Program-made: the position numbers and the translations under genes
Assembly (NCBI GenBank): GCA_028823175.1
Contig: JAPKBZ010000015.1
Coordinates: 3,523 to 67,522, forward strand
DNA from: Myxococcota bacterium
Lineage (GTDB): Bacteria > Myxococcota_A > UBA9160 > UBA4427
DNA: 64,000 bases
Direction of reading: 5' to 3'
Shown here: positions 1-64,000 of the stretch, one piece after another
How positions within the stretch are numbered: position 1 is the first letter of the stretch
Layout of the letters: each line of letters begins with the position of its first letter
The notes under the pieces: model-generated
What the model was told of the DNA's origin: nothing
The model's input: the letters and a program-made list of their open reading frames with translations, nothing else
Database searches by the model: none

Positions 1-971
1 TACAACTCGCCAACCTCATCGGGGTCGGCGACATGACATCGGCCAGCTTCCGCGTCAGCGAAGGTCTCGGACAATTCCAGGCCCGTTTCGCCCTTCCCAT
101 CAATCGTTGGGATACGACTCTGGGGGCCCGCTACCAATACAGCCACGGGGACGTTGTCCACGGCATTTTCACTCCCCTGGGCATCGAGAGCGAATCCCAA
201 ACCCTGGGATTCGAACTCAGGCAACCGCTTCACCGCAGCCTCAAAGCGAATATTTCGGCCTTCCTCCAGGCCGACTGGCGCCAGGGCCAGAGCTTCCTCT
301 TCGACGGCGCCATCGGCCTGCCCACCGCCTACTCCGAGGACGGCCAATCCCAATTGAGCGTCCTGCGCCTGGGCGTCGAGGGGACCTACCGAACCCGCAC
401 CCAGAGTTTTGCTCTGCGCTCCCAGCTCAGTTTTGGCCTCGATATTCTCGGGGCCACCCGCAACGATGCCGGCATCCCCAGCGGAGAATTCGTCACCTGG
501 CTCGCCCAGGTTCAGTGGGCGGCGCGCCTGCCGGGCACGGACGCTCAACTCGTCGCCCGCTTGGACACCCAGATCGCCTCGGCCCCCCTCCTTCCCCTCG
601 AACAATTTGCCGTCGGCGGCTTCTACAGCGTTCGCGGCTACCGGGAAAATACTGCGGTTCGGGATAACGGCCTCTCGGGCTCCTTCGAGTTCCGCGTGCC
701 CTTCTATCAGCAGCAATCTCCATATATTCGCCTCGAGTTGGCGCCCTTCTTCGACGTCGGCCGCTCCTGGAACAACTCCGAACGCCTCGGCAAACTGAAT
801 GCTTCGCCCATCACTCTGGCCAGCATGGGCCTCGGTTTGCGGATCGCCATGGGCAGTTGGGGCCAGGGCGAAATCTACTGGGGGCGGCGCATGAAACCCG
901 TGGCCGAGTTTTCGAACGACAACCTCCAGGACGACGGCATCAGCTTCCGCCTGCGCGTCGGCTGGCCCTGA
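1..971 (+). CDS. ShlB/FhaC/HecB (TpsB/Omp85) family two-partner secretion outer-membrane protein, 5'-truncated by the window edge
   Basis: Frame is open from the window start. Amphipathic beta-strands, L6-loop motif GGFYSVRGYREN, PFFDVGRSW, and C-terminal strand DDGISFRLRVGWP. Confidence 0.85.
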   Translation, partial: QLANLIGVGDMTSASFRVSEGLGQFQARFALPINRWDTTLGARYQYSHGDVVHGIFTPLGIESESQTLGFELRQPLHRSLKANISAFLQADWRQGQSFLFDGAIGLPTAYSEDGQSQLSVLRLGVEGTYRTRTQSFALRSQLSFGLDILGATRNDAGIPSGEFVTWLAQVQWAARLPGTDAQLVARLDTQIASAPLLPLEQFAVGGFYSVRGYRENTAVRDNGLSGSFEFRVPFYQQQSPYIRLELAPFFDVGRSWNNSERLGKLNASPITLASMGLGLRIAMGSWGQGEIYWGRRMKPVAEFSNDNLQDDGISFRLRVGWP

Positions 972-1055
972 CGAAGCCTCCCCGGCGCGCATTCACCTGC
1001 TACCCCAGCCAGCAAATGACCGGCGGGTACTACGCAACAGGGCCTCGTCCGCTGA

Positions 1056-1434
1056 AAGCGACCCGGCACCGAGCAGTGGGGCAATATCCGGGTCTTTGAT
1101 TATGACGCCGCGAGCTCGACCCTGAGCCTGCTCGGAACCTGCTCGCTCGGGGAAGTCATTACGGGCGCCATTGCGCTCTACGACATCGACCCGAGTTCCC
1201 CCGATGAGGAAGTTCTGGTCGCGACCAACGAGCGCGGGTTCTACGTACTCGACCATAACCTGAGCGCTTTGATCTGGGCGGAAACCACGGGGCACCTCTT
1301 CGCCGACGCATATTACTCGGGCGTGACAGTCGCCGAGCGCGGATCGGCAGAAAGGAAAATCTCCTTTTGTACCTTCAATGCCTCGGGCCCGAGGCACTAT
1401 TCATTGAGCCCACCGGACCCAGCATCGACCGAGA
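1056..1434 (+). pseudogene. Start-less coding-like fragment resembling a beta-propeller/FG-GAP-type repeat protein
   Basis: Frame is open from 1056 (after TGA at 1053) and reads GNIRVFDYDAASSTLSLLGTCSLGEVITGAIALYDIDPSSPDEEVLVATNERGFYVLDHNLSALIWAET. No ATG/GTG/TTG occurs before 1269, and the frame then runs into the convergent kinase. Confidence 0.4.
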
Positions 1435-3192
1435 TCAGTCAACCATCTCCGGGCCTTGAGTGGCTTCCACACGGGCCCGGATCCTGCTCTCCAGCGCGGC
1501 CAACTCGATCGGCTTCTCGACACAGCGCCCGGAGAAGCCTTTGAGAAACTCAGCGGCTTCTTCTACGAAGGCTCCACCGGTCATAAAGATCATCCTGTTC
1601 GCAGCCGACGGATTTCTCTCTTGGAGGGCTGCATAAATCTCCATACCCGTCACTTGAGGCATCATCAGGTCGCAGAGGATCACATCGAAATTGCCTTCGG
1701 CGGCCCTTTGGATCGCGCTCTGACCGTCAATTTCGGTCTCTGCCCGGTAGTGGGAAAGAGAAGCCCCCAGATAGCTGAGCACTTGCTTCTCATCGTCGAC
1801 GATCAGTAGCTTGAGCTCGGTCTTCGAAGCCGAAATCGCCTGATCAGGCACCCACTCGGGTGCCGGCTGCACCTCTGAAACTTCGCTCGGTGGAAAGGCC
1901 ACTACGAACGCCGTTCCATCGGGCGAGGAGTACTCGAGATCGATCTCGCCTCCCATCGAATGGAGAACGTTTCGCGTAATCGACAGGCCCATTCCCATGC
2001 CGAAGCCCACCGCCTTCGTCGTAAAGAAGGGTTCGAAAATACGCTCCATCAGCTCAGAATCGATTCCCGAGCCAGTATCTGCGACCCTGAGAAAAATTCG
2101 ACCCTCCCTAAATTTCACCGACACTCGAATCCAGTTGTCCTTCGCAGAGCCTGGCTCGACCGAGTGAGCCGCATTCGTAAGAAGGTTGATCACCACCTGA
2201 AGGACCCGCCCCGGGTTACCGAGAACCTCGATGCCTTCGGGACATTCAATTTCGACTTGCGCCCGATGCTTGATCTCGTGCGCAACCATCTTGGACGCCC
2301 GATCGATGATCTGGGCCAGATTGACCGCGCCCTTCGCTTCTTCATCGGCATGAGCGAATGTCTTCAGATCGCGTACCAAACCAGCTACACGGTATGATCC
2401 CTCGATCGCCTCGGAGAGCATCGATTCGGTCTCGCTCTGTACTTGCGGAGGGCTGGCTGCGAGTTGATTCGCGAGGTAGGTCTTCAGCAACTCGAGATTT
2501 CCGATGACATAGGTGAGCGGGTTATTGATCTCATGAGCCATACCTGCCGCCAGGCTCCCCATCGAAGCCGCTCTTTCTGTGCGAACGACTCGAGCCTGCA
2601 TCTCTGTCCGCTGATTCATTTCGTAATTGAGCTCGTTATTCACTCTTTCGAGAATGCTGCGCGAGTGGCGCTGCTGAGAGCCAATAGCGCTCAGGAGAAG
2701 ACCTATCGCCACAACAACGGAAAGGCGACTGGCGAGAGCCTCCTGCTGCTGCAATCCAGCGGCTACCTGGCCGGTCAGTTCGAGGCCATAACTCGGCGCA
2801 ATCCATAGAAAAGTGGCGGATAGAAGAACCAGGCCACTGAATAGCCAACCAGCCTGCATCCCCACGAGAAGCGCGCCGAGGACGGGCACCACGTAGAACC
2901 AGTCGAAGGCGGGGCCGCCGAGTAGGAAAGAAGAGTAAGCGACAAGGACATAGAGAATTGAGGTAGCCATCAGGCCACCCCGCACGCTACTGCCTCCCCG
3001 GTGCACCCATCCAAGTACAAGCAGCCCCGACACGGCGGCAGCCAGAACCGCTAAAGACAGCCGTTGAAGCCCCATCTCCGAGAACCGGAAAGCGACCGCA
3101 AGCCCGAAGGTGACGAAGCCAAAAGTGACGGTGGTGAGTACGTATAGACGTCGACTTTCTTCTGCACGAAGCAAGTCCGACATCTCTCGCAT
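1435..3192 (-). CDS. Membrane-bound hybrid sensor histidine kinase (multi-TM, HisKA, HATPase, REC)
   Basis: About 5-6 N-terminal TM helices; H-box AHEINNPL; N-box QVVINLLTNA; G1 DTGSGI; F-box PFFTTK; G2 GMGMGL; receiver LLIVDDE..ILCDLMMP..KP. Start uncertain (3183/3192/3216). Confidence 0.92.
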   Translation of the reverse strand: MREMSDLLRAEESRRLYVLTTVTFGFVTFGLAVAFRFSEMGLQRLSLAVLAAAVSGLLVLGWVHRGGSSVRGGLMATSILYVLVAYSSFLLGGPAFDWFYVVPVLGALLVGMQAGWLFSGLVLLSATFLWIAPSYGLELTGQVAAGLQQQEALASRLSVVVAIGLLLSAIGSQQRHSRSILERVNNELNYEMNQRTEMQARVVRTERAASMGSLAAGMAHEINNPLTYVIGNLELLKTYLANQLAASPPQVQSETESMLSEAIEGSYRVAGLVRDLKTFAHADEEAKGAVNLAQIIDRASKMVAHEIKHRAQVEIECPEGIEVLGNPGRVLQVVINLLTNAAHSVEPGSAKDNWIRVSVKFREGRIFLRVADTGSGIDSELMERIFEPFFTTKAVGFGMGMGLSITRNVLHSMGGEIDLEYSSPDGTAFVVAFPPSEVSEVQPAPEWVPDQAISASKTELKLLIVDDEKQVLSYLGASLSHYRAETEIDGQSAIQRAAEGNFDVILCDLMMPQVTGMEIYAALQERNPSAANRMIFMTGGAFVEEAAEFLKGFSGRCVEKPIELAALESRIRARVEATQGPEMVD

Positions 3193-3245
3193 GGATTGGG
3201 CTACCTCTCTTCGCAAAGTTAACAGAAGAGGCCCGCCCCTGTCCC

Positions 3246-4022
3246 CTATCTGTTGCTGAATACGGGATCGCGTTTTTCGAGGAAAGCGTCCATTCCTTCC
3301 AGGCGGTCATCAGAGGCAAAAACCAGGCCGAACGCCTGCTGTTCCAGGGCATGAGCCGTCCGAATATTGGCGTCCTGGGCTTCTTCGATCACCCTTTTGG
3401 CGAGGGCAACCGCCACTGGGCCACGAGACCCTGCACTCCGCCCCGAGGCGATGGCCTTGGCGAGCAAGTCCTCCCCGGAGAAGACCCGGTTGGCCAGTCC
3501 GATACGCAGGGCTTCCTCGGCGCGAATCGGGTTTCCCCCGAGCACCAATTCCTTCGCCCAGGCCACCCCCACGCGACGCGTCAGGCGACTCGTGCCCCCG
3601 AATCCCGGAATCAAGCCGAGGCTCACCTCAGGCTGTCCAAACCGGGCTTTCTCCGAGGCGTAGATCCAATCGCAGGCCAGGGCCAACTCACAACCGCCTC
3701 CCAACGCAAAGCCATTCACTGCCGCGATGGTGGGGATGGTCAGCGCCTCGAGCGCCGCGAAGGTTTCATGGCCCAGACGCGAGAAAGCCTCGCCTTCGAT
3801 CGGGCTCAGCGCTCTCATCTCGGCGATATCGGCCCCCGCCGCGAAGGCCCGCCCCTCGCCCGTCACGACCAGCGCGCGAACACCGGAGTCCTTGGATACG
3901 CCCTCGATTGCCTGGCCGATCGCGTGCAGGGAAGCGCGATCCAGGGCGTTTAGCGCTTCTGGTCGATTCAGCGTCAGAATCGCCACTTCTCCGTCGCGCT
4001 CAATTTTCACTAATTCGCTCAT
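3246..4022 (-). CDS. Enoyl-CoA hydratase/crotonase family protein
   Basis: RAFAAGADI, AAVNGFALGGGCELALACD, FGQPEVSLGLIPGFGGT; both catalytic Glu present. Confidence 0.95.
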   Translation of the reverse strand: MSELVKIERDGEVAILTLNRPEALNALDRASLHAIGQAIEGVSKDSGVRALVVTGEGRAFAAGADIAEMRALSPIEGEAFSRLGHETFAALEALTIPTIAAVNGFALGGGCELALACDWIYASEKARFGQPEVSLGLIPGFGGTSRLTRRVGVAWAKELVLGGNPIRAEEALRIGLANRVFSGEDLLAKAIASGRSAGSRGPVAVALAKRVIEEAQDANIRTAHALEQQAFGLVFASDDRLEGMDAFLEKRDPVFSNR

Positions 4023-4234
4023 GGCCACCGATCTCCCCGTCTTCTAGGATCACACCCTTTTCCATAAGGGGACCCCCCTCCGGACAGGGCGATAAAAACG
4101 CCTGACTTCGGAGAGTAGCCCCCCGAAGCCCTTCGGGCCGGACCCATGAACTTCGCGTGGTTTTCTCGTGCGCTGCCGAACCCTACGTCTCCGTGGTACT
4201 CTGTACGGGTCAAGTCGAAACCAAGGAGAGAAGA

Positions 4235-4969
4235 ATGGCAGACGAACAATCAGCGCCGGCGAAGATTGCCTACTACGGAGGCCTGGTCGCGGTCGGCGCC
4301 ACGGCCCTGGGCATCCTCGGAATTCAAGTGGGCCTGCTCAGTCCGCTCAGCGGATTCTACTTTTTCAGCTTCGGCTGTCTCGTTGGGGGAGCCTTCACAT
4401 TGCTGATGGGTCTCGTGGCCCTGGTGACTACGCGCAAGTCGGCAGACACCGGTAGCCGAAAACGAGCGCGCATCGCGACACTCACCGGAGCGATCCTGCT
4501 CGGAGTCGTCCTGACGGCGATGCTCCCGGGAAGAGAATTCCCCAGCATCAATGACATCACCACCAATCTCGCAGACCCTCCCCAATTCGCCTCGGCCGAT
4601 CGAGTGCCGACCTATGCGGATTTCGACATGAGTTATCCCCCCGAATTCGTCGAGATCGTCGCAGCCGGCTACCCGGATCTCGCCACCCTGGAGTTGGCCG
4701 CTCCCCCGACTCTCGCCTACGAACGGAGCCTGGAGATTGCTCGTCAGATGGGCTGGTCGATCTCCGACATGAACCCCAATCAGGGCCGCTTCGACGCAAC
4801 GGATACGACACGGATCTTCCGTTTCGTAGACGACATCACTGTCCGAGTTCGTCCCTTGGGAAATGGCTCGGCTGTCGATATCCGCTCCCGCTCCCGGGTG
4901 GGGCGAGGAGACTTGGGGGCCAACGCCATCCGTATCCGAAAATTCACGAATGACCTCAGTCACCCCTAG
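4235..4969 (+). CDS. DUF1499 domain membrane protein
   Basis: AAGGAG RBS before ATG 4235; three TM segments, then INDITT and FRFVDDITVRV..VDIRSRSRVGRGDLGANAIRI. Confidence 0.88.
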   Translation: MADEQSAPAKIAYYGGLVAVGATALGILGIQVGLLSPLSGFYFFSFGCLVGGAFTLLMGLVALVTTRKSADTGSRKRARIATLTGAILLGVVLTAMLPGREFPSINDITTNLADPPQFASADRVPTYADFDMSYPPEFVEIVAAGYPDLATLELAAPPTLAYERSLEIARQMGWSISDMNPNQGRFDATDTTRIFRFVDDITVRVRPLGNGSAVDIRSRSRVGRGDLGANAIRIRKFTNDLSHP

Positions 4970-4996
4970 GCTCCTAAGCTCCTAGGCTCCTAGGCT
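4965..4996. repeat. 8-bp tandem repeat (CCTAGGCT)x4, one copy CCTAAGCT
   Basis: CCTAGGCT CCTAAGCT CCTAGGCT CCTAGGCT, read directly; starts over the TAG stop and lies between two convergent genes. Confidence 0.9.
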
Positions 4997-5002
4997 AAAG
5001 GG

Positions 5003-6646
5003 TCAGCCAGCCGGGGTATGGTCCTCGACGGCTGCGCTGGCGACTTCGCGAGCCCAGCGATAATCCGCTTTCCCGCTTGGCGCTCTCACCACCTCGTCGA
5101 CGAAGACGAATCGCTTAGGAAGTTTGTAGCGGGTGATGTGTTCATTGGCAGCCGAGAGCAGCGCGTCCTCGCTGACCTCGGAACCTTCGCGAAGTTGAAC
5201 GATCGCTGTGACCTGGCTTCCCCAGCGCTCGCTGGGCGTTCCGCAAACGACGCAGTCGTAGACAGCAGGGTGCCCCTTGAGGGCGAGTTCGACTTCTTCG
5301 GCGAAAATTTTCTCTCCACCGCTATTGATCGTTACCGAGTCCCGCCCGAGCAATTTCAAGCGCCCATCGGCCTCGATGCAGGCCCTGTCCCCGGGAACCG
5401 AGTACCGCACCCCCCCAACCGTCGGGAAGGTTTCCCTCGTTTTCCCTTCGTCCTTGTAATACCCCAAGGGCATCCAACCCTCGCGAGCCAACCAGCCCTT
5501 CTCGTCTGAACCCGGTTCTAGGCGATGGGACAGATCGTCCGAGAGCACGCAATTACTCGCTCCGAGTTGAAAATTGCCGGTGCTCGCCCCAGTCTCCCGC
5601 GTGGAAATATGACTCGCCTGGGCACCCGACTCCGACGAACCGAGGGCATCGAGAATACGAATATCCGGGAGGAGATCGAGGAGCTCCTGTTTGAGAGAGG
5701 CCGTAAAGATCGCCCCACCAGACGTCACCAAAAACATCTTCGAGAGGTCGTATTCCTTCTTGCGCAATTGGTCGATCAAGGGCCGCGCGAAAGCATCGCC
5801 GACGATAGTGAGGGCGTTGCCCTGCTCTCTCTCAAGAGTCGACCAAATATCGTCCGGATCCAAACGTTCGACTCCCGGCTGAACGAGAACCGTTCCCCCG
5901 GCGTGCCACATATTGAAGGCAACCCAGTGGGCGGCCCCGTGCATGAAGGGTGGCGCCGGCAGGCAGCGTATGCCGGGAGTAGATCTGGCTTTCTCCTGCA
6001 TCGCCTGGATATTGGGCGGCGGGTTACTGACGAGAGCCGAACAAAAAATTTCCTCCTGGCGCCAGAGCACTCCCTTGGGCATGCCCGTTGTCCCACCGGT
6101 GTAGAGGATGTAGAGGTCGTCCGGAGAGAGATCCCCCGAAAGAGGAACTGCTGCCGCCTGGGAGAGGGCTTGCTCGTAGTCGAGGGCACCCGGTAACAAC
6201 TCGTTGCCGCTTTCGTCCTCAACCTGAATCAAAAGCCGGAGACCCGGTAGCCTGTCGCGAATTTTTTCGAGGGTCGGTGCGAAGGCGGCGTGATAGATCA
6301 CCGCCCGGGCATCGGAATTCTCGAAGAGGTAGAGAAGTTCCTCCTCGACGTAGCGATAATTTACGTTGAAGGGAGCGCAGCGCGCCTTATAAGCCCCCAA
6401 CATGCCCTCGAGGTACTCGTTCCCGTTATGCAGATAGAGAGCCACGTGATCCTGCCCGGACTCCCAGCCCTCGAGCCCGCTCCGTTCCGTGTGGCAACCC
6501 AGCCCATGGGCCCGAAGCAGATCGGCCAGACGCCGCGTTCGGTCCGTCACTTGAGACCAGGTCAGCCGTCGATCCCGAAAGACGATGCACTCTCGCTCGG
6601 GGATGACTTCGGAAATGGCTTCGTGGATGAGGGCCAGATTCATCAT
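5003..6646 (-). CDS. Acyl-CoA synthetase (FadD19-like AMP-binding enzyme)
   Basis: YTGGTTGMPKG AMP-binding motif, PFNVNYRY, PPFMHGAA, GRDSVTINSGGEKIFAEEVE, PSGKADY. Confidence 0.93.
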   Translation of the reverse strand: MMNLALIHEAISEVIPERECIVFRDRRLTWSQVTDRTRRLADLLRAHGLGCHTERSGLEGWESGQDHVALYLHNGNEYLEGMLGAYKARCAPFNVNYRYVEEELLYLFENSDARAVIYHAAFAPTLEKIRDRLPGLRLLIQVEDESGNELLPGALDYEQALSQAAAVPLSGDLSPDDLYILYTGGTTGMPKGVLWRQEEIFCSALVSNPPPNIQAMQEKARSTPGIRCLPAPPFMHGAAHWVAFNMWHAGGTVLVQPGVERLDPDDIWSTLEREQGNALTIVGDAFARPLIDQLRKKEYDLSKMFLVTSGGAIFTASLKQELLDLLPDIRILDALGSSESGAQASHISTRETGASTGNFQLGASNCVLSDDLSHRLEPGSDEKGWLAREGWMPLGYYKDEGKTRETFPTVGGVRYSVPGDRACIEADGRLKLLGRDSVTINSGGEKIFAEEVELALKGHPAVYDCVVCGTPSERWGSQVTAIVQLREGSEVSEDALLSAANEHITRYKLPKRFVFVDEVVRAPSGKADYRWAREVASAAVEDHTPAG

Positions 6647-6730
6647 TAGGCGACTAACTCCTGTCGAATAAGCGAACGAAGAACGTTGCCTCGGATCCGA
6701 GACGGGCGCACTCTTCAGAGAGCCTAAAGC

Positions 6731-7663
6731 TTAGAGGGCGCGAGAAAGAAGGATCGTGCCCAGCATGGCGTCCAGGGTGGGCTCGACACGGGTCGCATCG
6801 TTTTCCTCTGAAAATTCTGCAAACCCCCCATCCGTCGCCTGCTCACCCAGCAAATCTATGAGCAGAAGTGCCGGGTCCAAACTCGCTCCCGGAACAGCGA
6901 GGCTCTGGCAATGGAGAAGCGTCCGTACGGTCAGACCCGCGTCGTAGGCCCGCGTTCGATAGCCACGTTCGAGTTCGCGTCCAATCCACTGCAGGGCGCT
7001 ATCCGCGAGATCGTGGCCGACATTGGTGAAGAAAACTCCGAAAGCGGTGAGTGACTCCCATTGGCGCCCCGAAATCTTGTCGGGGTTAAAAATCGAGCCG
7101 AGGTATTCGCCCGCAGCCTCAAGCAGTTCCGGGCGAACGACCCGAGTTCGGCCGAGGAGACCCGCCAGCATGCCTGTTGCAAAGAGCCTCGATTCGGGGG
7201 GGCCGTCATCCGCGCCCCAGGCTCCGTCGTCGGCCTGGATCGATTGCAGGAAGACCGCGGCCCCATCGATGCAGGGATGATGGTGCAGCCCGAGATCCGA
7301 GAGCGCGACCAGCGCTTCGAGTGTTCCTAGAACTTCGGGCACCAATCCGGCCAACTGGCCAGCGGCTAGGCCCGGAGCGCCGCCGCGCGCCAGACCGAGG
7401 AGGGGGAAAGAACCGTTTGCGGCCTGGCGGGCCTCGATCTCGGCTGCGCACGTCTCTCGCTTCTCGGCACCCAGCAGCGTACGGACGCGCAGCCTCGCGA
7501 GTTCTTCGCCGTGCACCTCGATAAAGGCAAGCCCCGCCTCCAGGGCCGAAGCGGCCTGCTCGCGCAGGGCCCCGATGTCCTCGGGCGAGGCCCCAGCAGG
7601 AGCATTGCCCTCCTCGGGCTCCGCTCCTCCGAGCACGATGCCCTCAAGCCGCACCTGGCTCAA
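6731..7663 (-). CDS. Hypothetical protein with prenyltransferase/squalene-cyclase-like QW repeats (alpha/alpha barrel)
   Basis: Repeats RQAANGSF, IQADDGAW, EQATDGGF. Probable TTG start at 7663 overlaps the TGA of the upstream methyltransferase. Confidence 0.6.
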   Translation of the reverse strand: MSQVRLEGIVLGGAEPEEGNAPAGASPEDIGALREQAASALEAGLAFIEVHGEELARLRVRTLLGAEKRETCAAEIEARQAANGSFPLLGLARGGAPGLAAGQLAGLVPEVLGTLEALVALSDLGLHHHPCIDGAAVFLQSIQADDGAWGADDGPPESRLFATGMLAGLLGRTRVVRPELLEAAGEYLGSIFNPDKISGRQWESLTAFGVFFTNVGHDLADSALQWIGRELERGYRTRAYDAGLTVRTLLHCQSLAVPGASLDPALLLIDLLGEQATDGGFAEFSEENDATRVEPTLDAMLGTILLSRAL

Positions 7664-8859
7664 GCCGACTGCTCCGCGCCCGCCTCGACCTCGAGCAAAC
7701 AGCCGTGCAGGTAGCGACCCTCGGGATGATGAACCGAAAAGGGGTGATCTGCCGGAGCGCCGAGGGTCCGCAGCCAGCGAACTCCCCGCCCCGCGTCGAG
7801 AGCGGCGCCAAAAACAATCTTCTGGAAGAGATCTGGATCCACGTGGTGAGAGCAGGTAAAAACGACGATGAAGGCCGAGGGCGCCGCACATCGTAGCCCG
7901 TGGAGCAGCATGTCCTTGTAGGCCCGGGATGCCGCCTGGACAGCTCGGCGAGAACGGGCCAGGGGGGGCGGGTCGAGCACGATCAGATCGAACTTTTCGC
8001 TGGCGGCCGAGGCGGAGCGAAGCGCCTCGAAGGCATCCGATCGCCGAATCTCTACGGGACAAGTCAGGCCGTTCATCTCAAGATTCGACTCCGCTATGCG
8101 CAGCGCCGCTTCAGAGGAATCCACCAGCACCAGACTCGCCGCTCCGCCCACTCCTGCCGCCACGGCGAAGCTGCCCGTGTAGCTGAATACGTCAAGTGTC
8201 CGGCGACCGGCTGCCAGACCCATGACCAGTTGCCGCGCATCCCTCTGGTCGAGGTAGAAGCCCGTCTTCTGGCCATGCATGAAATCCACCGCGTAGCGGC
8301 GACCCGCCTCTTCGATAAGTCCCTCCGAGGGCGGCGAACCCCAGAGCGTCCCTTCGTCCGGCGGAATCCCCTCTCGGCGGGCGGAGCTGTCATCTCGGCG
8401 CCGGTAACCGTGGGGGGCGTCGACGAGCGCCTGGATCTTCTGCGCGATCCGATCCGCCCGGGCGTGCATCCCCGCCGTGAGAAATTTTAGGACCACCACG
8501 TCCCCCAGCCGATCCACAACTAGCCCGGGCAACCCATCGCCCTCGGCATTGACCAGCCGCATCGCGTCGGTCTCACGCAAGAGGGGGTGTTCACGCCGCC
8601 GGGCCAGCGCCGCCTCGAGGCGCTGTTCAAGGAGCTGCTCGCCGGGATCCTCCTTGCCAAAAGCCAAGAGCCTGACCCGAATACTCGACTTGGGCGAGTA
8701 GTGGCCGTAGCCCAGAACTTCGCCCCCCTTCGAAACCACCCGCACCCACGCACCCGCGTGAGCCTCGCCGGGCTCGCTCGCGACGGCTCCGGAAAGAAGC
8801 CAGGGGTGCTGGCGGCGTAGGGAGCGCTCGCGTCCTGAGGAGATAATTACGTCCGTCAT
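7660..8859 (-). CDS. rlmI: RlmI/YccW-family SAM-dependent 23S rRNA m5C methyltransferase (PUA + MTase)
   Basis: HPWLLSGA (PUA), RLVNAEGDGLPGLVVD, GQKTGFYLDQR, LDVFSYTGSF, DLIVLDPP, FTCS. Confidence 0.88.
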   Translation of the reverse strand: MTDVIISSGRERSLRRQHPWLLSGAVASEPGEAHAGAWVRVVSKGGEVLGYGHYSPKSSIRVRLLAFGKEDPGEQLLEQRLEAALARRREHPLLRETDAMRLVNAEGDGLPGLVVDRLGDVVVLKFLTAGMHARADRIAQKIQALVDAPHGYRRRDDSSARREGIPPDEGTLWGSPPSEGLIEEAGRRYAVDFMHGQKTGFYLDQRDARQLVMGLAAGRRTLDVFSYTGSFAVAAGVGGAASLVLVDSSEAALRIAESNLEMNGLTCPVEIRRSDAFEALRSASAASEKFDLIVLDPPPLARSRRAVQAASRAYKDMLLHGLRCAAPSAFIVVFTCSHHVDPDLFQKIVFGAALDAGRGVRWLRTLGAPADHPFSVHHPEGRYLHGCLLEVEAGAEQSA

Positions 8860-8948
8860 AGTCCGGATAGGTTCGTCCATTCGGCTCGCCCCAACAAGCG
8901 CTGGTGCCGCTAGAATGACCCGTTCTAGAATCTTATTGAAAGTTTTCC

Positions 8949-11030
8949 GTGGCCCCCGACTCTTCACCCCCATCTCCTGCTTCTCCCTCGGACCTCCCCG
9001 GCAACCGGCTCTCCGCGGCATCGAGCGCCTACCTTCTCCAACACAGCCAGAACCCCGTCGACTGGTATCCCTGGGGACCCGAGGCCCTGGCACGAGCCCA
9101 GGAGCTCGATCGCCCGCTGCTGGTCTCCATCGGCTACAGCGCCTGTCACTGGTGCCACGTGATGGAGCGGGAGTCCTTCGAAAACCAGGCCACCGCAGAG
9201 TTCATGAACGCAAATTTCATCTGCATCAAGGTGGATCGCGAGGAGCGGCCCGATGTGGACCAGATCTACATGGACGCGGTCGTTCGACTCAACCAGGGTC
9301 AGGGTGGCTGGCCTCTCACCGCCTTCTGCCTGCCCGATGGGGGGCCCTTCTTCGGCGGCACCTACTACCCCGACGAACCGCGCCACGGCATGCCGAGCTT
9401 CCGCCAGGTACTCGAGGCGCTTGCCGACGCCTATGCGAATCGCAGGGGCGAGGTCGAGGATGCGGCCCGCCAGGTCGTCGCCTCTCTTCAGATCGATCTC
9501 GGGGCCGCCTCGGGCAAGCCCGTGGCCAGCGAGGCCGCGAAGCGGGCTTGTGAACTCCTCATGCGCGGAGCAGACCACGATCACGGAGGATTCGGCTCTG
9601 GCCCGAAATTTCCCACACCGACGAACCTCGAGTTCCTCCTCGCCGCCATCGACCTGCTCCCGGCGGACGAGGCCAGACCCGTTGCCCTTCACCTGACAAA
9701 AACCGCTCGGGAAATGGCCCGACGGGGCCTATTCGATCACCTGGGTGGAGGCTTCCACCGCTACTGCGTGGATCGCGCCTGGACGATTCCCCATTTCGAA
9801 AAAATGCTCTACGACCAGGGACTCCTCCTGCGCTTCTACGCCGAAGTGCTGCGCCGGGGAGGCGAAGCCGAAGAACTCGCCTGGCCCATCCGGGAAACCG
9901 TCGACTACCTCAGGCGGGAAATGACTTCGCCCGAAGGCGGCTTCTACGCGAGCCAGGATGCCGATGCCGAGGGCCGTGAAGGGGCCTTCCAGGTCTGGAC
10001 CCCTACAGAGATCGGGGCCGTTCTGGGTGAGGCCGCCGACGAGTTCTGCCAGGCCTACGGAGTCGACGAAGAGGGCAATTTCGAGGAGGGCAGCACTCAC
10101 CTTATCGATCAAAAACGGGCGGGTCGTGAACTATTCGCCGACGAACGAGCCCAACTCCTCATCGCCCGACAAAAACGGGTCGCCCCGGAAACGGATAAAA
10201 AGCGCGTGGCCGCCTGGAACGGGTATGCCATCTCGGGCCTGGTTCGAGCGGGCGATGCCCTGGCCGACCCAACAATGCTGACCGATGCGACCACGGCCAT
10301 GGATTTCGTTCTCGATGAAATGGTCGACCCTTCGGGCAGACTCCACCGTATCTTCAACCGGGGAGTCTCCAGTGTTCCGGCCTTCCTCGACGATCACGCC
10401 GCGCTCCTCGACGCATGCCTCGATCTCTTCCGCGCTGGGGCCGGAGAACGTTTCCTGGCAGCGGCCCTGCATTTTGGCCAAGAAATAGGCGATCGATTCA
10501 TCGACGAGGATCGGGGAGCGGTTTTCTTCACCGCGAACGACGGCGAGAAACTCGTTCACCGTCCCCAAAGCGACCATGACGGTGCCACCCCCGCAGCCGC
10601 AGGCCTTGCCGCCGTAGGCTTGATACGGCTGGCCCACCTCGCGCAGCTCCCGCCCATCGCCCAACAGGCGGAAATGATCATCATGACCCATGCTCCCCTC
10701 ATCGAACGCTCGCCCCACGCCCTCCCCACCCTCTTGCGCGCCATGACCCTCGCCGAGCGCAGCGTCTCTGTCGCAGTGATCCGGGGCGACGAGGATGACC
10801 CGCAAACCCTGGCCCTGGCGGCCCGGGCCAGGCGAGTTCTGCTTCCCGACGATGGGGTCGTCGTTCTTGCGCCGGGTGCGCCGCGACCGGTGGGGGTCGG
10901 CGCCGACTGGCTACGTGGCCGGGAGGGCCGGGCAGGCCAAGCAACGGCCTGGATCTGCCAGGGCACCCGTTGCTCACTGCCCATAACTGATCCCGCCGCG
11001 ATCGCGCCCCTTTCCTCAGTGACGGGGTAA
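8949..11030 (+). CDS. Thioredoxin-domain + six-hairpin glycosidase-like protein (YyaL/SPATA20/DUF255 family)
   Basis: [69 protein letters not shown]. Confidence 0.93.
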
Positions 11031-11112
11031 AGAGCGACTTTCCGACCCCCCACGGCCCCTGCTACATTGGCCGCTTAGACCTTTTCGTCCACCTCTTGCC
11101 GGAAAAAGCCTC

Positions 11113-11601
11113 GTGAAAATCAGGATCTGTTTCGTCTGCCTCGGAAATATCTGCCGCTCTCCCACCGCCGAAGGCATCATGCGTTCCCTGGTCGAAGAAG
11201 CCGGGCTTGAGGAATACATCGAAATCGACAGCGCGGGAACAAGTGCCGAGCACCTGGACGAGGAGCCCGACCCGCGTACCCACGAGGCGGCCGAGGAGAA
11301 CGGCATCAGCCTGGTGGGAACCGCACGGCAATTCGAGATCGAAGACTTCGCCGAGTTCGAGTACGTCATCGGCATGGACGGTGAGAATCGCGATGAACTT
11401 TCTTCCCTCGCTCCCGACGAGACTGCAGAGGAGAAAATTTTCTTGATCCGTGATTTCGAGCCCCGCGCACGTCGCGATCAGGACGTTCCCGACCCCTACT
11501 ACGGCGGCTCCGACGGGTTCGGTGAGGTCTTCGAAATTCTCAAGAATGCCTGCCGCGGCCTGATGGAACACGTAGTCATCCAGCACGACCTGCCGAGTTG
11601 A
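11113..11601 (+). CDS. Low-molecular-weight protein-tyrosine phosphatase
   Basis: P-loop FVCLGNICRSPTAE, DSAGT, VPDPYYG. Confidence 0.95.
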   Translation: MKIRICFVCLGNICRSPTAEGIMRSLVEEAGLEEYIEIDSAGTSAEHLDEEPDPRTHEAAEENGISLVGTARQFEIEDFAEFEYVIGMDGENRDELSSLAPDETAEEKIFLIRDFEPRARRDQDVPDPYYGGSDGFGEVFEILKNACRGLMEHVVIQHDLPS

Positions 11602-12458
11602 TGGACCCGGATCTTCGGGAACGGATCGAAGCTCTGCTGCCCGAACCCATCGAGAAGGCTCGCGAACTCGGCGGAGGTAGCATCGGCACGAGTTGGCGAG
11701 TGGACCTCGTATCGGGCCAGAGTTATTTCATCAAGCACTACGTCGAGGGACCGGCCGGTCTCGTGAGCGCGGAGGAAGCGGGGCTCGCCTGGCTCGCCGA
11801 AGCGGGCGCCCTGCCCACGGCGCGAACCGTCGCCAGCCTCGATGAGGACGCGATCCTGATCCTCGAGTGGATCGAGGGAGCCAAGGCGCGGAGCGATGCC
11901 GCCGAGCGCCTGGGCCGGGGCCTAGCCCAGCTCCACGCCTTCAGCGCCCCGGAATTCGGCTTCTCCGAGGACAATTTCATCGGCTCGCTCCCCCAGGCCA
12001 ACGCGGCCTGCGAGCACTGGGCGGATTTCTACGCCTACCGGCGCATCGAGCCCCTGGTGCGACGTGGCCAGGACGCGGGCCATATCCCCGCGGGGCTAGC
12101 CGGAGAGGCGAGCCGAATGCTCGCTCGCTTCGAGGCCCTTTGCGGCCCCTCGGAGCCCCCCGCCCGGCTCCACGGCGACCTCTGGAGCGGGAATGCCATG
12201 CTCGGGCCAGAGGGCGAATTCGTGCTCATCGACCCGGCGGTCTACGGCGGCCACCGAGAGGTCGACCTCGCCATGATGCAACTCTTCGGTGGCTTCCCCG
12301 ATCGGAGCTTCGATGCCTACTCCAACGAATTCCCTTTGGCGGCCGAGGCCGAAGAGCGCGTGGCCTTCTATCAACTCTACCCGCTGCTGGTCCACGTGAA
12401 CCTCTTCGGCGAAAGCTACGTGGACTCCTTCGCAAGGGCATTGCGAACCTATCGGTGA
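11601..12458 (+). CDS. Fructosamine/ketosamine-3-kinase family protein
   Basis: GGGSI, YFIK, DNFIGSLPQ, LHGDLWSGN, IDPAVYGGHREVDLAM. ATG overlaps the PTP stop (TGATG). Confidence 0.93.
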   Translation: MDPDLRERIEALLPEPIEKARELGGGSIGTSWRVDLVSGQSYFIKHYVEGPAGLVSAEEAGLAWLAEAGALPTARTVASLDEDAILILEWIEGAKARSDAAERLGRGLAQLHAFSAPEFGFSEDNFIGSLPQANAACEHWADFYAYRRIEPLVRRGQDAGHIPAGLAGEASRMLARFEALCGPSEPPARLHGDLWSGNAMLGPEGEFVLIDPAVYGGHREVDLAMMQLFGGFPDRSFDAYSNEFPLAAEAEERVAFYQLYPLLVHVNLFGESYVDSFARALRTYR

Positions 12459-12505
12459 GTCCAGAAATTTCTCGATGAGTCGGCCTGCAAGCGAGTCGAA
12501 GGGCT

Positions 12506-14515
12506 TCAGAAATCCACGGCGACGCCCACGAGAAAATTGAATTCGGGGGATGGATAAAAAGCTTGTTCGGTTGGGAAGCCGCCCAGCACGCCGTACTCGG
12601 AGTACGCGGCGTCGGTCAAGTTGTTCAGGTCGACAAAAACCGAGAGCCATTGACGCTGGTATTTCAGCTTGGCGTTCATCACGAAATAGCTTCCCTGGTC
12701 GGGGAAGACATTGGCAAAATCGCTGATGAAGGGACGGCTCCCCACGTAGGCACCATCCACCGCCACCGACACTCCGCCTCCCAGGGAGAGAAGACCCGAC
12801 AAGGTCAGTTGATGCGCGGGCACGCCGGGCACCTCGCTCCCCCCATAGGTACCACCGACGATCTGCGCATCCGTATATGCGTAGCCAAAACTGAAATCAA
12901 TATTCTTCACGCCCGCAAAGAGCGACAACTCCAGTCCCCGTCGCCGAGTCTCTCCATCGAGATTGGAATTCGTGAAGAACTCGGGATCCAGAAATATTTC
13001 GTGATGGGTGTCGATCTGGAAAAAATTCAGGCGTAAGCCGGAGCGATCATTAACCTGGTAGCGAACTCCGACTTCGTAATCCATCGAGACCTGAGCGTCG
13101 AGGCTCAAGTTGATCGTATTGAAGACGAAGTTAAAGAGCTCATCGAGAACCGGATAGCGAAAGCCTCGTGAGAAACTGAAATACGCGTCGAGGTCATCGC
13201 TGAACCGTTGAGTCAGGCCCAGGGTGTAGAGGTTTTCATCGAGGCTATTCGTATCCTGACCAAATTCACCAAATGAAAATTCTGCCCGGTCGTAGCGGTA
13301 GCCCGCAGAGAGAAGCACTCCGGAGATGAGCGCAATCTCCTCGTAGACGAACAAGCCGTAATCCTGTTTCTTGAGCTTGAAATTATCCAACGAGGGAAAG
13401 CCGCCGGAGTTCAGGAGGTTGACGATGTCCTCCTCGTTGCTCTCGTAGTCAAAGCCGAAAGTAGTGTGGCTCGCCATGCCGAAGACATCGAGATCCAGCA
13501 TCACCATCGGCGACGCAATCACGGTTTCGAGGGTCGTGTCTCCCTTGAAGTTCCCACCAAAAAACGTTGAAAATGCAGAGGAATCTCGCCTTCGAAAAGA
13601 GGCGTCCATTTTGAATCGGGCCTGATCGCCGAATCGGATCTCCGAGCCACCCTTGACGTAGAAGTCCTCGACGTTCGCGAAATCATCGGGGTGAACAGAA
13701 TCGGTTCGTGCCGCCCCGGCGTCCAATTCGCTGATCTTGAGGGCGCCCGGCAAGCGGGCCCGATTATTGGTGTAACCCCCGCTCGCGTGGAACTCCATCT
13801 CGGAGTTGGGGTGATAACCGAAGTCGGCGCCGAGGGAGTCGAACTGCGTCGCGCTGTTGTCACGATACCCTTCCGAGCGCTGGCGGCCGCCCGAGAACGC
13901 ATAAGTGATCTCACCTTCGGAACCTCGCAGATAGCCCGTCGTATCGAGGGTCCCATAACTTCCCATATCGACCTCGACCCCGGCCTCGAATTCCTGGCCT
14001 TGGCGAGTGAGGATATTGATGACACCCCCCGAAGCGTTATCGCCATAGATGACGCTGCTACGAGCACCCCGAACGATCTCGATACGATCTACGCGATCGA
14101 GTGGCATGGTGCTCCAATCCGTCCCACTGAGATCCGCCGAGTTTATCCGCCGGCCATCGACTAGGACAAGCGTATTGAGCGCGGCGGTTTCCCCGAAGCC
14201 CCGAATGTCCACGCTGTAGCTCGCTCGGTTACCCGTGATGTCGGTGACATGAAGACCGGCCTGGGTGCGCAGGAGATCGGGGATATTCCGGGCCACACTA
14301 TTTTCGATTTCTTCTGCGGTGATCACGCTGACGTTGGCGGGAATCGAATCGAGTTGTTTGGGGTAGCGTGTCGCGGTGACGACCATCTCTTCGAGCGGAC
14401 CGGCCGACACGGCTGCCAACCCGGAGTCGTCCTCTGCGACTGCAACGCCAGACAACCCGGCAAGCATCACAACAACTGCCACAGAGTTCAGCACCGACTT
14501 GTGGGACTCCAACAC
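12506..14515 (-). CDS. btuB: TonB-dependent receptor, BtuB-like cobalamin transporter
   Basis: Signal peptide, TonB box EEMVVTATR, plug IRGFG..LVLVDGRR..RIEIVRG..YG..GGVINI, C-terminal Phe. Lies under a B12 riboswitch. Start re-picked at GTG 14515, downstream of the terminator. Confidence 0.85.
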   Translation of the reverse strand: MLESHKSVLNSVAVVVMLAGLSGVAVAEDDSGLAAVSAGPLEEMVVTATRYPKQLDSIPANVSVITAEEIENSVARNIPDLLRTQAGLHVTDITGNRASYSVDIRGFGETAALNTLVLVDGRRINSADLSGTDWSTMPLDRVDRIEIVRGARSSVIYGDNASGGVINILTRQGQEFEAGVEVDMGSYGTLDTTGYLRGSEGEITYAFSGGRQRSEGYRDNSATQFDSLGADFGYHPNSEMEFHASGGYTNNRARLPGALKISELDAGAARTDSVHPDDFANVEDFYVKGGSEIRFGDQARFKMDASFRRRDSSAFSTFFGGNFKGDTTLETVIASPMVMLDLDVFGMASHTTFGFDYESNEEDIVNLLNSGGFPSLDNFKLKKQDYGLFVYEEIALISGVLLSAGYRYDRAEFSFGEFGQDTNSLDENLYTLGLTQRFSDDLDAYFSFSRGFRYPVLDELFNFVFNTINLSLDAQVSMDYEVGVRYQVNDRSGLRLNFFQIDTHHEIFLDPEFFTNSNLDGETRRRGLELSLFAGVKNIDFSFGYAYTDAQIVGGTYGGSEVPGVPAHQLTLSGLLSLGGGVSVAVDGAYVGSRPFISDFANVFPDQGSYFVMNAKLKYQRQWLSVFVDLNNLTDAAYSEYGVLGGFPTEQAFYPSPEFNFLVGVAVDF

Positions 14516-14546
14516 TTTTTCCCCCGCGCGCGAGATAGCCCGGGGC

Positions 14547-14581
14547 AAAAAAAACCCCGGACCGAAATAAATCGATCCGGG
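14547..14581 (-). terminator. Intrinsic terminator (attenuator) of the cobalamin riboswitch
   Basis: Minus strand CCCGGATCGA-TTTATT-TCGGTCCGGG-G-TTTTTTTT, between the aptamer and the btuB RBS. Confidence 0.8.
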
Positions 14582-14644
14582 ATATCCCTTCTTATCCACT
14601 GATCCAGGGCGAGCCTCGGTCCGTCGAGGATCTCGCCGCGCGTA

Positions 14645-14810
14645 TGGGCAGGTCTTCTGACTCTCGGATCGTTCTACTCGCCGCGCCTTCCCGACCCCGT
14701 GTTGCGGTCAGTGGTCCTTGCGGCTTTCGTCCCCGATTACAGCGACGGGCTCGTCCCTGATTCTCACAGGGTTCCCTCTTAGGCGCATCCGCCAGGGCCG
14801 AGCAGTGGAG
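14645..14810 (-). ncRNA. Cobalamin (B12) riboswitch
   Basis: Minus strand TAAGAGGGAACCCTGTGAGAATCAGGG..CCCGTCGCTGTAA..CCACTG..GGGAAGG..GAGTCAGAAGACCTGCC (B12 box), upstream of a TonB receptor. Confidence 0.93.
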
Positions 14811-15061
14811 TCGAAAAACTCTCGCCGCTTTTCTGCCCGGGACGGATATCGCACCCAGACGCAAATGCTATTCGGTTTTTTTGGGAGTGATTCTTGGAAG
14901 ACTCCTCCGGACTCAGCCAGAAATGGGGGCCAAAGAATACATCAGCCCCGCAAGAGGGGCCAACGACGGGCCGGGGGGCGAAACGAATTTTTTCCCTTTA
15001 GCCCCTCGGGGCATCGAGTTTCGACCAATGGCTGGGGATCCTCTTACTTCTACCCTAGAGT

Positions 15062-15075
15062 ACTGACTAGTCAGT
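15062..15075. promoter_or_regulatory. Perfect 14-bp palindrome, probable TetR operator
   Basis: ACTGACTAGTCAGT, about 20 bp upstream of the tetR start. Confidence 0.65.
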
Positions 15076-15094
15076 TCCTAAAAGGACCCCCCCC

Positions 15095-15763
15095 GTGCCC
15101 CCCCGATCCGACCTCAAGCGACAGCGAATACTCACGGCCGCCCGGGACGTCTGTGCCGAGAGCGGCTACGAGGCCGCTCGGATGGACGAGATCGCCCACC
15201 GGGCCGGGGTTTCGAAAGGGACCCTCTACAATTTCTTCGCGGGCAAGGAAGCCCTGTTGATCGCGACGGTGCTTTCGACCTACCAGGACTACATCGTCCT
15301 GCTCCCCGGCGTGGAAAACGACACCCTCGATCCGCGCGATCGCCTGGCCGCCCTGGCCGAATCCCTCGCCACCGGATTCGAGGCCATCGCCCAGCACCTG
15401 CTTCTGACCCATCAGGCCTGGAGCGTCGTCCTCAACTCGCCCGCCGCCCGGCAGGAATTGCTGGGCACCCTGCGTTCGATCTACTCGGGGTATACGGAAA
15501 CCCTGCAGTCGATTTTGGCGGCAGGCATCGAACGCGGAGTTCTACGCCCGGATATCGATATTTCCGTGGTCGCCACCAACTGGTTGGCGATCTACGACGG
15601 GCTCCTCTATCGCGCGGGCTTTGAGGAAGACGAACCCGACCCCGCGTATACAGCCGCGGGGGTCAGAACTTCCCTGGGCTGGCTGATCCAACAATTGCTC
15701 GTGACCGACACCGCACGGGCTGATGAGAAAATCGACATCGACAAGGAGAGCGTGCGCACATGA
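15095..15763 (+). CDS. TetR/AcrR family transcriptional regulator
   Basis: RQRILTAA..GYEAARMDEIAHRAGVSKGTLYNFFAGKEAL HTH. Confidence 0.95.
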   Translation: MPPRSDLKRQRILTAARDVCAESGYEAARMDEIAHRAGVSKGTLYNFFAGKEALLIATVLSTYQDYIVLLPGVENDTLDPRDRLAALAESLATGFEAIAQHLLLTHQAWSVVLNSPAARQELLGTLRSIYSGYTETLQSILAAGIERGVLRPDIDISVVATNWLAIYDGLLYRAGFEEDEPDPAYTAAGVRTSLGWLIQQLLVTDTARADEKIDIDKESVRT

Positions 15764-16941
15764 ACGACCCGAACAAAACAAAGCCAGCAGTCGGCTTGAA
15801 GATCGTGTTCCTCGCCTTGGCGGCGGCCGGGCTCGGGGGAGGCCTGCTGCTACGAGCCACAGCGCCCGACCCCCAGGCCCTTCCCCTCGCCCTCGCCCAG
15901 GCGCCGGTGGTGTCGAGCTACCGCATCGAAGCCCTGCCCTTTCAGCCGCGGACCACCCTCACCGGGCTGCTGGAGCCGCGACGGGAGGTGGAAATCTATG
16001 CCGAGATGGCGGGGCGCGTCGTGGAGGTCGGGGCGGATGAATTCGACTCGGTGGACAACGAGCAGGTTCTGCTCCGAATGGATCCCCTCCTGGCCAAGGT
16101 CGCGGTGAACCGGGCCGAAGCCGCCATCGCACGGGCCCAGAGCCAGGGGCTGCTGGCCCACGCCCAACTCAAACGCAACCAGGGGCTCGCGAAGGTCGAC
16201 GTCTCTAGCCGTGCCGCCCTGGACCAGGCCGAGGATGCGGCGCGCCAGGCCCGAGCGTCGCGACTGGAATCCGAGGCTGCTCTGGCCGAGGCGCGGGACC
16301 GCCTGCGCAAGATGGTGATCGCCGCTCCCTTTGCCGGGGTTCTGCGCGCGTTTACTGTCGAGGCCGGCGAGTACCTGCGACCGGGCGAACGGGTAGCCGA
16401 GTTGCTCGACGTCGGCGCCCTGCGCATCCGCGTGGCGCTAACGGATCGACAGATCATCTCCGTGCTTCCCGGGGTCGAAGCCAACCTCGAAGTCGATGCC
16501 CGGCCCGGCGAGATCTTTGCTGGGCGGGTAGTCGCCGTGGCGGGATCCGCCGACCTCAGGAGCCGAAAATTTCCGATCCTCGTCGAGGTCGACAATCGCG
16601 ATGGGCGCCTACTGCCGGGCATGGTCGCCCGGGTGAACTTGACCCTGGGTGAGCGGCGCGACCTGATGGCCCTGCCCCTGGATGCTGTTCTCGACGAATT
16701 CGGCTTGAAATTTGTTTTCGTCCTGGTTCCCGATGGCGAGGGCGGCTGGCAAAGCGCCAAGCGGCGAATCCATACTCGTCCCGTTGCCTTCCGGCCCGCG
16801 GAAGTCGAAATCGTCGCGGGGCTCGCCGAAGGCGAACTCATCGCCACTTCATCCATCCGCCAACTGAAGGATGAAATGGCCGTGCGTCCCGTCTCCTCCG
16901 AGGGCGATGACATCCACGCCACCCGGAATAACGCCCCGTGA
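15760..16941 (+). CDS. RND efflux periplasmic adaptor (membrane fusion protein)
   Basis: N-terminal anchor, lipoyl halves (AEMAGRV, IAAPFAGV), helical hairpin, LLPGMVARV; ATGA overlap with tetR. Confidence 0.92.
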   Translation: MNDPNKTKPAVGLKIVFLALAAAGLGGGLLLRATAPDPQALPLALAQAPVVSSYRIEALPFQPRTTLTGLLEPRREVEIYAEMAGRVVEVGADEFDSVDNEQVLLRMDPLLAKVAVNRAEAAIARAQSQGLLAHAQLKRNQGLAKVDVSSRAALDQAEDAARQARASRLESEAALAEARDRLRKMVIAAPFAGVLRAFTVEAGEYLRPGERVAELLDVGALRIRVALTDRQIISVLPGVEANLEVDARPGEIFAGRVVAVAGSADLRSRKFPILVEVDNRDGRLLPGMVARVNLTLGERRDLMALPLDAVLDEFGLKFVFVLVPDGEGGWQSAKRRIHTRPVAFRPAEVEIVAGLAEGELIATSSIRQLKDEMAVRPVSSEGDDIHATRNNAP

Positions 16942-19900
16942 GCCTGATTCGCTTCTCGGCGCGACAGGTCGTACTCGTCAACCTCTCCTTCGTAGTGCTG
17001 ATGCTGGCCGGCGTGCTGGTCAGCAGCCGCATCCCCGTCGACGTATTCCCGGATATTTCCTTCAACTCGGCAATCCTGGTCACACCCTGGCCGGGCGCAT
17101 CTGCCGACGAGGTCGAGCGCCTCGTCACGCGAAAGATCGAGGAGGAAGTCCGGGATATCGTCGGCATCAAGGAGTGGTACAGCTTCTCTTCGGAGGGACT
17201 CTCGGAAATCAACATCGAGTGGGAGGAGACCCTCAGCAAATTCGAGCAGCAGGCGGCGCTCAATGAACTCCGAGCAGCCATCGACCGAGTTGCGGACCTG
17301 CCAAGCGACGTGGACGAAAGCATCCTCAGGGAACTCTCAGTTTCCGAGGTCTCCAATATCTGCATGATCACCCTGACCGACCACGGGGGCATCGGCGAGT
17401 ACACCCTGCGCGAGTTGGCGCGCAATCTCGAACGCAAGGCGGAACGCATCGATGGCGTTCGCAAGGGCAAGCTGATGGGGGCCAGGGATCGCGAACTCCG
17501 GGTCTACGTCGACAAGGACAAGGCCCAGCAATTCGACATCACCCTCGAAGAAATAAGCGGGGCAATCGCTCGCAACAACATCAACCTGCCGGGCGGAACC
17601 TTCTCGGGCGAATCCGAACGGGAAACGACCGTCCGTGGCCTCGGGAATTTCGTTTCGCCCGAGGGCCTGGCCAACACAGTCATCCGCAAGAACCGCGACG
17701 GTCACCACACAACCCTGGCTGAAATCGCGGAGGTGGTGCCCGATTTCGAGAAAAGGCGGAGTTTCGGCTACCTCGACGGCCGCCCTGCCATCTTGATCGG
17801 AATCTCAAAGAATTCGGGCTCGGATATCGGTGAGGTCGTTGGGCGGATTCGCGAACTCGTGAATCAGGAATCCCCCAAGCTCCCCGAAGGCGTCGAGGCG
17901 CGGGTCATCTGGGATGAATCGACCTTCGTCAAAAAGCGGATCGGAATCCTGCGCGACAATCTCGCCCTGGGCGTCTGCTTCGTGGTCTTCGTGCTCTGGC
18001 TCACTGTTGGTTTTCGAAATTCACTCCTGGCCATTTTGGGCATTCCGTTTTCGTTCCTGGTCGCCCTGCTGATCTTTCCCACGCTGGGCATCACCATCAA
18101 CCTGCTCAGCCTGGTGGGCTTCGTCATGGTCTCGGGCATGCTGGTGTCCGATGCCATTATCGTGATCGAAAATATCTATCAGTATATCGAGGCCGGGGAG
18201 TCCGTGGTCGATGCGACGATCAAGGGTGCCGAGGAAGTCATGTGGCCGGTCATCTCGGCGGTCTGTACCACTATCGCCGCATTCGTCCCCATGTTGCTCG
18301 TCACGGGAACAAGCGGCCAGTTCATGTCGATTCTGCCGAAGACCGTAATCGCGTGCCTCGCAGCCTCGCTCATCGAATGCCTGTTGGTCTTGCCCGCCCA
18401 CTATATTGATTGGGGGAGCAGGTCCAAGGCCGGCGATGCCCAGGCAAAGGCCGAGTCCACGAAAGGCCTGCGGGCCTGGAGTCATCTATTGCGCTCCCGG
18501 ACGGACAGCACGATCGACTCCCTGAGAAACGCCTACGTTCGAGGACTCGAACGGGTGCTGGCCCATCGCGGAGCCTTCCTACTCACTTGCCTAGGCGCCT
18601 TCATCTTTGCCCAGGGACTCTCCACCCGGGTTCCCGTCGATCTCTTCCCCAGTGATTTCAACCAGCTCTTTGTCTCCATCGAGACGCCAGTGGATTTCAG
18701 TATCGAGGAGTCAAACAAGGTCATCCTCGGCCTCGAAGCCGCCCTCGAGCCTCTCGCCCACGAATTCCTCTCGGTGTCGACCTATGTGGGCCAGGGAATG
18801 TCCGCCGAGGAACGTCCGGTCTTCGGGAGCAATTACGGCGTGTTCTACGTCTCCTTCAAGGATTCCCAGGAGAATATCGCCGACCCCGGTCGCATGGTCC
18901 GACTGGTACGAGAAACCCTTGGAGAATATCGCGCAGAGAACCCCTATGGGATCCAGAAACTGATCGTAGTCCCGCCGCGCAACGGCCCACCCATCGGGAA
19001 ACCGGTGGCCGTGCGGGTGGTCTCGGAAGATTACGACCGCGCCAAGCAGATCGCCTCGAGTATGAAGATCGAGTTGGCCAACATGCCCGGAGTCTTCAAT
19101 ATCGAGGACAATATGCCCCTGGGACGCCGCGAACTCCGGGTGGGCCTGGATGACTACCGGGCCTCGCTTCACGGGGTCAGCTTCGATCGCATCGGCATCG
19201 CCCTGCGAGGGGCCAACGACGGCCTGGTTCCATCGACCTACAAGGATCCGCTCTCCGACGAAGATGTCGACATTCGAGTCCTTCTCCGGGAAGAACAGCG
19301 CTCGAGCGCCGCCGACCTGATCGACGTGGAGTTGCGAACCCCCGGGCAGTACAACGTGAAGATCGGAGACGTGGGAACCATCGACATGAGTCGCGGCTAC
19401 CAACGCCTCTACCACTACGATGCCCAGCGCGCCGTGGTCGTCTACGCCGACGTGGACAACCGACTCGCCACATCGGTTTCGGCCAACGAATCCCTGCGCG
19501 CGCGTTTTTCCGATACCGCCCAGCAGAACCCGGGTATGAACCTGGTCTTTGGCGGGGAGTATCAGGAGACCAACCAGGCCTTCGCAGACATGGGACGAGC
19601 CCTGATTGTCGCGCTGATCGCGATCTACACGATTCTCGCCGCCCAGTTCCGCTCGTACATTCAGCCCCTGGTGGTCATGTGCGTGATCGTCTTTGCCTAC
19701 ATCGGCGTGATTCTCGGGATGTATCTCTGGGGCTACTCGCTCTCGATGTATGTCCTCTACGCCCTCGTCGGCCTGGCGGGAATCGTCGTCAACGATTCCC
19801 TGGTGCTGATCGATTTCGTCAACAAGGAACGCGAGCGAGGCACGCCTGCCCTTGAAGCGGTGCTGATCGCCGGACGCCGGCGCTTTCGCGCCGTATTGCT

Positions 19901-20138
19901 CACCACAGTGACCACCGTGGCAGGCCTGCTCCCCATGGCGATGGGGCTCTCGGGGGTCTCCACGGTCTTCGGTCCCTTCGCGGCGGCCATCGTCGCCGGC
20001 CTCTGCGTCGCCAGCCTGCTCACCCTCTTTGCCGTCCCTTCCCTCTATCTCGCCGTCGAGGGGGTGCGGTTCAGGGTGATGAGCCGATTGGGGCGTGGCG
20101 TCGCTTCGGGATCCGACCTCATCGCCCCGGGCGCCTGA
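16938..20138 (+). CDS. RND efflux permease (AcrB/AcrD/AcrF superfamily)
   Basis: 1066 aa, PGASADEVERLVT, NINLPGG, two TM bundles, RRFRAVLLTTVTTVAGLLPM; GTGA overlap with the adaptor gene. Confidence 0.95.
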   Translation: MSLIRFSARQVVLVNLSFVVLMLAGVLVSSRIPVDVFPDISFNSAILVTPWPGASADEVERLVTRKIEEEVRDIVGIKEWYSFSSEGLSEINIEWEETLSKFEQQAALNELRAAIDRVADLPSDVDESILRELSVSEVSNICMITLTDHGGIGEYTLRELARNLERKAERIDGVRKGKLMGARDRELRVYVDKDKAQQFDITLEEISGAIARNNINLPGGTFSGESERETTVRGLGNFVSPEGLANTVIRKNRDGHHTTLAEIAEVVPDFEKRRSFGYLDGRPAILIGISKNSGSDIGEVVGRIRELVNQESPKLPEGVEARVIWDESTFVKKRIGILRDNLALGVCFVVFVLWLTVGFRNSLLAILGIPFSFLVALLIFPTLGITINLLSLVGFVMVSGMLVSDAIIVIENIYQYIEAGESVVDATIKGAEEVMWPVISAVCTTIAAFVPMLLVTGTSGQFMSILPKTVIACLAASLIECLLVLPAHYIDWGSRSKAGDAQAKAESTKGLRAWSHLLRSRTDSTIDSLRNAYVRGLERVLAHRGAFLLTCLGAFIFAQGLSTRVPVDLFPSDFNQLFVSIETPVDFSIEESNKVILGLEAALEPLAHEFLSVSTYVGQGMSAEERPVFGSNYGVFYVSFKDSQENIADPGRMVRLVRETLGEYRAENPYGIQKLIVVPPRNGPPIGKPVAVRVVSEDYDRAKQIASSMKIELANMPGVFNIEDNMPLGRRELRVGLDDYRASLHGVSFDRIGIALRGANDGLVPSTYKDPLSDEDVDIRVLLREEQRSSAADLIDVELRTPGQYNVKIGDVGTIDMSRGYQRLYHYDAQRAVVVYADVDNRLATSVSANESLRARFSDTAQQNPGMNLVFGGEYQETNQAFADMGRALIVALIAIYTILAAQFRSYIQPLVVMCVIVFAYIGVILGMYLWGYSLSMYVLYALVGLAGIVVNDSLVLIDFVNKERERGTPALEAVLIAGRRRFRAVLLTTVTTVAGLLPMAMGLSGVSTVFGPFAAAIVAGLCVASLLTLFAVPSLYLAVEGVRFRVMSRLGRGVASGSDLIAPGA

Positions 20139-20278
20139 GGCAAAAGCGAAAATGGACTCCTGGGCGGGTGCGCGATTCGGTACCTGTGCGAGAATAGGCC
20201 CCCAACCAATCGCCGCGCGCGCGCCGCAAACGCCCTGATTCCTCGGCGTCCCCGGCCCCCCAAACAGGAGATTTCCCC

Positions 20279-21295
20279 ATGTCATCCCTCAAACTCGGCC
20301 TCCAACTCGGCTACTGGGGGGCTCAGCCGCCCACCAACCTGATCGAAATCGCCAAGGAAGCCGAGACCCTCGGCTACGATTCGCTGTGGACCGCCGAGGC
20401 ATGGGGCTCCGACGCATTCACGCCCCTGGCCTATGTCGCGGCCCACACATCGCGCATCAAGCTGGGCACCGCTGTCGTACAACTCTCGGCCCGCACGCCC
20501 ACGGCGACCGCGATGGCAACTCTGACCCTCGACCACCTCTCCAAGGGGCGGGTGATTCTCGGCCTCGGCGTCTCGGGTCCCCAGGTGGTGGAGGGGTGGT
20601 ACGGCCAACCCTTTTCGAAACCCCTGGCCCGCACCCGGGAGTACATCGACATCATTCGCCAGGTCTTGCGCCGGGAAGCCCCGGTCACGAGCCCGGGGCC
20701 CCACTACCCCCTCCCCTACAGCGGGGAAGGCGCTTGGGGGCTCGGAAAGCCGCTGCGCGCCATCACCCATCCCCTGCGCGCCGACGTCCCGATCTTCATG
20801 GGCGCCGAGGGCCCCAAGAACGTCGCCCTCGCCGCCGAAATCGCTGACGGCTGGCTGCCCCTCTATTACTCGCCCTTCCGTCAGGAGGTTTACGCCGACT
20901 CCCTGAAGGATCGCAAGGCCGATTTCCAGATCAGCCAATTCGTGATCTGCAATGTCGACGAGGACCTCGAGCGCGCCCTGACGCCCGTCAAGGCCATGCT
21001 CGGGTTTTACATCGGCGGGATGGGAGCCAAGAAGCGGAACTTCCACATGGAACTCATGGCCCGCATGGGATTCGAGGCCGAGGCTCACAAGATCCAGGAT
21101 CTCTTCATGGATGGAAAGCGCGCCGAGGCCATCGCAGCTGTTCCCGATCAATTTGCCGATGAAGTTTCCCTGTGCGGATCTGTAGACCGAATCCGGGACC
21201 GCCTGGGCGCCTGGCGCGAAACCCCCGTCACAACCCTGCTGGTAGCCAGCCAGGATGTCGAAGTCATGCGCGTCATGGCAGAGATCAACGGCTAG
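20279..21295 (+). CDS. LLM-class, probably F420-dependent oxidoreductase (Rv3520c-like)
   Basis: KLGLQLGYWGAQPP, WTAEAWGSDAF, LGLGVSGPQVVEGWYG, GAEGPKNVALAAEIADGW; CAGGAG RBS. Confidence 0.9.
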   Translation: MSSLKLGLQLGYWGAQPPTNLIEIAKEAETLGYDSLWTAEAWGSDAFTPLAYVAAHTSRIKLGTAVVQLSARTPTATAMATLTLDHLSKGRVILGLGVSGPQVVEGWYGQPFSKPLARTREYIDIIRQVLRREAPVTSPGPHYPLPYSGEGAWGLGKPLRAITHPLRADVPIFMGAEGPKNVALAAEIADGWLPLYYSPFRQEVYADSLKDRKADFQISQFVICNVDEDLERALTPVKAMLGFYIGGMGAKKRNFHMELMARMGFEAEAHKIQDLFMDGKRAEAIAAVPDQFADEVSLCGSVDRIRDRLGAWRETPVTTLLVASQDVEVMRVMAEING

Positions 21296-21342
21296 GAACC
21301 GATGATCATGGGAGAGAGCCGACCAGGAAGAGAGAAAGACCG

Positions 21343-22224
21343 ATGAGCCCCCGCGCCTCTGGTTCGGGGTGGGGCAGATCCTATCGCCTGGCGGAGTTCT
21401 TCGGGATCGAAGTGTTCATTCACTGGACCTTCGCCGCGCTGATCGGATTCGTGGCGCTCTCCGTCCTCGCACAAACAGGATCCCTTGCCGCCGTAGGGAG
21501 TGTCCTAATCCCCCTAGTCCTGGCCTTCGGCTGCGTGGTCCTTCACGAATATGGCCACGCACTCACGGCAAGATTTTTTGGGATCCAGACCCGAGGAATC
21601 ACGCTGCTGCCCATTGGCGGGATCGCGGAACTCCAACGCAGCCCGAGTAACCCGAAGCAAGAGTTGGTGATCGCCCTGGCCGGGCCCGCCGTGAATTTCG
21701 CGCTCGCGGCTCTACTCATCGCCCTCCTGTGGGGCAGCAATTCCGGGCAGCAACTTTTGCTGGACGGAAGGATGGATTTCTCGGTGCTCGAATGGCTGAT
21801 CAGACTCAATCTTCTCCTGGGAACATTCAACCTGCTGCCGGCGCTACCCATGGACGGAGGAAGGATTCTACGGGCAGGCCTTTCCCTGAAGATGCCCGCG
21901 CTAAGGGCAACGCGGATCTCCGCGACCGTCGCCCGAGGCATCGCCGCCCTGATGGTGATCTTCGGCCTCGGACGGGGCGAGTGGATGATCGCCTTCATCG
22001 GCTTCTTCATCTGGACCGCAGCCCGCACCGAACTCAGGCAAGCCGCCGCCTTGAGCAATCGGAGCGCCCGCCTGCGGCGCACTGAATCGCCAGAGGATCC
22101 CCCGGGCACGTCATCCCGGGCGCAGCAAGGCAACGCTCAAATCGTCGAAATCGAGCTGGGTGAGGGGGCCACGGGCGAGTGGGACCTGCCGCACTCAGAC
22201 CATCGTTCCCGACGGCCCGAGTAA
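21343..22224 (+). CDS. Site-2 protease (peptidase M50) family membrane metalloprotease
   Basis: LHEYGH, IALAGPAVN, FNLLPALPMDGGRI. Confidence 0.93.
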   Translation: MSPRASGSGWGRSYRLAEFFGIEVFIHWTFAALIGFVALSVLAQTGSLAAVGSVLIPLVLAFGCVVLHEYGHALTARFFGIQTRGITLLPIGGIAELQRSPSNPKQELVIALAGPAVNFALAALLIALLWGSNSGQQLLLDGRMDFSVLEWLIRLNLLLGTFNLLPALPMDGGRILRAGLSLKMPALRATRISATVARGIAALMVIFGLGRGEWMIAFIGFFIWTAARTELRQAAALSNRSARLRRTESPEDPPGTSSRAQQGNAQIVEIELGEGATGEWDLPHSDHRSRRPE

Positions 22225-22332
22225 CCGATCTGGTACTTGCTCTGACTATTGGATTAGAACGCGGAGCGAGGCATTCCGCTCGAACGAACGGGGCGGGACC
22301 TTCACGGTCCTAGCGCACCGGAGCCTGAGGGA

Positions 22333-22536
22333 TCAGACTGCGCGAACGTTCTGGGCCTCTGGGCCCTTCTGGCCCTGAGCAGCATCGAACTCCACTGCCT
22401 GACCGTCTTGCAGATTTCGAAAACCCTCACCGACGATGTTGGAGTAATGGACAAACAGGTCCTTATCTCCATCTTCCGGTGTGATGAATCCGTACCCCTT
22501 TTGCTCACTGAACCACTTGACTGTGCCGTTGGCCAA
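22333..22536 (-). CDS. Cold-shock protein (CspA family)
   Basis: AAGGAG RBS and TTG start; [17 protein letters not shown] (RNP1), LFVHYS (RNP2), KGPEAQNV. Confidence 0.96.
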
Positions 22537-22584
22537 ACTTCTGTTCTCCTTGGTAATTTCTAACTTCCGGAGCCTTCCTCTAGA

Positions 22585-22640
22585 AGTCACTTTATAATCC
22601 TACTGTCTACTGCAAAAAAAAGCGTCCAAAAAAAAGTGAG
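22585..22640 (-). promoter_or_regulatory. AT-rich probable csp promoter with two T8 tracts (UP element-like)
   Basis: Minus strand TTTTTTTTGGACGCTTTTTTTTGCAGTAGACAGTAGGATTATAAAGT; the -35/-10 spacing is not canonical. Confidence 0.4.
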
Positions 22641-22993
22641 GTCCGGAAAAACTACGGCCACAAGGCATGAACTTTTCGCCTCTTCCCGGCTCAATCAAAG
22701 AGAGCTGAATCGTTGCCGACAGAGGAGGGACGCCTCACGAGAAGAAACACCAACTCCACCTGAAGGGCTCTAGAGAGTGGCTTTAGAGCGAGTTCGCTAA
22801 AAGTTGGGAGGGAAATGATACGTTTCTTCCCATGATGTTCGGTCATCGAATCAAATCGGCGGGTGGATAAAGACAACCGACTGACGAGCACGACGCGCAG
22901 GCGATACGCCGCTTGCCATCGAAGTTAACGGTATCCTGTCGGCGACGCGATCGAGTGTCGCCCCTGACTTGTGCCGAACCTGACACAGAATAG

Positions 22994-27003
<4,010 letters not shown>

Positions 27004-27008
27004 GGATG

Positions 27009-27965
27009 CTACCGGGGAGCCAAGTCTCGAATGGACTGTTTAAGATCGCCGGTATGGAGGATCGCCAGAGCGGGCGTATGAACACCGCTTTCGACGTAGC
27101 GCTGGACATGCTCTCGGCAGGCATCGGGAGAGCCATTCACGATCAGGGCATCGACGACCTCTTCGGGGATCGCCTCGAGGGCCGCCTTCCGATCCCCCTC
27201 CTTCCAGAGCTTCCACATGTCCGCGAGTTGATCGCCACGCCCCAACCATTCGTGGAAAGCCGCATAGACCGGAACATTCAGGTAAGCGGCCACAGCGCGC
27301 CGGCCGATAGCCAGGGCCATCTGCCGATCTTCAACGGGCAGCACAAAAATTCGCGCCACGATCTCCTTGCCCTCGCCCCCCGCGTGAACAAAGGGGGTCA
27401 CCTGTTTCACGTCCTCCGCCGAAAGCCAGTTGAGGATCGCACCGTCGCCTTCGCGGCCGGCGAGTTTGAGCATACCTTCGCGCAGGGCGGCCACCAGGAT
27501 CGGCGGCGGCTCGGGAAGGTTCACTCCCGAGCGGAATCCCTTGACGGTAAAACGCTCGAAAGCCTCATCGACTTTTTCCCCGGCCAGGGCCTTGCGCAGG
27601 AATCGCACCATGTCCCGGACTTGCTGGTAGGGCTGCTCGAAGGGCATCCCATTCCAGCGGCCCACGATCACGTCTGAAGACGCGCCGATCCCCATAACGA
27701 AGCGCCCCGGTGCCGCGTCGGCCAGGGAGGCCACCGACTGAGCCATCAGCGCCGGCCCCCGGGTGTAGGCGGGAATGATAGCCACCCCCAAGCGGGCGGT
27801 AGGCGCCCAGGCCGCGGCCATGGCGAGGGGCGTAAAGCCGTCGTGCGCATTCGCCTCGGACGACCAGAAATCCGTATAGCCCAGGTCGATCATCTCCTTG
27901 AACCAGTCTTCGTGCTCGTGGAGGGGGATCCCTGCCAGAGGAATCGTCATTCCGTAACGCGCCAT
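27009..27965 (-). CDS. LLM-class, probably F420-dependent oxidoreductase
   Basis: GYTDFWSSE..DGFTPLA, APGRFVMGIGASS, AALREGMLKLAGREGDG; ATG overlaps the glnS stop (TAATG). Confidence 0.88.
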   Translation of the reverse strand: MARYGMTIPLAGIPLHEHEDWFKEMIDLGYTDFWSSEANAHDGFTPLAMAAAWAPTARLGVAIIPAYTRGPALMAQSVASLADAAPGRFVMGIGASSDVIVGRWNGMPFEQPYQQVRDMVRFLRKALAGEKVDEAFERFTVKGFRSGVNLPEPPPILVAALREGMLKLAGREGDGAILNWLSAEDVKQVTPFVHAGGEGKEIVARIFVLPVEDRQMALAIGRRAVAAYLNVPVYAAFHEWLGRGDQLADMWKLWKEGDRKAALEAIPEEVVDALIVNGSPDACREHVQRYVESGVHTPALAILHTGDLKQSIRDLAPR

Positions 27966-29659
27966 TATTTCTTCTCCTTCTTGGCAAGCTTCGCCCAGGT
28001 ATCGCGAAGGGTTACCGTTCGATTCACTACCAGACGATCAGCGGCCGAATCCGGATCGACGCAGAAATAGCCAATTCGCTCGAACTGGTAGGAATGGCCC
28101 GGAGAAGCTCCCGCCATGCTCGGCTCCAACTGCGCGTTCTCCACCACCTCAAGGGAATCGGGGTTTAGATGGTCGATAAAATCCTCCCCCTCCTCGAGGG
28201 CCCCGGGTTGCTCGACGGTGAACAAAGCATTGTAGAGCCGCACCTCGGCGGGCACGGCATGGGCGATCGATACCCAGTGAAGCGTGCCCTTGACCTTGCG
28301 ACCGTCCGGGGCGTCGCCCCCGCGCGTCTCGGGGTCGTAGGTGCAGTGCAGCTCGACGATTTCGCCGTCGGCATCCTTGACCACATCGGTGCAGGTGATG
28401 AAATACGCATAGCGGAGCCGAACTTCACGACCCGGACCCAGCCGAAAGAATTTCTTCGGCGGATCCTCCATGAAGTCGTCCCGCTCGATGTAGATCTCCC
28501 TTGAAAAGGGAACCTTGCGCGAGCCCATGCTCGCGTCCTCGGGGCTATTGATCGCGTCGAGTTCGTCGACCTCGCCCTCGGGGAAATTGTCGATCACGAC
28601 CTTCAGCGGGCGCAGCACGCCCATGACACGAGCCGCCCGCACATTGCGATCCTGACGAATGCTGTGCTCCAAGCGAGCGAGTTCGATGGTGTTGTCTCGC
28701 TTGGTCAGACCGATTCCGGCACAGAATTCACGGATCGCCTCCGGGGTATAGCCCCGGCGGCGCAGCCCCCGCAGCGTGGGCATACGCGGGTCGTCCCAGC
28801 CGCTCACGTGCCCCCCGTCGACCAACCGCTTCAGGTTGCGCTTGCTTAGAACCGTGTACGTCAGGTTCAGGCGAGAAAATTCGATCTGCCGGGGCTTCTT
28901 CTCAAATCCCAGGGCATCGACAAACCAGTCGTAGAGCGGCCGGTGGCCGACGAACTCGATGCTGCAGAGCGAGTGGGTGATCTCCTCGATGGCATCGGAC
29001 TGCCCGTGGGCAAAATCATAGAGGGGGTAAATGGGCCAAGTGTCCCCGGTTCGATGATGCCGAGTCTTCTGGATCCGGTACATGATGGGATCGCGCAAGG
29101 TCAGGACCGGCGAGGCCATGTCGATCTTGGCGCGCAGAACCCGGCTCCCCTCGTCGAATTCACCCGCCCTCATCCGGGAGAAGAGGTCGAGATTCTCCTC
29201 GACGTTTCTTTCCCTGAACGGGCTATTCGTGCCGGGTTCGGTGAGGCCCCCCTGATTGGCCCGCATCTGCTGGGCGTCCTGATCGTCCACGAAGGCCAGG
29301 CCCTTTTCGATCAAGCGCGTAGCCATGGCGTAGAGCGATTCAAAATAGTCGGATGTGAAGTGGAGACGATCCCCCCAATCGAAGCCCAACCATTTTACGT
29401 CCTCGATGATGGCGTCGACGTGCTCCTGCTCCTCGGCGCCGGGGTTCGTGTCATCGAAGCGCAAGTTGCAGGTGCCGCCAAACTCCTCGGCGATACTAAA
29501 ATTCAGCGTAATCGCCTTGGCGTGGCCGATATGCAGGGCACCGTTGGGGTGGGGCGGAAAGCGCGTCGCCACCTGGCCGCCGTTGGTTCCCGAGGCAATA
29601 TCTTCGGTCACGATCGCGCGAATGAAATCCCTGGACTCATTGGGTTCGTCGGTGGACAC
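27965..29659 (-). CDS. glnS: Glutaminyl-tRNA synthetase (atypical active-site residues)
   Basis: [69 protein letters not shown]; no C-terminal YqeY extension. Confidence 0.95.
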
Positions 29660-29772
29660 GGAAAACTCTTTCTGACGCGACAGGGAGCCGGGCCTTGCTG
29701 CAGGGGTTAAATCTCAAGCGGGCGAGCTTAGCACCCCCCCCGCCGTAATCAGCAGTCGCCCTCGACCGAGCC

Positions 29773-31572
29773 CTAACGCTTACGCCTCGAGAGCAACCGG
29801 CTTCCCGACCCCAGCAGAAGCGCAGTCCAGACGACCAGCGCCCCGGGCGAGAGCATGGGCAGGGCGACCGGAATGGCCAGGGTCTGCGCGGTATTCACGG
29901 CGCCCCGGGTATGCGGACCCGCAACCGCCCAGCTGAAATCCGAGCCCTGGCTGCCCTGCCCCTGGCGCTGAAGCGAGTGTCCGACGGGCACACCACTGCT
30001 CTCGCTGACCCCGATATCCGTCGATATGAGACCGTCAGCGGGGCCGCCCACCGCGACCACCACGCCCTCGTAGCCCAGGAACTCCACCACGTTTCCCCCC
30101 GGATCCACCAGGGCCAGGGCATCGGCGGGCCCGTTCTGAAGCGAGGTCGGGAAGAAGAAGAGGAAGCCGTAGCCGCTGCCATCATCGGGCAGCACACCAC
30201 TCAAGGCGACGGAGGTGATCACCGCCCCGCCGCTCCCGTTATAGGTCACCAGCTGCCAGCCCGACAAGTCGGTTCCCGCGAGGCCGGCGATCTCGAAGCC
30301 CTCGTCTTGATCGGTGCTGGCATTGTCGTAGTGAATTTCGTTGATCCAGGGCGCCGAATTCACTGCGACGGCCAACTCATTGCTGGGGAGGGACTCCTCG
30401 CCCCCTGCGTTCTCCGCAGTGACGACGTAGTAGTAGAGCCAACCCGACTTCGCTGAGTGGTCGACGAAGTCGCTCGCCGTGAGCAGACCCAGGTGCAGGT
30501 CCACATAGGGCCCACCGGGCGCCAGGCCGCGCTGCAGCCGGTAGCCCGACAGATCGGGTTCCAGGTTGTCGTTCCAATCGAGTTCCACCGGTCCCCCGGT
30601 GGCCAAGGCCTGCAGGCCACTCGGGGCGCCGATCCCCCCGCCCCCGCCGCAGAGGCCCGCAAAGAGACAGGCCGCCCATTCGGGATGGTCGATGAAGGGA
30701 TTGCGATTGCCCTGGTAGGATTCGATGATGTCGTTGCGCGCCTGCTCCCGGGCATCCACCGGGTCCGCCGCGTGCCAGGCCAGCAGAACCGAGAGCTCAC
30801 CCATATAGGCCAGGGAGGCGTTCGTCCCGGTGACGGTCACGAGACTGGCATCATCCGTAAGAACCAGATCCGGCTCCGAGGCCCCGGTCAACCCGTGGTT
30901 TCCCCCCTCGTAGCGCACATCCAGGTACATGAGCGCCCGGGCTACGTCTCCCTGGCGCTCGGACCAGGTCTGCCAGACTCCCGTGGTGGTCCAATTCGAC
31001 TGACCCGGGTAGACACCGCTCGTCCCCCCGACCCCGCCGTTGGCCACGGTCGCGCGCTCGGCGCAAGCGGCATCGCATTGGGCGTAGAGCTTGTTATTGC
31101 GCGAACTGTTGTAGCCCTCGTCGGAAAGAAAGAGGTGGTGGCAATCCGTGTAGGGATAATTGGTACTTCCGTCGTTCGGAAAGCCGTAAGATTTCGGCCA
31201 GGTGTGCTCCCGGTTATACCCTCCTCCGCCGCCGCCATTCTTGGGGAAACTGGCGTTCATATAGACGTCCAGAATCTCTGAGGCGATGGCCGGGTTCTCG
31301 TCGGCCTGCTCGAGAATGTCCCAGGTATCCGTCGCGGTGGAGGTATAGGGAAAGCGTTGGTGATCTTCGATCACTCCGTGAAGGGTGGCCCGCAGGAGCG
31401 CAGAGCTCGAAGCATTGACCGAGGCGTAATAACCCACCGCCGGCACGGCGCGAGCCGGCGAGAGCGGCGCGAGCAGAAAAAGCAGGGCGGCCAGGCACAG
31501 AAGCCGGGGGCCAAGCGATTCGGCGACGAGCGCCGAAAAACGAAACGGGACTAAGGAGCAAGCGAAGGGCAT
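29773..31572 (-). CDS. Secreted endonuclease I/Bsn-family nuclease with FN3 and lamin-tail domains and a C-terminal sorting anchor
   Basis: Signal peptide; REHTWPKS, DCHHL..YNSSRNN, GDVARALMY, QGNRNPFIDHP; Gly linker; FN3 (LDW..GYRLQR..YYYVVTA); LTD (WINEIHYDN); tail LPMLSPGALVVWTALLL..RRKR. Confidence 0.9.
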   Translation of the reverse strand: MPFACSLVPFRFSALVAESLGPRLLCLAALLFLLAPLSPARAVPAVGYYASVNASSSALLRATLHGVIEDHQRFPYTSTATDTWDILEQADENPAIASEILDVYMNASFPKNGGGGGGYNREHTWPKSYGFPNDGSTNYPYTDCHHLFLSDEGYNSSRNNKLYAQCDAACAERATVANGGVGGTSGVYPGQSNWTTTGVWQTWSERQGDVARALMYLDVRYEGGNHGLTGASEPDLVLTDDASLVTVTGTNASLAYMGELSVLLAWHAADPVDAREQARNDIIESYQGNRNPFIDHPEWAACLFAGLCGGGGGIGAPSGLQALATGGPVELDWNDNLEPDLSGYRLQRGLAPGGPYVDLHLGLLTASDFVDHSAKSGWLYYYVVTAENAGGEESLPSNELAVAVNSAPWINEIHYDNASTDQDEGFEIAGLAGTDLSGWQLVTYNGSGGAVITSVALSGVLPDDGSGYGFLFFFPTSLQNGPADALALVDPGGNVVEFLGYEGVVVAVGGPADGLISTDIGVSESSGVPVGHSLQRQGQGSQGSDFSWAVAGPHTRGAVNTAQTLAIPVALPMLSPGALVVWTALLLGSGSRLLSRRKR

Positions 31573-31741
31573 CGACAAGTCGTGGCGGGACCACGCCTCC
31601 TGGCGCCCAGTCTACGTCCTCTAGTCCGTCAATAAAATAGGAACTTTGTTTCGATATCGAACACTTCTGACATATTTCTGGGGTTCGGCCAGAATACTCG
31701 GAAAAGCTGGATAAGAGCCGTCGGGAAGGACCCTTCTCCCC

Positions 31742-32023
31742 ATGCTCGAGTTGCTGCTCTCGCCCTGGCCGGGCCTCTACGGGCTCTTTGTCGCCCTGCC
31801 CCTCGCGGTGGCGGGCGCGCTCATCCTCTCCATCGCTCGGGCCTGCGGCCCCCAGGCGGGGCGCCGAGCCGCGAAGCAGGAATCTTCATCGACGGCTAGT
31901 ATTTCGGCCGAAAAGCATCCCGGCCTTATCCTCCAACAACCGAGCGAGCCCCATGAATTTCCTGAGCCCCGAGCAAATCCAGTCCCTGCGCGCCGAGCAC
32001 GGCACGCCGCTCTACGCCTATGA
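31742..32023 (+). CDS. Possible small membrane protein (doubtful; overlaps the lysA 5' end)
   Basis: ATG start and one hydrophobic segment (GLYGLFVALPLAVAGALILSIA); the rest is low-information. Confidence 0.25.
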   Translation: MLELLLSPWPGLYGLFVALPLAVAGALILSIARACGPQAGRRAAKQESSSTASISAEKHPGLILQQPSEPHEFPEPRANPVPARRARHAALRL

Positions 32024-33203
32024 CCAGCGCAGCCTGGAAGAGGCGGCCCGGGAGGTACTCGCCTTTCCGAACGCCTATGGCCTGACCGCTCGTTATGCCA
32101 TGAAGGCCCTGCCCACCGCCGCGATCGTTCGCCTCTTCAGCGATATGGGCCTTCACATCGACGCCAGCAGCGGCTTCGAAGCCCAGCGCGCCATGCTCGC
32201 TGGGGTGCCCGGGGAGCATATCCAGATCAGCGCCCAAGAATTGCCCCAGGATCTCAAGGGCCTGGTGGACCAGGGCGTCCGTTTCAACGCGTGCTCCCTC
32301 GGCCAGCTCGAGGCCTACGGGCGACTCTTCCCGGGCGGCGAGGTCTCGGTGCGTATCAACCCGGGCCTGGGCACCGGGCACAATAACCGCACCAATACCG
32401 GCGGCCCCGCATCGAGTTTCGGGATCTGGCACGAACACCTCGACCGGGTCCGCGCGATCCAGGAGCAAACGAAGGTGCGTGTCACCCGAATGCATACCCA
32501 TATCGGCTCCGGGGGAGATCCCGAAGCCTGGAAGCATTGCGCCCGACTCTCTCTCGACGTCGCGGCGCAATTGCCCGAAGTCACAACCCTCAACCTGGGG
32601 GGCGGCTTCAAGATCGCTCGCATGCCCGGGGAGATTACCGCCGATCTCCAAGAGATCGGAAATGCCCTACTCGACGATTTTCGCGATTTCAAACGCCAGC
32701 ACGGGCGGGCGCTCCACCTGGAAATCGAGCCCGGCACTTATCTGGTCGCCCGGGCCGGGGCCATCATCGCAGCGGTCACGGACGTCGTCGATACCGGAAG
32801 CGAGGGCTACACCTTTGCCAAGGTAGACACCGGCATGACCGAGTTCCTTCGGCCCAACCTCTACGGCGCCCAGCACCCGATTGCCCTCTTCCCCGGCGAC
32901 GCCGGGGCGAGCCGCGAAGAAATCGACGTGCTGATCGCCGGCCATTGCTGCGAGAGCGGTGACATGATGACCCCCGCACCCGGCGACCCGGAAGGCCTCG
33001 CCCCGCGCCGACTCCCGCGCCCCATCCCCGGCGACTCGCTGGTCATTGGCGGCGCCGGCGCCTACTGCTCGGGGCTGGCGGCGAGCAATTATAATTCTTT
33101 TCCCCAGGCGCCCGAGGTCCTGATCGGACTCGACGGACAGGCCCGGCTGATTCGAAGGCGGCAGAGCCTCGACCAGATTCTCCACAACGAGCTTGACGGC
33201 TAG
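31953..33203 (+). CDS. lysA: Diaminopimelate decarboxylase
   Basis: GTPLYAY, YAMKA (PLP Lys), VRINPG, HTHIGS, NLGGGF, EPGTYLV, CESGD, GAYC..NYNS. Confidence 0.92.
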   Translation: MNFLSPEQIQSLRAEHGTPLYAYDQRSLEEAAREVLAFPNAYGLTARYAMKALPTAAIVRLFSDMGLHIDASSGFEAQRAMLAGVPGEHIQISAQELPQDLKGLVDQGVRFNACSLGQLEAYGRLFPGGEVSVRINPGLGTGHNNRTNTGGPASSFGIWHEHLDRVRAIQEQTKVRVTRMHTHIGSGGDPEAWKHCARLSLDVAAQLPEVTTLNLGGGFKIARMPGEITADLQEIGNALLDDFRDFKRQHGRALHLEIEPGTYLVARAGAIIAAVTDVVDTGSEGYTFAKVDTGMTEFLRPNLYGAQHPIALFPGDAGASREEIDVLIAGHCCESGDMMTPAPGDPEGLAPRRLPRPIPGDSLVIGGAGAYCSGLAASNYNSFPQAPEVLIGLDGQARLIRRRQSLDQILHNELDG

Positions 33204-33224
33204 GGGCGCCCGGAGGGCCACGCG

Positions 33225-35696
33225 ATGACCCAAGACGAGCCCCGTATCACGCGCCTGCTCGCCGCTCTGACCCTCGAGGAAAAAGTCGCCCTTTGCGCTG
33301 GCTCGGGCCCCTGGCATACCACCCCGGTACCGCGCCTCGGGATCCCCGCCCTCAAGGTCAGCGACGGCCCCAATGGGGTCCGGGGCAACGGGATCAGCGG
33401 CGCCAGCGCGGCATGCTTTCCGGTGGGCGCGGCGCTGGCGGCGACATGGAACGTCGACCTGATCCGGCGAGTGGGCGACGCCCTGGGTCAGGAGGCCCGG
33501 AGCAAGGGCGCGGGACTCGTCCTCGGCCCCACGGTGAATCTCCATCGCCATCCCCTGGCCGGTCGCAACTTCGAATGTTATTCCGAGGACCCTCACCTCT
33601 CGGCCCGAATCGCGGTGGCTTTCATCGAGGGCGTGCAGGCCACGGGGGTCGCGGCCTGCGTCAAGCATTTTGTCGCCAACGACTCCGAATTCGAACGCCA
33701 TAGTATCAGCTCCGAGGTCGGCGAAGCGCCGCTTCGCGAACTCTATCTGCCCCCCTTCGAGGCCGCGGTCCGGGAGGCCCGGGTTCAGGCGGTGATGTCG
33801 GCATACAACCGCGTCAACGGAATCTACGCCTCGAGTCACGAAGACTTGCTGCAGGGAGTCCTCAAGGACGAGTGGGGTTTTCGCGGTTTGGTGATCAGCG
33901 ATTGGGGAGCCGCCACGGAAACCGTGGCCAATGCCAATGCCGGGTTGGACCTCGAAATGCCCGGGCCGCCCCGGGCCATGGGCGAACACCTGCTCGCGGC
34001 GGTGCGGGCGGGCGAGGTCGACGAATCCCGGGTCGACGACAAGGTGCGGCGCCTGCTCGGAATCCTCTCGGCCTGCGGGCGCCTGGACGACGACCGCCCG
34101 GAAGAAGACGAACGCGCGGAGGATCGACCCGAGCACCGGGTGCTGGCCCGGCGGGTCGCCGCGGAGAGCATCGTTCTCGTGCGCAACCGAGGCGTACTGC
34201 CCTTGGACGCCCGGCGTATTCGGCGGCTCGCGCTAATCGGGCCCAACGCCGAACACGCCCAAATCCAAGGGGGCGGAAGTTCCATCGTGCGTGCGCACTA
34301 TGAAATTCATCCCCTCGCCGCCCTGAAAGAATACCTGGGCGAAGGTGTCGAAATCCTGCACGAGCCCGGCTGCCGCATCGATAAATACCTGCCCGCTATC
34401 GATCCGGCTTCCCTGCGACCCGCCGGCGGTGAGGATCGTCCCGGGCTTCTCCTCGAGTACTGGAACGGTGAAATCGGTCGCGGGCCGGCGGTGGAAACCC
34501 GGATCGTCCGGCGCTGCCGAGCTTTTTGGATGGGCGAGTTCTCGCCCAGGGTCGATTCGCGCAATTTCAGCGCGCGCTACTCGGGTTCCTTCACCGCCAA
34601 GACCGGGGGGCTCTACGATTTCGGCTTGCAGAGCGCTGGAAGCAGCCGCCTCTTCATCGACGACGCGCTCCTCCTCGACAACGCCCAGGACCAAGAGCCC
34701 GGCGACGCGTTCTTTGGCAACGGATCCGCCGAGCGCCGGGCTCAGATTCACCTCGAAGAAGGCGAGTCCTACGCCCTGCGCATCGAGTTCCAGAGCGACC
34801 CCACCCTGACGAGCGCGGGGCTGCAATTCGGAGCCCTCCCCCCCCAACCCGCCGACGGCATCGAGCGCGCGGTGGCCGCCGCCGAGGCGGCGGATGCCGT
34901 CGTGCTCGTCCTGGGCACGACCGGGGAATGGGAAACCGAGGGCAATGATCGCCGGGACATGGCGCTTCCCGGGCGCCAGGACGAGTTGGCGAAGAGCGTG
35001 CTGGCGGTCCGCCCGGATGCCGTGGTCGCCCTGAACGTCGGCAGCCCGGTGGCCCTGGATTGGATCGAAGCCTGCGGGGCCCTACTCCAGCTCTCTTTCG
35101 GCGGCCAGGAACTCGGGCACGCCCTCGCGGATATCCTCTTCGGCGAGGTGAATCCCTCGGGCCGGGTACCCACGACCTGGCCCGCCCGCCTAGAGGACAG
35201 TCCGGCCTTCCCCCACTACCCGGGCGAGAATGGGCGCGTGGAATACGGGGAGGGTCGGCTCATGGGTTACCGCGGCTACGAGCGCCGGGGGGTCGAGCCT
35301 CGCATCCCCTTCGGGCACGGGCTCTCCTACAGCGAATTCGTGTACGACGAGCTCCGGGTGCCCGAATCCGCCCGGGCCGGCGAGGCCATCGAGATCTCGA
35401 TCCGAGTCGCCAACACCGGAAGCCGGGCCGGCCAGGAGGTCGTCCAGGTCTACGTCCGTGAACCCGACGCCGGCGCCGAACGGCCGGACAAGGAGTTGCG
35501 CGCCTTCGCGAAGATCGACCTCGACGCCGGCCAGGCCGAGTCCATTCGCCTCACGCTACCGGCCCGAGCCTTCGAGCACTGGGACGAAAACATTGGAGCG
35601 TGGAGAGCCGAACCCGGAGCGAGAGAAATCGTCGTGGGGGCCTCGTCCGCGGATATTCGCGCCCGGGCACCCCTAAAAATTCGCGGTCCGAACTAG
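33225..35696 (+). CDS. GH3 beta-glucosidase with PA14 insert and FnIII-like domain (no signal peptide)
   Basis: SDGPNGVRG, GRNFECYSEDP, KHFVAND, ISDW (nucleophile), ETEGNDR, FGHGLSY, KELRAFAK. Confidence 0.95.
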   Translation: MTQDEPRITRLLAALTLEEKVALCAGSGPWHTTPVPRLGIPALKVSDGPNGVRGNGISGASAACFPVGAALAATWNVDLIRRVGDALGQEARSKGAGLVLGPTVNLHRHPLAGRNFECYSEDPHLSARIAVAFIEGVQATGVAACVKHFVANDSEFERHSISSEVGEAPLRELYLPPFEAAVREARVQAVMSAYNRVNGIYASSHEDLLQGVLKDEWGFRGLVISDWGAATETVANANAGLDLEMPGPPRAMGEHLLAAVRAGEVDESRVDDKVRRLLGILSACGRLDDDRPEEDERAEDRPEHRVLARRVAAESIVLVRNRGVLPLDARRIRRLALIGPNAEHAQIQGGGSSIVRAHYEIHPLAALKEYLGEGVEILHEPGCRIDKYLPAIDPASLRPAGGEDRPGLLLEYWNGEIGRGPAVETRIVRRCRAFWMGEFSPRVDSRNFSARYSGSFTAKTGGLYDFGLQSAGSSRLFIDDALLLDNAQDQEPGDAFFGNGSAERRAQIHLEEGESYALRIEFQSDPTLTSAGLQFGALPPQPADGIERAVAAAEAADAVVLVLGTTGEWETEGNDRRDMALPGRQDELAKSVLAVRPDAVVALNVGSPVALDWIEACGALLQLSFGGQELGHALADILFGEVNPSGRVPTTWPARLEDSPAFPHYPGENGRVEYGEGRLMGYRGYERRGVEPRIPFGHGLSYSEFVYDELRVPESARAGEAIEISIRVANTGSRAGQEVVQVYVREPDAGAERPDKELRAFAKIDLDAGQAESIRLTLPARAFEHWDENIGAWRAEPGAREIVVGASSADIRARAPLKIRGPN

Positions 35697-36448
35697 CCTC
35701 GACGCTTCTGCTTGCGCTGCTTGGCCCGCATACCCCGATGGGTTCCCGGCTGGTATTGACGCATGGATGCCGGGGGTTTCTCCAGCTTGAGCGCATACCA
35801 GGGCATTCCGAACCGCTTCATCAAGAGTTTGCGATTATTTTGCAGCCGCAGCAGGTTTTCCTTGCTGGCCTCGTTGCTCGACTCCACTTTCAGACAACGC
35901 CGAAGCTGCTCGATGGCCTTGTCGCTGTCCCCGTTCTTGTTGAGCATCCAGGCGTAGGCGTGATAGGGGAGAATTTGTTTTTTGCTCCCGCGAATCGCAA
36001 TTTCCATAGCTTCAAAGGCCTTGGCGGCGTTCTTGCGACGAAAGTAGATAGCCGCGAGGGCCATGCGGGCATCGGGGGCGCGCAGCGCAGATTTTTCGAG
36101 GTAGTCAACAGCGAGATCCTCCTTCTCCGCGCCATAGGCGAGGATGCCCAGTTGGGCATAGATCTGCCCAGTCAGCATCACCTGCCAGCGTCCGAGGGGA
36201 ATCAACTCCTCAAGGGTCTGCATCGCCAAAGTCGTTGCTCCAGACTGCAGCTGTTTTTGGGCCTGGAGGAAGCGCGGCTCGAACCGCTTGGAGATAATCC
36301 GCGACAAGAGCACGAAGGTGCCCAAGGCCAGGAGCACCCCGAGGATGATCCCCATAGCCCAGGTCTTCCAGAATCCGAGCAGGGTGTAGGCCACGCCCAA
36401 GAGCGTCCCCACCAGAAGCGATATCAGGATGCTGTACACGAAAATCAC
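35693..36448 (-). CDS. Membrane-anchored TPR-repeat protein
   Basis: Two N-terminal TM helices followed by TPR-like helices (YAQLGILAY..AVDYLEKS; YAWML..AIEQLRRCLKVE). Confidence 0.75.
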   Translation of the reverse strand: MIFVYSILISLLVGTLLGVAYTLLGFWKTWAMGIILGVLLALGTFVLLSRIISKRFEPRFLQAQKQLQSGATTLAMQTLEELIPLGRWQVMLTGQIYAQLGILAYGAEKEDLAVDYLEKSALRAPDARMALAAIYFRRKNAAKAFEAMEIAIRGSKKQILPYHAYAWMLNKNGDSDKAIEQLRRCLKVESSNEASKENLLRLQNNRKLLMKRFGMPWYALKLEKPPASMRQYQPGTHRGMRAKQRKQKRRG

Positions 36449-36621
36449 TTTCTACCGGTCGCCGGAGGGGCCCGGGGGCGGAACTCTACCCAAAGCCTCC
36501 CGCACCCGCATTCTCGAAACCCGTTCGAATCGAGCGAAGTACGATCCAGCCCTTGGGGCTCCGCAATCCCGATGGGCGAGCTAGAATAGGCCGACCCCCC
36601 CGTCTCCAGAGGTCGCCCAGC

Positions 36622-37083
36622 GTGTCCGAAATATGGGCTCATGCCCTGCCCTGGCTCAAGGCACTCCACATCATTGCCGTCATCTCCTGGATGGCGGGGC
36701 TCCTCTACCTGCCCCGGCTCTTCGTCTATCACTGCGAGGCCGAACCGGGCTCCGAAACCTCGGAAACCTTCAAGGTCATGGAGGACAAGCTCGCGCGCCT
36801 GATCCTCTTCCCCGCCATGCTGGCCAGCGTCGGCTTTGGACTCGCCATGCTCTGCCTACCCGGCTATCTCGCCGGCGCCACGGCCGGGGGCAGCCTCTGG
36901 CTCTGGCTCAAGCTCGCGCTGGTGGGCGGGCTCCTTTTCACCCATCGCCAGATGCTTCATTGGCGCGATGATTTTGCCGCCGACCGCAACCAACGCCCCC
37001 AGCGCTTCTTCCGAATCGCCAACGAGGTCCCCACCCTGCTCATGGTGGGCATCGTCATATTTGTGGTGGTCCGACCCTTTTGA
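36622..37083 (+). CDS. hemJ: Protoporphyrinogen oxidase HemJ
   Basis: WLKALHIIAVISWMAGLLYLPRLFVYH, FKVMEDKL, FRIANEVPT, VVRPF. Confidence 0.95.
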   Translation: MSEIWAHALPWLKALHIIAVISWMAGLLYLPRLFVYHCEAEPGSETSETFKVMEDKLARLILFPAMLASVGFGLAMLCLPGYLAGATAGGSLWLWLKLALVGGLLFTHRQMLHWRDDFAADRNQRPQRFFRIANEVPTLLMVGIVIFVVVRPF

Positions 37084-37754
37084 CTCTCTTGTCGCCCTTG
37101 TCGCTCTTGTCGCCATCGTCGCTTGCCCGGATTTTTCGACCCCGAGACTGGACGCTGGTTTCCCCGGCACTTGGTCTGGCACTTGCTCTGGCTCTCATTC
37201 TGGCCCCGAGCCCCGCCTTCGCCTCGGAGGAGAGCTCCCATGAGCACCGTCTCGGCTACGGGCTCGCCATCGGCTACGGCTACGGCGTGGCGCCCCGGGA
37301 CAATCAGCGCGGAAGCGACGTGCAGGACGTGCGAACCCTGGCCATCGAACCCAGCCTTCGCATGCCCCTCCACACCTTCGGCGAGGGCGAGGCCTGGTAC
37401 GATGGGCGCCTCGATGGCCTGCTCCAAGCGACCGTCCTGGTCGAACTCGACCCCGGCAGCGGGACCGCCGCCGCGGGGAGCTTGGGGCTCCGCTACCTCT
37501 TCAGCCCGAACTGGAAAACTCGGCCCTATATCGAGGGCAGTCTCGGAGTCGGCGACTTGGCTTTCGGGCTCACCGGCCAGGATGATGGGGTGAGCTTTTT
37601 TATCCATACGGCACTGGGCGTTCGTCATCCCATTAGCGACGACTTCTCGCTGATCGCCAGTGTGCTCTGGCAACACGTCTCCAACGCCAACAGCCATCCG
37701 CCGAATCTGGGCATCGACACCGTCGGATTCAGGATCGGCCTCGAACTCTGGTAG
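37080..37754 (+). CDS. PagL-like acyloxyacyl hydrolase / lipid A 3-O-deacylase (outer-membrane beta-barrel)
   Basis: Signal peptide ending SPAFA, PYIEGSLG, catalytic HVSNA..PNLGID motif, C-terminal Trp. Start uncertain. Confidence 0.8.
   Translation: MTLLSPLSLLSPSSLARIFRPRDWTLVSPALGLALALALILAPSPAFASEESSHEHRLGYGLAIGYGYGVAPRDNQRGSDVQDVRTLAIEPSLRMPLHTFGEGEAWYDGRLDGLLQATVLVELDPGSGTAAAGSLGLRYLFSPNWKTRPYIEGSLGVGDLAFGLTGQDDGVSFFIHTALGVRHPISDDFSLIASVLWQHVSNANSHPPNLGIDTVGFRIGLELW
37086..37121. repeat. 9-bp tandem repeat, consensus CYCTTGTCG, 4 copies (last degenerate)
   Basis: CTCTTGTCG CCCTTGTCG CTCTTGTCG CCATCGTCG, directly after the hemJ stop. Confidence 0.8.
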
Positions 37755-37813
37755 CGCCCCCGGCGCAACAACCCCGAAACCCGGGGCGGGGAGGCGCCCA
37801 CACACAACCCGGC

Positions 37814-38680
37814 TCAGAGCTTGGCGATCACCTTGTCCGCGAAACTCTTGAGCGAACCGATCTTGTGATCCAGGGTCGTCACGTCGGCCTCGTAGGCGTT
37901 GCGGAAGCCGACGATGGCGTCGGTCACCCCCATATCCTCTAGGCGCTTGATGCCGTCCAGGGTAAAGGCGTCCATAGAGATGACGTGAATCTCGAAGGGC
38001 TCCTTCTCCCGCCCGTATTCCCGGCGCAATTCCGTCAAGCGGTCGAGCATCCCCTGGAGATCTTCGCCGCTCCCTCCCGCGTGCATCCAACCATCGCCCG
38101 TCCGCGCCGCCCTGCGCAGGGCGAGTTCGGCATGGCCACCGACCAAGATCGGGATCCGCCGACTCGGGGCGGGGCTCATCTTGATGCTCTGAAAATCGAA
38201 ATGATCCCCATGAAACTCGAAGAATTCACCGGTTTCCAGACCCCGGATGATGTCGATCATCTCGTCCATGCGCTTGCCTCGCGCGGCCAAGGGCACGCCG
38301 GTTACGGCGAAATCTTCGGGCCAAGGAGAGATCCCCACTCCAAAGCCCAAGCGATTATTACTGAGCACCGCCACGGACATGGCCTGCTTCGCCACCAAGA
38401 CCGGGTTGCGCACCGGAAGCTTGACCACAAAGGTCGTGAAGCGCAGGCGCTCGGTCACCGCCGCCAATGTCGCGCACAGGATCATCGGCTCAATGAAGGG
38501 TTTGCCGTCGAGAAATTCGCGGTTGCCGTCCGGTGTATAGGGGTATTTGCTGTCCGAGACTTCCGGGTAGCAGATGCTGTCGGGAATCGTAAAGGAGTGA
38601 TAACCGGCCTCTTCGGCCGCGATCGCCAGGGGGATATAGCTCTCGGGTGAAACCATGGATTCGGCGATGGTAAAGCGCAT
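37814..38680 (-). CDS. LLM-class, probably F420-dependent oxidoreductase (Rv2161c-like)
   Basis: AAEEAGYHS..PDSICYP, LAAVTERLRFTT, RGKRMDE, PILVGGH..ALRRAARTGDGW. Confidence 0.9.
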   Translation of the reverse strand: MRFTIAESMVSPESYIPLAIAAEEAGYHSFTIPDSICYPEVSDSKYPYTPDGNREFLDGKPFIEPMILCATLAAVTERLRFTTFVVKLPVRNPVLVAKQAMSVAVLSNNRLGFGVGISPWPEDFAVTGVPLAARGKRMDEMIDIIRGLETGEFFEFHGDHFDFQSIKMSPAPSRRIPILVGGHAELALRRAARTGDGWMHAGGSGEDLQGMLDRLTELRREYGREKEPFEIHVISMDAFTLDGIKRLEDMGVTDAIVGFRNAYEADVTTLDHKIGSLKSFADKVIAKL

Positions 38681-38926
38681 TCATTCGTCCTCGCTGGGTG
38701 TTCTACGTTGGATCAATGCGAGGCATCACTCCACGGCTCCGGTGAGCGTCCGACTCGGGCGAGCCGTCCTCCGCATTGCCGTCGAAGCATCGCATAGACG
38801 AATCCAGGCCGCCCATGTGGAGGAGCTCCCCTTGACAAGGGAAAGCCTGATCTCAAGACTCTCTTGAACCCGGCGGTCGGACAGTTGTACAGATCCGGCC
38901 ACGCGCCTGCACGAACGGAGACTGAC

Positions 38927-40108
38927 GTGGCTCAATGGTCCAACTGGTCGGGGCGCCTTCGCGCCGAACCCGCTTCCATCGTCTCGGTCCAAGACGAATC
39001 CCAAGTGGTCGAGGCCATTGCCTCCGCCCGGCGGAACGGACAGCGCGTCGGAGTCGCGGGCGCGTGCCACAGCCACTCCCCTCTGGTCCGTACCGAGGGC
39101 GTCCTGGTGGACATCACCGGCCTTGCCGGGGTCATCGCCGTGGACCCGGAGGCGGGCTCTGCGAGGATCCGAGCGGGCACCCGAATCTCAGAGCTTGGCG
39201 AACCCCTGCGCGCCCGGGGCGTGGCGCTCATCAACCAGGGCGACATCGATCGCCAGAGCCTGGGCGGGGCACTGGCCACGGGAACCCACGGCACGGGCGC
39301 CCGCCTGCGAAACCTCTCAGCGGGGCTACTCGGCGCGCGCATCGCCCTGGGCGACGGCCGCGTCGTGGAGTGCTCTCCCGATCAGGAGCCCGAGCTCTTC
39401 CAGGCCACGCGGCTGAATCTCGGCGGCCTCGGCGTAGTGACCGAGTTGACCGTGGCCGTAAGGCCCGCCTACCGGCTGCGGGAGCGACTCTGGCTCGAAG
39501 ACCTCGACGCGGTCCTCGACCGCATCGAACCCCTCATCCACGCCACCCGGCATTTTGAATTTTTCTGGATGCCCGGGAGCCAGAGGGCCGCCTGCAAGGC
39601 CATCGAAGAGACGGAGGACGCACCCGTCTACCCCCTAGCCGAGGAGGGCAAGCGGGTGGCTTGGAGCGATCAAGTGCTCGCTAACGAACGCCCGGACAAA
39701 CACTCGGAGATGGAGTACTCGGTTCCCCGGGAACAGGGCCCCGCGTGCTTTCGTCAGCTCGCCGAGATGCTCCAGCGCGATTTTCCCGAACTCGCGTGGC
39801 CCCTGGAATACCGAAGCCTGGCCGAAGATGACGTCTGGCTCTCCACTGCCTACGAAAGGCCCACGGCGACCCTCTCGGTTCACCAGGGAATCGACGCCCC
39901 GGACGAACCGGTATTCCGAGCCTGCGAGGCCCTCTTCAAGGAATTCGCCGGTCGTCCGCATTGGGGCAAAGTTCATTACCGGAGCGGAGGGGAGTTGGCC
40001 GATCTCCACCCGAGATGGGCCGACTGGTGGCGGGTTCGCGACGCCTGGGATCCCGAGGATCGATTCCTCGGCCCCCACCTCGAATCCCTCCGCGAAGCGC
40101 GCGACTGA
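38927..40108 (+). CDS. FAD-linked oxidase, aldonolactone (ALO/GulO) oxidase family
   Basis: GGAG RBS and GTG start; WSNWSG, GACHSHS (covalent FAD His), NQGDIDRQSLGGALATGTHGTG, EMEYSVP, GRPHWGK. Confidence 0.92.
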   Translation: MAQWSNWSGRLRAEPASIVSVQDESQVVEAIASARRNGQRVGVAGACHSHSPLVRTEGVLVDITGLAGVIAVDPEAGSARIRAGTRISELGEPLRARGVALINQGDIDRQSLGGALATGTHGTGARLRNLSAGLLGARIALGDGRVVECSPDQEPELFQATRLNLGGLGVVTELTVAVRPAYRLRERLWLEDLDAVLDRIEPLIHATRHFEFFWMPGSQRAACKAIEETEDAPVYPLAEEGKRVAWSDQVLANERPDKHSEMEYSVPREQGPACFRQLAEMLQRDFPELAWPLEYRSLAEDDVWLSTAYERPTATLSVHQGIDAPDEPVFRACEALFKEFAGRPHWGKVHYRSGGELADLHPRWADWWRVRDAWDPEDRFLGPHLESLREARD

Positions 40109-40155
40109 TTCACTCCAGGGGCGAGTTGCCGCGAGGCATCGTCTATGGTTTGGCT

Positions 40156-41220
40156 ATGGCTGCAGACGAATTGATCTTTGACCCGGGAGTGCTGAAAGAC
40201 GAAGCGCTCTGCGAGTTCCAGGGCTACCGCGCCGCTGAACGCCACGGAGGTGTCGCCATCCTCCCCTGGCGGGCGGCCTGGCTCGAGGCCACGGCGGCGG
40301 GGGTAGCCGCCGTGGGCTCGGCCCCCTCCCGCGAAGAGGGAAGTTTTCGCCAGGGCCTGGTCCACCTTCAAAAGAGCCGGGCGGCCACCTGGCGGGATCT
40401 GGGCCACGCGTGGCAGCTCATCGAGACCGGCGGGCGGCTGCTCATCTGCGGCGGAAACGAATTGGGGATCCGGTCGGCGGTCAAACGATTGGGCCAGGAG
40501 TTGGGCCAGGAAGCGCGGGTACTCGCCAATCGGCGTCATGCGCGCATCGTCGCGTTCGAGCGGACTGAAACTTCCGCCCCCAAGCCCGCTCCCGCCAGCC
40601 AGATAACCTTGTCCCTGCCCCAGGGAACTAGCCAGGCCCTTCACGCCGAGCCCGGCGTATTCAGCGCCAAACGCCTCGACCTGGGCACCGAGCTCCTGCT
40701 CGAAACCCTCGCCGAGCAACCCCCTCCCCAGCGCGTGCTCGATCTCGGCTGCGGCATTGGGCCACTGGCCCTCTCGGCCCTGCTCCGCTGGCCCGATGCC
40801 CGGGCTCTGCTCCTCGACGGTGATATTCGCGCCGTGGCCAGCGGGACGCGGAACGCCGAGAGCCTGGGCGTCGAGTCGCGATCCCGGGTCGAGTGGTGGG
40901 ACGCCGAGGAAGCCTGCCCCGAGGACGAGTTCGACCTCGCTCTAGTCAACCCTCCCTTCCACGGCGGAAAAGAGGTCGACCTGCGCCCTGCCCAGGCCAT
41001 GTTCACCCGCCTGACCGAGGCGCTGTCTCGGGGAGGTCGCGCCCTCATCGTCGCCAACCGAACGCTTCCCTACGAGCGCAGCCTCTCGGCGGCGGGTTCC
41101 ATGGAAATTCTTCGGGCCGAACGGGGCTACAAAATCATCGGCTTCACTCGGGGCCGGGCCAGCAGCACTCCGGCATCCGGCCGCCCGCGAGGGGGCCGAT
41201 CCCGCTCAAGGTCGAGTTGA
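40156..41220 (+). CDS. Class I SAM-dependent methyltransferase, RsmC/RlmG (MTS) family
   Basis: PGVFSAKRLDLGT, VLDLGCGIG, NPPFH, IVANR. Confidence 0.85.
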   Translation: MAADELIFDPGVLKDEALCEFQGYRAAERHGGVAILPWRAAWLEATAAGVAAVGSAPSREEGSFRQGLVHLQKSRAATWRDLGHAWQLIETGGRLLICGGNELGIRSAVKRLGQELGQEARVLANRRHARIVAFERTETSAPKPAPASQITLSLPQGTSQALHAEPGVFSAKRLDLGTELLLETLAEQPPPQRVLDLGCGIGPLALSALLRWPDARALLLDGDIRAVASGTRNAESLGVESRSRVEWWDAEEACPEDEFDLALVNPPFHGGKEVDLRPAQAMFTRLTEALSRGGRALIVANRTLPYERSLSAAGSMEILRAERGYKIIGFTRGRASSTPASGRPRGGRSRSRSS

Positions 41221-41303
41221 GACCAACCCGTGTCTCTCGCGGGATGGGCTAGCCTCCACGGGCTCCGCGTCATCATGACAGCGAGCAAAAACCGAGGTCA
41301 AGC

Positions 41304-41906
41304 TTGCCGGACAGACCCCATATTCCCAATTTGCGGTCCTCCTCCCTTGCCCGTGGGCTCGCCCTCGCCCTGACCGCCGGGGGGCTACTCGCACTGAGCA
41401 CTCCGCCAGCGGCCGGGGGCCAAATCAAGCAGCGAACCGTCGAAGAGCCGGCCACGGCGGACCAGATCAAATCAAGTCGTCAACGCGAACTCGCCAAGAC
41501 GCTCTCTCGGCGTCATCTCGGCACCCCCCTCACTGGCGGAGAAATTCGCGACCTCGAAATCATCCAGCGCCTCCTCGACAGCCAGTCCATCGAGCGGGAA
41601 GACGTCTTCGAACAGCAGGCCCTGGGCCTCGCCCTCGGCGATGTCATGGCCCAGAACCTGGACCTTCATTGGGTGGTGGTGGACGACGATTACGGCCGAA
41701 GCCGGGCCCTTCGCTGGAAGCAGGAGGAAGATCTCTTCTTCCCTGTCACGCTCTTCTCGAAACGAATCCAGCAGGGTCGACCCGTCGAAGTTCACGAACT
41801 CTACGACGTGGTCGCCGACCGGGTCGCCACCCTCAAGGCCCGTTCCCTCCCCCGCCGACGCGGGCGAGCCGTCATCCCCCCCCGACCCAAAAAACAAAGC
41901 GACTAA
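41304..41906 (+). CDS. DUF3806 domain secreted protein
   Basis: Signal-like N-terminus; QALGLALGDV..WVVVDDDYGRSRAL..FPVTLFSKR. Confidence 0.75.
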   Translation: MPDRPHIPNLRSSSLARGLALALTAGGLLALSTPPAAGGQIKQRTVEEPATADQIKSSRQRELAKTLSRRHLGTPLTGGEIRDLEIIQRLLDSQSIEREDVFEQQALGLALGDVMAQNLDLHWVVVDDDYGRSRALRWKQEEDLFFPVTLFSKRIQQGRPVEVHELYDVVADRVATLKARSLPRRRGRAVIPPRPKKQSD

Positions 41907-42264
41907 TCCTCTGGCGATTATGCGCCACGCCCCGGTAGACGAGTTCTACGCCCCAGACCAGGGGAACCGAGCCCAGCACGCGCGCGGTTCGTGGATAACC
42001 GAGGGCTCCGAGAATAAAAAGCAGCGCCCGGCCACCCCGCAGCACTCTCCCCTCGCCATCGATCACATGGAGCGCATCTGCGCATTCCCGGCGAAGAGAT
42101 TCGGTCATGGGCGGTGACGGAGCTTCCTGATAGGCGACGACCTCGAGCCGGTCGGCCACGTCGATCTCCTGGCACCGTTCCGCCGCCCGGCGACACAAAG
42201 CGCATTCGCCATCCCAGAGAACCAGAGGGCGCCGCGCTGCCGAGTCCCGCAAGAGCTCACTCAT
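41872..42264 (-). CDS. DCC1-like thiol-disulfide oxidoreductase (DUF393)
   Basis: LVLWDGECALC, and YRGVAHNR near the C-terminus. Confidence 0.88.
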   Translation of the reverse strand: MSELLRDSAARRPLVLWDGECALCRRAAERCQEIDVADRLEVVAYQEAPSPPMTESLRRECADALHVIDGEGRVLRGGRALLFILGALGYPRTARVLGSVPLVWGVELVYRGVAHNRQRISRFVFWVGGG

Positions 42265-42305
42265 AGCAACCAGAGTAGCCGAGCCCGCCCCCGAGGCACA
42301 GGAAC

Positions 42306-43622
42306 TCAGGCCTCGAGCGCGTCCTTTGCCTTGAGATCAGCGACCAGGGTCCGAGCCGCCAGGGCGTAGTGGAGCACAGACCAGGCAGCGAAGGTGACGA
42401 CCACGGACAGCAACGCGTAGCGCAAGGACTCGATGCCGAACGAACCCTGCAGCAGATCGCTCAGGATGCCGACCACCTGGGGACCGAGGCCGAGGCCGAT
42501 GAGGTTGATCACGAAGAGCAGAATCGCCGAAGCCGTCGCCCGCATCCGCGGCGGAACGATGCTCTGGGTCGTCGCGAAAGTCGGCCCAAGGTACATGCCA
42601 CCGAGAAATGAGCCCGGAAAAGAGAGGATCAAAGCCATACGACCATCAGGCCACAAGTAGAGGAGGAATGCGAAGGGGATATAGATCGCCGTGGCGATCG
42701 CCGGCACCCACATATGCCAACGAAGATCCCGGACCGCGAGCCGATCGCTCAGGAAGCCCCCCAGATAGGTGCCCGCGACGCCGCCTGTGAAGCCGAGAGC
42801 GGCGAGCCAGGTCCCGAGCTCGCCACTCGGGATGCCGTGGGAGCGCATAAAGAACGCGGCGACAAAGGCGCTCGCGCCATAGCCGTAGAAGGCGTGTAGC
42901 GCGGCCCCGAAGGCCATGTGGCGGAAGGAGCGAAGGGAGAGCATAAAGCGCAGCACCTCCCGGGTATTCTCTCCTTCCCCGTTGCTGGCCACTCCGTCCC
43001 GAGCGCCCCGGGGCGGCTCGGGCAGGGTCAGCTTTACGATGATGGCTAGAAAACAACCCGGAAGCCCCACGACCATGAAAGCCACGCGCCAGTCGAAGAA
43101 CTCGTTGAGCCAACCCCCCGCCCAGAATCCAATGGCACCCCCAATGGGAATTCCCAAGGAGTAGATCGAGAGCGCTGTCGCCCGGCGCTCGGGTGGAAAA
43201 TAATCGGAGATCAATGAGTGGGCGGGCGGACTGCAGCCCGCCTCGCCAATGCCCACGCCCACCCGCGCCAGGGCAAGCTGGGCAAAGCTGCGGGCCAACC
43301 CGGTGGCCGCCGTCATGCTACTCCAGACCAAAATGGCCAGGGCGATGATCGTCGTGCGCTTCCCGCGGTCGGCCCAACGCGCGATGGGAATCCCCATAAT
43401 GGTATACAAGAGCGCAAACGCGATCCCCGACAGGAATCCGAGGTAGGTATCCGAAACGTCGAAAGTTTCTTTGATGTCCTCGAGCAGGATCGAGAGGATC
43501 GAACGGTCGACGAAGTTAAAAACGTAAACGACGACCAGCAACCCCAGGGCGTATCGACTGGCTCCAACCGAGAGGGGCGCGGGTCCAACAGTGCGAGGAG
43601 CCGTTGTCTCGAGGGCGGGCAT
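42306..43622 (-). CDS. MFS transporter (spinster-like)
   Basis: NFVDRSILS, ARWADRGKR, ARVGVGIGEAGCSPPAHSLISDYFP, GLGLGPQVVG; 12 TM. Confidence 0.93.
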   Translation of the reverse strand: MPALETTAPRTVGPAPLSVGASRYALGLLVVVYVFNFVDRSILSILLEDIKETFDVSDTYLGFLSGIAFALLYTIMGIPIARWADRGKRTTIIALAILVWSSMTAATGLARSFAQLALARVGVGIGEAGCSPPAHSLISDYFPPERRATALSIYSLGIPIGGAIGFWAGGWLNEFFDWRVAFMVVGLPGCFLAIIVKLTLPEPPRGARDGVASNGEGENTREVLRFMLSLRSFRHMAFGAALHAFYGYGASAFVAAFFMRSHGIPSGELGTWLAALGFTGGVAGTYLGGFLSDRLAVRDLRWHMWVPAIATAIYIPFAFLLYLWPDGRMALILSFPGSFLGGMYLGPTFATTQSIVPPRMRATASAILLFVINLIGLGLGPQVVGILSDLLQGSFGIESLRYALLSVVVTFAAWSVLHYALAARTLVADLKAKDALEA

Positions 43623-43777
43623 CGTAAAAGCCTACCACCTTCTCTCCTCGTCCCATTTTTTTCTTTACAGGGCGAGATCCAGGCGCAGGAAGACGGCTGG
43701 CGAGATCCAACGCGTTGGGCGAGCCTATACGCCCATCGACCACGACCGGCAGCGGCCACGAATCAGCGAACGGAATC

Positions 43778-45316
43778 ATGAGCGGCAAAGAAGAAAGCGA
43801 CAGCGGGCCAAGCACCCACGCCCAGCCGACCCGGGAAATCATCGTCGTCGGCGGAAGCGCGGCGGGGCTCTTCGCAGCACTCGCCCTTTCCCGCCAGGGC
43901 CACCGGGTCACCGTCCTCGAGGGCGAATCCCTGCCCGCTTGCGACTCCCCCATGGAGGCGTTCGACCTCTGGGAGCGGAGAGGCGCTCCCCAGACGCGTC
44001 ATTCCCACGCCTTCCTCGCGCGCCTCCACAACGGCATCCGCGAGAGGGCCCCCAAACTCTATGAAGAACTAATCGCCGCCGGAGCCGCGCCCCTGCCCTT
44101 CAGCGATCTCGTCCGAGGCACTTTCAAAAACCCGGAACTCGTCCCCGAGGACGATGAGATCGTCTTGCTGGCGTGTCGCCGAATCACCTTGGACTGGACC
44201 CTGCGCCGCCATATCGAAGAGTCGACCTCGGCTCGTTACCGGGCGGGCATCAAGGTGACTGGCCTCGTCGCCCAGCTCGACGAGGCGTCCGGCCTGCCCC
44301 GAGTAGAAGGCGTCGAGATCCTGAACTCGGAGGGCGAGCAAGAGACCCTGCCGGCCGACCTGGTCGTTGACGCCTCTGGCCGAAATACCCAACTCGCCCA
44401 ATGGCTCGAAGCCATCGGAGCCGCAGCCCTCGAAAAGGACTCCGAGGGCTGCGGAATCTTCTACTGCTCGCGCTTCTACCGGGTCATCGAAGGCGTCACC
44501 CCGCCCACCCTCGAGGGCCCCATCGGTGGCGACCTCGGCTACCTCAAATACGCAATCTTCATGGGGGATTCGCAGATCTTCTCGATCACCCTCGCCGCTT
44601 CCCCAGGCGACGATGCCCTGCGCAAGGTCCGCGACGCCGAAACCTTCCAGGCCGTCGCGCAGTCACTTCCCACGACGGGGCCGTGGGTGGCGCCCGAAGT
44701 TTCCGAACCCATCACCGACGTCTACACCTACGCCAATCTCAAGAACACGCTTCGGTACTTCGTACGAGACGAGAAGCCCCTGGCATTGGGGGTCTACCCC
44801 ATCGGCGACGCCCTGATGCACCAGAACCCCATCTCGGGCCGGGGCTGTACGTCGGCCTGGATTTCCGCCTGGCTGCTCGCCGACGCCTACGCCCACCACC
44901 CCGACGACGCCCTCGCCTTCGCCCAGGAAATCGACGCGGGCATCGCCAGGGAACTCGTCCCCTGGTACGCAAACTCGCTCGAGCAGGATCGCGCCGCCAA
45001 GGAGCGCGACCAGGTCGACAACCGGGGCGACGACCCCTTCGCCTTCCAGCGCGACGACGGCACAATCGACCCCAAAGCCTACATGCGCTCGGTCCTCGTA
45101 CACGGCCTGGTTCCCGCGCTGCGCGAGGATATCGTGGTTCTTCGAGCCTTCATGCGGGTCTTCAACATGCTCGACAGCCCCCAAGACCTGATGGCCGCCC
45201 CAGACCTTCTTACGCGAGTCCTGGCGATCTGGCAGGGCCGAGAGGAACGCGAACCACTCAGACTGGGCCCGACCCGGGCGGAAATGCTCGAAGAAATCAC
45301 CCCGCCGCCAGTGTGA
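43778..45316 (+). CDS. FAD-dependent oxidoreductase/monooxygenase
   Basis: IIVVGGSAAGL..VLE, RRGAPQTRHSH, ADLVVDASGR, IGDALMHQNPISGRG. Confidence 0.85.
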   Translation: MSGKEESDSGPSTHAQPTREIIVVGGSAAGLFAALALSRQGHRVTVLEGESLPACDSPMEAFDLWERRGAPQTRHSHAFLARLHNGIRERAPKLYEELIAAGAAPLPFSDLVRGTFKNPELVPEDDEIVLLACRRITLDWTLRRHIEESTSARYRAGIKVTGLVAQLDEASGLPRVEGVEILNSEGEQETLPADLVVDASGRNTQLAQWLEAIGAAALEKDSEGCGIFYCSRFYRVIEGVTPPTLEGPIGGDLGYLKYAIFMGDSQIFSITLAASPGDDALRKVRDAETFQAVAQSLPTTGPWVAPEVSEPITDVYTYANLKNTLRYFVRDEKPLALGVYPIGDALMHQNPISGRGCTSAWISAWLLADAYAHHPDDALAFAQEIDAGIARELVPWYANSLEQDRAAKERDQVDNRGDDPFAFQRDDGTIDPKAYMRSVLVHGLVPALREDIVVLRAFMRVFNMLDSPQDLMAAPDLLTRVLAIWQGREEREPLRLGPTRAEMLEEITPPPV

Positions 45317-45341
45317 TGGGCTGCTATTGATAGGGACTCCG

Positions 45342-46127
45342 ATGACCCAGCCCCCCCCTCCCCTTCAAGAGTCACCCCGCACCGCCATCGTCACCGGCGC
45401 GTCGTCGGGACTCGGCGTGGCCATCGCCCGGGGACTGGGCGCCCTGGGCTGGCGGGTGGCCATCGGTGCCCGGCGAACGGATCGCCTCCAGGACACCGCT
45501 CGGGAAGTCGAAGAGGCGGGCGGGCGGGCATTCGCCCACGCCCTCGATGTCGCCGACCCGGAATCCGTCGACCGCTTCTTCACGGCCGTGGAAGCCGAAT
45601 TCGGGCGGGTGGACGTGGTGGTGAACAATGCGGGGATGAGTCACCCGGGCTTGCTCAAGGACGCCGAACCCGCGGAGATCGGCGAAGAAATCGCCGTCAA
45701 CCTCGCCGGCGCGGCGTACATGTGCCAGAGAGCTCTGGGGCCCCTCTATGCCGCCCGCTCACGCGGCGATTTTATTTTCATCAGTTCGGATGCCAAGCGC
45801 TCTCCCAGACCCTATCAGGCGATCTACACCGCTACCAAGGCGGGCCTCGAAGGCCTCGCCGCGGCGCTGGCCCTGGAATTCGAGGGCACCGGCCTGCGCT
45901 CTACGGTCATTCGGGTCGGCCCGGCGATGAGCGAATATGCCTCGAATTGGGGGGAGTCCGTCATCACCAAACTCGTAGAGCGCTGGCAGCATTTCGGTCT
46001 GCAGCGCCATCTGGCGATGATGCCCGGCGAAGCCATCGCCCGAGCTGTCGTCACCGCGGTCACGACACCCGAGGGCGTTCGCATCGATACGCTCGAGGTA
46101 CAACCCGAGGCGCCCCGCGATCCCTGA
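45342..46127 (+). CDS. SDR family oxidoreductase
   Basis: TGASSGLG, NNAG, ISS, YTATK. Confidence 0.93.
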   Translation: MTQPPPPLQESPRTAIVTGASSGLGVAIARGLGALGWRVAIGARRTDRLQDTAREVEEAGGRAFAHALDVADPESVDRFFTAVEAEFGRVDVVVNNAGMSHPGLLKDAEPAEIGEEIAVNLAGAAYMCQRALGPLYAARSRGDFIFISSDAKRSPRPYQAIYTATKAGLEGLAAALALEFEGTGLRSTVIRVGPAMSEYASNWGESVITKLVERWQHFGLQRHLAMMPGEAIARAVVTAVTTPEGVRIDTLEVQPEAPRDP

Positions 46128-46170
46128 TCGTCTGCGCGCCGGAGCTGAAAAACAACGAAAGGGAATCATC

Positions 46171-46572
46171 ATGGCCGAGAGCGACCGTTGGGAGCGCGGA
46201 CTCGAAAAGTTCAAGGAGGTGTACTGCGGCGATGTCGCCCCCCTGCCCAAGGGCAGCAGCGATTTTTTCGACCTGATGATGGAGAACCTTTTTGGCGACG
46301 TCTGGACGCGCCCGGCCCTCAGCCAACGCGACCGTCGCATGCTCATGCTCGGCGCCATCGCGGCCCTCGGCGAGGGCATGACCTTCGGCATCCAGGCCCG
46401 GGCGGCGCTCAAGAACGATGAACTCTCGCCCGAACAACTTCGCGAAGTCCTGATCCACCTGACCCAATACGTCGGCTATCCCCGGGTCGCGCCCTTGATC
46501 GGCGTGGTCGAAAAACAGATCGCCGAAGTTGGCGCCGAAGTGAGCGCCGAGGTCGGCGCCAAAGAGGACTGA
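46171..46572 (+). CDS. Carboxymuconolactone decarboxylase family protein
   Basis: FGDVWTRPALSQRDR, YVGYP; C-terminal AEVG/AEVS 12-bp repeats. Confidence 0.88.
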   Translation: MAESDRWERGLEKFKEVYCGDVAPLPKGSSDFFDLMMENLFGDVWTRPALSQRDRRMLMLGAIAALGEGMTFGIQARAALKNDELSPEQLREVLIHLTQYVGYPRVAPLIGVVEKQIAEVGAEVSAEVGAKED

Positions 46573-46608
46573 AACCGGGGGCGGACCGCCGGCCGCGGCG
46601 GCCCTCGC

Positions 46609-48201
46609 TCAGATCGACCCGGGCTTTCGGCGCCCCAGAAAACCCCGAAAGCTCCCGCCCACCACGCCCACAAGGCACACGTAGGGAAAGAGCCAACCCC
46701 AACGCGCATAGACCGTCGGGGAATCCTCAGTATTCCGCGGCAGGAGCACGTCGGCGACGAGGGTCTCCGGCGGGTAGAGGTGTGCGGTCTCCGCCTCGAC
46801 CGGGCGCAGGGGCAGGTGGGATACGCGGCGGCCGTTGTAATCCACCACCGCACTCACTCCTGTGCTTGTGCTGCGAACCAGGGGAACTCTGTGCTCCACG
46901 CTCCGGAATTGGGAAAGGGCCAGGTGCTCCCAGGGTTCGGCGGTATCGCCGTACCAAGCGTCGATGGTCGCGTTGACAAAGAGTTCCACCCCGCCCGGCA
47001 GGCCCGCCACCCGGCGCACAAAGCCCGGGATGATGTCCTCGTAGCAGATCAATGGGCCCAGGGCGGTCACCTGCCCCGCTCCTTCCAGGACAAATCGCAC
47101 GGGGCCACTCCCGGCTTCGAGGTGGGCGATCCCCGGAATGCGCTGGCTGAGCCAATCGGGATCCAGCAAGGGCACCGACTCACCCAGGGGCACGAGATTG
47201 ACCTTGTCATAGCGGCCGACCACGACGCCGTCGGGGTCGAGGAGGTAGGCGCTGTTGTATCCGTAGCGCGCGTTGGGCGCGATGGAGCCGGCCCCCAGGA
47301 AAGTGGGCACTCGGTGCTGCGCCATCACCCTCCCCCGGCCCAGAGCACGATCACCCGGAAAGGGGCGCGCGACGCGGTAGGGGAAGGTTCCCGCCTCGGG
47401 CCAGACGATGAATTCGACCCCTCGACCAGCCAATTGGGCCGAGGAGGCGCGCAGACGATCGAGGCGCTCGGCCGCCGACATCCCCCCCACTGGAATATTG
47501 GGTTGGACGATCCCGACCCGAAGCGAGCGACCGCCCTCGGCCTCGGCGTCGAGAGCGGCCATACGAACGTTGCCGTAGCCGAACATCAAGGTAGGAATCA
47601 GCAGCACCGCGGCCAGATCCCCAATGCGAGTTCTCCGGCTCGTGTGCATCACGACCCCCGCCGCGGCGACCGCCCATACGATCACTAAGGCCTCGAGTAG
47701 AGGCACTCCCCCGAGTTCGGCGAGTTGCATGAAAGCCGGGGACTCGGCGAAGCCGATCAGCGGTGTGTAGGGAAAGAGATTGGGCCAGCTGAATTGCAGG
47801 CTCACGAACAGGGCTGCCGGCCAAGCGTAGGACGCCCAGCCCCGCCAGGGCCCGAGACGCAACCCGAGCGCCCAAAGCGCGTAGGGGACCGACATCCAGA
47901 GCGCGAAGAGCACGAGCCCGGCGATCCCCAAAGGCCAGGGCATCCCCGCAAAGCGCACCAGCAATTCGGCGATCCAGGAGAAGCCGACGAGCCCGATTCC
48001 CAAGCCGCCCGCCAGACCGAGCAGCAACGCCTCGCGCCGGGTGACCTGGGGGCGACGGGCGAGCAACAAAAGCGGCACAAAACCCAGCCAATGCCCGGGG
48101 AGCCAGCCAGCGGGGGGGGCGCCCAAAGCAATCAGCAGGGACGAAAAGGAGGCCAAGACTAAGCTCGGCCCGAACCCCAATCCAAGAATCCAAGCCCGCA
48201 T
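46609..48201 (-). CDS. lnt: Apolipoprotein N-acyltransferase
   Basis: Multi-TM N-terminus; VQPNI, WPE, YNSA, YDK..LVPLGE, ICYE, RSVE..LVRSTSTGVS nitrilase triad. Start 48201 or 48240. Confidence 0.92.
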   Translation of the reverse strand: MRAWILGLGFGPSLVLASFSSLLIALGAPPAGWLPGHWLGFVPLLLLARRPQVTRREALLLGLAGGLGIGLVGFSWIAELLVRFAGMPWPLGIAGLVLFALWMSVPYALWALGLRLGPWRGWASYAWPAALFVSLQFSWPNLFPYTPLIGFAESPAFMQLAELGGVPLLEALVIVWAVAAAGVVMHTSRRTRIGDLAAVLLIPTLMFGYGNVRMAALDAEAEGGRSLRVGIVQPNIPVGGMSAAERLDRLRASSAQLAGRGVEFIVWPEAGTFPYRVARPFPGDRALGRGRVMAQHRVPTFLGAGSIAPNARYGYNSAYLLDPDGVVVGRYDKVNLVPLGESVPLLDPDWLSQRIPGIAHLEAGSGPVRFVLEGAGQVTALGPLICYEDIIPGFVRRVAGLPGGVELFVNATIDAWYGDTAEPWEHLALSQFRSVEHRVPLVRSTSTGVSAVVDYNGRRVSHLPLRPVEAETAHLYPPETLVADVLLPRNTEDSPTVYARWGWLFPYVCLVGVVGGSFRGFLGRRKPGSI

Positions 48202-48271
48202 CCCGGGAGCGTGGACGATCGCAGCCGTCGGCGCCAGCACCCCATATAGCTCTCCGACCCCGGTGGGAATC

Positions 48272-48325
48272 GTTGGGGCAGTTGGGGTCGTCGGGGTAGT
48301 TGGGGTCGTCGGGGCAGTTGGGGTA
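48272..48325. repeat. 9-bp tandem repeat GTYGGGGYM x6 (six G4 runs)
   Basis: GTTGGGGCA GTTGGGGTC GTCGGGGTA GTTGGGGTC GTCGGGGCA GTTGGGGTA; intergenic, upstream of lnt. Confidence 0.92.
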
Positions 48326-48334
48326 AACGAAGAA

Positions 48335-48754
48335 TCAGTGCAACGTGCAGGCGACGAAGATTCGGGTCAGAACATCCTTCACCTTCAATTCCCCGATGTC
48401 GGCTCCGGCCTCGTAGAACTGGATTCGGAAATCCGGGGGTTCCTGGGCCGGAAATTCATCGGCGAAGGCCCCGGTGAGCCGATCGAGAACCTGAACGGCC
48501 TGCTCGCGATCCACGTCGGCGAGGTGCACCACCGCGCGTTCACGGGTCATCCGAAAGATCCCGTCCTCGACTCTCAAGGCGCTCTGGAGATAGTGGATGT
48601 ACTCGGGAAAAGTCGTGTCGCCCTCGTTAGCCACGAGGCCAACGATGACCGAGGGAACCGAGTACTCGCTCGCGAGTTTGGAAACCCGGGATACCAAGGC
48701 ACTGAGCTTGCGGGGATCGTCTGCCAATTCGTCGGTCATAAGAGTTTGAAACAT
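48335..48754 (-). CDS. Small hypothetical protein, degenerate GGDEF-like fold with RxxD site
   Basis: LQSALRVEDGIFRMTRERAVVHLADVDREQAVQVLDRL aligns by eye with the GGDEF core LRxxDxxxRxGGDEFxxLL..A..v.eRL. Confidence 0.6.
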   Translation of the reverse strand: MFQTLMTDELADDPRKLSALVSRVSKLASEYSVPSVIVGLVANEGDTTFPEYIHYLQSALRVEDGIFRMTRERAVVHLADVDREQAVQVLDRLTGAFADEFPAQEPPDFRIQFYEAGADIGELKVKDVLTRIFVACTLH

Positions 48755-48911
48755 ACACCGAACACATCGGACGCGATCCTCCAAATCTTTAGCCAAACCC
48801 AAAAACTTTCGCCGGGGCAAAATGCCCCAACTTTTCACCCCTCCGTCCTCGGGCAGGCGCCCGGTGGGGTGCTAAACAGTCGGACCAGCGAACAGGAGGA
48901 GTTCTGTCCCC

Positions 48912-49403
48912 ATGCGCCCGCACGAAATCTTTGCCTCGATGCCCCCCGAACAGACCACCGCCTTCTTCGGCACCCTGTCGGATGAGTGCCCCGCGGTCTT
49001 CCAGCAGGCCGTCCACGCCGCCTCGCTGGCCATGAAGAGCCGGCCCCGCTACCTGCTCAAACAACCCCTTGAAAAACAGGCACTTGCGGTTCGCCGAGCG
49101 CTCGCCCGAGTGGCCGCTGGACCCCTCGCCGAAGAGATTCTGGCCTCCTATTTTATCGAGTGCCGCAAGGAGGTCCTGGAGGCCTGGCTCGACCGCGTCG
49201 GACTCGAACACGAGAACGGTGTCCTCAAAGAGAACGCTCCGGAGCCGCCTGACCCGGCCCAGCTGGCCGAGCACGTCGCGGGCTACCTCGACGAGTCCGA
49301 CGACCCGGACCGCCCGCTGCTCTTGAGGGCCTTCGGTGCCCAATCCTCCATCGACTGGCCCGAACTCGACGGACTGGCCAAGGCGCACCCGGCGAAGGCG
49401 TAG
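48912..49403 (+). CDS. Hypothetical helical protein
   Basis: AGGAGG RBS and ATG start, GC3-rich codon usage; no family recognised. Confidence 0.75.
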   Translation: MRPHEIFASMPPEQTTAFFGTLSDECPAVFQQAVHAASLAMKSRPRYLLKQPLEKQALAVRRALARVAAGPLAEEILASYFIECRKEVLEAWLDRVGLEHENGVLKENAPEPPDPAQLAEHVAGYLDESDDPDRPLLLRAFGAQSSIDWPELDGLAKAHPAKA

Positions 49404-49455
49404 AGCCCGGCCGCGCGCAAGCGGCAGCCGGGCTCGCGGATCCTCGTCTTCGCGA

Positions 49456-50310
49456 TCAGTCGCGCAGGGTGATGGCCGCGTTGCTGATGAGCACCTCGTC
49501 GCGTTCCTTCGACCGGGCCTCGATCACGAGCTTGTTTCCCTCGCGCCAATACGAGGTCTGGTACGTCTCACCCGGGAAGCCGACCCCCCGGAAGCGCGCC
49601 TGATATCGGCCCACTCGGTCGGTATCGCCGTCGAGGGCGTGATCCACCACCGCTTTGCAGACGATGCCAAAGGAGCAGAGGCCGTGGATGATGGGCTTGT
49701 CGAAGCCCGCCATCTTGGCGATATCGGGGTCAGCGTGCAGGGGGTTCTTGTCGCCCGAGAGGCGGTAAAGAAGAGCCTGCTGCGGGAGAGTCTGCGACTC
49801 GACGACCCCGTCGGGCTCGCGGTCGGGTCGCTCATTGCCCGCCTTGGGGCCCGGCTCGCCCCCAAAGCCACCCTCGCCCCGCAGAAAAAGGCCAAAGCGA
49901 TTCGTGAAGAGGGGCTCGCCCGCCTCGTCCGAGGACTCGACCTCGAGCACGCAGAGCGCCGCCTTGCCCTTATCCCAGAGCTCCGCGACCCGACTTCGGT
50001 TGGTGACCGTGGCGGCCGTGGGCAGCGGCTTGTGGAGCGTGATGTCCTGTTCGCCGTGCAGAAGCATGGCAAAGTTGAAGGAGAGTCCTTCGACGGCGCC
50101 GATCCCGCCCATCGCCCCAAACACGGGGATCACGCCGAAGCTCGGAAGAACCCGCAGGTTTTTTTCGTAGGTATACGCGAGCTCTGCCTCGCTGGTGGGC
50201 GGAACGCCAGCCCCGATGCCGAGGTGGTAGAGAATGACGTCGTCCTGGGTCCATGAGTACTGGCCTTCGCCGAGTTCGGCGCCTAGGGCCTTGCTGGGAT
50301 CAATGGGCAT
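49456..50310 (-). CDS. Double hot-dog (R)-specific enoyl-CoA hydratase 2 (MaoC/MFE-2 hydratase-like)
   Basis: DVILYHLGIGA, LLHGEQ, hydratase-2 motif YRLSGDKNPLHADP..AGFDKPIIHGLC. Confidence 0.92.
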   Translation of the reverse strand: MPIDPSKALGAELGEGQYSWTQDDVILYHLGIGAGVPPTSEAELAYTYEKNLRVLPSFGVIPVFGAMGGIGAVEGLSFNFAMLLHGEQDITLHKPLPTAATVTNRSRVAELWDKGKAALCVLEVESSDEAGEPLFTNRFGLFLRGEGGFGGEPGPKAGNERPDREPDGVVESQTLPQQALLYRLSGDKNPLHADPDIAKMAGFDKPIIHGLCSFGIVCKAVVDHALDGDTDRVGRYQARFRGVGFPGETYQTSYWREGNKLVIEARSKERDEVLISNAAITLRD

Positions 50311-50372
50311 TTTCGTCTCCTAGAGAAAAGTGCAAAGCGATGTCCCTCCTCGAGAAACTCGAGGAAAGAGCT

Positions 50373-51275
50373 TTAATCGGACAGGGACTGCGCGATCAGC
50401 CGCATCTCGTCGGCGATGCTACCGGGAATGGTGTAGTCGCCGGGCTCGTGGATCTGGGCAAAATTCGCCTGGATATCCTCGGCCGTGGGCGTCCCCTTCT
50501 TGTCGGTCCAGCCCGGGGCCAGACCGATGAAGATGCGGGCGAAACGACCGCCACCCACGGAGTACACGCAGTGGGTTTGCTCGTTGGCTTCCGAGCAGAG
50601 GTAGACCACCAGGGGCGTCACCTTGTCGGCCTCCACGCGGTCGGCCATGGCGCCGAGCAATTCTTCGGTGAGCCGGGTCTTCGCGATCGGGGCGATCACG
50701 TTCGACTGGATATTATTCTTGGCGCCCTCCACGGCGAGCACGTTGGACAAGCCCACCAGGCCCATCTTGGCGGCGCCGTAATTGCTCTGGCCGAAATTAC
50801 CGAAGACCCCGGCGGCTGAAGTCGTGTGGACGAAGCGGCCGTAATTGCGCTCCTTCATCGCCCGGAAGGCGGGCTGGGAAACGTAGAACGCGCCCTTGAG
50901 GTGCACGTCGATCACGATTTCGAGCTCTTCCGGGGAGAGCTTGACGAAGGACTTGTCCCGGAGGATACCCGCGTTGTTCACCACGATATCGACCTGGCCA
51001 AAGGTATCGAGAGCGGTCTGGATGATCGCCTCACCGCCTTCAGGGGTGGAAACCGAATCGTAGTTGGCCACGGCGGTCCCGCCGGCTTCCTCGATTTCCT
51101 TGACCACCTGATCGGCCATGCTGCTGCTGCCACCGCTTCCATCGGAGGCGCCTCCCAAGTCATTGACCACGACTTTGCCGCCACGGCGGGCAAACTCCAG
51201 CGCGTAGGTGCGGCCCAGGCCGCCGCCGGCGCCCGTGATCACTGCCACACGATCATCGAATCGAATTTCACTCAC
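50373..51275 (-). CDS. SDR, MFE-2-type 3-hydroxyacyl-CoA dehydrogenase
   Basis: AAGGAG RBS; TGAGGGLG, VVVNDLGG, NNAGILRD, GNFGQSNYGAAK. Confidence 0.92.
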   Translation of the reverse strand: MSEIRFDDRVAVITGAGGGLGRTYALEFARRGGKVVVNDLGGASDGSGGSSSMADQVVKEIEEAGGTAVANYDSVSTPEGGEAIIQTALDTFGQVDIVVNNAGILRDKSFVKLSPEELEIVIDVHLKGAFYVSQPAFRAMKERNYGRFVHTTSAAGVFGNFGQSNYGAAKMGLVGLSNVLAVEGAKNNIQSNVIAPIAKTRLTEELLGAMADRVEADKVTPLVVYLCSEANEQTHCVYSVGGGRFARIFIGLAPGWTDKKGTPTAEDIQANFAQIHEPGDYTIPGSIADEMRLIAQSLSD

Positions 51276-51624
51276 GGTTATGCACTCCTTTGATAAAAAC
51301 GAAGGGCCCGCAGCGAGAAGCGCGGACCGAGCATCGGGCCCGAGGGACCGGGCCCGGGGGATCGAGGAACGATCCCGGGGCTTCGGACGCTAGCTCGCCT
51401 GGGGAAGGCGTCGACCCCGGGCGTGGCGGGAAATGGGCCCCGCTCCGGGCTCAGCGGCCCTGCCGAGCGCCTTCCCCCGAGCGCCTTCGCGGGTCTCGCC
51501 TGCCGAGGTCACAGAGGCCGAAAGAAGCCCTAATTTCGGGCGGTCCCGGCGAATCTCGACCCGGCCGAGAAACCACAGTGGGCCAGTGGGTCGTCGATTC
51601 TCGACATTGCCCTCAGCCGAACCC

Positions 51625-51665
51625 GGCGCTATTACCGAGGCGAAAGCAATCGCGGAGATAGCGCC
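51625..51665. promoter_or_regulatory. Inverted repeat/stem-loop upstream of the arsS-like operon
   Basis: GGCGCTAT (51625-32) pairs with ATAGCGCC (51658-65); inner CCG/CGG and GC-GAAA-GC; overlaps TTGCCC-N17-TATTAC. Confidence 0.4.
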
Positions 51666-51694
51666 CCCTGGCCCTCTAAAAGGAAAACCCCGCT

Positions 51695-52693
51695 TTGGCC
51701 CAAGAACAAGCACCCACCAAAGAGCCCGGGCATCGACGCTGGAGCGGCGAAGGCTTCGCCGAATCCCCCCTGGGCCGAATCACCCGGGACAGGGTCGAAG
51801 TCCTGCAGGTCAATATCGGTAAGCGATGCAACCTCGCTTGCCATCACTGCCACGTCGAATCCTCTCCCAAGCGCCGGGAAAAGCTCTCGCCCGAGGGCTG
51901 CGCCCGGATCCTGGAATTGTTGGCGCAAAACCCCGAGGTGCAGACCCTGGACCTCACCGGGGGCGCCCCGGAGCTCCACGAGGGATTCCGCGACCTGGTT
52001 GCCGGTGCCCGCGCCCTGGGCCGACGCGTCATCGACCGCTGCAATCTGACCGTTCTCTTCGAGGAGGGCCAGGAGGACACCGCTGAGTTCCTGGCGGATC
52101 AGGGCGTCGAGATCGTCGCCTCCCTCCCCTGCTATACCCCCGAAAACCTCGAGGCCCAGCGCGGGCGGGGCGTCTTCGCCGGGAGCATCGAGGCCCTCCG
52201 CCGACTGAACGCCTTGGGCTACGGAGCGGGCGACCGGGAGCGCGTCCTCGACCTCGTCTATAACCCCGGCGGCGCACACCTGCCTCCCCCCCAAGAGGAA
52301 CTCGAGGCCGAGTACCGGGTGCGGCTCGCCGAGGATTTCGGTATCCGCTTCGACCGTCTCCTCACTCTGACCAATATGCCCATCAAGCGTTTTGCCCATG
52401 ACCTCGCCCGACGCGGGCAGGTGGAGGCCTACATGGCCTTGCTTGTTGCCCATTTCAACCCCGCCACCCTGCCCGGCCTCATGTGCCGCAGCATGCTCAG
52501 CGTGGACCACCGGGGCCAGTTCTTCGACTGCGACTTCAACCAGGCCCTCGATCTGCCCGTGCATGGCCCCAAGCGGAATATCTGGGAAACGGATCGCCTG
52601 GCGGATCTCGCTCAGCAGCCGATTCGAACCGCTCCCCATTGTTTCGGCTGCACGGCGGGCACGGGTTCGAGCTGCTCCGGCGCCCTGGTCTAG
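51695..52693 (+). CDS. arsS: ArsS-family Cys-rich radical SAM protein (arsenosugar biosynthesis / rSAM_SeCys type, Cys form)
   Basis: LQVNIGKRCNLACHHCHVESSP, DLTGGAPE, IDRCNLT, SLPCY, LMCR, DCDFNQ, HCFGCTAGTGSSCSGAL. Confidence 0.9.
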   Translation: MAQEQAPTKEPGHRRWSGEGFAESPLGRITRDRVEVLQVNIGKRCNLACHHCHVESSPKRREKLSPEGCARILELLAQNPEVQTLDLTGGAPELHEGFRDLVAGARALGRRVIDRCNLTVLFEEGQEDTAEFLADQGVEIVASLPCYTPENLEAQRGRGVFAGSIEALRRLNALGYGAGDRERVLDLVYNPGGAHLPPPQEELEAEYRVRLAEDFGIRFDRLLTLTNMPIKRFAHDLARRGQVEAYMALLVAHFNPATLPGLMCRSMLSVDHRGQFFDCDFNQALDLPVHGPKRNIWETDRLADLAQQPIRTAPHCFGCTAGTGSSCSGALV

Positions 52694-52731
52694 GGGCAGG
52701 ACTATCCAGACCCGGTAGACTGCCCTGACCG

Positions 52732-53496
52732 ATGCCCCGTTCCCAAGACGAATCGCCACGCCTGCCCGAGCCCTCAGCGGCCAGCAGGATCGCCACCCTA
52801 CGCAAACCCGCGCTCGGCCTCGCCGCGGTCGCGGCGCTCTTTGTCCTGGCTCGAAGCGCCGGGGACCCACTCCTCGAGGCCGTGGCCTGGGTCGAGGGAT
52901 TGGGGCCCCTCGGGCCCGTCGTCTTCATCGTGCTCTACGTGTTCGCCACCGTATTCTTCATCCCCGGATCGATCCTGACCCTCGCCGGCGGAGCTCTCTT
53001 CGGCTTGGCGGGCGGGTTGGTCTACGTCTTCATCGCTGCTTTTACGGGCTCATCCCTCGCGTTCCTGATCGCGCGCTACGGCGCCCGAGCCTGGGTCGAG
53101 GAGCGACTCGGATCGAATCCCCAATTCGAAGCCCTCGACCGCGCCGTGGCCGAGGAGGGGCTCAAGATCACCTTCTTGCTGCGCCTGTCCCCGGTCTTCC
53201 CCTTCAATTTTTTGAACTATGGCCTAGGGCTAACTCGGGTCAGCCTGCGGGACTACATGATCGCCTCCCTGGGCATGCTTCCCGCCACTTTTCTGTACGT
53301 CTACTCGGGCCGGGTCATCGGCGACGTGGCTCTGCTGGCCGGGGGCGCCAGCCCCGAACGCGGTGCGGGCTACTACGCGCTTCTCGCCCTCGGCCTCGCG
53401 GCAACAGTCGCCGTGACCGCCGTCGTCACGCGCACCGCTCGCCGCGCCCTCGCCAACACCAACCCGGCCCCCGAATCCCAGAAAGAGGATCAATAG
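52732..53496 (+). CDS. TVP38/TMEM64 (DedA/VTT) family membrane protein
   Basis: PGSILTLAGGALFG, FLIARY, LLRLSPVFPFNFLNYGLG, GMLP. Confidence 0.92.
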   Translation: MPRSQDESPRLPEPSAASRIATLRKPALGLAAVAALFVLARSAGDPLLEAVAWVEGLGPLGPVVFIVLYVFATVFFIPGSILTLAGGALFGLAGGLVYVFIAAFTGSSLAFLIARYGARAWVEERLGSNPQFEALDRAVAEEGLKITFLLRLSPVFPFNFLNYGLGLTRVSLRDYMIASLGMLPATFLYVYSGRVIGDVALLAGGASPERGAGYYALLALGLAATVAVTAVVTRTARRALANTNPAPESQKEDQ

Positions 53497-53499
53497 GCC

Positions 53500-55020
53500 A
53501 TGCTTTCCCATAGCGACTCCGACCGCCGCCTGCTCGACCTCGTGCATCCCTCGGAATGGCACAACCCTTCGTCGAGGGGGCGCTACAACCTGGTGGTGGT
53601 CGGCGCTGGGACCGCGGGCCTAGTGACCGCAGCCGGAGCGGCAGGCCTTGGCGCCCGGGTGGCCCTGGTGGAGCGGGCCGAACTCGGAGGCGACTGCCTC
53701 AACGTGGGTTGCGTACCCTCGAAGAGTCTCTTGCGCAGTGCCCACGCCGCGGCCGAACTGCGCGAGGCCGAGGCCCTGGGCGTGCGCGGCAGTGGCGGCG
53801 GCTCGGTGGACTTCGCCGCCGCGATGGATCGAATGCGCGCCGTCAGGGCCCGCATCGCCCCCAACGATTCCGCCGCCCGCTTCAGCGAGGAATTGGGCGT
53901 CGATGTCTTCTTCGGCGAGGGTCGTTTCAGCGGCCGGCGCCAGCTCGAGGTCGCGGGCGAGACCCTCAAATTCAGCAAGGCAGTGATCGCCACCGGGGCC
54001 CGGGCCGCGGTGCCCCCCATCCCCGGACTCGAAGAAGCCGGCTACCTGACCAACGAAAATGTTTTCGATCTCGAGGTACTCCCGGCCAGGCTCCTCGTGC
54101 TCGGGGGCGGGCCCCTGGGCTGTGAACTCGCCCAATCCTTTGCCCGCATGGGGGCGAGGGTCACCCTGGTGGAACTCGCCGACCAATTCCTCCCGCGAGA
54201 GGATCCCGAGGCCGCCCAGCTGCTCTTCGAACAACTCGAGCGCGACGGCGTCGAGGTGCGGCTCTCGACCTCTCTGGGCCGGGTCGAGGGCACGCCGGGC
54301 GGAGAAAAGCGCGCGCTTCTCACGCGAGGGGGCTCGGAGGAGAGCGTGGCCTGTGACCAGATCCTGGTTGCGGTGGGGCGGGCCCCCAACGTCGACGGCA
54401 TCGGGCTCGAGGCCGCGGGCGTCGTTCATGACCGGCTTCGGGGAGTCCACGTCAACGACACTTTTCGTACCACCAACCCGAATATCTATGCCGCAGGCGA
54501 CGTCTGCATGGCGCACAAATTCACCCACGCCGCGGATTTCGCCGCTCGAGCAGTCATCCAAAACGCGCTCTTCGCCGTCGGTCCCTTCGGGCGCAAGAAG
54601 CACAGTGAGATGACGATTCCCTGGTGCACCTACACCGACCCCGAGATCGCTCAGGTCGGCCTGGGGGAAGCCGAAGCCGCCGAGCAGGGGGTCGAGATCG
54701 AGACCTTCACCCGCCCCTTCTCCGAGGTCGATCGTGCCATCGCGGACGGGCGCGACGCCGGCTTCGTCAAGATCCGGGTGGCCCGGGGAAGCGACCGCAT
54801 CCTGGGCGCCACGGTGGCGGGCTACGGAGCCAGCGACCTGATCGGCGAAATCGCCGTCGCCCAGGCCGCCGGCCTGGGGCTGGGTGCCCTGGCCGCGGTC
54901 ATTCATCCCTACCCGAGCCGGGCCGAAGCCATCCGGCAATTGGGCGACGCCTATAACCGAACCCGCCTGACCCCCGGCGTCAAGCGACTCTTCAAGCGTT
55001 ATCTGGATTTCCGCCGCTAA
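53500..55020 (+). CDS. Class I pyridine nucleotide-disulfide oxidoreductase (mercuric reductase/LpdA-like, not true MerA)
   Basis: GAGTAG, GGDCLNVGCVPSK, GGGPLGCE, AAGDV, FTHAA, IHPYP; no C-terminal Cys-Cys pair. Confidence 0.9.
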   Translation: MLSHSDSDRRLLDLVHPSEWHNPSSRGRYNLVVVGAGTAGLVTAAGAAGLGARVALVERAELGGDCLNVGCVPSKSLLRSAHAAAELREAEALGVRGSGGGSVDFAAAMDRMRAVRARIAPNDSAARFSEELGVDVFFGEGRFSGRRQLEVAGETLKFSKAVIATGARAAVPPIPGLEEAGYLTNENVFDLEVLPARLLVLGGGPLGCELAQSFARMGARVTLVELADQFLPREDPEAAQLLFEQLERDGVEVRLSTSLGRVEGTPGGEKRALLTRGGSEESVACDQILVAVGRAPNVDGIGLEAAGVVHDRLRGVHVNDTFRTTNPNIYAAGDVCMAHKFTHAADFAARAVIQNALFAVGPFGRKKHSEMTIPWCTYTDPEIAQVGLGEAEAAEQGVEIETFTRPFSEVDRAIADGRDAGFVKIRVARGSDRILGATVAGYGASDLIGEIAVAQAAGLGLGALAAVIHPYPSRAEAIRQLGDAYNRTRLTPGVKRLFKRYLDFRR

Positions 55021-55086
55021 TCCCTGGAGATCGAGAAGGCCCTCGAGCGATTGAGCGGGGCGCCTCCCGCGCTACCCTGCTCCGCC

Positions 55087-55695
55087 ATGCCCCTCCCCAT
55101 TACCGTCGTCAGCGGCAGCCCGCGCTCGGGCACTTCGATGATGATGAGCGTGCTCGAAGCCGCTGGCCTGCCCCTACTCTGCGACGGCAAGCGCCCGTCC
55201 GACGCGTCGAACCCACGGGGCTATTTCGAACTCGAGGCGGTCAAGGGCACCCGGAAAGACCCACGCTGGCTGGAGCGCGCGGAGGGGCACGCGGTCAAGG
55301 TCGTCCACGCCCTGCTCGATGCGCTCCCCGAGCAGTACGCGTATCGAGTCCTCCTCATGCGCCGCCCTCTCAAATCGGTGGTCGCCTCCCAGAACCGGAT
55401 GCTCGAGCGCCTGGGCCGACCCACAGGCGAAGCCGACGCCGAGCGTCTGTCGCAAATCCTGTCGGCCCAGCTCGACGAGGCCCGCCAACTCCTCGACGAG
55501 CGGGCCTGTTTCGAGTGGATCGAGGTCGACTACCCCGGGCTCATCGCCGACCCCCTTTCCCGGCTTCGGCCCCTCGGTGCTTTTCTCGACCTCCCCCTTG
55601 ATTCGCCTTCCATAATCGAGTGCATTAGGCCCGAGCTCAACCACGCAACGAGCCCACCCGCCCCAAGGGGCGCTACCGGCGTTGGAGATATTTGA
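55087..55695 (+). CDS. Sulfotransferase family protein
   Basis: 5'-PSB VSGSPRSGTSMMM, NPRGYFE, 3'-PB MRRP..VVASQ. Confidence 0.85.
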   Translation: MPLPITVVSGSPRSGTSMMMSVLEAAGLPLLCDGKRPSDASNPRGYFELEAVKGTRKDPRWLERAEGHAVKVVHALLDALPEQYAYRVLLMRRPLKSVVASQNRMLERLGRPTGEADAERLSQILSAQLDEARQLLDERACFEWIEVDYPGLIADPLSRLRPLGAFLDLPLDSPSIIECIRPELNHATSPPAPRGATGVGDI

Positions 55696-56126
55696 TGACC
55701 CTGCCCAACCACCCAGACCGCCCTCGCTGCGCGGCCCTGATCCTGCCCGGGCTATTGCTGACCCTGCTGGTGCTCCCCGCCTGCAGCCCCGGGGACCCGG
55801 CCAGCATTCGCCTCGTCAGCCAGGCCGAGGTCTCCGAAAGCCTCGGCGATGCCGAGGCCCCGCTCCTGCTCGACGTTCGCACCCCGCGAGAGTTCCAGAG
55901 CAGCCATATCCCCGGCGCCGTCCACATCCCCGATACGGAAATTCTCGCACGCCTCGACGAGCTGCGGCAGGAGAGCGCGGACCGGGGCGTCGTCATCTAC
56001 TGCGAGAGCGGGGGCCGAGCCCTCCGAACCGCAAGCACCCTGCTCGACCAGGGCTTTACGAATATCGGACACCTCGATGGGGACATGTTGGCCTGGCGTC
56101 AAGCCGACCTGCCCACCGAGCCCTGA
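55695..56126 (+). CDS. Rhodanese-like domain lipoprotein
   Basis: Lipobox-like LVLPAC; LLDVRTPREF..HIPGA, YCESGGRA, LDGDMLAW; TGATG overlap with the sulfotransferase gene. Confidence 0.88.
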   Translation: MTLPNHPDRPRCAALILPGLLLTLLVLPACSPGDPASIRLVSQAEVSESLGDAEAPLLLDVRTPREFQSSHIPGAVHIPDTEILARLDELRQESADRGVVIYCESGGRALRTASTLLDQGFTNIGHLDGDMLAWRQADLPTEP

Positions 56127-56223
56127 TCCCGAGAAGCGAGTCCCGGCCGACCCCAGCGGTGGCCACTCACCCCCTACACCCGCCCCGATTGAGGGGCTTT
56201 CAATTGCGGAGACAGCGAAGACC

Positions 56224-56778
56224 ATGCCGAACCTTCTTCGATTCATCGGGCTGGCCCACAACACCAAACCCAGCGCCAGCGAGCAGGCCGACGAAGCCCT
56301 GCACCCCATCGTGGAGGCCCTGGAAGGCCTCGAGCCCAAGAGGGCCCGTTTCTTCGCCGCTTTCGCCTACGTCCTCGCGCGGGTCGCCGGGGCTGACTTG
56401 CGCGTGGAGGCCGAGGAAACCGAGTCCATGGTGGCCACCCTGGCCGAATTGACCGCGATCTCCGAGGACGAAGCGCGCCTCGCGGTACGGATCGCGAGTT
56501 CTCGCATGGACGACCTGGAGGCCACCCACAACTACCTCGTCACCCGGGAGTTCGGAAAACTCAGCGATACAGCCGAGAAAATCCAGCTAATCGAGTGCCT
56601 CTACGCCGTCGCCGCCGCCGACGGAACGATCACCGGAGACGAGAGCAATGAGGTCGCGGGTATCGCGGAAGAGATCGGGCTCTCTCGCCCCGATGCCGTC
56701 GCCTTGCGCTCGCGATTCCGCGACAAACTCGCCGAATTTCAAAAACTCGACGGCGAGCGAGGCTCGGCGAAGGACTAG
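56224..56778 (+). CDS. TerB family (tellurite-resistance/DjlA N-terminal-like) protein
   Basis: VAGADLRVEAEE and VAAADGTITGDE..IAEEIGL duplicated motifs. Confidence 0.82.
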   Translation: MPNLLRFIGLAHNTKPSASEQADEALHPIVEALEGLEPKRARFFAAFAYVLARVAGADLRVEAEETESMVATLAELTAISEDEARLAVRIASSRMDDLEATHNYLVTREFGKLSDTAEKIQLIECLYAVAAADGTITGDESNEVAGIAEEIGLSRPDAVALRSRFRDKLAEFQKLDGERGSAKD

Positions 56779-57458
56779 CTTCGCACTAGGAGCAGGGTAC
56801 GCGGGTCGAGGCCCACGTGGAGGTCGTGAAGGTCCTCGTTCTCGTGATCCTTGATCGCACGCAGGGTAATTTCGTCACCCTTGGCTTCAAGGGTCACGAT
56901 CACGTTCAAGGCCTCTTCCACCCCGGAGACCGAGGCCAGTCCCTCGCTGCCGCCCGTGGTCTCCAAGGTCATCCAGGCCTCGGCTGCCAGGCCGGCCAAC
57001 AGAGAACGAATCCCCTCGACGTCATCCTGGGTAATCTGCTCCGCGTCCAAACCGTCGATCACGATCAGGGTAGGCCTGGCACCCGCCTGGACCTCCACCT
57101 TGAGCGCATCGCTGAGCTTGCTCACGCTGAAGCCAGCCTTCCGGTACGAACGGATCCGGCGGTGGTCATCGATTTCGGCGTGGCTGGCGGTGGGGTCATC
57201 CAAGTGCGTACTCGCCGCCAGGGCCAAATAAACCGTGTCGTAATAATCGCGCACGTGGGAAACCGTCTGGTCCAGAGCCACGTGGAGCACCGTGCCTCCC
57301 CGCAACAATTCGTCGATCGACACCCCAACCAGGAAGGATGTTTTTCCGACGCCGGGGCCGGCGATGCAGGCACCGACGTTGCCCACGCCCAGGCCTCCGT
57401 GAAGGCCTTTCTCAAACAGCCTCATCGGGCTGCGCGCATTTACAAATTTTCTATACAT
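56775..57458 (-). CDS. Single-domain RecA/KaiC-like P-loop ATPase of unknown function
   Basis: GGLGVG, Walker A AGPGVGKT, VLHVALDQ, Walker B LIVIDG. Confidence 0.78.
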   Translation of the reverse strand: MYRKFVNARSPMRLFEKGLHGGLGVGNVGACIAGPGVGKTSFLVGVSIDELLRGGTVLHVALDQTVSHVRDYYDTVYLALAASTHLDDPTASHAEIDDHRRIRSYRKAGFSVSKLSDALKVEVQAGARPTLIVIDGLDAEQITQDDVEGIRSLLAGLAAEAWMTLETTGGSEGLASVSGVEEALNVIVTLEAKGDEITLRAIKDHENEDLHDLHVGLDPRTLLLVRS

Positions 57459-57486
57459 CGGGCCAAACTCCTGGCACCCAACGCGA

Positions 57487-59589
57487 CTATTCCTCGTCGT
57501 CGGGAATCTTCGAGTGGTACTTCTCCTTGAGTTCCTTCTGGATCTCAGACGGCGCGGGCGAGTACTTCGCGAATTCCATGCTGAACTCGGCCTTGCCCTG
57601 GGTCATGGAGCGGAGATCCGTGGCGTAACCGAACATCTCGCTGAGCGGCACCTCGGCTTCCACCCGCGTGAAACCATCCTCTTCGGTGGATCCGATTATG
57701 TGTCCACGACGTTGCATGATGGTTTTCAAGATAGCGCCCTGAAATTCGCCGGGGCCCTCGACCTCGAGTTTCATGATGGGCTCCAGAATCTGGGGCTTTG
57801 CCTCTCCGTAGAATTTCCGGAAAGCACCGCGAGCCGCGGCCTGGAAAGCCATTTCCGATGAATCGACGCTATGGGACTGACCGTCGTTGATCACCACCCG
57901 AAGGCCGAGCACCGGGAAGCCAATCAGCCGCCCCTTGTCCAGAGACTGCCTGAAACCCTTCTCAACAGCGGGGATATACTCCGTCGGAATCGAGCCGCCT
58001 CGAATCGCGCTGACAAACTGGAAGTCCTGGTCGCCATCGTCCCCATCGGGAATCGGCTCCACGTAGCCCGCAACTCGGCCAAACTGACCCGAACCGCCCG
58101 TCTGCTTCTTGTGGGTATAGGTGAAATCGACCTTACGCGAGATCGTCTCTCGAAAAGCCACCTGGGGCTGACCGGTTTCCACTTCGCAGTCGTATTCCCG
58201 CTTCATCCGCTCGACGTAAACATCGAGATGCAGTTCGCCCATCCCCGAGATGATCGTCTCGTTGCTCTCCGGATCAACGGCCGAACGGAAGGTGGGATCC
58301 TCGCGCACGAAGCGACCCAGAGCCTTGCCCATATTGTCGGAGCTCTTCTGGTCCTTGGGCTTGATGGAAAGCGAGATCACCGGGTCGGGCACATGCATGG
58401 AAGTCATGGCCATATCGATCTTGCCGTCGGTAAAGGTGTCGCCGGAAGCACAATCGATCCCGAAAAGGGCCACGATATCGCCTGCCGAGGAGGAATCGAT
58501 TTCCTCCATCTCGTCGGCGTGCATCCGAATCAGTCGTCCGACCTTGACCTTCTTCTTGTTCCTTGAGTTGTAGATCGTGCTGCCCTTAGCAAGCGTGCCC
58601 TGATAGACACGCAGGTAGGTGAGCTGTCCGTATCGGGTATCCTCAAGCTTGAAGGCGAGGGCCACAAGGGGCTTCTCGGGGTCGCTATAGACTTCGATCT
58701 CGGCCTCATCATTCGAGAGATCGACACCCGTATTCTTGATATCCAGGGGAGAGGGCAGGTATGCCCTGACGGCATCGAGCAGGGGCTGAACGCCCTTGTT
58801 CTTGTAGGCCGAGCCGAGGAAAACCGGAGTCAAATCCATCGAGAGAGTGCCGATCCGCGTGGCTTCGTGGATCAACTCCTCGGTGACGTTCTCTTCGAGA
58901 ATCGCCTCGGTGAGATCATCGGAGAACATGGAAACTGCATCGAGCATGGTCTCCCGCGCGATAGCGACGGCATCTTTCATGCCGTCCGGGATTTCTTCCT
59001 CCACGATCTCTTCACCGTTCTCGCCGAGGAACATCAGCGCCTTCAAACGGACCAGGTCGACCACACCCTCGAACTCTGACTCAAGGCCGATGGGAAGTTG
59101 GAACAGCACGGCATTATGGCCCAGCTTCTCTCGCAGCTGCCCCGTGACCTTGGCGGGATCTGCGCCCGAGCGATCCAGCTTGTTGATGAATGCGATCCGC
59201 GGAACCTTATATCGCTTCATCTGGCGATCCACGGTCATGGACTGGGACTGCACGCCCGCCACGCCGCAAAGAATCAGCACGGCTCCGTCGAGCACGCGGA
59301 GAGCCCTCTCCACCTCGATGGTGAAATCCACGTGACCCGGGGTGTCAATGATATTGATCTCGGAATCTCCCCAGAGGCAATGCGTCGCCGCCGAAGCGAT
59401 GGTGATTCCGCGCTCGCGTTCGAGCTCCATGGAGTCCATGGTGGCCCCGACCTCATCCTTGCCGCGAACCTCATGGATCGCGTGGATGCGCCCGGTGTAG
59501 AAGAGCACGCGCTCGGTCAGGGTCGTCTTGCCCGAGTCGATGTGTGCGCTGATTCCGATATTTCTGACTTTTTCGATGTCGCTAGCCAT
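57487..59589 (-). CDS. fusA: Elongation factor G (EF-G1, spirochete/delta/mitochondrial-type)
   Basis: [59 protein letters not shown]; not flanked by rpsL/rpsG/tuf. Confidence 0.97.
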
Positions 59590-59895
59590 GATTCGCCTCA
59601 ATATAAGCACGGAGCGGAGGGCATACAGTGCCACTTCCGACGGGTGGTCGATCTCAATACCGCGCAGTTTCGGGGGGTTATTGGAAGATCGAGCGGGCGC
59701 ACACTAGCCAGCCATCGCCCACTCTGCGACCCCCAAAAGTGCCGGATTGCGCTCGCAAGCCATACTGCCCCGAGGGGAAGCGCCGCTGGGGGCGCCCGAC
59801 GCGTCGCCGAACCCTGGATTTACCCCGAGAAGAGGCCGCACCGAACAGCGCAGTGGAGCCCACCCCGGCGTCCGGAAGCGGCGGGGCGTGAGCGC

Positions 59896-60828
59896 CTAGC
59901 GGAGGACGTCTCCGGGCGAGAGCCCCGACTCCCCGGCGCTGAGCTTCTTGCCCCCAGGACCGCGAACCCGGCTGATTCGTAGAATGATTTCGCCCGCCCC
60001 GGCCACACCCATCGCCCCCTGGGAAGCGACATCGAGCACCGTTCCCGGCTCGGCTCCGTGGGCCGCCCGCTCGGCCACGCAGCCGAAGAGCCGATAGACC
60101 TCGCCGTCGTACTCGGCCCAGGCCGCGGGCTGGGGGTCGCAGCCCCGAATCAGCCGGTCGATCTCCTCGCCGGGCCGGCTCCAGTCGATCCGCGCGACCC
60201 CGTCGTCGACAAGCCCTTGAAAACTGGCCCCCGCGTTGCCCTGAGGGGTGAGGACCGCGCTTCCGTCGGCCACCGCTGCGACCGCCTCACTCATGGCTTC
60301 GATGCCCAGGGGGTAGAGTTCATCGAAATAGAGCGATGCACTCGTGGCCTCGGAGCCGATGCTCACCCCGCCCTTCTGGATCACGATGGGCCCGGTATCC
60401 ACCCCCTCGTCGGGCCGAAAGACCGTCACCCCGCTCTCCTCGGCGCCCTCGATGATCTGCCAGGCCAGGGCGTTGCCCCCGCGAAACCGGGGAAGCAGCG
60501 AGGGGTGAAAGCAAAGCGAACCCAAGCGCGCGCCCTCGACGATCTCGGGGGGCAGGATGACCGTCGTAAAGGCGAGGACGTTCAGGTCAGCCTCGTGCGA
60601 TCGGTACTCGCTCACCCGCTCGGGCATGGCAACGCCCTTGCGGCGGTAGGCCTTGTGGCGATAGAGCGACCAGCCCCGCTCTTCGCTCTCGGCGGCCAGA
60701 GGATCGACGCGGCCTCGCGCGGCCGGGGGCACATGAACCGCCACCAGTTCGTGCCCCGCTTCGGCCAATCGCAGGGCCACATCTCGCCCGAAGGGGGCCT
60801 GTCCAAAGAGTGCGATCCGGAGTCCCAT
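59896..60828 (-). CDS. Formyltransferase family protein (Fmt / 10-formyl-THF dehydrogenase N-terminal-like)
   Basis: RIALFGQAPFG, FHPSLLPRFRGG, DEGVDTGP, ARIDW..RLIRGCDPQPAAW. Confidence 0.85.
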   Translation of the reverse strand: MGLRIALFGQAPFGRDVALRLAEAGHELVAVHVPPAARGRVDPLAAESEERGWSLYRHKAYRRKGVAMPERVSEYRSHEADLNVLAFTTVILPPEIVEGARLGSLCFHPSLLPRFRGGNALAWQIIEGAEESGVTVFRPDEGVDTGPIVIQKGGVSIGSEATSASLYFDELYPLGIEAMSEAVAAVADGSAVLTPQGNAGASFQGLVDDGVARIDWSRPGEEIDRLIRGCDPQPAAWAEYDGEVYRLFGCVAERAAHGAEPGTVLDVASQGAMGVAGAGEIILRISRVRGPGGKKLSAGESGLSPGDVLR

Positions 60829-60961
60829 GGCCGCGGAGACTAACACGGCGAGGCCCAGGGCACTCCCAGGCTAAACGCCCGAGGGGCCTAGATTGGAACT
60901 CGATTGCGGTCCCCAACCAAGCCCTTGGACCGTGCGCCCGGGGAAGACTCAACCCCCGGAT

Positions 60962-61198
60962 TCAGGGAGCGTTCTGGCCTTCCCGAAGACGGAAGGTGAT
61001 AAAACCGTGGGTGGGGTCATAGGGAGAGAGACCCACAGTGACGCGATCGCCCGGGATCACGCGAATTCGAAAGCGGCGCATCCGGCCGGAGAGCTGGGCA
61101 GTGACCGTCTGGCCCGACTCGAGGGTAATCTGATAGCGACCTCCGCCGAGGATCTTGTCGACGCTTCCCGTCGCCTGAATCAGGTCGTCTCGAGCCAA
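60962..61198 (-). CDS. infA: Translation initiation factor IF-1
   Basis: GGAG RBS and TTG start; ARDDLIQATG, LSGRMRRFRIRVIPGDRVTVGLSPYD..G.ITFR. Confidence 0.95.
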   Translation of the reverse strand: MARDDLIQATGSVDKILGGGRYQITLESGQTVTAQLSGRMRRFRIRVIPGDRVTVGLSPYDPTHGFITFRLREGQNAP

Positions 61199-61394
61199 AT
61201 GCCATTCTCCATGAGTTGCCGGGTGAGGATCGTACCAGTAAGGCCTCAGAAACCCGGCGGGCCAGAATTTCGGCAAGCAGGCCGGAGTGCGTTCTGGGCC
61301 GCGGGCACCCTAGCACGGGGGGGTGGGTCCGGCGAGAAAATGACCGCCGGAATGGGCAGCATCCCGGGCCCGGGATGCTAATTTCCGGCCCGCT

Positions 61395-61486
61395 GGAGAG
61401 GTGCCGGAGTCCGGTCGAACGGGCCTGATTCGAAATCAGGTGAAGGTGCAAGCCTTCCGTGGGTTCGAATCCCACCCTCTCCGCCA
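61395..61486 (+). tRNA. tRNA-Ser (anticodon CGA)
   Basis: Acceptor GGAGAGG/CCTCTCC, discriminator G, encoded CCA; anticodon arm CCTGA-TTCGAAA-TCAGG; long variable arm; T arm GTGGG-TTCGAAT-CCCAC. Confidence 0.97.
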
Positions 61487-61529
61487 TGGCCGCGCTGCTA
61501 TCCGTCTCCAATCGATGCGCCGGATCCGT

Positions 61530-61558
61530 TTGACCCTGGGCCCTCACGGCTGTACTTT
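61530..61558 (+). promoter_or_regulatory. Sigma70-type promoter of ffs
   Basis: TTGACC-N17-TACTTT ending about 8 nt before the SRP RNA stem. Confidence 0.7.
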
Positions 61559-61566
61559 CGCCGCCT

Positions 61567-61698
61567 GTGTGCCGAGGGGTGACCGCAGGGTCCCGCTCGA
61601 GTTTGGGACCCTGTGAACCCGGTCAGATCCGGAAGGAAGCAGCCGTAGCAGGATATCGGCTGCGAGTGGGGGCGCCCTGCGGTCTCTCGTCGGCATAC
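61567..61698 (+). ncRNA. ffs: Signal recognition particle RNA (4.5S type)
   Basis: Helix-8 motif GTCAGATCCGGAAGGAAGCAGC inside a long stem (GTGTGCCGA..GACCGCAGGG / CCCTGCGGTC..TCGGCATAC); usual position upstream of dnaX. Confidence 0.93.
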
Positions 61699-61816
61699 TC
61701 TGAATTCGCCCGGGGGCCGGTGCATCGGCGGCCCGGGTCCACCCCCTTAAAATTTCGACTCAACCCCATGGTCCCGGGGCTTTCGACCCGGAACCGAACT
61801 CAAGCAGAGAGTTTCC

Positions 61817-63568
61817 GTGAGCTATCAGGTCATCGCGCGAAAGTGGCGCCCCCAGACCTTCGACCAAGTGACGGGCCAGGAGCACGTGACCCGTGCGCTT
61901 CGCAATGCCGTTCTCGGCTCGCGGATCCCGCACGCCCTTGTCCTGGCCGGACCTCGGGGCGTGGGCAAGACAACCCTTGCCCGAATCCTCGCTCGCTCGC
62001 TCAATTGCGACGAGGGCCCCACCGATACCCCCTGCGGAACCTGCGCCTCCTGCGCCGACATCATCGCCGGCAACTCATCGGATGTTCAGGAGATCGATGC
62101 GGCCAGTCGAACCGGGGTCAACGATATTCGCGCCGTGATCGAAGCGATCCGTTACGCCCCCTCACCCGGAAAGCATCGCATCTTCGTCATCGACGAGGTT
62201 CATCAGCTTTCCAGCGCCGCCTTCAACGCCCTGCTCAAGACCCTCGAAGAGCCACCGCCCAGCAGCCTCTTCGTGCTCGCCACCACCAACCCTGAAAAGA
62301 TGCCGGCCACCATCCTCTCGCGGTGCCAGCGCTATGACCTGCGCCTCTTTACGACCCAGGAGGTGGCCGGTCGTCTCGAGGAGATCTGTCGCGAAGAGGG
62401 CATCGAAATCTCGGCGAGCAGCCTGCGTGATCTGGCCCGGGAGGGCCAGGGCTCCATGCGCGATTCCCAAACCCTTCTCGATCAGGCCCTCGCGTATGGG
62501 GGGGACAAGGTCGAGGACAGCACCATCGCCAAGATGCTCGATCTCGTCGATCGACACGTGCTTGAGGAAATTCTTGCGGCCTGCATCGATTCCGATGCGG
62601 CCAAGGCCCTGACCGTGGCTCACAAGGCGCTCAAGGCAGGAGCCGATCCCAAGCGCATGAGCGACTCCCTGGCCGCGTACCTCCGCGATCTCGTCGTGCT
62701 CTCTGTGGCCCCCAACGCCGAAGGCCTCGTCGAGGGGGGCGAGGCCGAACTCAAGAGCCTCGGGGAACTCGCGCGTCGGGGGGGAACCGCACGGCTGCGG
62801 CGGATGTTCAAGGCCTTGATGGGCGAACAGGAAGATCTCGCCTGGGCTCCCCAACCCGGGGCAGTCCTTGAGATGGCCCTGGTTCGGCTGGCGACCCTGC
62901 CCAGCGGACAGGACGTCGCCGAGCTCCTGGAGCGACTGCACCGCCTGGAAAAAACACCCTCTCCCCCAGGCGGGTCGGGCCCTGGCCCGGCGACCCCCAC
63001 CGGGGGATCGGCACCCGGCGGGCGAGGGAAAAAGAAATCCCCTTCCCAGACGACAGCACCCAAGGGAGCGCCCGCCCCCAGCGGCCAACCGGCCCCCAAA
63101 AAGGAAGCCGGCGCAAGCCCGAGCCCGCAGCATCAAGCGGCGGAACCGACCCGAGAACCTGGGGCGCTGGCCGCGGTCATGGATCGACTGCGGGTTTTCG
63201 CGGCCAAGGACAACCAACCCCTCGCGGCCTCCCTCGAGCAAGCCCGACTCACCAAGCACGCCGAGGACTCGCTTCAGATCGCCCCGGCCTCTTCCTTCCA
63301 GGCCAAGCGGTTGGCCGACCGCATCGACGAACTCGAGGATCTCGCAACCCGCTTCTTCCAGAAAACGACCCGGGTCGAAATCGATCACTTCGCGGAAACA
63401 CCCACCGGTGGGGCTAAGACTTCGAAGAGCGGGGCTCGCCCCCGCCAGCAACAGGAACGCGAGAAAATCCAGACCGCGCTCAACGACCCGGTCCTGAACG
63501 ATGCCATCAAAGTGCTCGGCGGGGAGATCGTCAAGATCGTCCCCCTGAGCGGGGAGCAATCGACGTGA
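61817..63568 (+). CDS. dnaX: DNA polymerase III subunit gamma/tau
   Basis: YQVIARKWRPQTF, GPRGVGKTT, Zn motif C..PCGTCASC, EIDAAS, IDEVH, SRC, GSMRD; Pro/Gly-rich linker. Confidence 0.97.
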   Translation: MSYQVIARKWRPQTFDQVTGQEHVTRALRNAVLGSRIPHALVLAGPRGVGKTTLARILARSLNCDEGPTDTPCGTCASCADIIAGNSSDVQEIDAASRTGVNDIRAVIEAIRYAPSPGKHRIFVIDEVHQLSSAAFNALLKTLEEPPPSSLFVLATTNPEKMPATILSRCQRYDLRLFTTQEVAGRLEEICREEGIEISASSLRDLAREGQGSMRDSQTLLDQALAYGGDKVEDSTIAKMLDLVDRHVLEEILAACIDSDAAKALTVAHKALKAGADPKRMSDSLAAYLRDLVVLSVAPNAEGLVEGGEAELKSLGELARRGGTARLRRMFKALMGEQEDLAWAPQPGAVLEMALVRLATLPSGQDVAELLERLHRLEKTPSPPGGSGPGPATPTGGSAPGGRGKKKSPSQTTAPKGAPAPSGQPAPKKEAGASPSPQHQAAEPTREPGALAAVMDRLRVFAAKDNQPLAASLEQARLTKHAEDSLQIAPASSFQAKRLADRIDELEDLATRFFQKTTRVEIDHFAETPTGGAKTSKSGARPRQQQEREKIQTALNDPVLNDAIKVLGGEIVKIVPLSGEQST

Positions 63569-63891
63569 GTACCCCGGACATGAACGAAATCCTCAAGCAG
63601 GCCCAACGCGTACAAGAACGCATGGCCGAACTCCAACAAGATCTGGTGCGAAGGCGCTACGAAGCCTCGAGCGGTGGCGGGATGGCGACCGCCGTCGTCA
63701 GCGGCCAACTCAGAGTGCTCGAGCTCCGCATCGAACCCTCCCTGGTCGCCGATGGCGATCTCCCGATGATTCAGGATCTCGCGGCCGCCGCGGTGAATGC
63801 CGCCCTGGAAAAAGCGCAGGCGGGGGTCCAGGAGGAGTTGCAGCAACTCCAAGGCAGCATAATGACGCCCGGCCCCGAGAGCCGAGGCTAG
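63565..63891 (+). CDS. ybaB: YbaB/EbfC nucleoid-associated protein
   Basis: ILKQAQRVQE, SSGGGMA, MIQDLAAAAVNAA; between dnaX and recR. Confidence 0.93.
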   Translation: MSTPDMNEILKQAQRVQERMAELQQDLVRRRYEASSGGGMATAVVSGQLRVLELRIEPSLVADGDLPMIQDLAAAAVNAALEKAQAGVQEELQQLQGSIMTPGPESRG

Positions 63892-63895
63892 AACG

Positions 63896-64000
63896 ATGGC
63901 CACTGGACACCGCTCCGCGGGAGGCTCATCCCCCGCCATGCAACGACTTGTGGCCGGCTTACGCCGGCTGCCCGGCGTCGGAGAAAAATCCGCGGCCCGC
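63896..64000 (+). CDS. recR: Recombination protein RecR, N-terminal fragment (truncated by the window edge)
   Basis: MATGHRSAGGSSPAMQRLVAGLRRLPGVGEKSAAR, the HhH motif of RecR, in dnaX-ybaB-recR order. Confidence 0.9.
   Translation, partial: MATGHRSAGGSSPAMQRLVAGLRRLPGVGEKSAAR

Follow-up and report, generated by a model that had tools for sequence, protein, structure and literature searches.

A probable composite ArsS locus in a Myxococcota bacterium: a known-type cassette beside sulfur genes and terB

Six adjacent genes in a Myxococcota bacterium (GenBank assembly GCA_028823175.1) encode a radical SAM enzyme, a DedA protein, a disulfide reductase, a sulfotransferase, a rhodanese and a TerB protein. 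They lie in a stretch of 64,000 nucleotides that was analyzed as a whole and is called the window here. Do these six genes make up one pathway? The first-pass annotation of this DNA proposed that they do: the reductase would give As(III), ArsS would adenosylate it, the sulfotransferase and rhodanese would add sulfate or sulfur, and DedA would move the product, with TerB hinting at selenium or tellurium. We favor a composite locus, at a probability of about 0.6, in which an ArsS cassette of known type stands next to passenger sulfur genes and a resident terB. The analysis sets the conserved part of the locus apart from the incidental part.

ORF calling placed six co-oriented genes on the + strand from 51695 to 56778. 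Their coordinates agreed with the first annotation, as did the spacing of 38, 3 and 66 bp, an overlap and 97 bp. With TTG 55051 as the start codon, the third gap shrinks to 30 bp. The features are as follows.

51276..51694, no strand: divergent intergenic region, 419 bp, with the SDR gene on one side and arsS on the other, from sequence
51695..52693, + strand: ArsS-family radical SAM enzyme, 332 aa (TIGR04167, PF04055, PF12345)
52732..53496, + strand: DedA/TVP38 (VTT-domain) membrane protein, 254 aa (PF09335)
53500..55020, + strand: class-I flavoprotein disulfide reductase, MerA-like but not MerA, 506 aa (NF004991)
55051 (TTG) or 55087 (ATG)..55695, + strand: small sulfotransferase, 214 or 202 aa (PF13469)
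55692 or 55695..56126, + strand: single-domain rhodanese with a putative lipoprotein signal, 144 aa (PF00581)
56182..56197, + strand: weak terminator-like hairpin in the gap between the rhodanese gene and terB, 5-bp stem, poor T run
56224..56778, + strand: TerB-domain protein, 184 aa (PF05099)

The cluster is bounded upstream by divergent SDR/MaoC/Lnt genes and downstream by convergent KaiC-like, EF-G and Fmt genes. Neither a sigma-70-like promoter nor an Rfam match at E≤0.1 was found in the 419-bp region; relatives have an ArsM-family methyltransferase and DUF3047 at this position. In the sequence TGATG, which has GGAG 8 nt before it, the sulfotransferase stop and the rhodanese start overlap, and the two genes are translationally coupled. 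A terminator scan, which found 7 sites where 5.5 were expected by chance, placed none in the gap between the reductase and sulfotransferase genes. Short gaps, the TGATG overlap and the weakness of the sole hairpin ahead of terB make co-transcription of all six genes probable in this genome.

The radical SAM enzyme is, by profile search, a member of the ArsS family. It matched TIGR04167 at 424.7 bits (cut-off 300) over positions 2–303 of the 303 in the model, which is full length, and also PF04055 (51 bits) and PF12345/DUF3641 (174.7 bits). The CX3CX2C radical SAM motif reads CNLACHHC and the Cys-rich DUF3641 tail reads HCFGCTAGTGSSCSG, in line with the Cys-rich ArsS-type enzyme first described. 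In the excerpted text of PMC13598754, ArsS adenosylates DMAs(III) to give DDMAA.

The ArsS tree places the window copy within a group of relatives that have an ArsM-family gene, DedA-reductase or both beside ArsS. An ArsM-family methyltransferase lies directly upstream of the ArsS orthologue in 20/68 related loci. When only the 55 related loci with sufficient sequence to either side of ArsS were counted, 20 had DedA-reductase only, 11 had ArsM only, 4 had both and 20 had neither. ArsC-family genes also recur around related ArsS (15/52 loci). The own genome has a second ArsS copy that adjoins a TIGR04282 gene (153 bits, cut-off 134; contig C120), and contig C18 carries a TIGR04283 gene (203 bits, cut-off 182) ahead of two ABC transporter genes.

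DedA matched the VTT domain PF09335 at 103.9 bits. A 'TVP38/TMEM64 family protein' encoded next to arsS on a Pseudanabaena plasmid shares 51% identity with it, and the DedA half of a Burkholderia fusion protein 40%. The reductase matched NF004991 (FAD disulfide oxidoreductase) at 741.8 bits (cut-off 620) and has the redox pair CLNVGC (CxxxxC); dedA ends 3 nt before its gene. The score, the CxxxxC pair and the adjacent VTT protein are the marks of a DedA-linked FAD oxidoreductase. By these marks, the two genes are a split version of the 'bifunctional TVP38/TMEM64 family protein/FAD-dependent oxidoreductase', which Burkholderia plasmids carry in fused form. According to the excerpt of PMC10127716, COG0398 DedA proteins are most often fused to a pyridine nucleotide-disulfide oxidoreductase.

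As judged by gene neighborhoods, dedA and the reductase gene are recurrent partners of ArsS across phyla. In the marine Myxococcota lineage the reductase follows ArsS in 27/61 loci, with DedA/TVP38 also recurring. Acidobacteriota have DedA in 5/33 and the reductase in 4/33 ArsS loci, three also with TIGR04282/TIGR04283 genes. The gene order on the Pseudanabaena plasmid is TVP38, 'mercuric reductase', arsM, TVP38, arsS. On a B. glumae plasmid, arsS and the TVP38/FAD-oxidoreductase fusion are about 10 kb apart, and TIGR04282, TIGR04283 and MTAP lie in the interval. Plasmids of Variovorax, Acidiphilium and Mesorhizobium have the DedA-reductase pair without ArsS. Our literature search found no paper joining TVP38 with arsS or arsM. 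The conserved part of the locus (arsS, dedA and the reductase gene) is a rather unremarkable instance of a gene module that already has a name. It recurs across phyla and is the part that deserves a bench test.

TerB matched PF05099 at 56.4 bits. It lies downstream of ArsS in 33/52 loci, at variable distance and often with opposite-strand genes between. In several loci (for example L052, L060 and L171) and in the genome G273, terB directly follows the reductase gene. Two genomes in which ArsS was not found (G123 and G027) keep the order SDR, DedA, reductase, ArsC, TerB, KaiC-like, EF-G, so that TerB and DedA-reductase stay at the same site. By this synteny, terB is a fixed neighbor of the KaiC-like and EF-G genes. 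We considered a tellurite-resistance ter operon (terZABCDE) and set it aside: only the TerB domain is present, and the neighbors are the rhodanese, a KaiC-like ATPase and EF-G.

These arrangements could also mean that the true functional unit is a module of this lineage with a redox, sulfur or stress role at the membrane, DedA-reductase(-sulfotransferase-rhodanese)-TerB, to which ArsS and ArsM are movable add-ons, with the sulfotransferase tied to the reductase and DedA and not to arsenic. G123 and G027, the loci with terB directly behind the reductase gene, and the plasmid pairs or fusions without ArsS all fit such a module. So does the related genome G078, which keeps DedA, reductase, sulfotransferase and TerB together and has ArsS on another contig. 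However, most genomes of the order have the sulfotransferase apart from DedA-reductase, and TerB was not seen beside DedA-reductase outside the lineage (Pseudanabaena and B. glumae plasmids, Acidobacteriota). Moreover, synteny is shared by descent in close relatives, and its persistence says little about function. We regard this explanation as unlikely.

ArsM was below cut-off in the own genome, which is 91% complete: the best NF008823 match had 56.8 bits against a cut-off of 263, and the ArsM-like protein of relatives gave no tblastn match. An ArsM-family gene was not found in seven related genomes of the genera g1, g3 and g4 and was present in three control genomes of the same family. The absence calls in this work rest on MAGs that are 83–98% complete and on tblastn or one family HMM, by which distant sulfotransferases, rhodaneses and TerB can be missed. 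As first annotated, the locus itself has no arsM, TIGR04282 or TIGR04283 gene. An arsenosugar cassette is expected to have ArsM in the locus or genome and both TIGR04282 and TIGR04283 adjoining ArsS, and the window ArsS has neither.

Seawater supplies methylated arsenic. Under the composite reading, arsS, dedA and the reductase gene would be a trimmed copy of a widespread 'arsenosugar-type' cassette. By analogy with its family, ArsS would cleave SAM reductively and form 5'-deoxy-5'-dimethylarsinoyl-adenosine as the 5'-deoxyadenosyl radical adds to a trivalent dimethylarsenical. DedA and the reductase most likely act at the membrane, where the arsenical may be kept or made trivalent by thiol/disulfide chemistry; alternatively, they may move the substrate or a lipid-linked product there. 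Since no ArsM was found in the own genome and in the seven related genomes of three genera, methylated arsenic would have to be scavenged, presumably from seawater. The retention of ArsS through three genera without a detected ArsM suggests either external methylated arsenic or another ArsS substrate, and either option would bear on marine arsenic cycling.

The second option holds that ArsS-DedA-reductase in the ArsM-less clade is not directed at arsenic, and that it adenosylates another soft nucleophile (a Se or S compound) or makes a membrane metabolite. ArsS is very common (174/401 genomes of the phylum), an ArsM-like gene is directly upstream in only 15 of the 55 loci with enough flank, and the NCBIfam name of TIGR04167 flags the family as a '(seleno)protein'. 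These points agree with another substrate, as does the retention itself. We nevertheless find this option unlikely. Seawater is a source of methylated arsenic, the window ArsS is orthologous to copies linked directly to ArsM-family genes, and ArsC-family genes recur in the same neighborhood. The sole activity shown for the family in the excerpt of PMC13598754 is on DMAs(III).

The sulfotransferase matched PF13469 (Sulfotransfer_3) at 39 bits (cut-off 27). The motifs PRSGTS and R93...S101-Q102, which we take to be the PAPS-binding loops, are invariant in 29 homologues. A structure model (pLDDT 88.9) was compared by Foldseek, and the best matches were PAPS sulfotransferases (E 3.5e-5 and weaker, query TM-scores 0.50–0.57). 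No NCBIfam family matched the protein, and no solved sequence relative was found at E≤1 except one chance repeat match. Family model, loop motifs and fold all predict a PAPS-type sulfotransferase. The rhodanese matched PF00581 at 75.8 bits. Its translation carries the Cys loop CESGGR, presumably the catalytic loop, and a putative export/lipoprotein signal, LLVLPAC, was read by eye. The identities first given to these two proteins, DedA/TVP38 and TerB were borne out by their Pfam matches.

The distribution of the sulfotransferase does not follow that of ArsS. It was matched in 121/401 genomes of the phylum, nearly always as a single copy, including 25/25 genomes of the own family, 11/11 of family f3 and 8/8 of family f4. 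At least 15 genomes have it without an ArsS match. It sits elsewhere in 13 of 20 fetched sulfotransferase loci, including other genera of the own family, and in the sister family f5 it is part of a fusion with DUF7700 and a PatB C-S lyase (TIGR04350, 374 bits, cut-off 340). With a family profile HMM, it was found near ArsS in only 6/80 Myxococcota, 0/33 Acidobacteriota and 0/6 plasmid loci. The rhodanese follows ArsS in 4/52 loci, all from the closest relatives, and is confined to this genus. Its distribution marks the sulfotransferase as a conserved gene, near-universal in the order and present there once per genome as a rule, which was probably relocated to the window locus.

Wherever a related locus contains both the reductase and the sulfotransferase gene (10/10 distinct loci), the two are adjacent and share a strand, and their tblastn ends put the gap at no more than about 80 nt. 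These loci span three genera and two further MAGs, and on the ArsS tree the adjacency arose once, in one small clade. Such close and lasting linkage is what a functional operon would show, and it counts against a passenger role. The genera with the inserted sulfotransferase are exactly those without a detected ArsM-family gene; this match could point to an altered pathway instead of a mere accident of shared descent.

One might then suppose that, in a marine Myxococcota clade that had lost arsM, the ArsS operon recruited the PAPS sulfotransferase and a periplasmic rhodanese to turn scavenged dimethylarsenic into a sulfated or thio-arsenosugar-type compound. We think this improbable. If true, the recruited genes would for the first time make the formation of sulfate- or thio-arsenosugars accessible to genetics. 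Our literature search found no defined enzyme for sulfated arsenosugars, and the sulfotransferase is a weak lead that is cheap to test.

The single six-gene pathway is very unlikely: the tight, co-oriented genes with TGATG coupling, the invariant adjacency, the PAPS-type fold and motifs, the ArsM-less clade and the lack of a defined enzyme in our literature search agree with it, but sulfotransferase, rhodanese and TerB are unlinked to arsS outside one narrow clade, which the first-pass annotation had named among the results that would refute it, the sulfotransferase also occurs without ArsS, fused to a C-S lyase or elsewhere, G078 has ArsS on a different contig, TerB persists without detected ArsS, and the rhodanese appears exported, apart from the cytoplasmic radical SAM enzyme.

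In the composite locus, the sulfotransferase gene, whose occurrence does not track ArsS, would have been inserted behind the reductase gene and ahead of terB in a common ancestor of a few genera. The coupled rhodanese lipoprotein gene would have been added in the genus of the window. Both are probably co-transcribed with the cassette and would serve a sulfur-metabolite function of their own. The terB gene would be an old neighbor of the KaiC-like and EF-G genes, outside the ArsS pathway.

Compared with mercuric reductase, the window reductase shares the flavoprotein disulfide reductase fold family and the CxxxxC redox pair, and its closest solved structures are MerA 5x1y (the best, 263 bits) and dihydrolipoamide dehydrogenases. 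It differs from MerA in several ways. TIGR02053 gave 380.1 bits, below the cut-off of 454.45; there is no Cys in the last 40 residues and so no C-terminal Cys pair, as had been noticed at first; the Pfam matches include no N-terminal HMA metal-binding domain; and mer genes are absent nearby. The TVP38-oxidoreductases of Burkholderia and Pseudanabaena plasmids are similar (reductase 43–50%, DedA 40–51% identical) and also lie near arsS, but the Burkholderia fusion corresponds to two separate genes in the window. The sulfotransferase resembles PAPS-dependent enzymes (the CurM ST domain 4gbm, tyrosylprotein sulfotransferases and mycobacterial Stf1) in its Sulfotransfer_3 domain, motifs and fold, whereas it has only about 200 aa, a minimal fold.

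The ArsM-ArsS arsenosugar pathway of cyanobacteria, of the Synechocystis type, combines TIGR04167 with TIGR04282, TIGR04283 and ArsM. The window ArsS is like it in the full-length TIGR04167 match, the radical SAM motif and the DUF3641 tail, in having orthologues behind ArsM-family genes in relatives, and in a genome that also holds TIGR04282 and TIGR04283 outside the locus. In contrast to the cyanobacterial pathway, no ArsM-family gene was found in the own genome, the locus has no transferase genes, and co-oriented sulfotransferase, rhodanese and TerB genes follow the cassette.

The locus at 51695-56778 holds six open reading frames on the + strand, with successive gaps of 38, 3 and 66 bp, an overlap and 97 bp. 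This confirms the six co-oriented genes and the spacing described in the first-pass annotation. The third gap falls from 66 to 30 bp if the sulfotransferase starts at TTG 55051.

Genes of the locus at 51695-56778, in order of position
Gene 1, + strand: ArsS-family radical SAM enzyme, TIGR04167 424.7 bits (cut-off 300), with PF04055 and DUF3641
Gene 2, + strand: DedA/VTT membrane protein (Pfam)
Gene 3, + strand: FAD disulfide oxidoreductase of subfamily NF004991, 741.8 bits (cut-off 620)
Gene 4, + strand: Sulfotransfer_3 protein, 39 bits (cut-off 27)
Gene 5, + strand: rhodanese (Pfam)
Gene 6, + strand: TerB-domain protein (Pfam)

The locus is bordered upstream by divergent SDR, MaoC and Lnt genes and downstream by convergent KaiC-like, EF-G and Fmt genes. 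The rhodanese ATG overlaps the sulfotransferase stop (TGATG) and has a GGAG 8 nt upstream; terB is preceded by a weak hairpin and starts at an ATG with a separate GGAGA. A promoter scan gave 0 sites, a terminator scan gave 7 sites against 5.5 expected, and an Rfam search of 51000-57500 gave no match at E<=0.1. MerA was rejected as the identity of the reductase, which scored 380 against the MerA cut-off of 454 and lacks the C-terminal Cys pair, as already reported at first pass. A canonical ter operon was also considered and rejected on the Pfam content of the locus. The KaiC/RecA-like P-loop protein (227 aa, 56775-57458, - strand) is under all family cut-offs; its convergent gene overlaps the terB stop by 4 nt at its 3' end and is kept beside EF-G in relatives. 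Two further ORFs, 48335-48838 (-) and 48912-49403 (+), have no Pfam or NCBIfam match, and their positions are conserved in 26 and 31 related loci, respectively.

We surveyed the 80 best-matching ArsS loci of species genomes, using tblastn with the window proteins and ORF clustering; fractions take in only loci with enough flank. The conserved chromosomal backbone runs SDR, ArsS, variable genes, TerB, KaiC-like gene, EF-G and Fmt. ArsS is followed by DedA in 30/69 loci, by the reductase in 27/61 and by the sulfotransferase in 6/54. Downstream of it lie TerB in 33/52 loci and an ArsC-family gene in 15/52, and an ArsM-family methyltransferase gene is directly upstream in 20/68. This ArsM-family protein scores 373 bits with NF040538 (below 500) and 190 bits with NF008823 (below 263). 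In the 55 loci covered on both sides, DedA-reductase alone occurs in 20, ArsM alone in 11, both in 4 and neither in 20. DedA and the reductase are recurrent partners of the ArsS cassette. Opposite-strand genes, either ArsC or an ECF sigma and anti-sigma pair, often lie between the cassette and TerB. Both in Myxococcota (L047, L078 and other loci) and on Burkholderia plasmids (L095, L098), ArsS clusters repeatedly adjoin genes for an ECF sigma factor and a zf-HC2 anti-sigma partner, and this pair may be a dedicated regulator of ArsS cassettes.

The source MAG is 4.64 Mb and 91% complete, and among public relatives the closest are uncultured Myxococcota. All 16 sequencing runs listed for window positions 51300-57000 are marine or seawater DNA metagenomes, with no RNA run among them. 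The first-pass annotation had proposed looking elsewhere in the genome for arsM and the glycosyltransferases. Contig C120 carries near its end a gene for a TIGR04282 'arsenosugar glycosyltransferase' (153 bits, cut-off 134), and contig C18 carries a TIGR04283-family GT2 gene (203 bits, cut-off 182). No ArsM-family gene was found: the best NF008823 match was 56.8 bits against a cut-off of 263, and tblastn of the genome with the relatives' ArsM-like protein gave no match. Nor was an ArsM-family gene found in 7 genomes of genera g1, g3 and g4, in a search that gave E<=1e-170 for three same-family positive controls; unlike these genomes, three other genera of the same family carry one. The 419-bp gap at window 51276-51694 is the site of DUF3047 and ArsM-family methyltransferase genes in relatives.

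The TIGR04282 gene on C120 adjoins a second ArsS, 53% identical to the window copy. In the ArsS tree the window copy nests inside the Myxococcota clade, and the C120 copy is outside it on a long branch. At locus L012 (C120:62-1751) this paralogue scores 420.8 bits with TIGR04167 and lies on a contig of 59.1% GC versus 62.1% genome-wide; it may have arrived by transfer or have been misbinned. Two ABC transporter genes, in which membrane and ATPase domains are fused, lie co-oriented behind the C18 gene (C18:19371-23775, locus L163), and this set may serve to export the product of the other arsenosugar-type genes. At C30:18976-21798 a second flavoprotein disulfide reductase paralogue (NF004991 284 bits, below cut-off) is divergent from an adjoining PatB-type C-S lyase homologue.

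The trio of arsS, DedA and reductase also recurs in other phyla. A Pseudanabaena plasmid carries, as consecutive genes, TVP38, 'mercuric reductase', arsM, TVP38 and arsS. Plasmids of B. glumae and B. thailandensis encode a 'bifunctional TVP38/TMEM64 family protein/FAD-dependent oxidoreductase' ~10 kb from arsS, with TIGR04282, TIGR04283, MTA phosphorylase, an MFS transporter and an ECF sigma pair in between. ArsS is present in 34/151 Acidobacteriota genomes, a tally which includes one unpublished genome (G453) unused otherwise; the 33 fetched loci include 5 with DedA, 4 with the reductase, 7 with an ArsM-like gene, 6 with TIGR04282 and 4 with TIGR04283. No paper in the literature searched mentions TVP38 along with arsS or arsM. 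The DedA-reductase pair is not exclusive to ArsS. G123 and G027, two genomes of the window's own family (94-95% complete), gave no ArsS match and have DedA, reductase, ArsC and TerB at the equivalent site. Homologous reductases adjoin glucoamylase and DoxX genes on plasmids of Variovorax, Acidiphilium and Mesorhizobium. COG0398 DedA proteins are described as being fused most often to a pyridine nucleotide-disulfide oxidoreductase, with function unknown (PMC10127716).

By fold and motifs the gene 4 product is a genuine minimal sulfotransferase, because its modelled structure (pLDDT 88.9) best matches PAPS sulfotransferases, with query TM-scores of 0.50-0.57, and because the PRSGTS loop and R...SQ motif are invariant across the family. 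A sequence search of solved structures gave only a chance repeat match (E 0.24). The sulfotransferase is found in 121/401 genomes of the phylum, almost always as a single copy (own family 25/25, f3 11/11, f4 8/8, f5 8/11), and ArsS in 174 of these 401. A strong sulfotransferase match (E<=1e-27) without ArsS at E<=1e-40 is seen in at least 15 genomes, and entire families that carry ArsS, such as f24 (ArsS 23/23), match the sulfotransferase only weakly or not at all.

Among 20 fetched sulfotransferase loci, the gene lies behind the reductase in 7 (genera g1, g3 and g4), one of which, in G078, has its ArsS on another contig, and lies elsewhere in 13. Seven of these 13 (L132-136, L138, L139) encode a fusion of sulfotransferase, DUF7700 and PatB-family C-S lyase; the lyase domain was scored on L132 (TIGR04350, 374 bits, cut-off 340) and the other six were assigned by clustering. 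We did not find this domain combination described. The fusion occurs in a sister family, e.g. L132:7235-9361 (~705 aa), with the orthologous sulfotransferase as its N-terminal domain. Open frames of ~720 aa at sulfotransferase matches were considered as reductase-sulfotransferase fusions and rejected, as they are this C-S lyase fusion.

The first-pass annotation read the six genes as one candidate pathway to a sulfur-decorated arsenic or metalloid metabolite. In favour of that reading, in all 10 distinct related loci having both, reductase and sulfotransferase are adjacent, co-oriented and <= ~80 nt apart, so the two form a stable operon pair in three genera and two further MAGs; these genera are the same ones where the ArsM-family gene was not found. 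However, the adjacency has a single origin on the tree and is common to the relatives by descent. When the loci were searched with a profile HMM built from 29 members, those 6 of the 80 Myxococcota loci again had a sulfotransferase of this family close to ArsS, against 0/6 plasmid loci and 0/33 Acidobacteriota loci; in these sets the arsS-sulfotransferase linkage was seen in one small clade of Myxococcota only. The inclusion of rhodanese and TerB was not borne out. Rhodanese follows ArsS in 4/52 loci and is at this site in the window's own genus only. TerB stays by the KaiC-like and EF-G genes irrespective of ArsS, DedA or reductase, with none near ArsS among annotated features of the plasmid loci or by tblastn in the 33 Acidobacteriota loci. 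We consider the single six-gene pathway improbable, and a sulfated-arsenical reading of the locus is equally doubtful. The one paper found to name both 'arsenosugar' and 'sulfotransferase' is, by its title, a toxicology review.

ArsS is reported elsewhere to adenosylate trivalent dimethylarsenical, DMAs(III), to 5'-deoxy-5'-dimethylarsinoyl-adenosine, DDMAA (PMC13598754). The window ArsS is an orthologue of ArsM-linked copies and would likewise convert DMAs(III) to DDMAA. Since no ArsM-family gene was found, the methylated substrate would be scavenged. At the membrane, the reductase and DedA may affect the redox state or the transport of the arsenical or of a lipid-linked product. The sulfotransferase and rhodanese would be co-expressed passengers with their own sulfur-metabolite role. 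The locus is a trimmed form of the arsenosugar-type ArsS cassette named in the databases, with the recurrent partners DedA and reductase and, added to these, lineage-specific neighbours.
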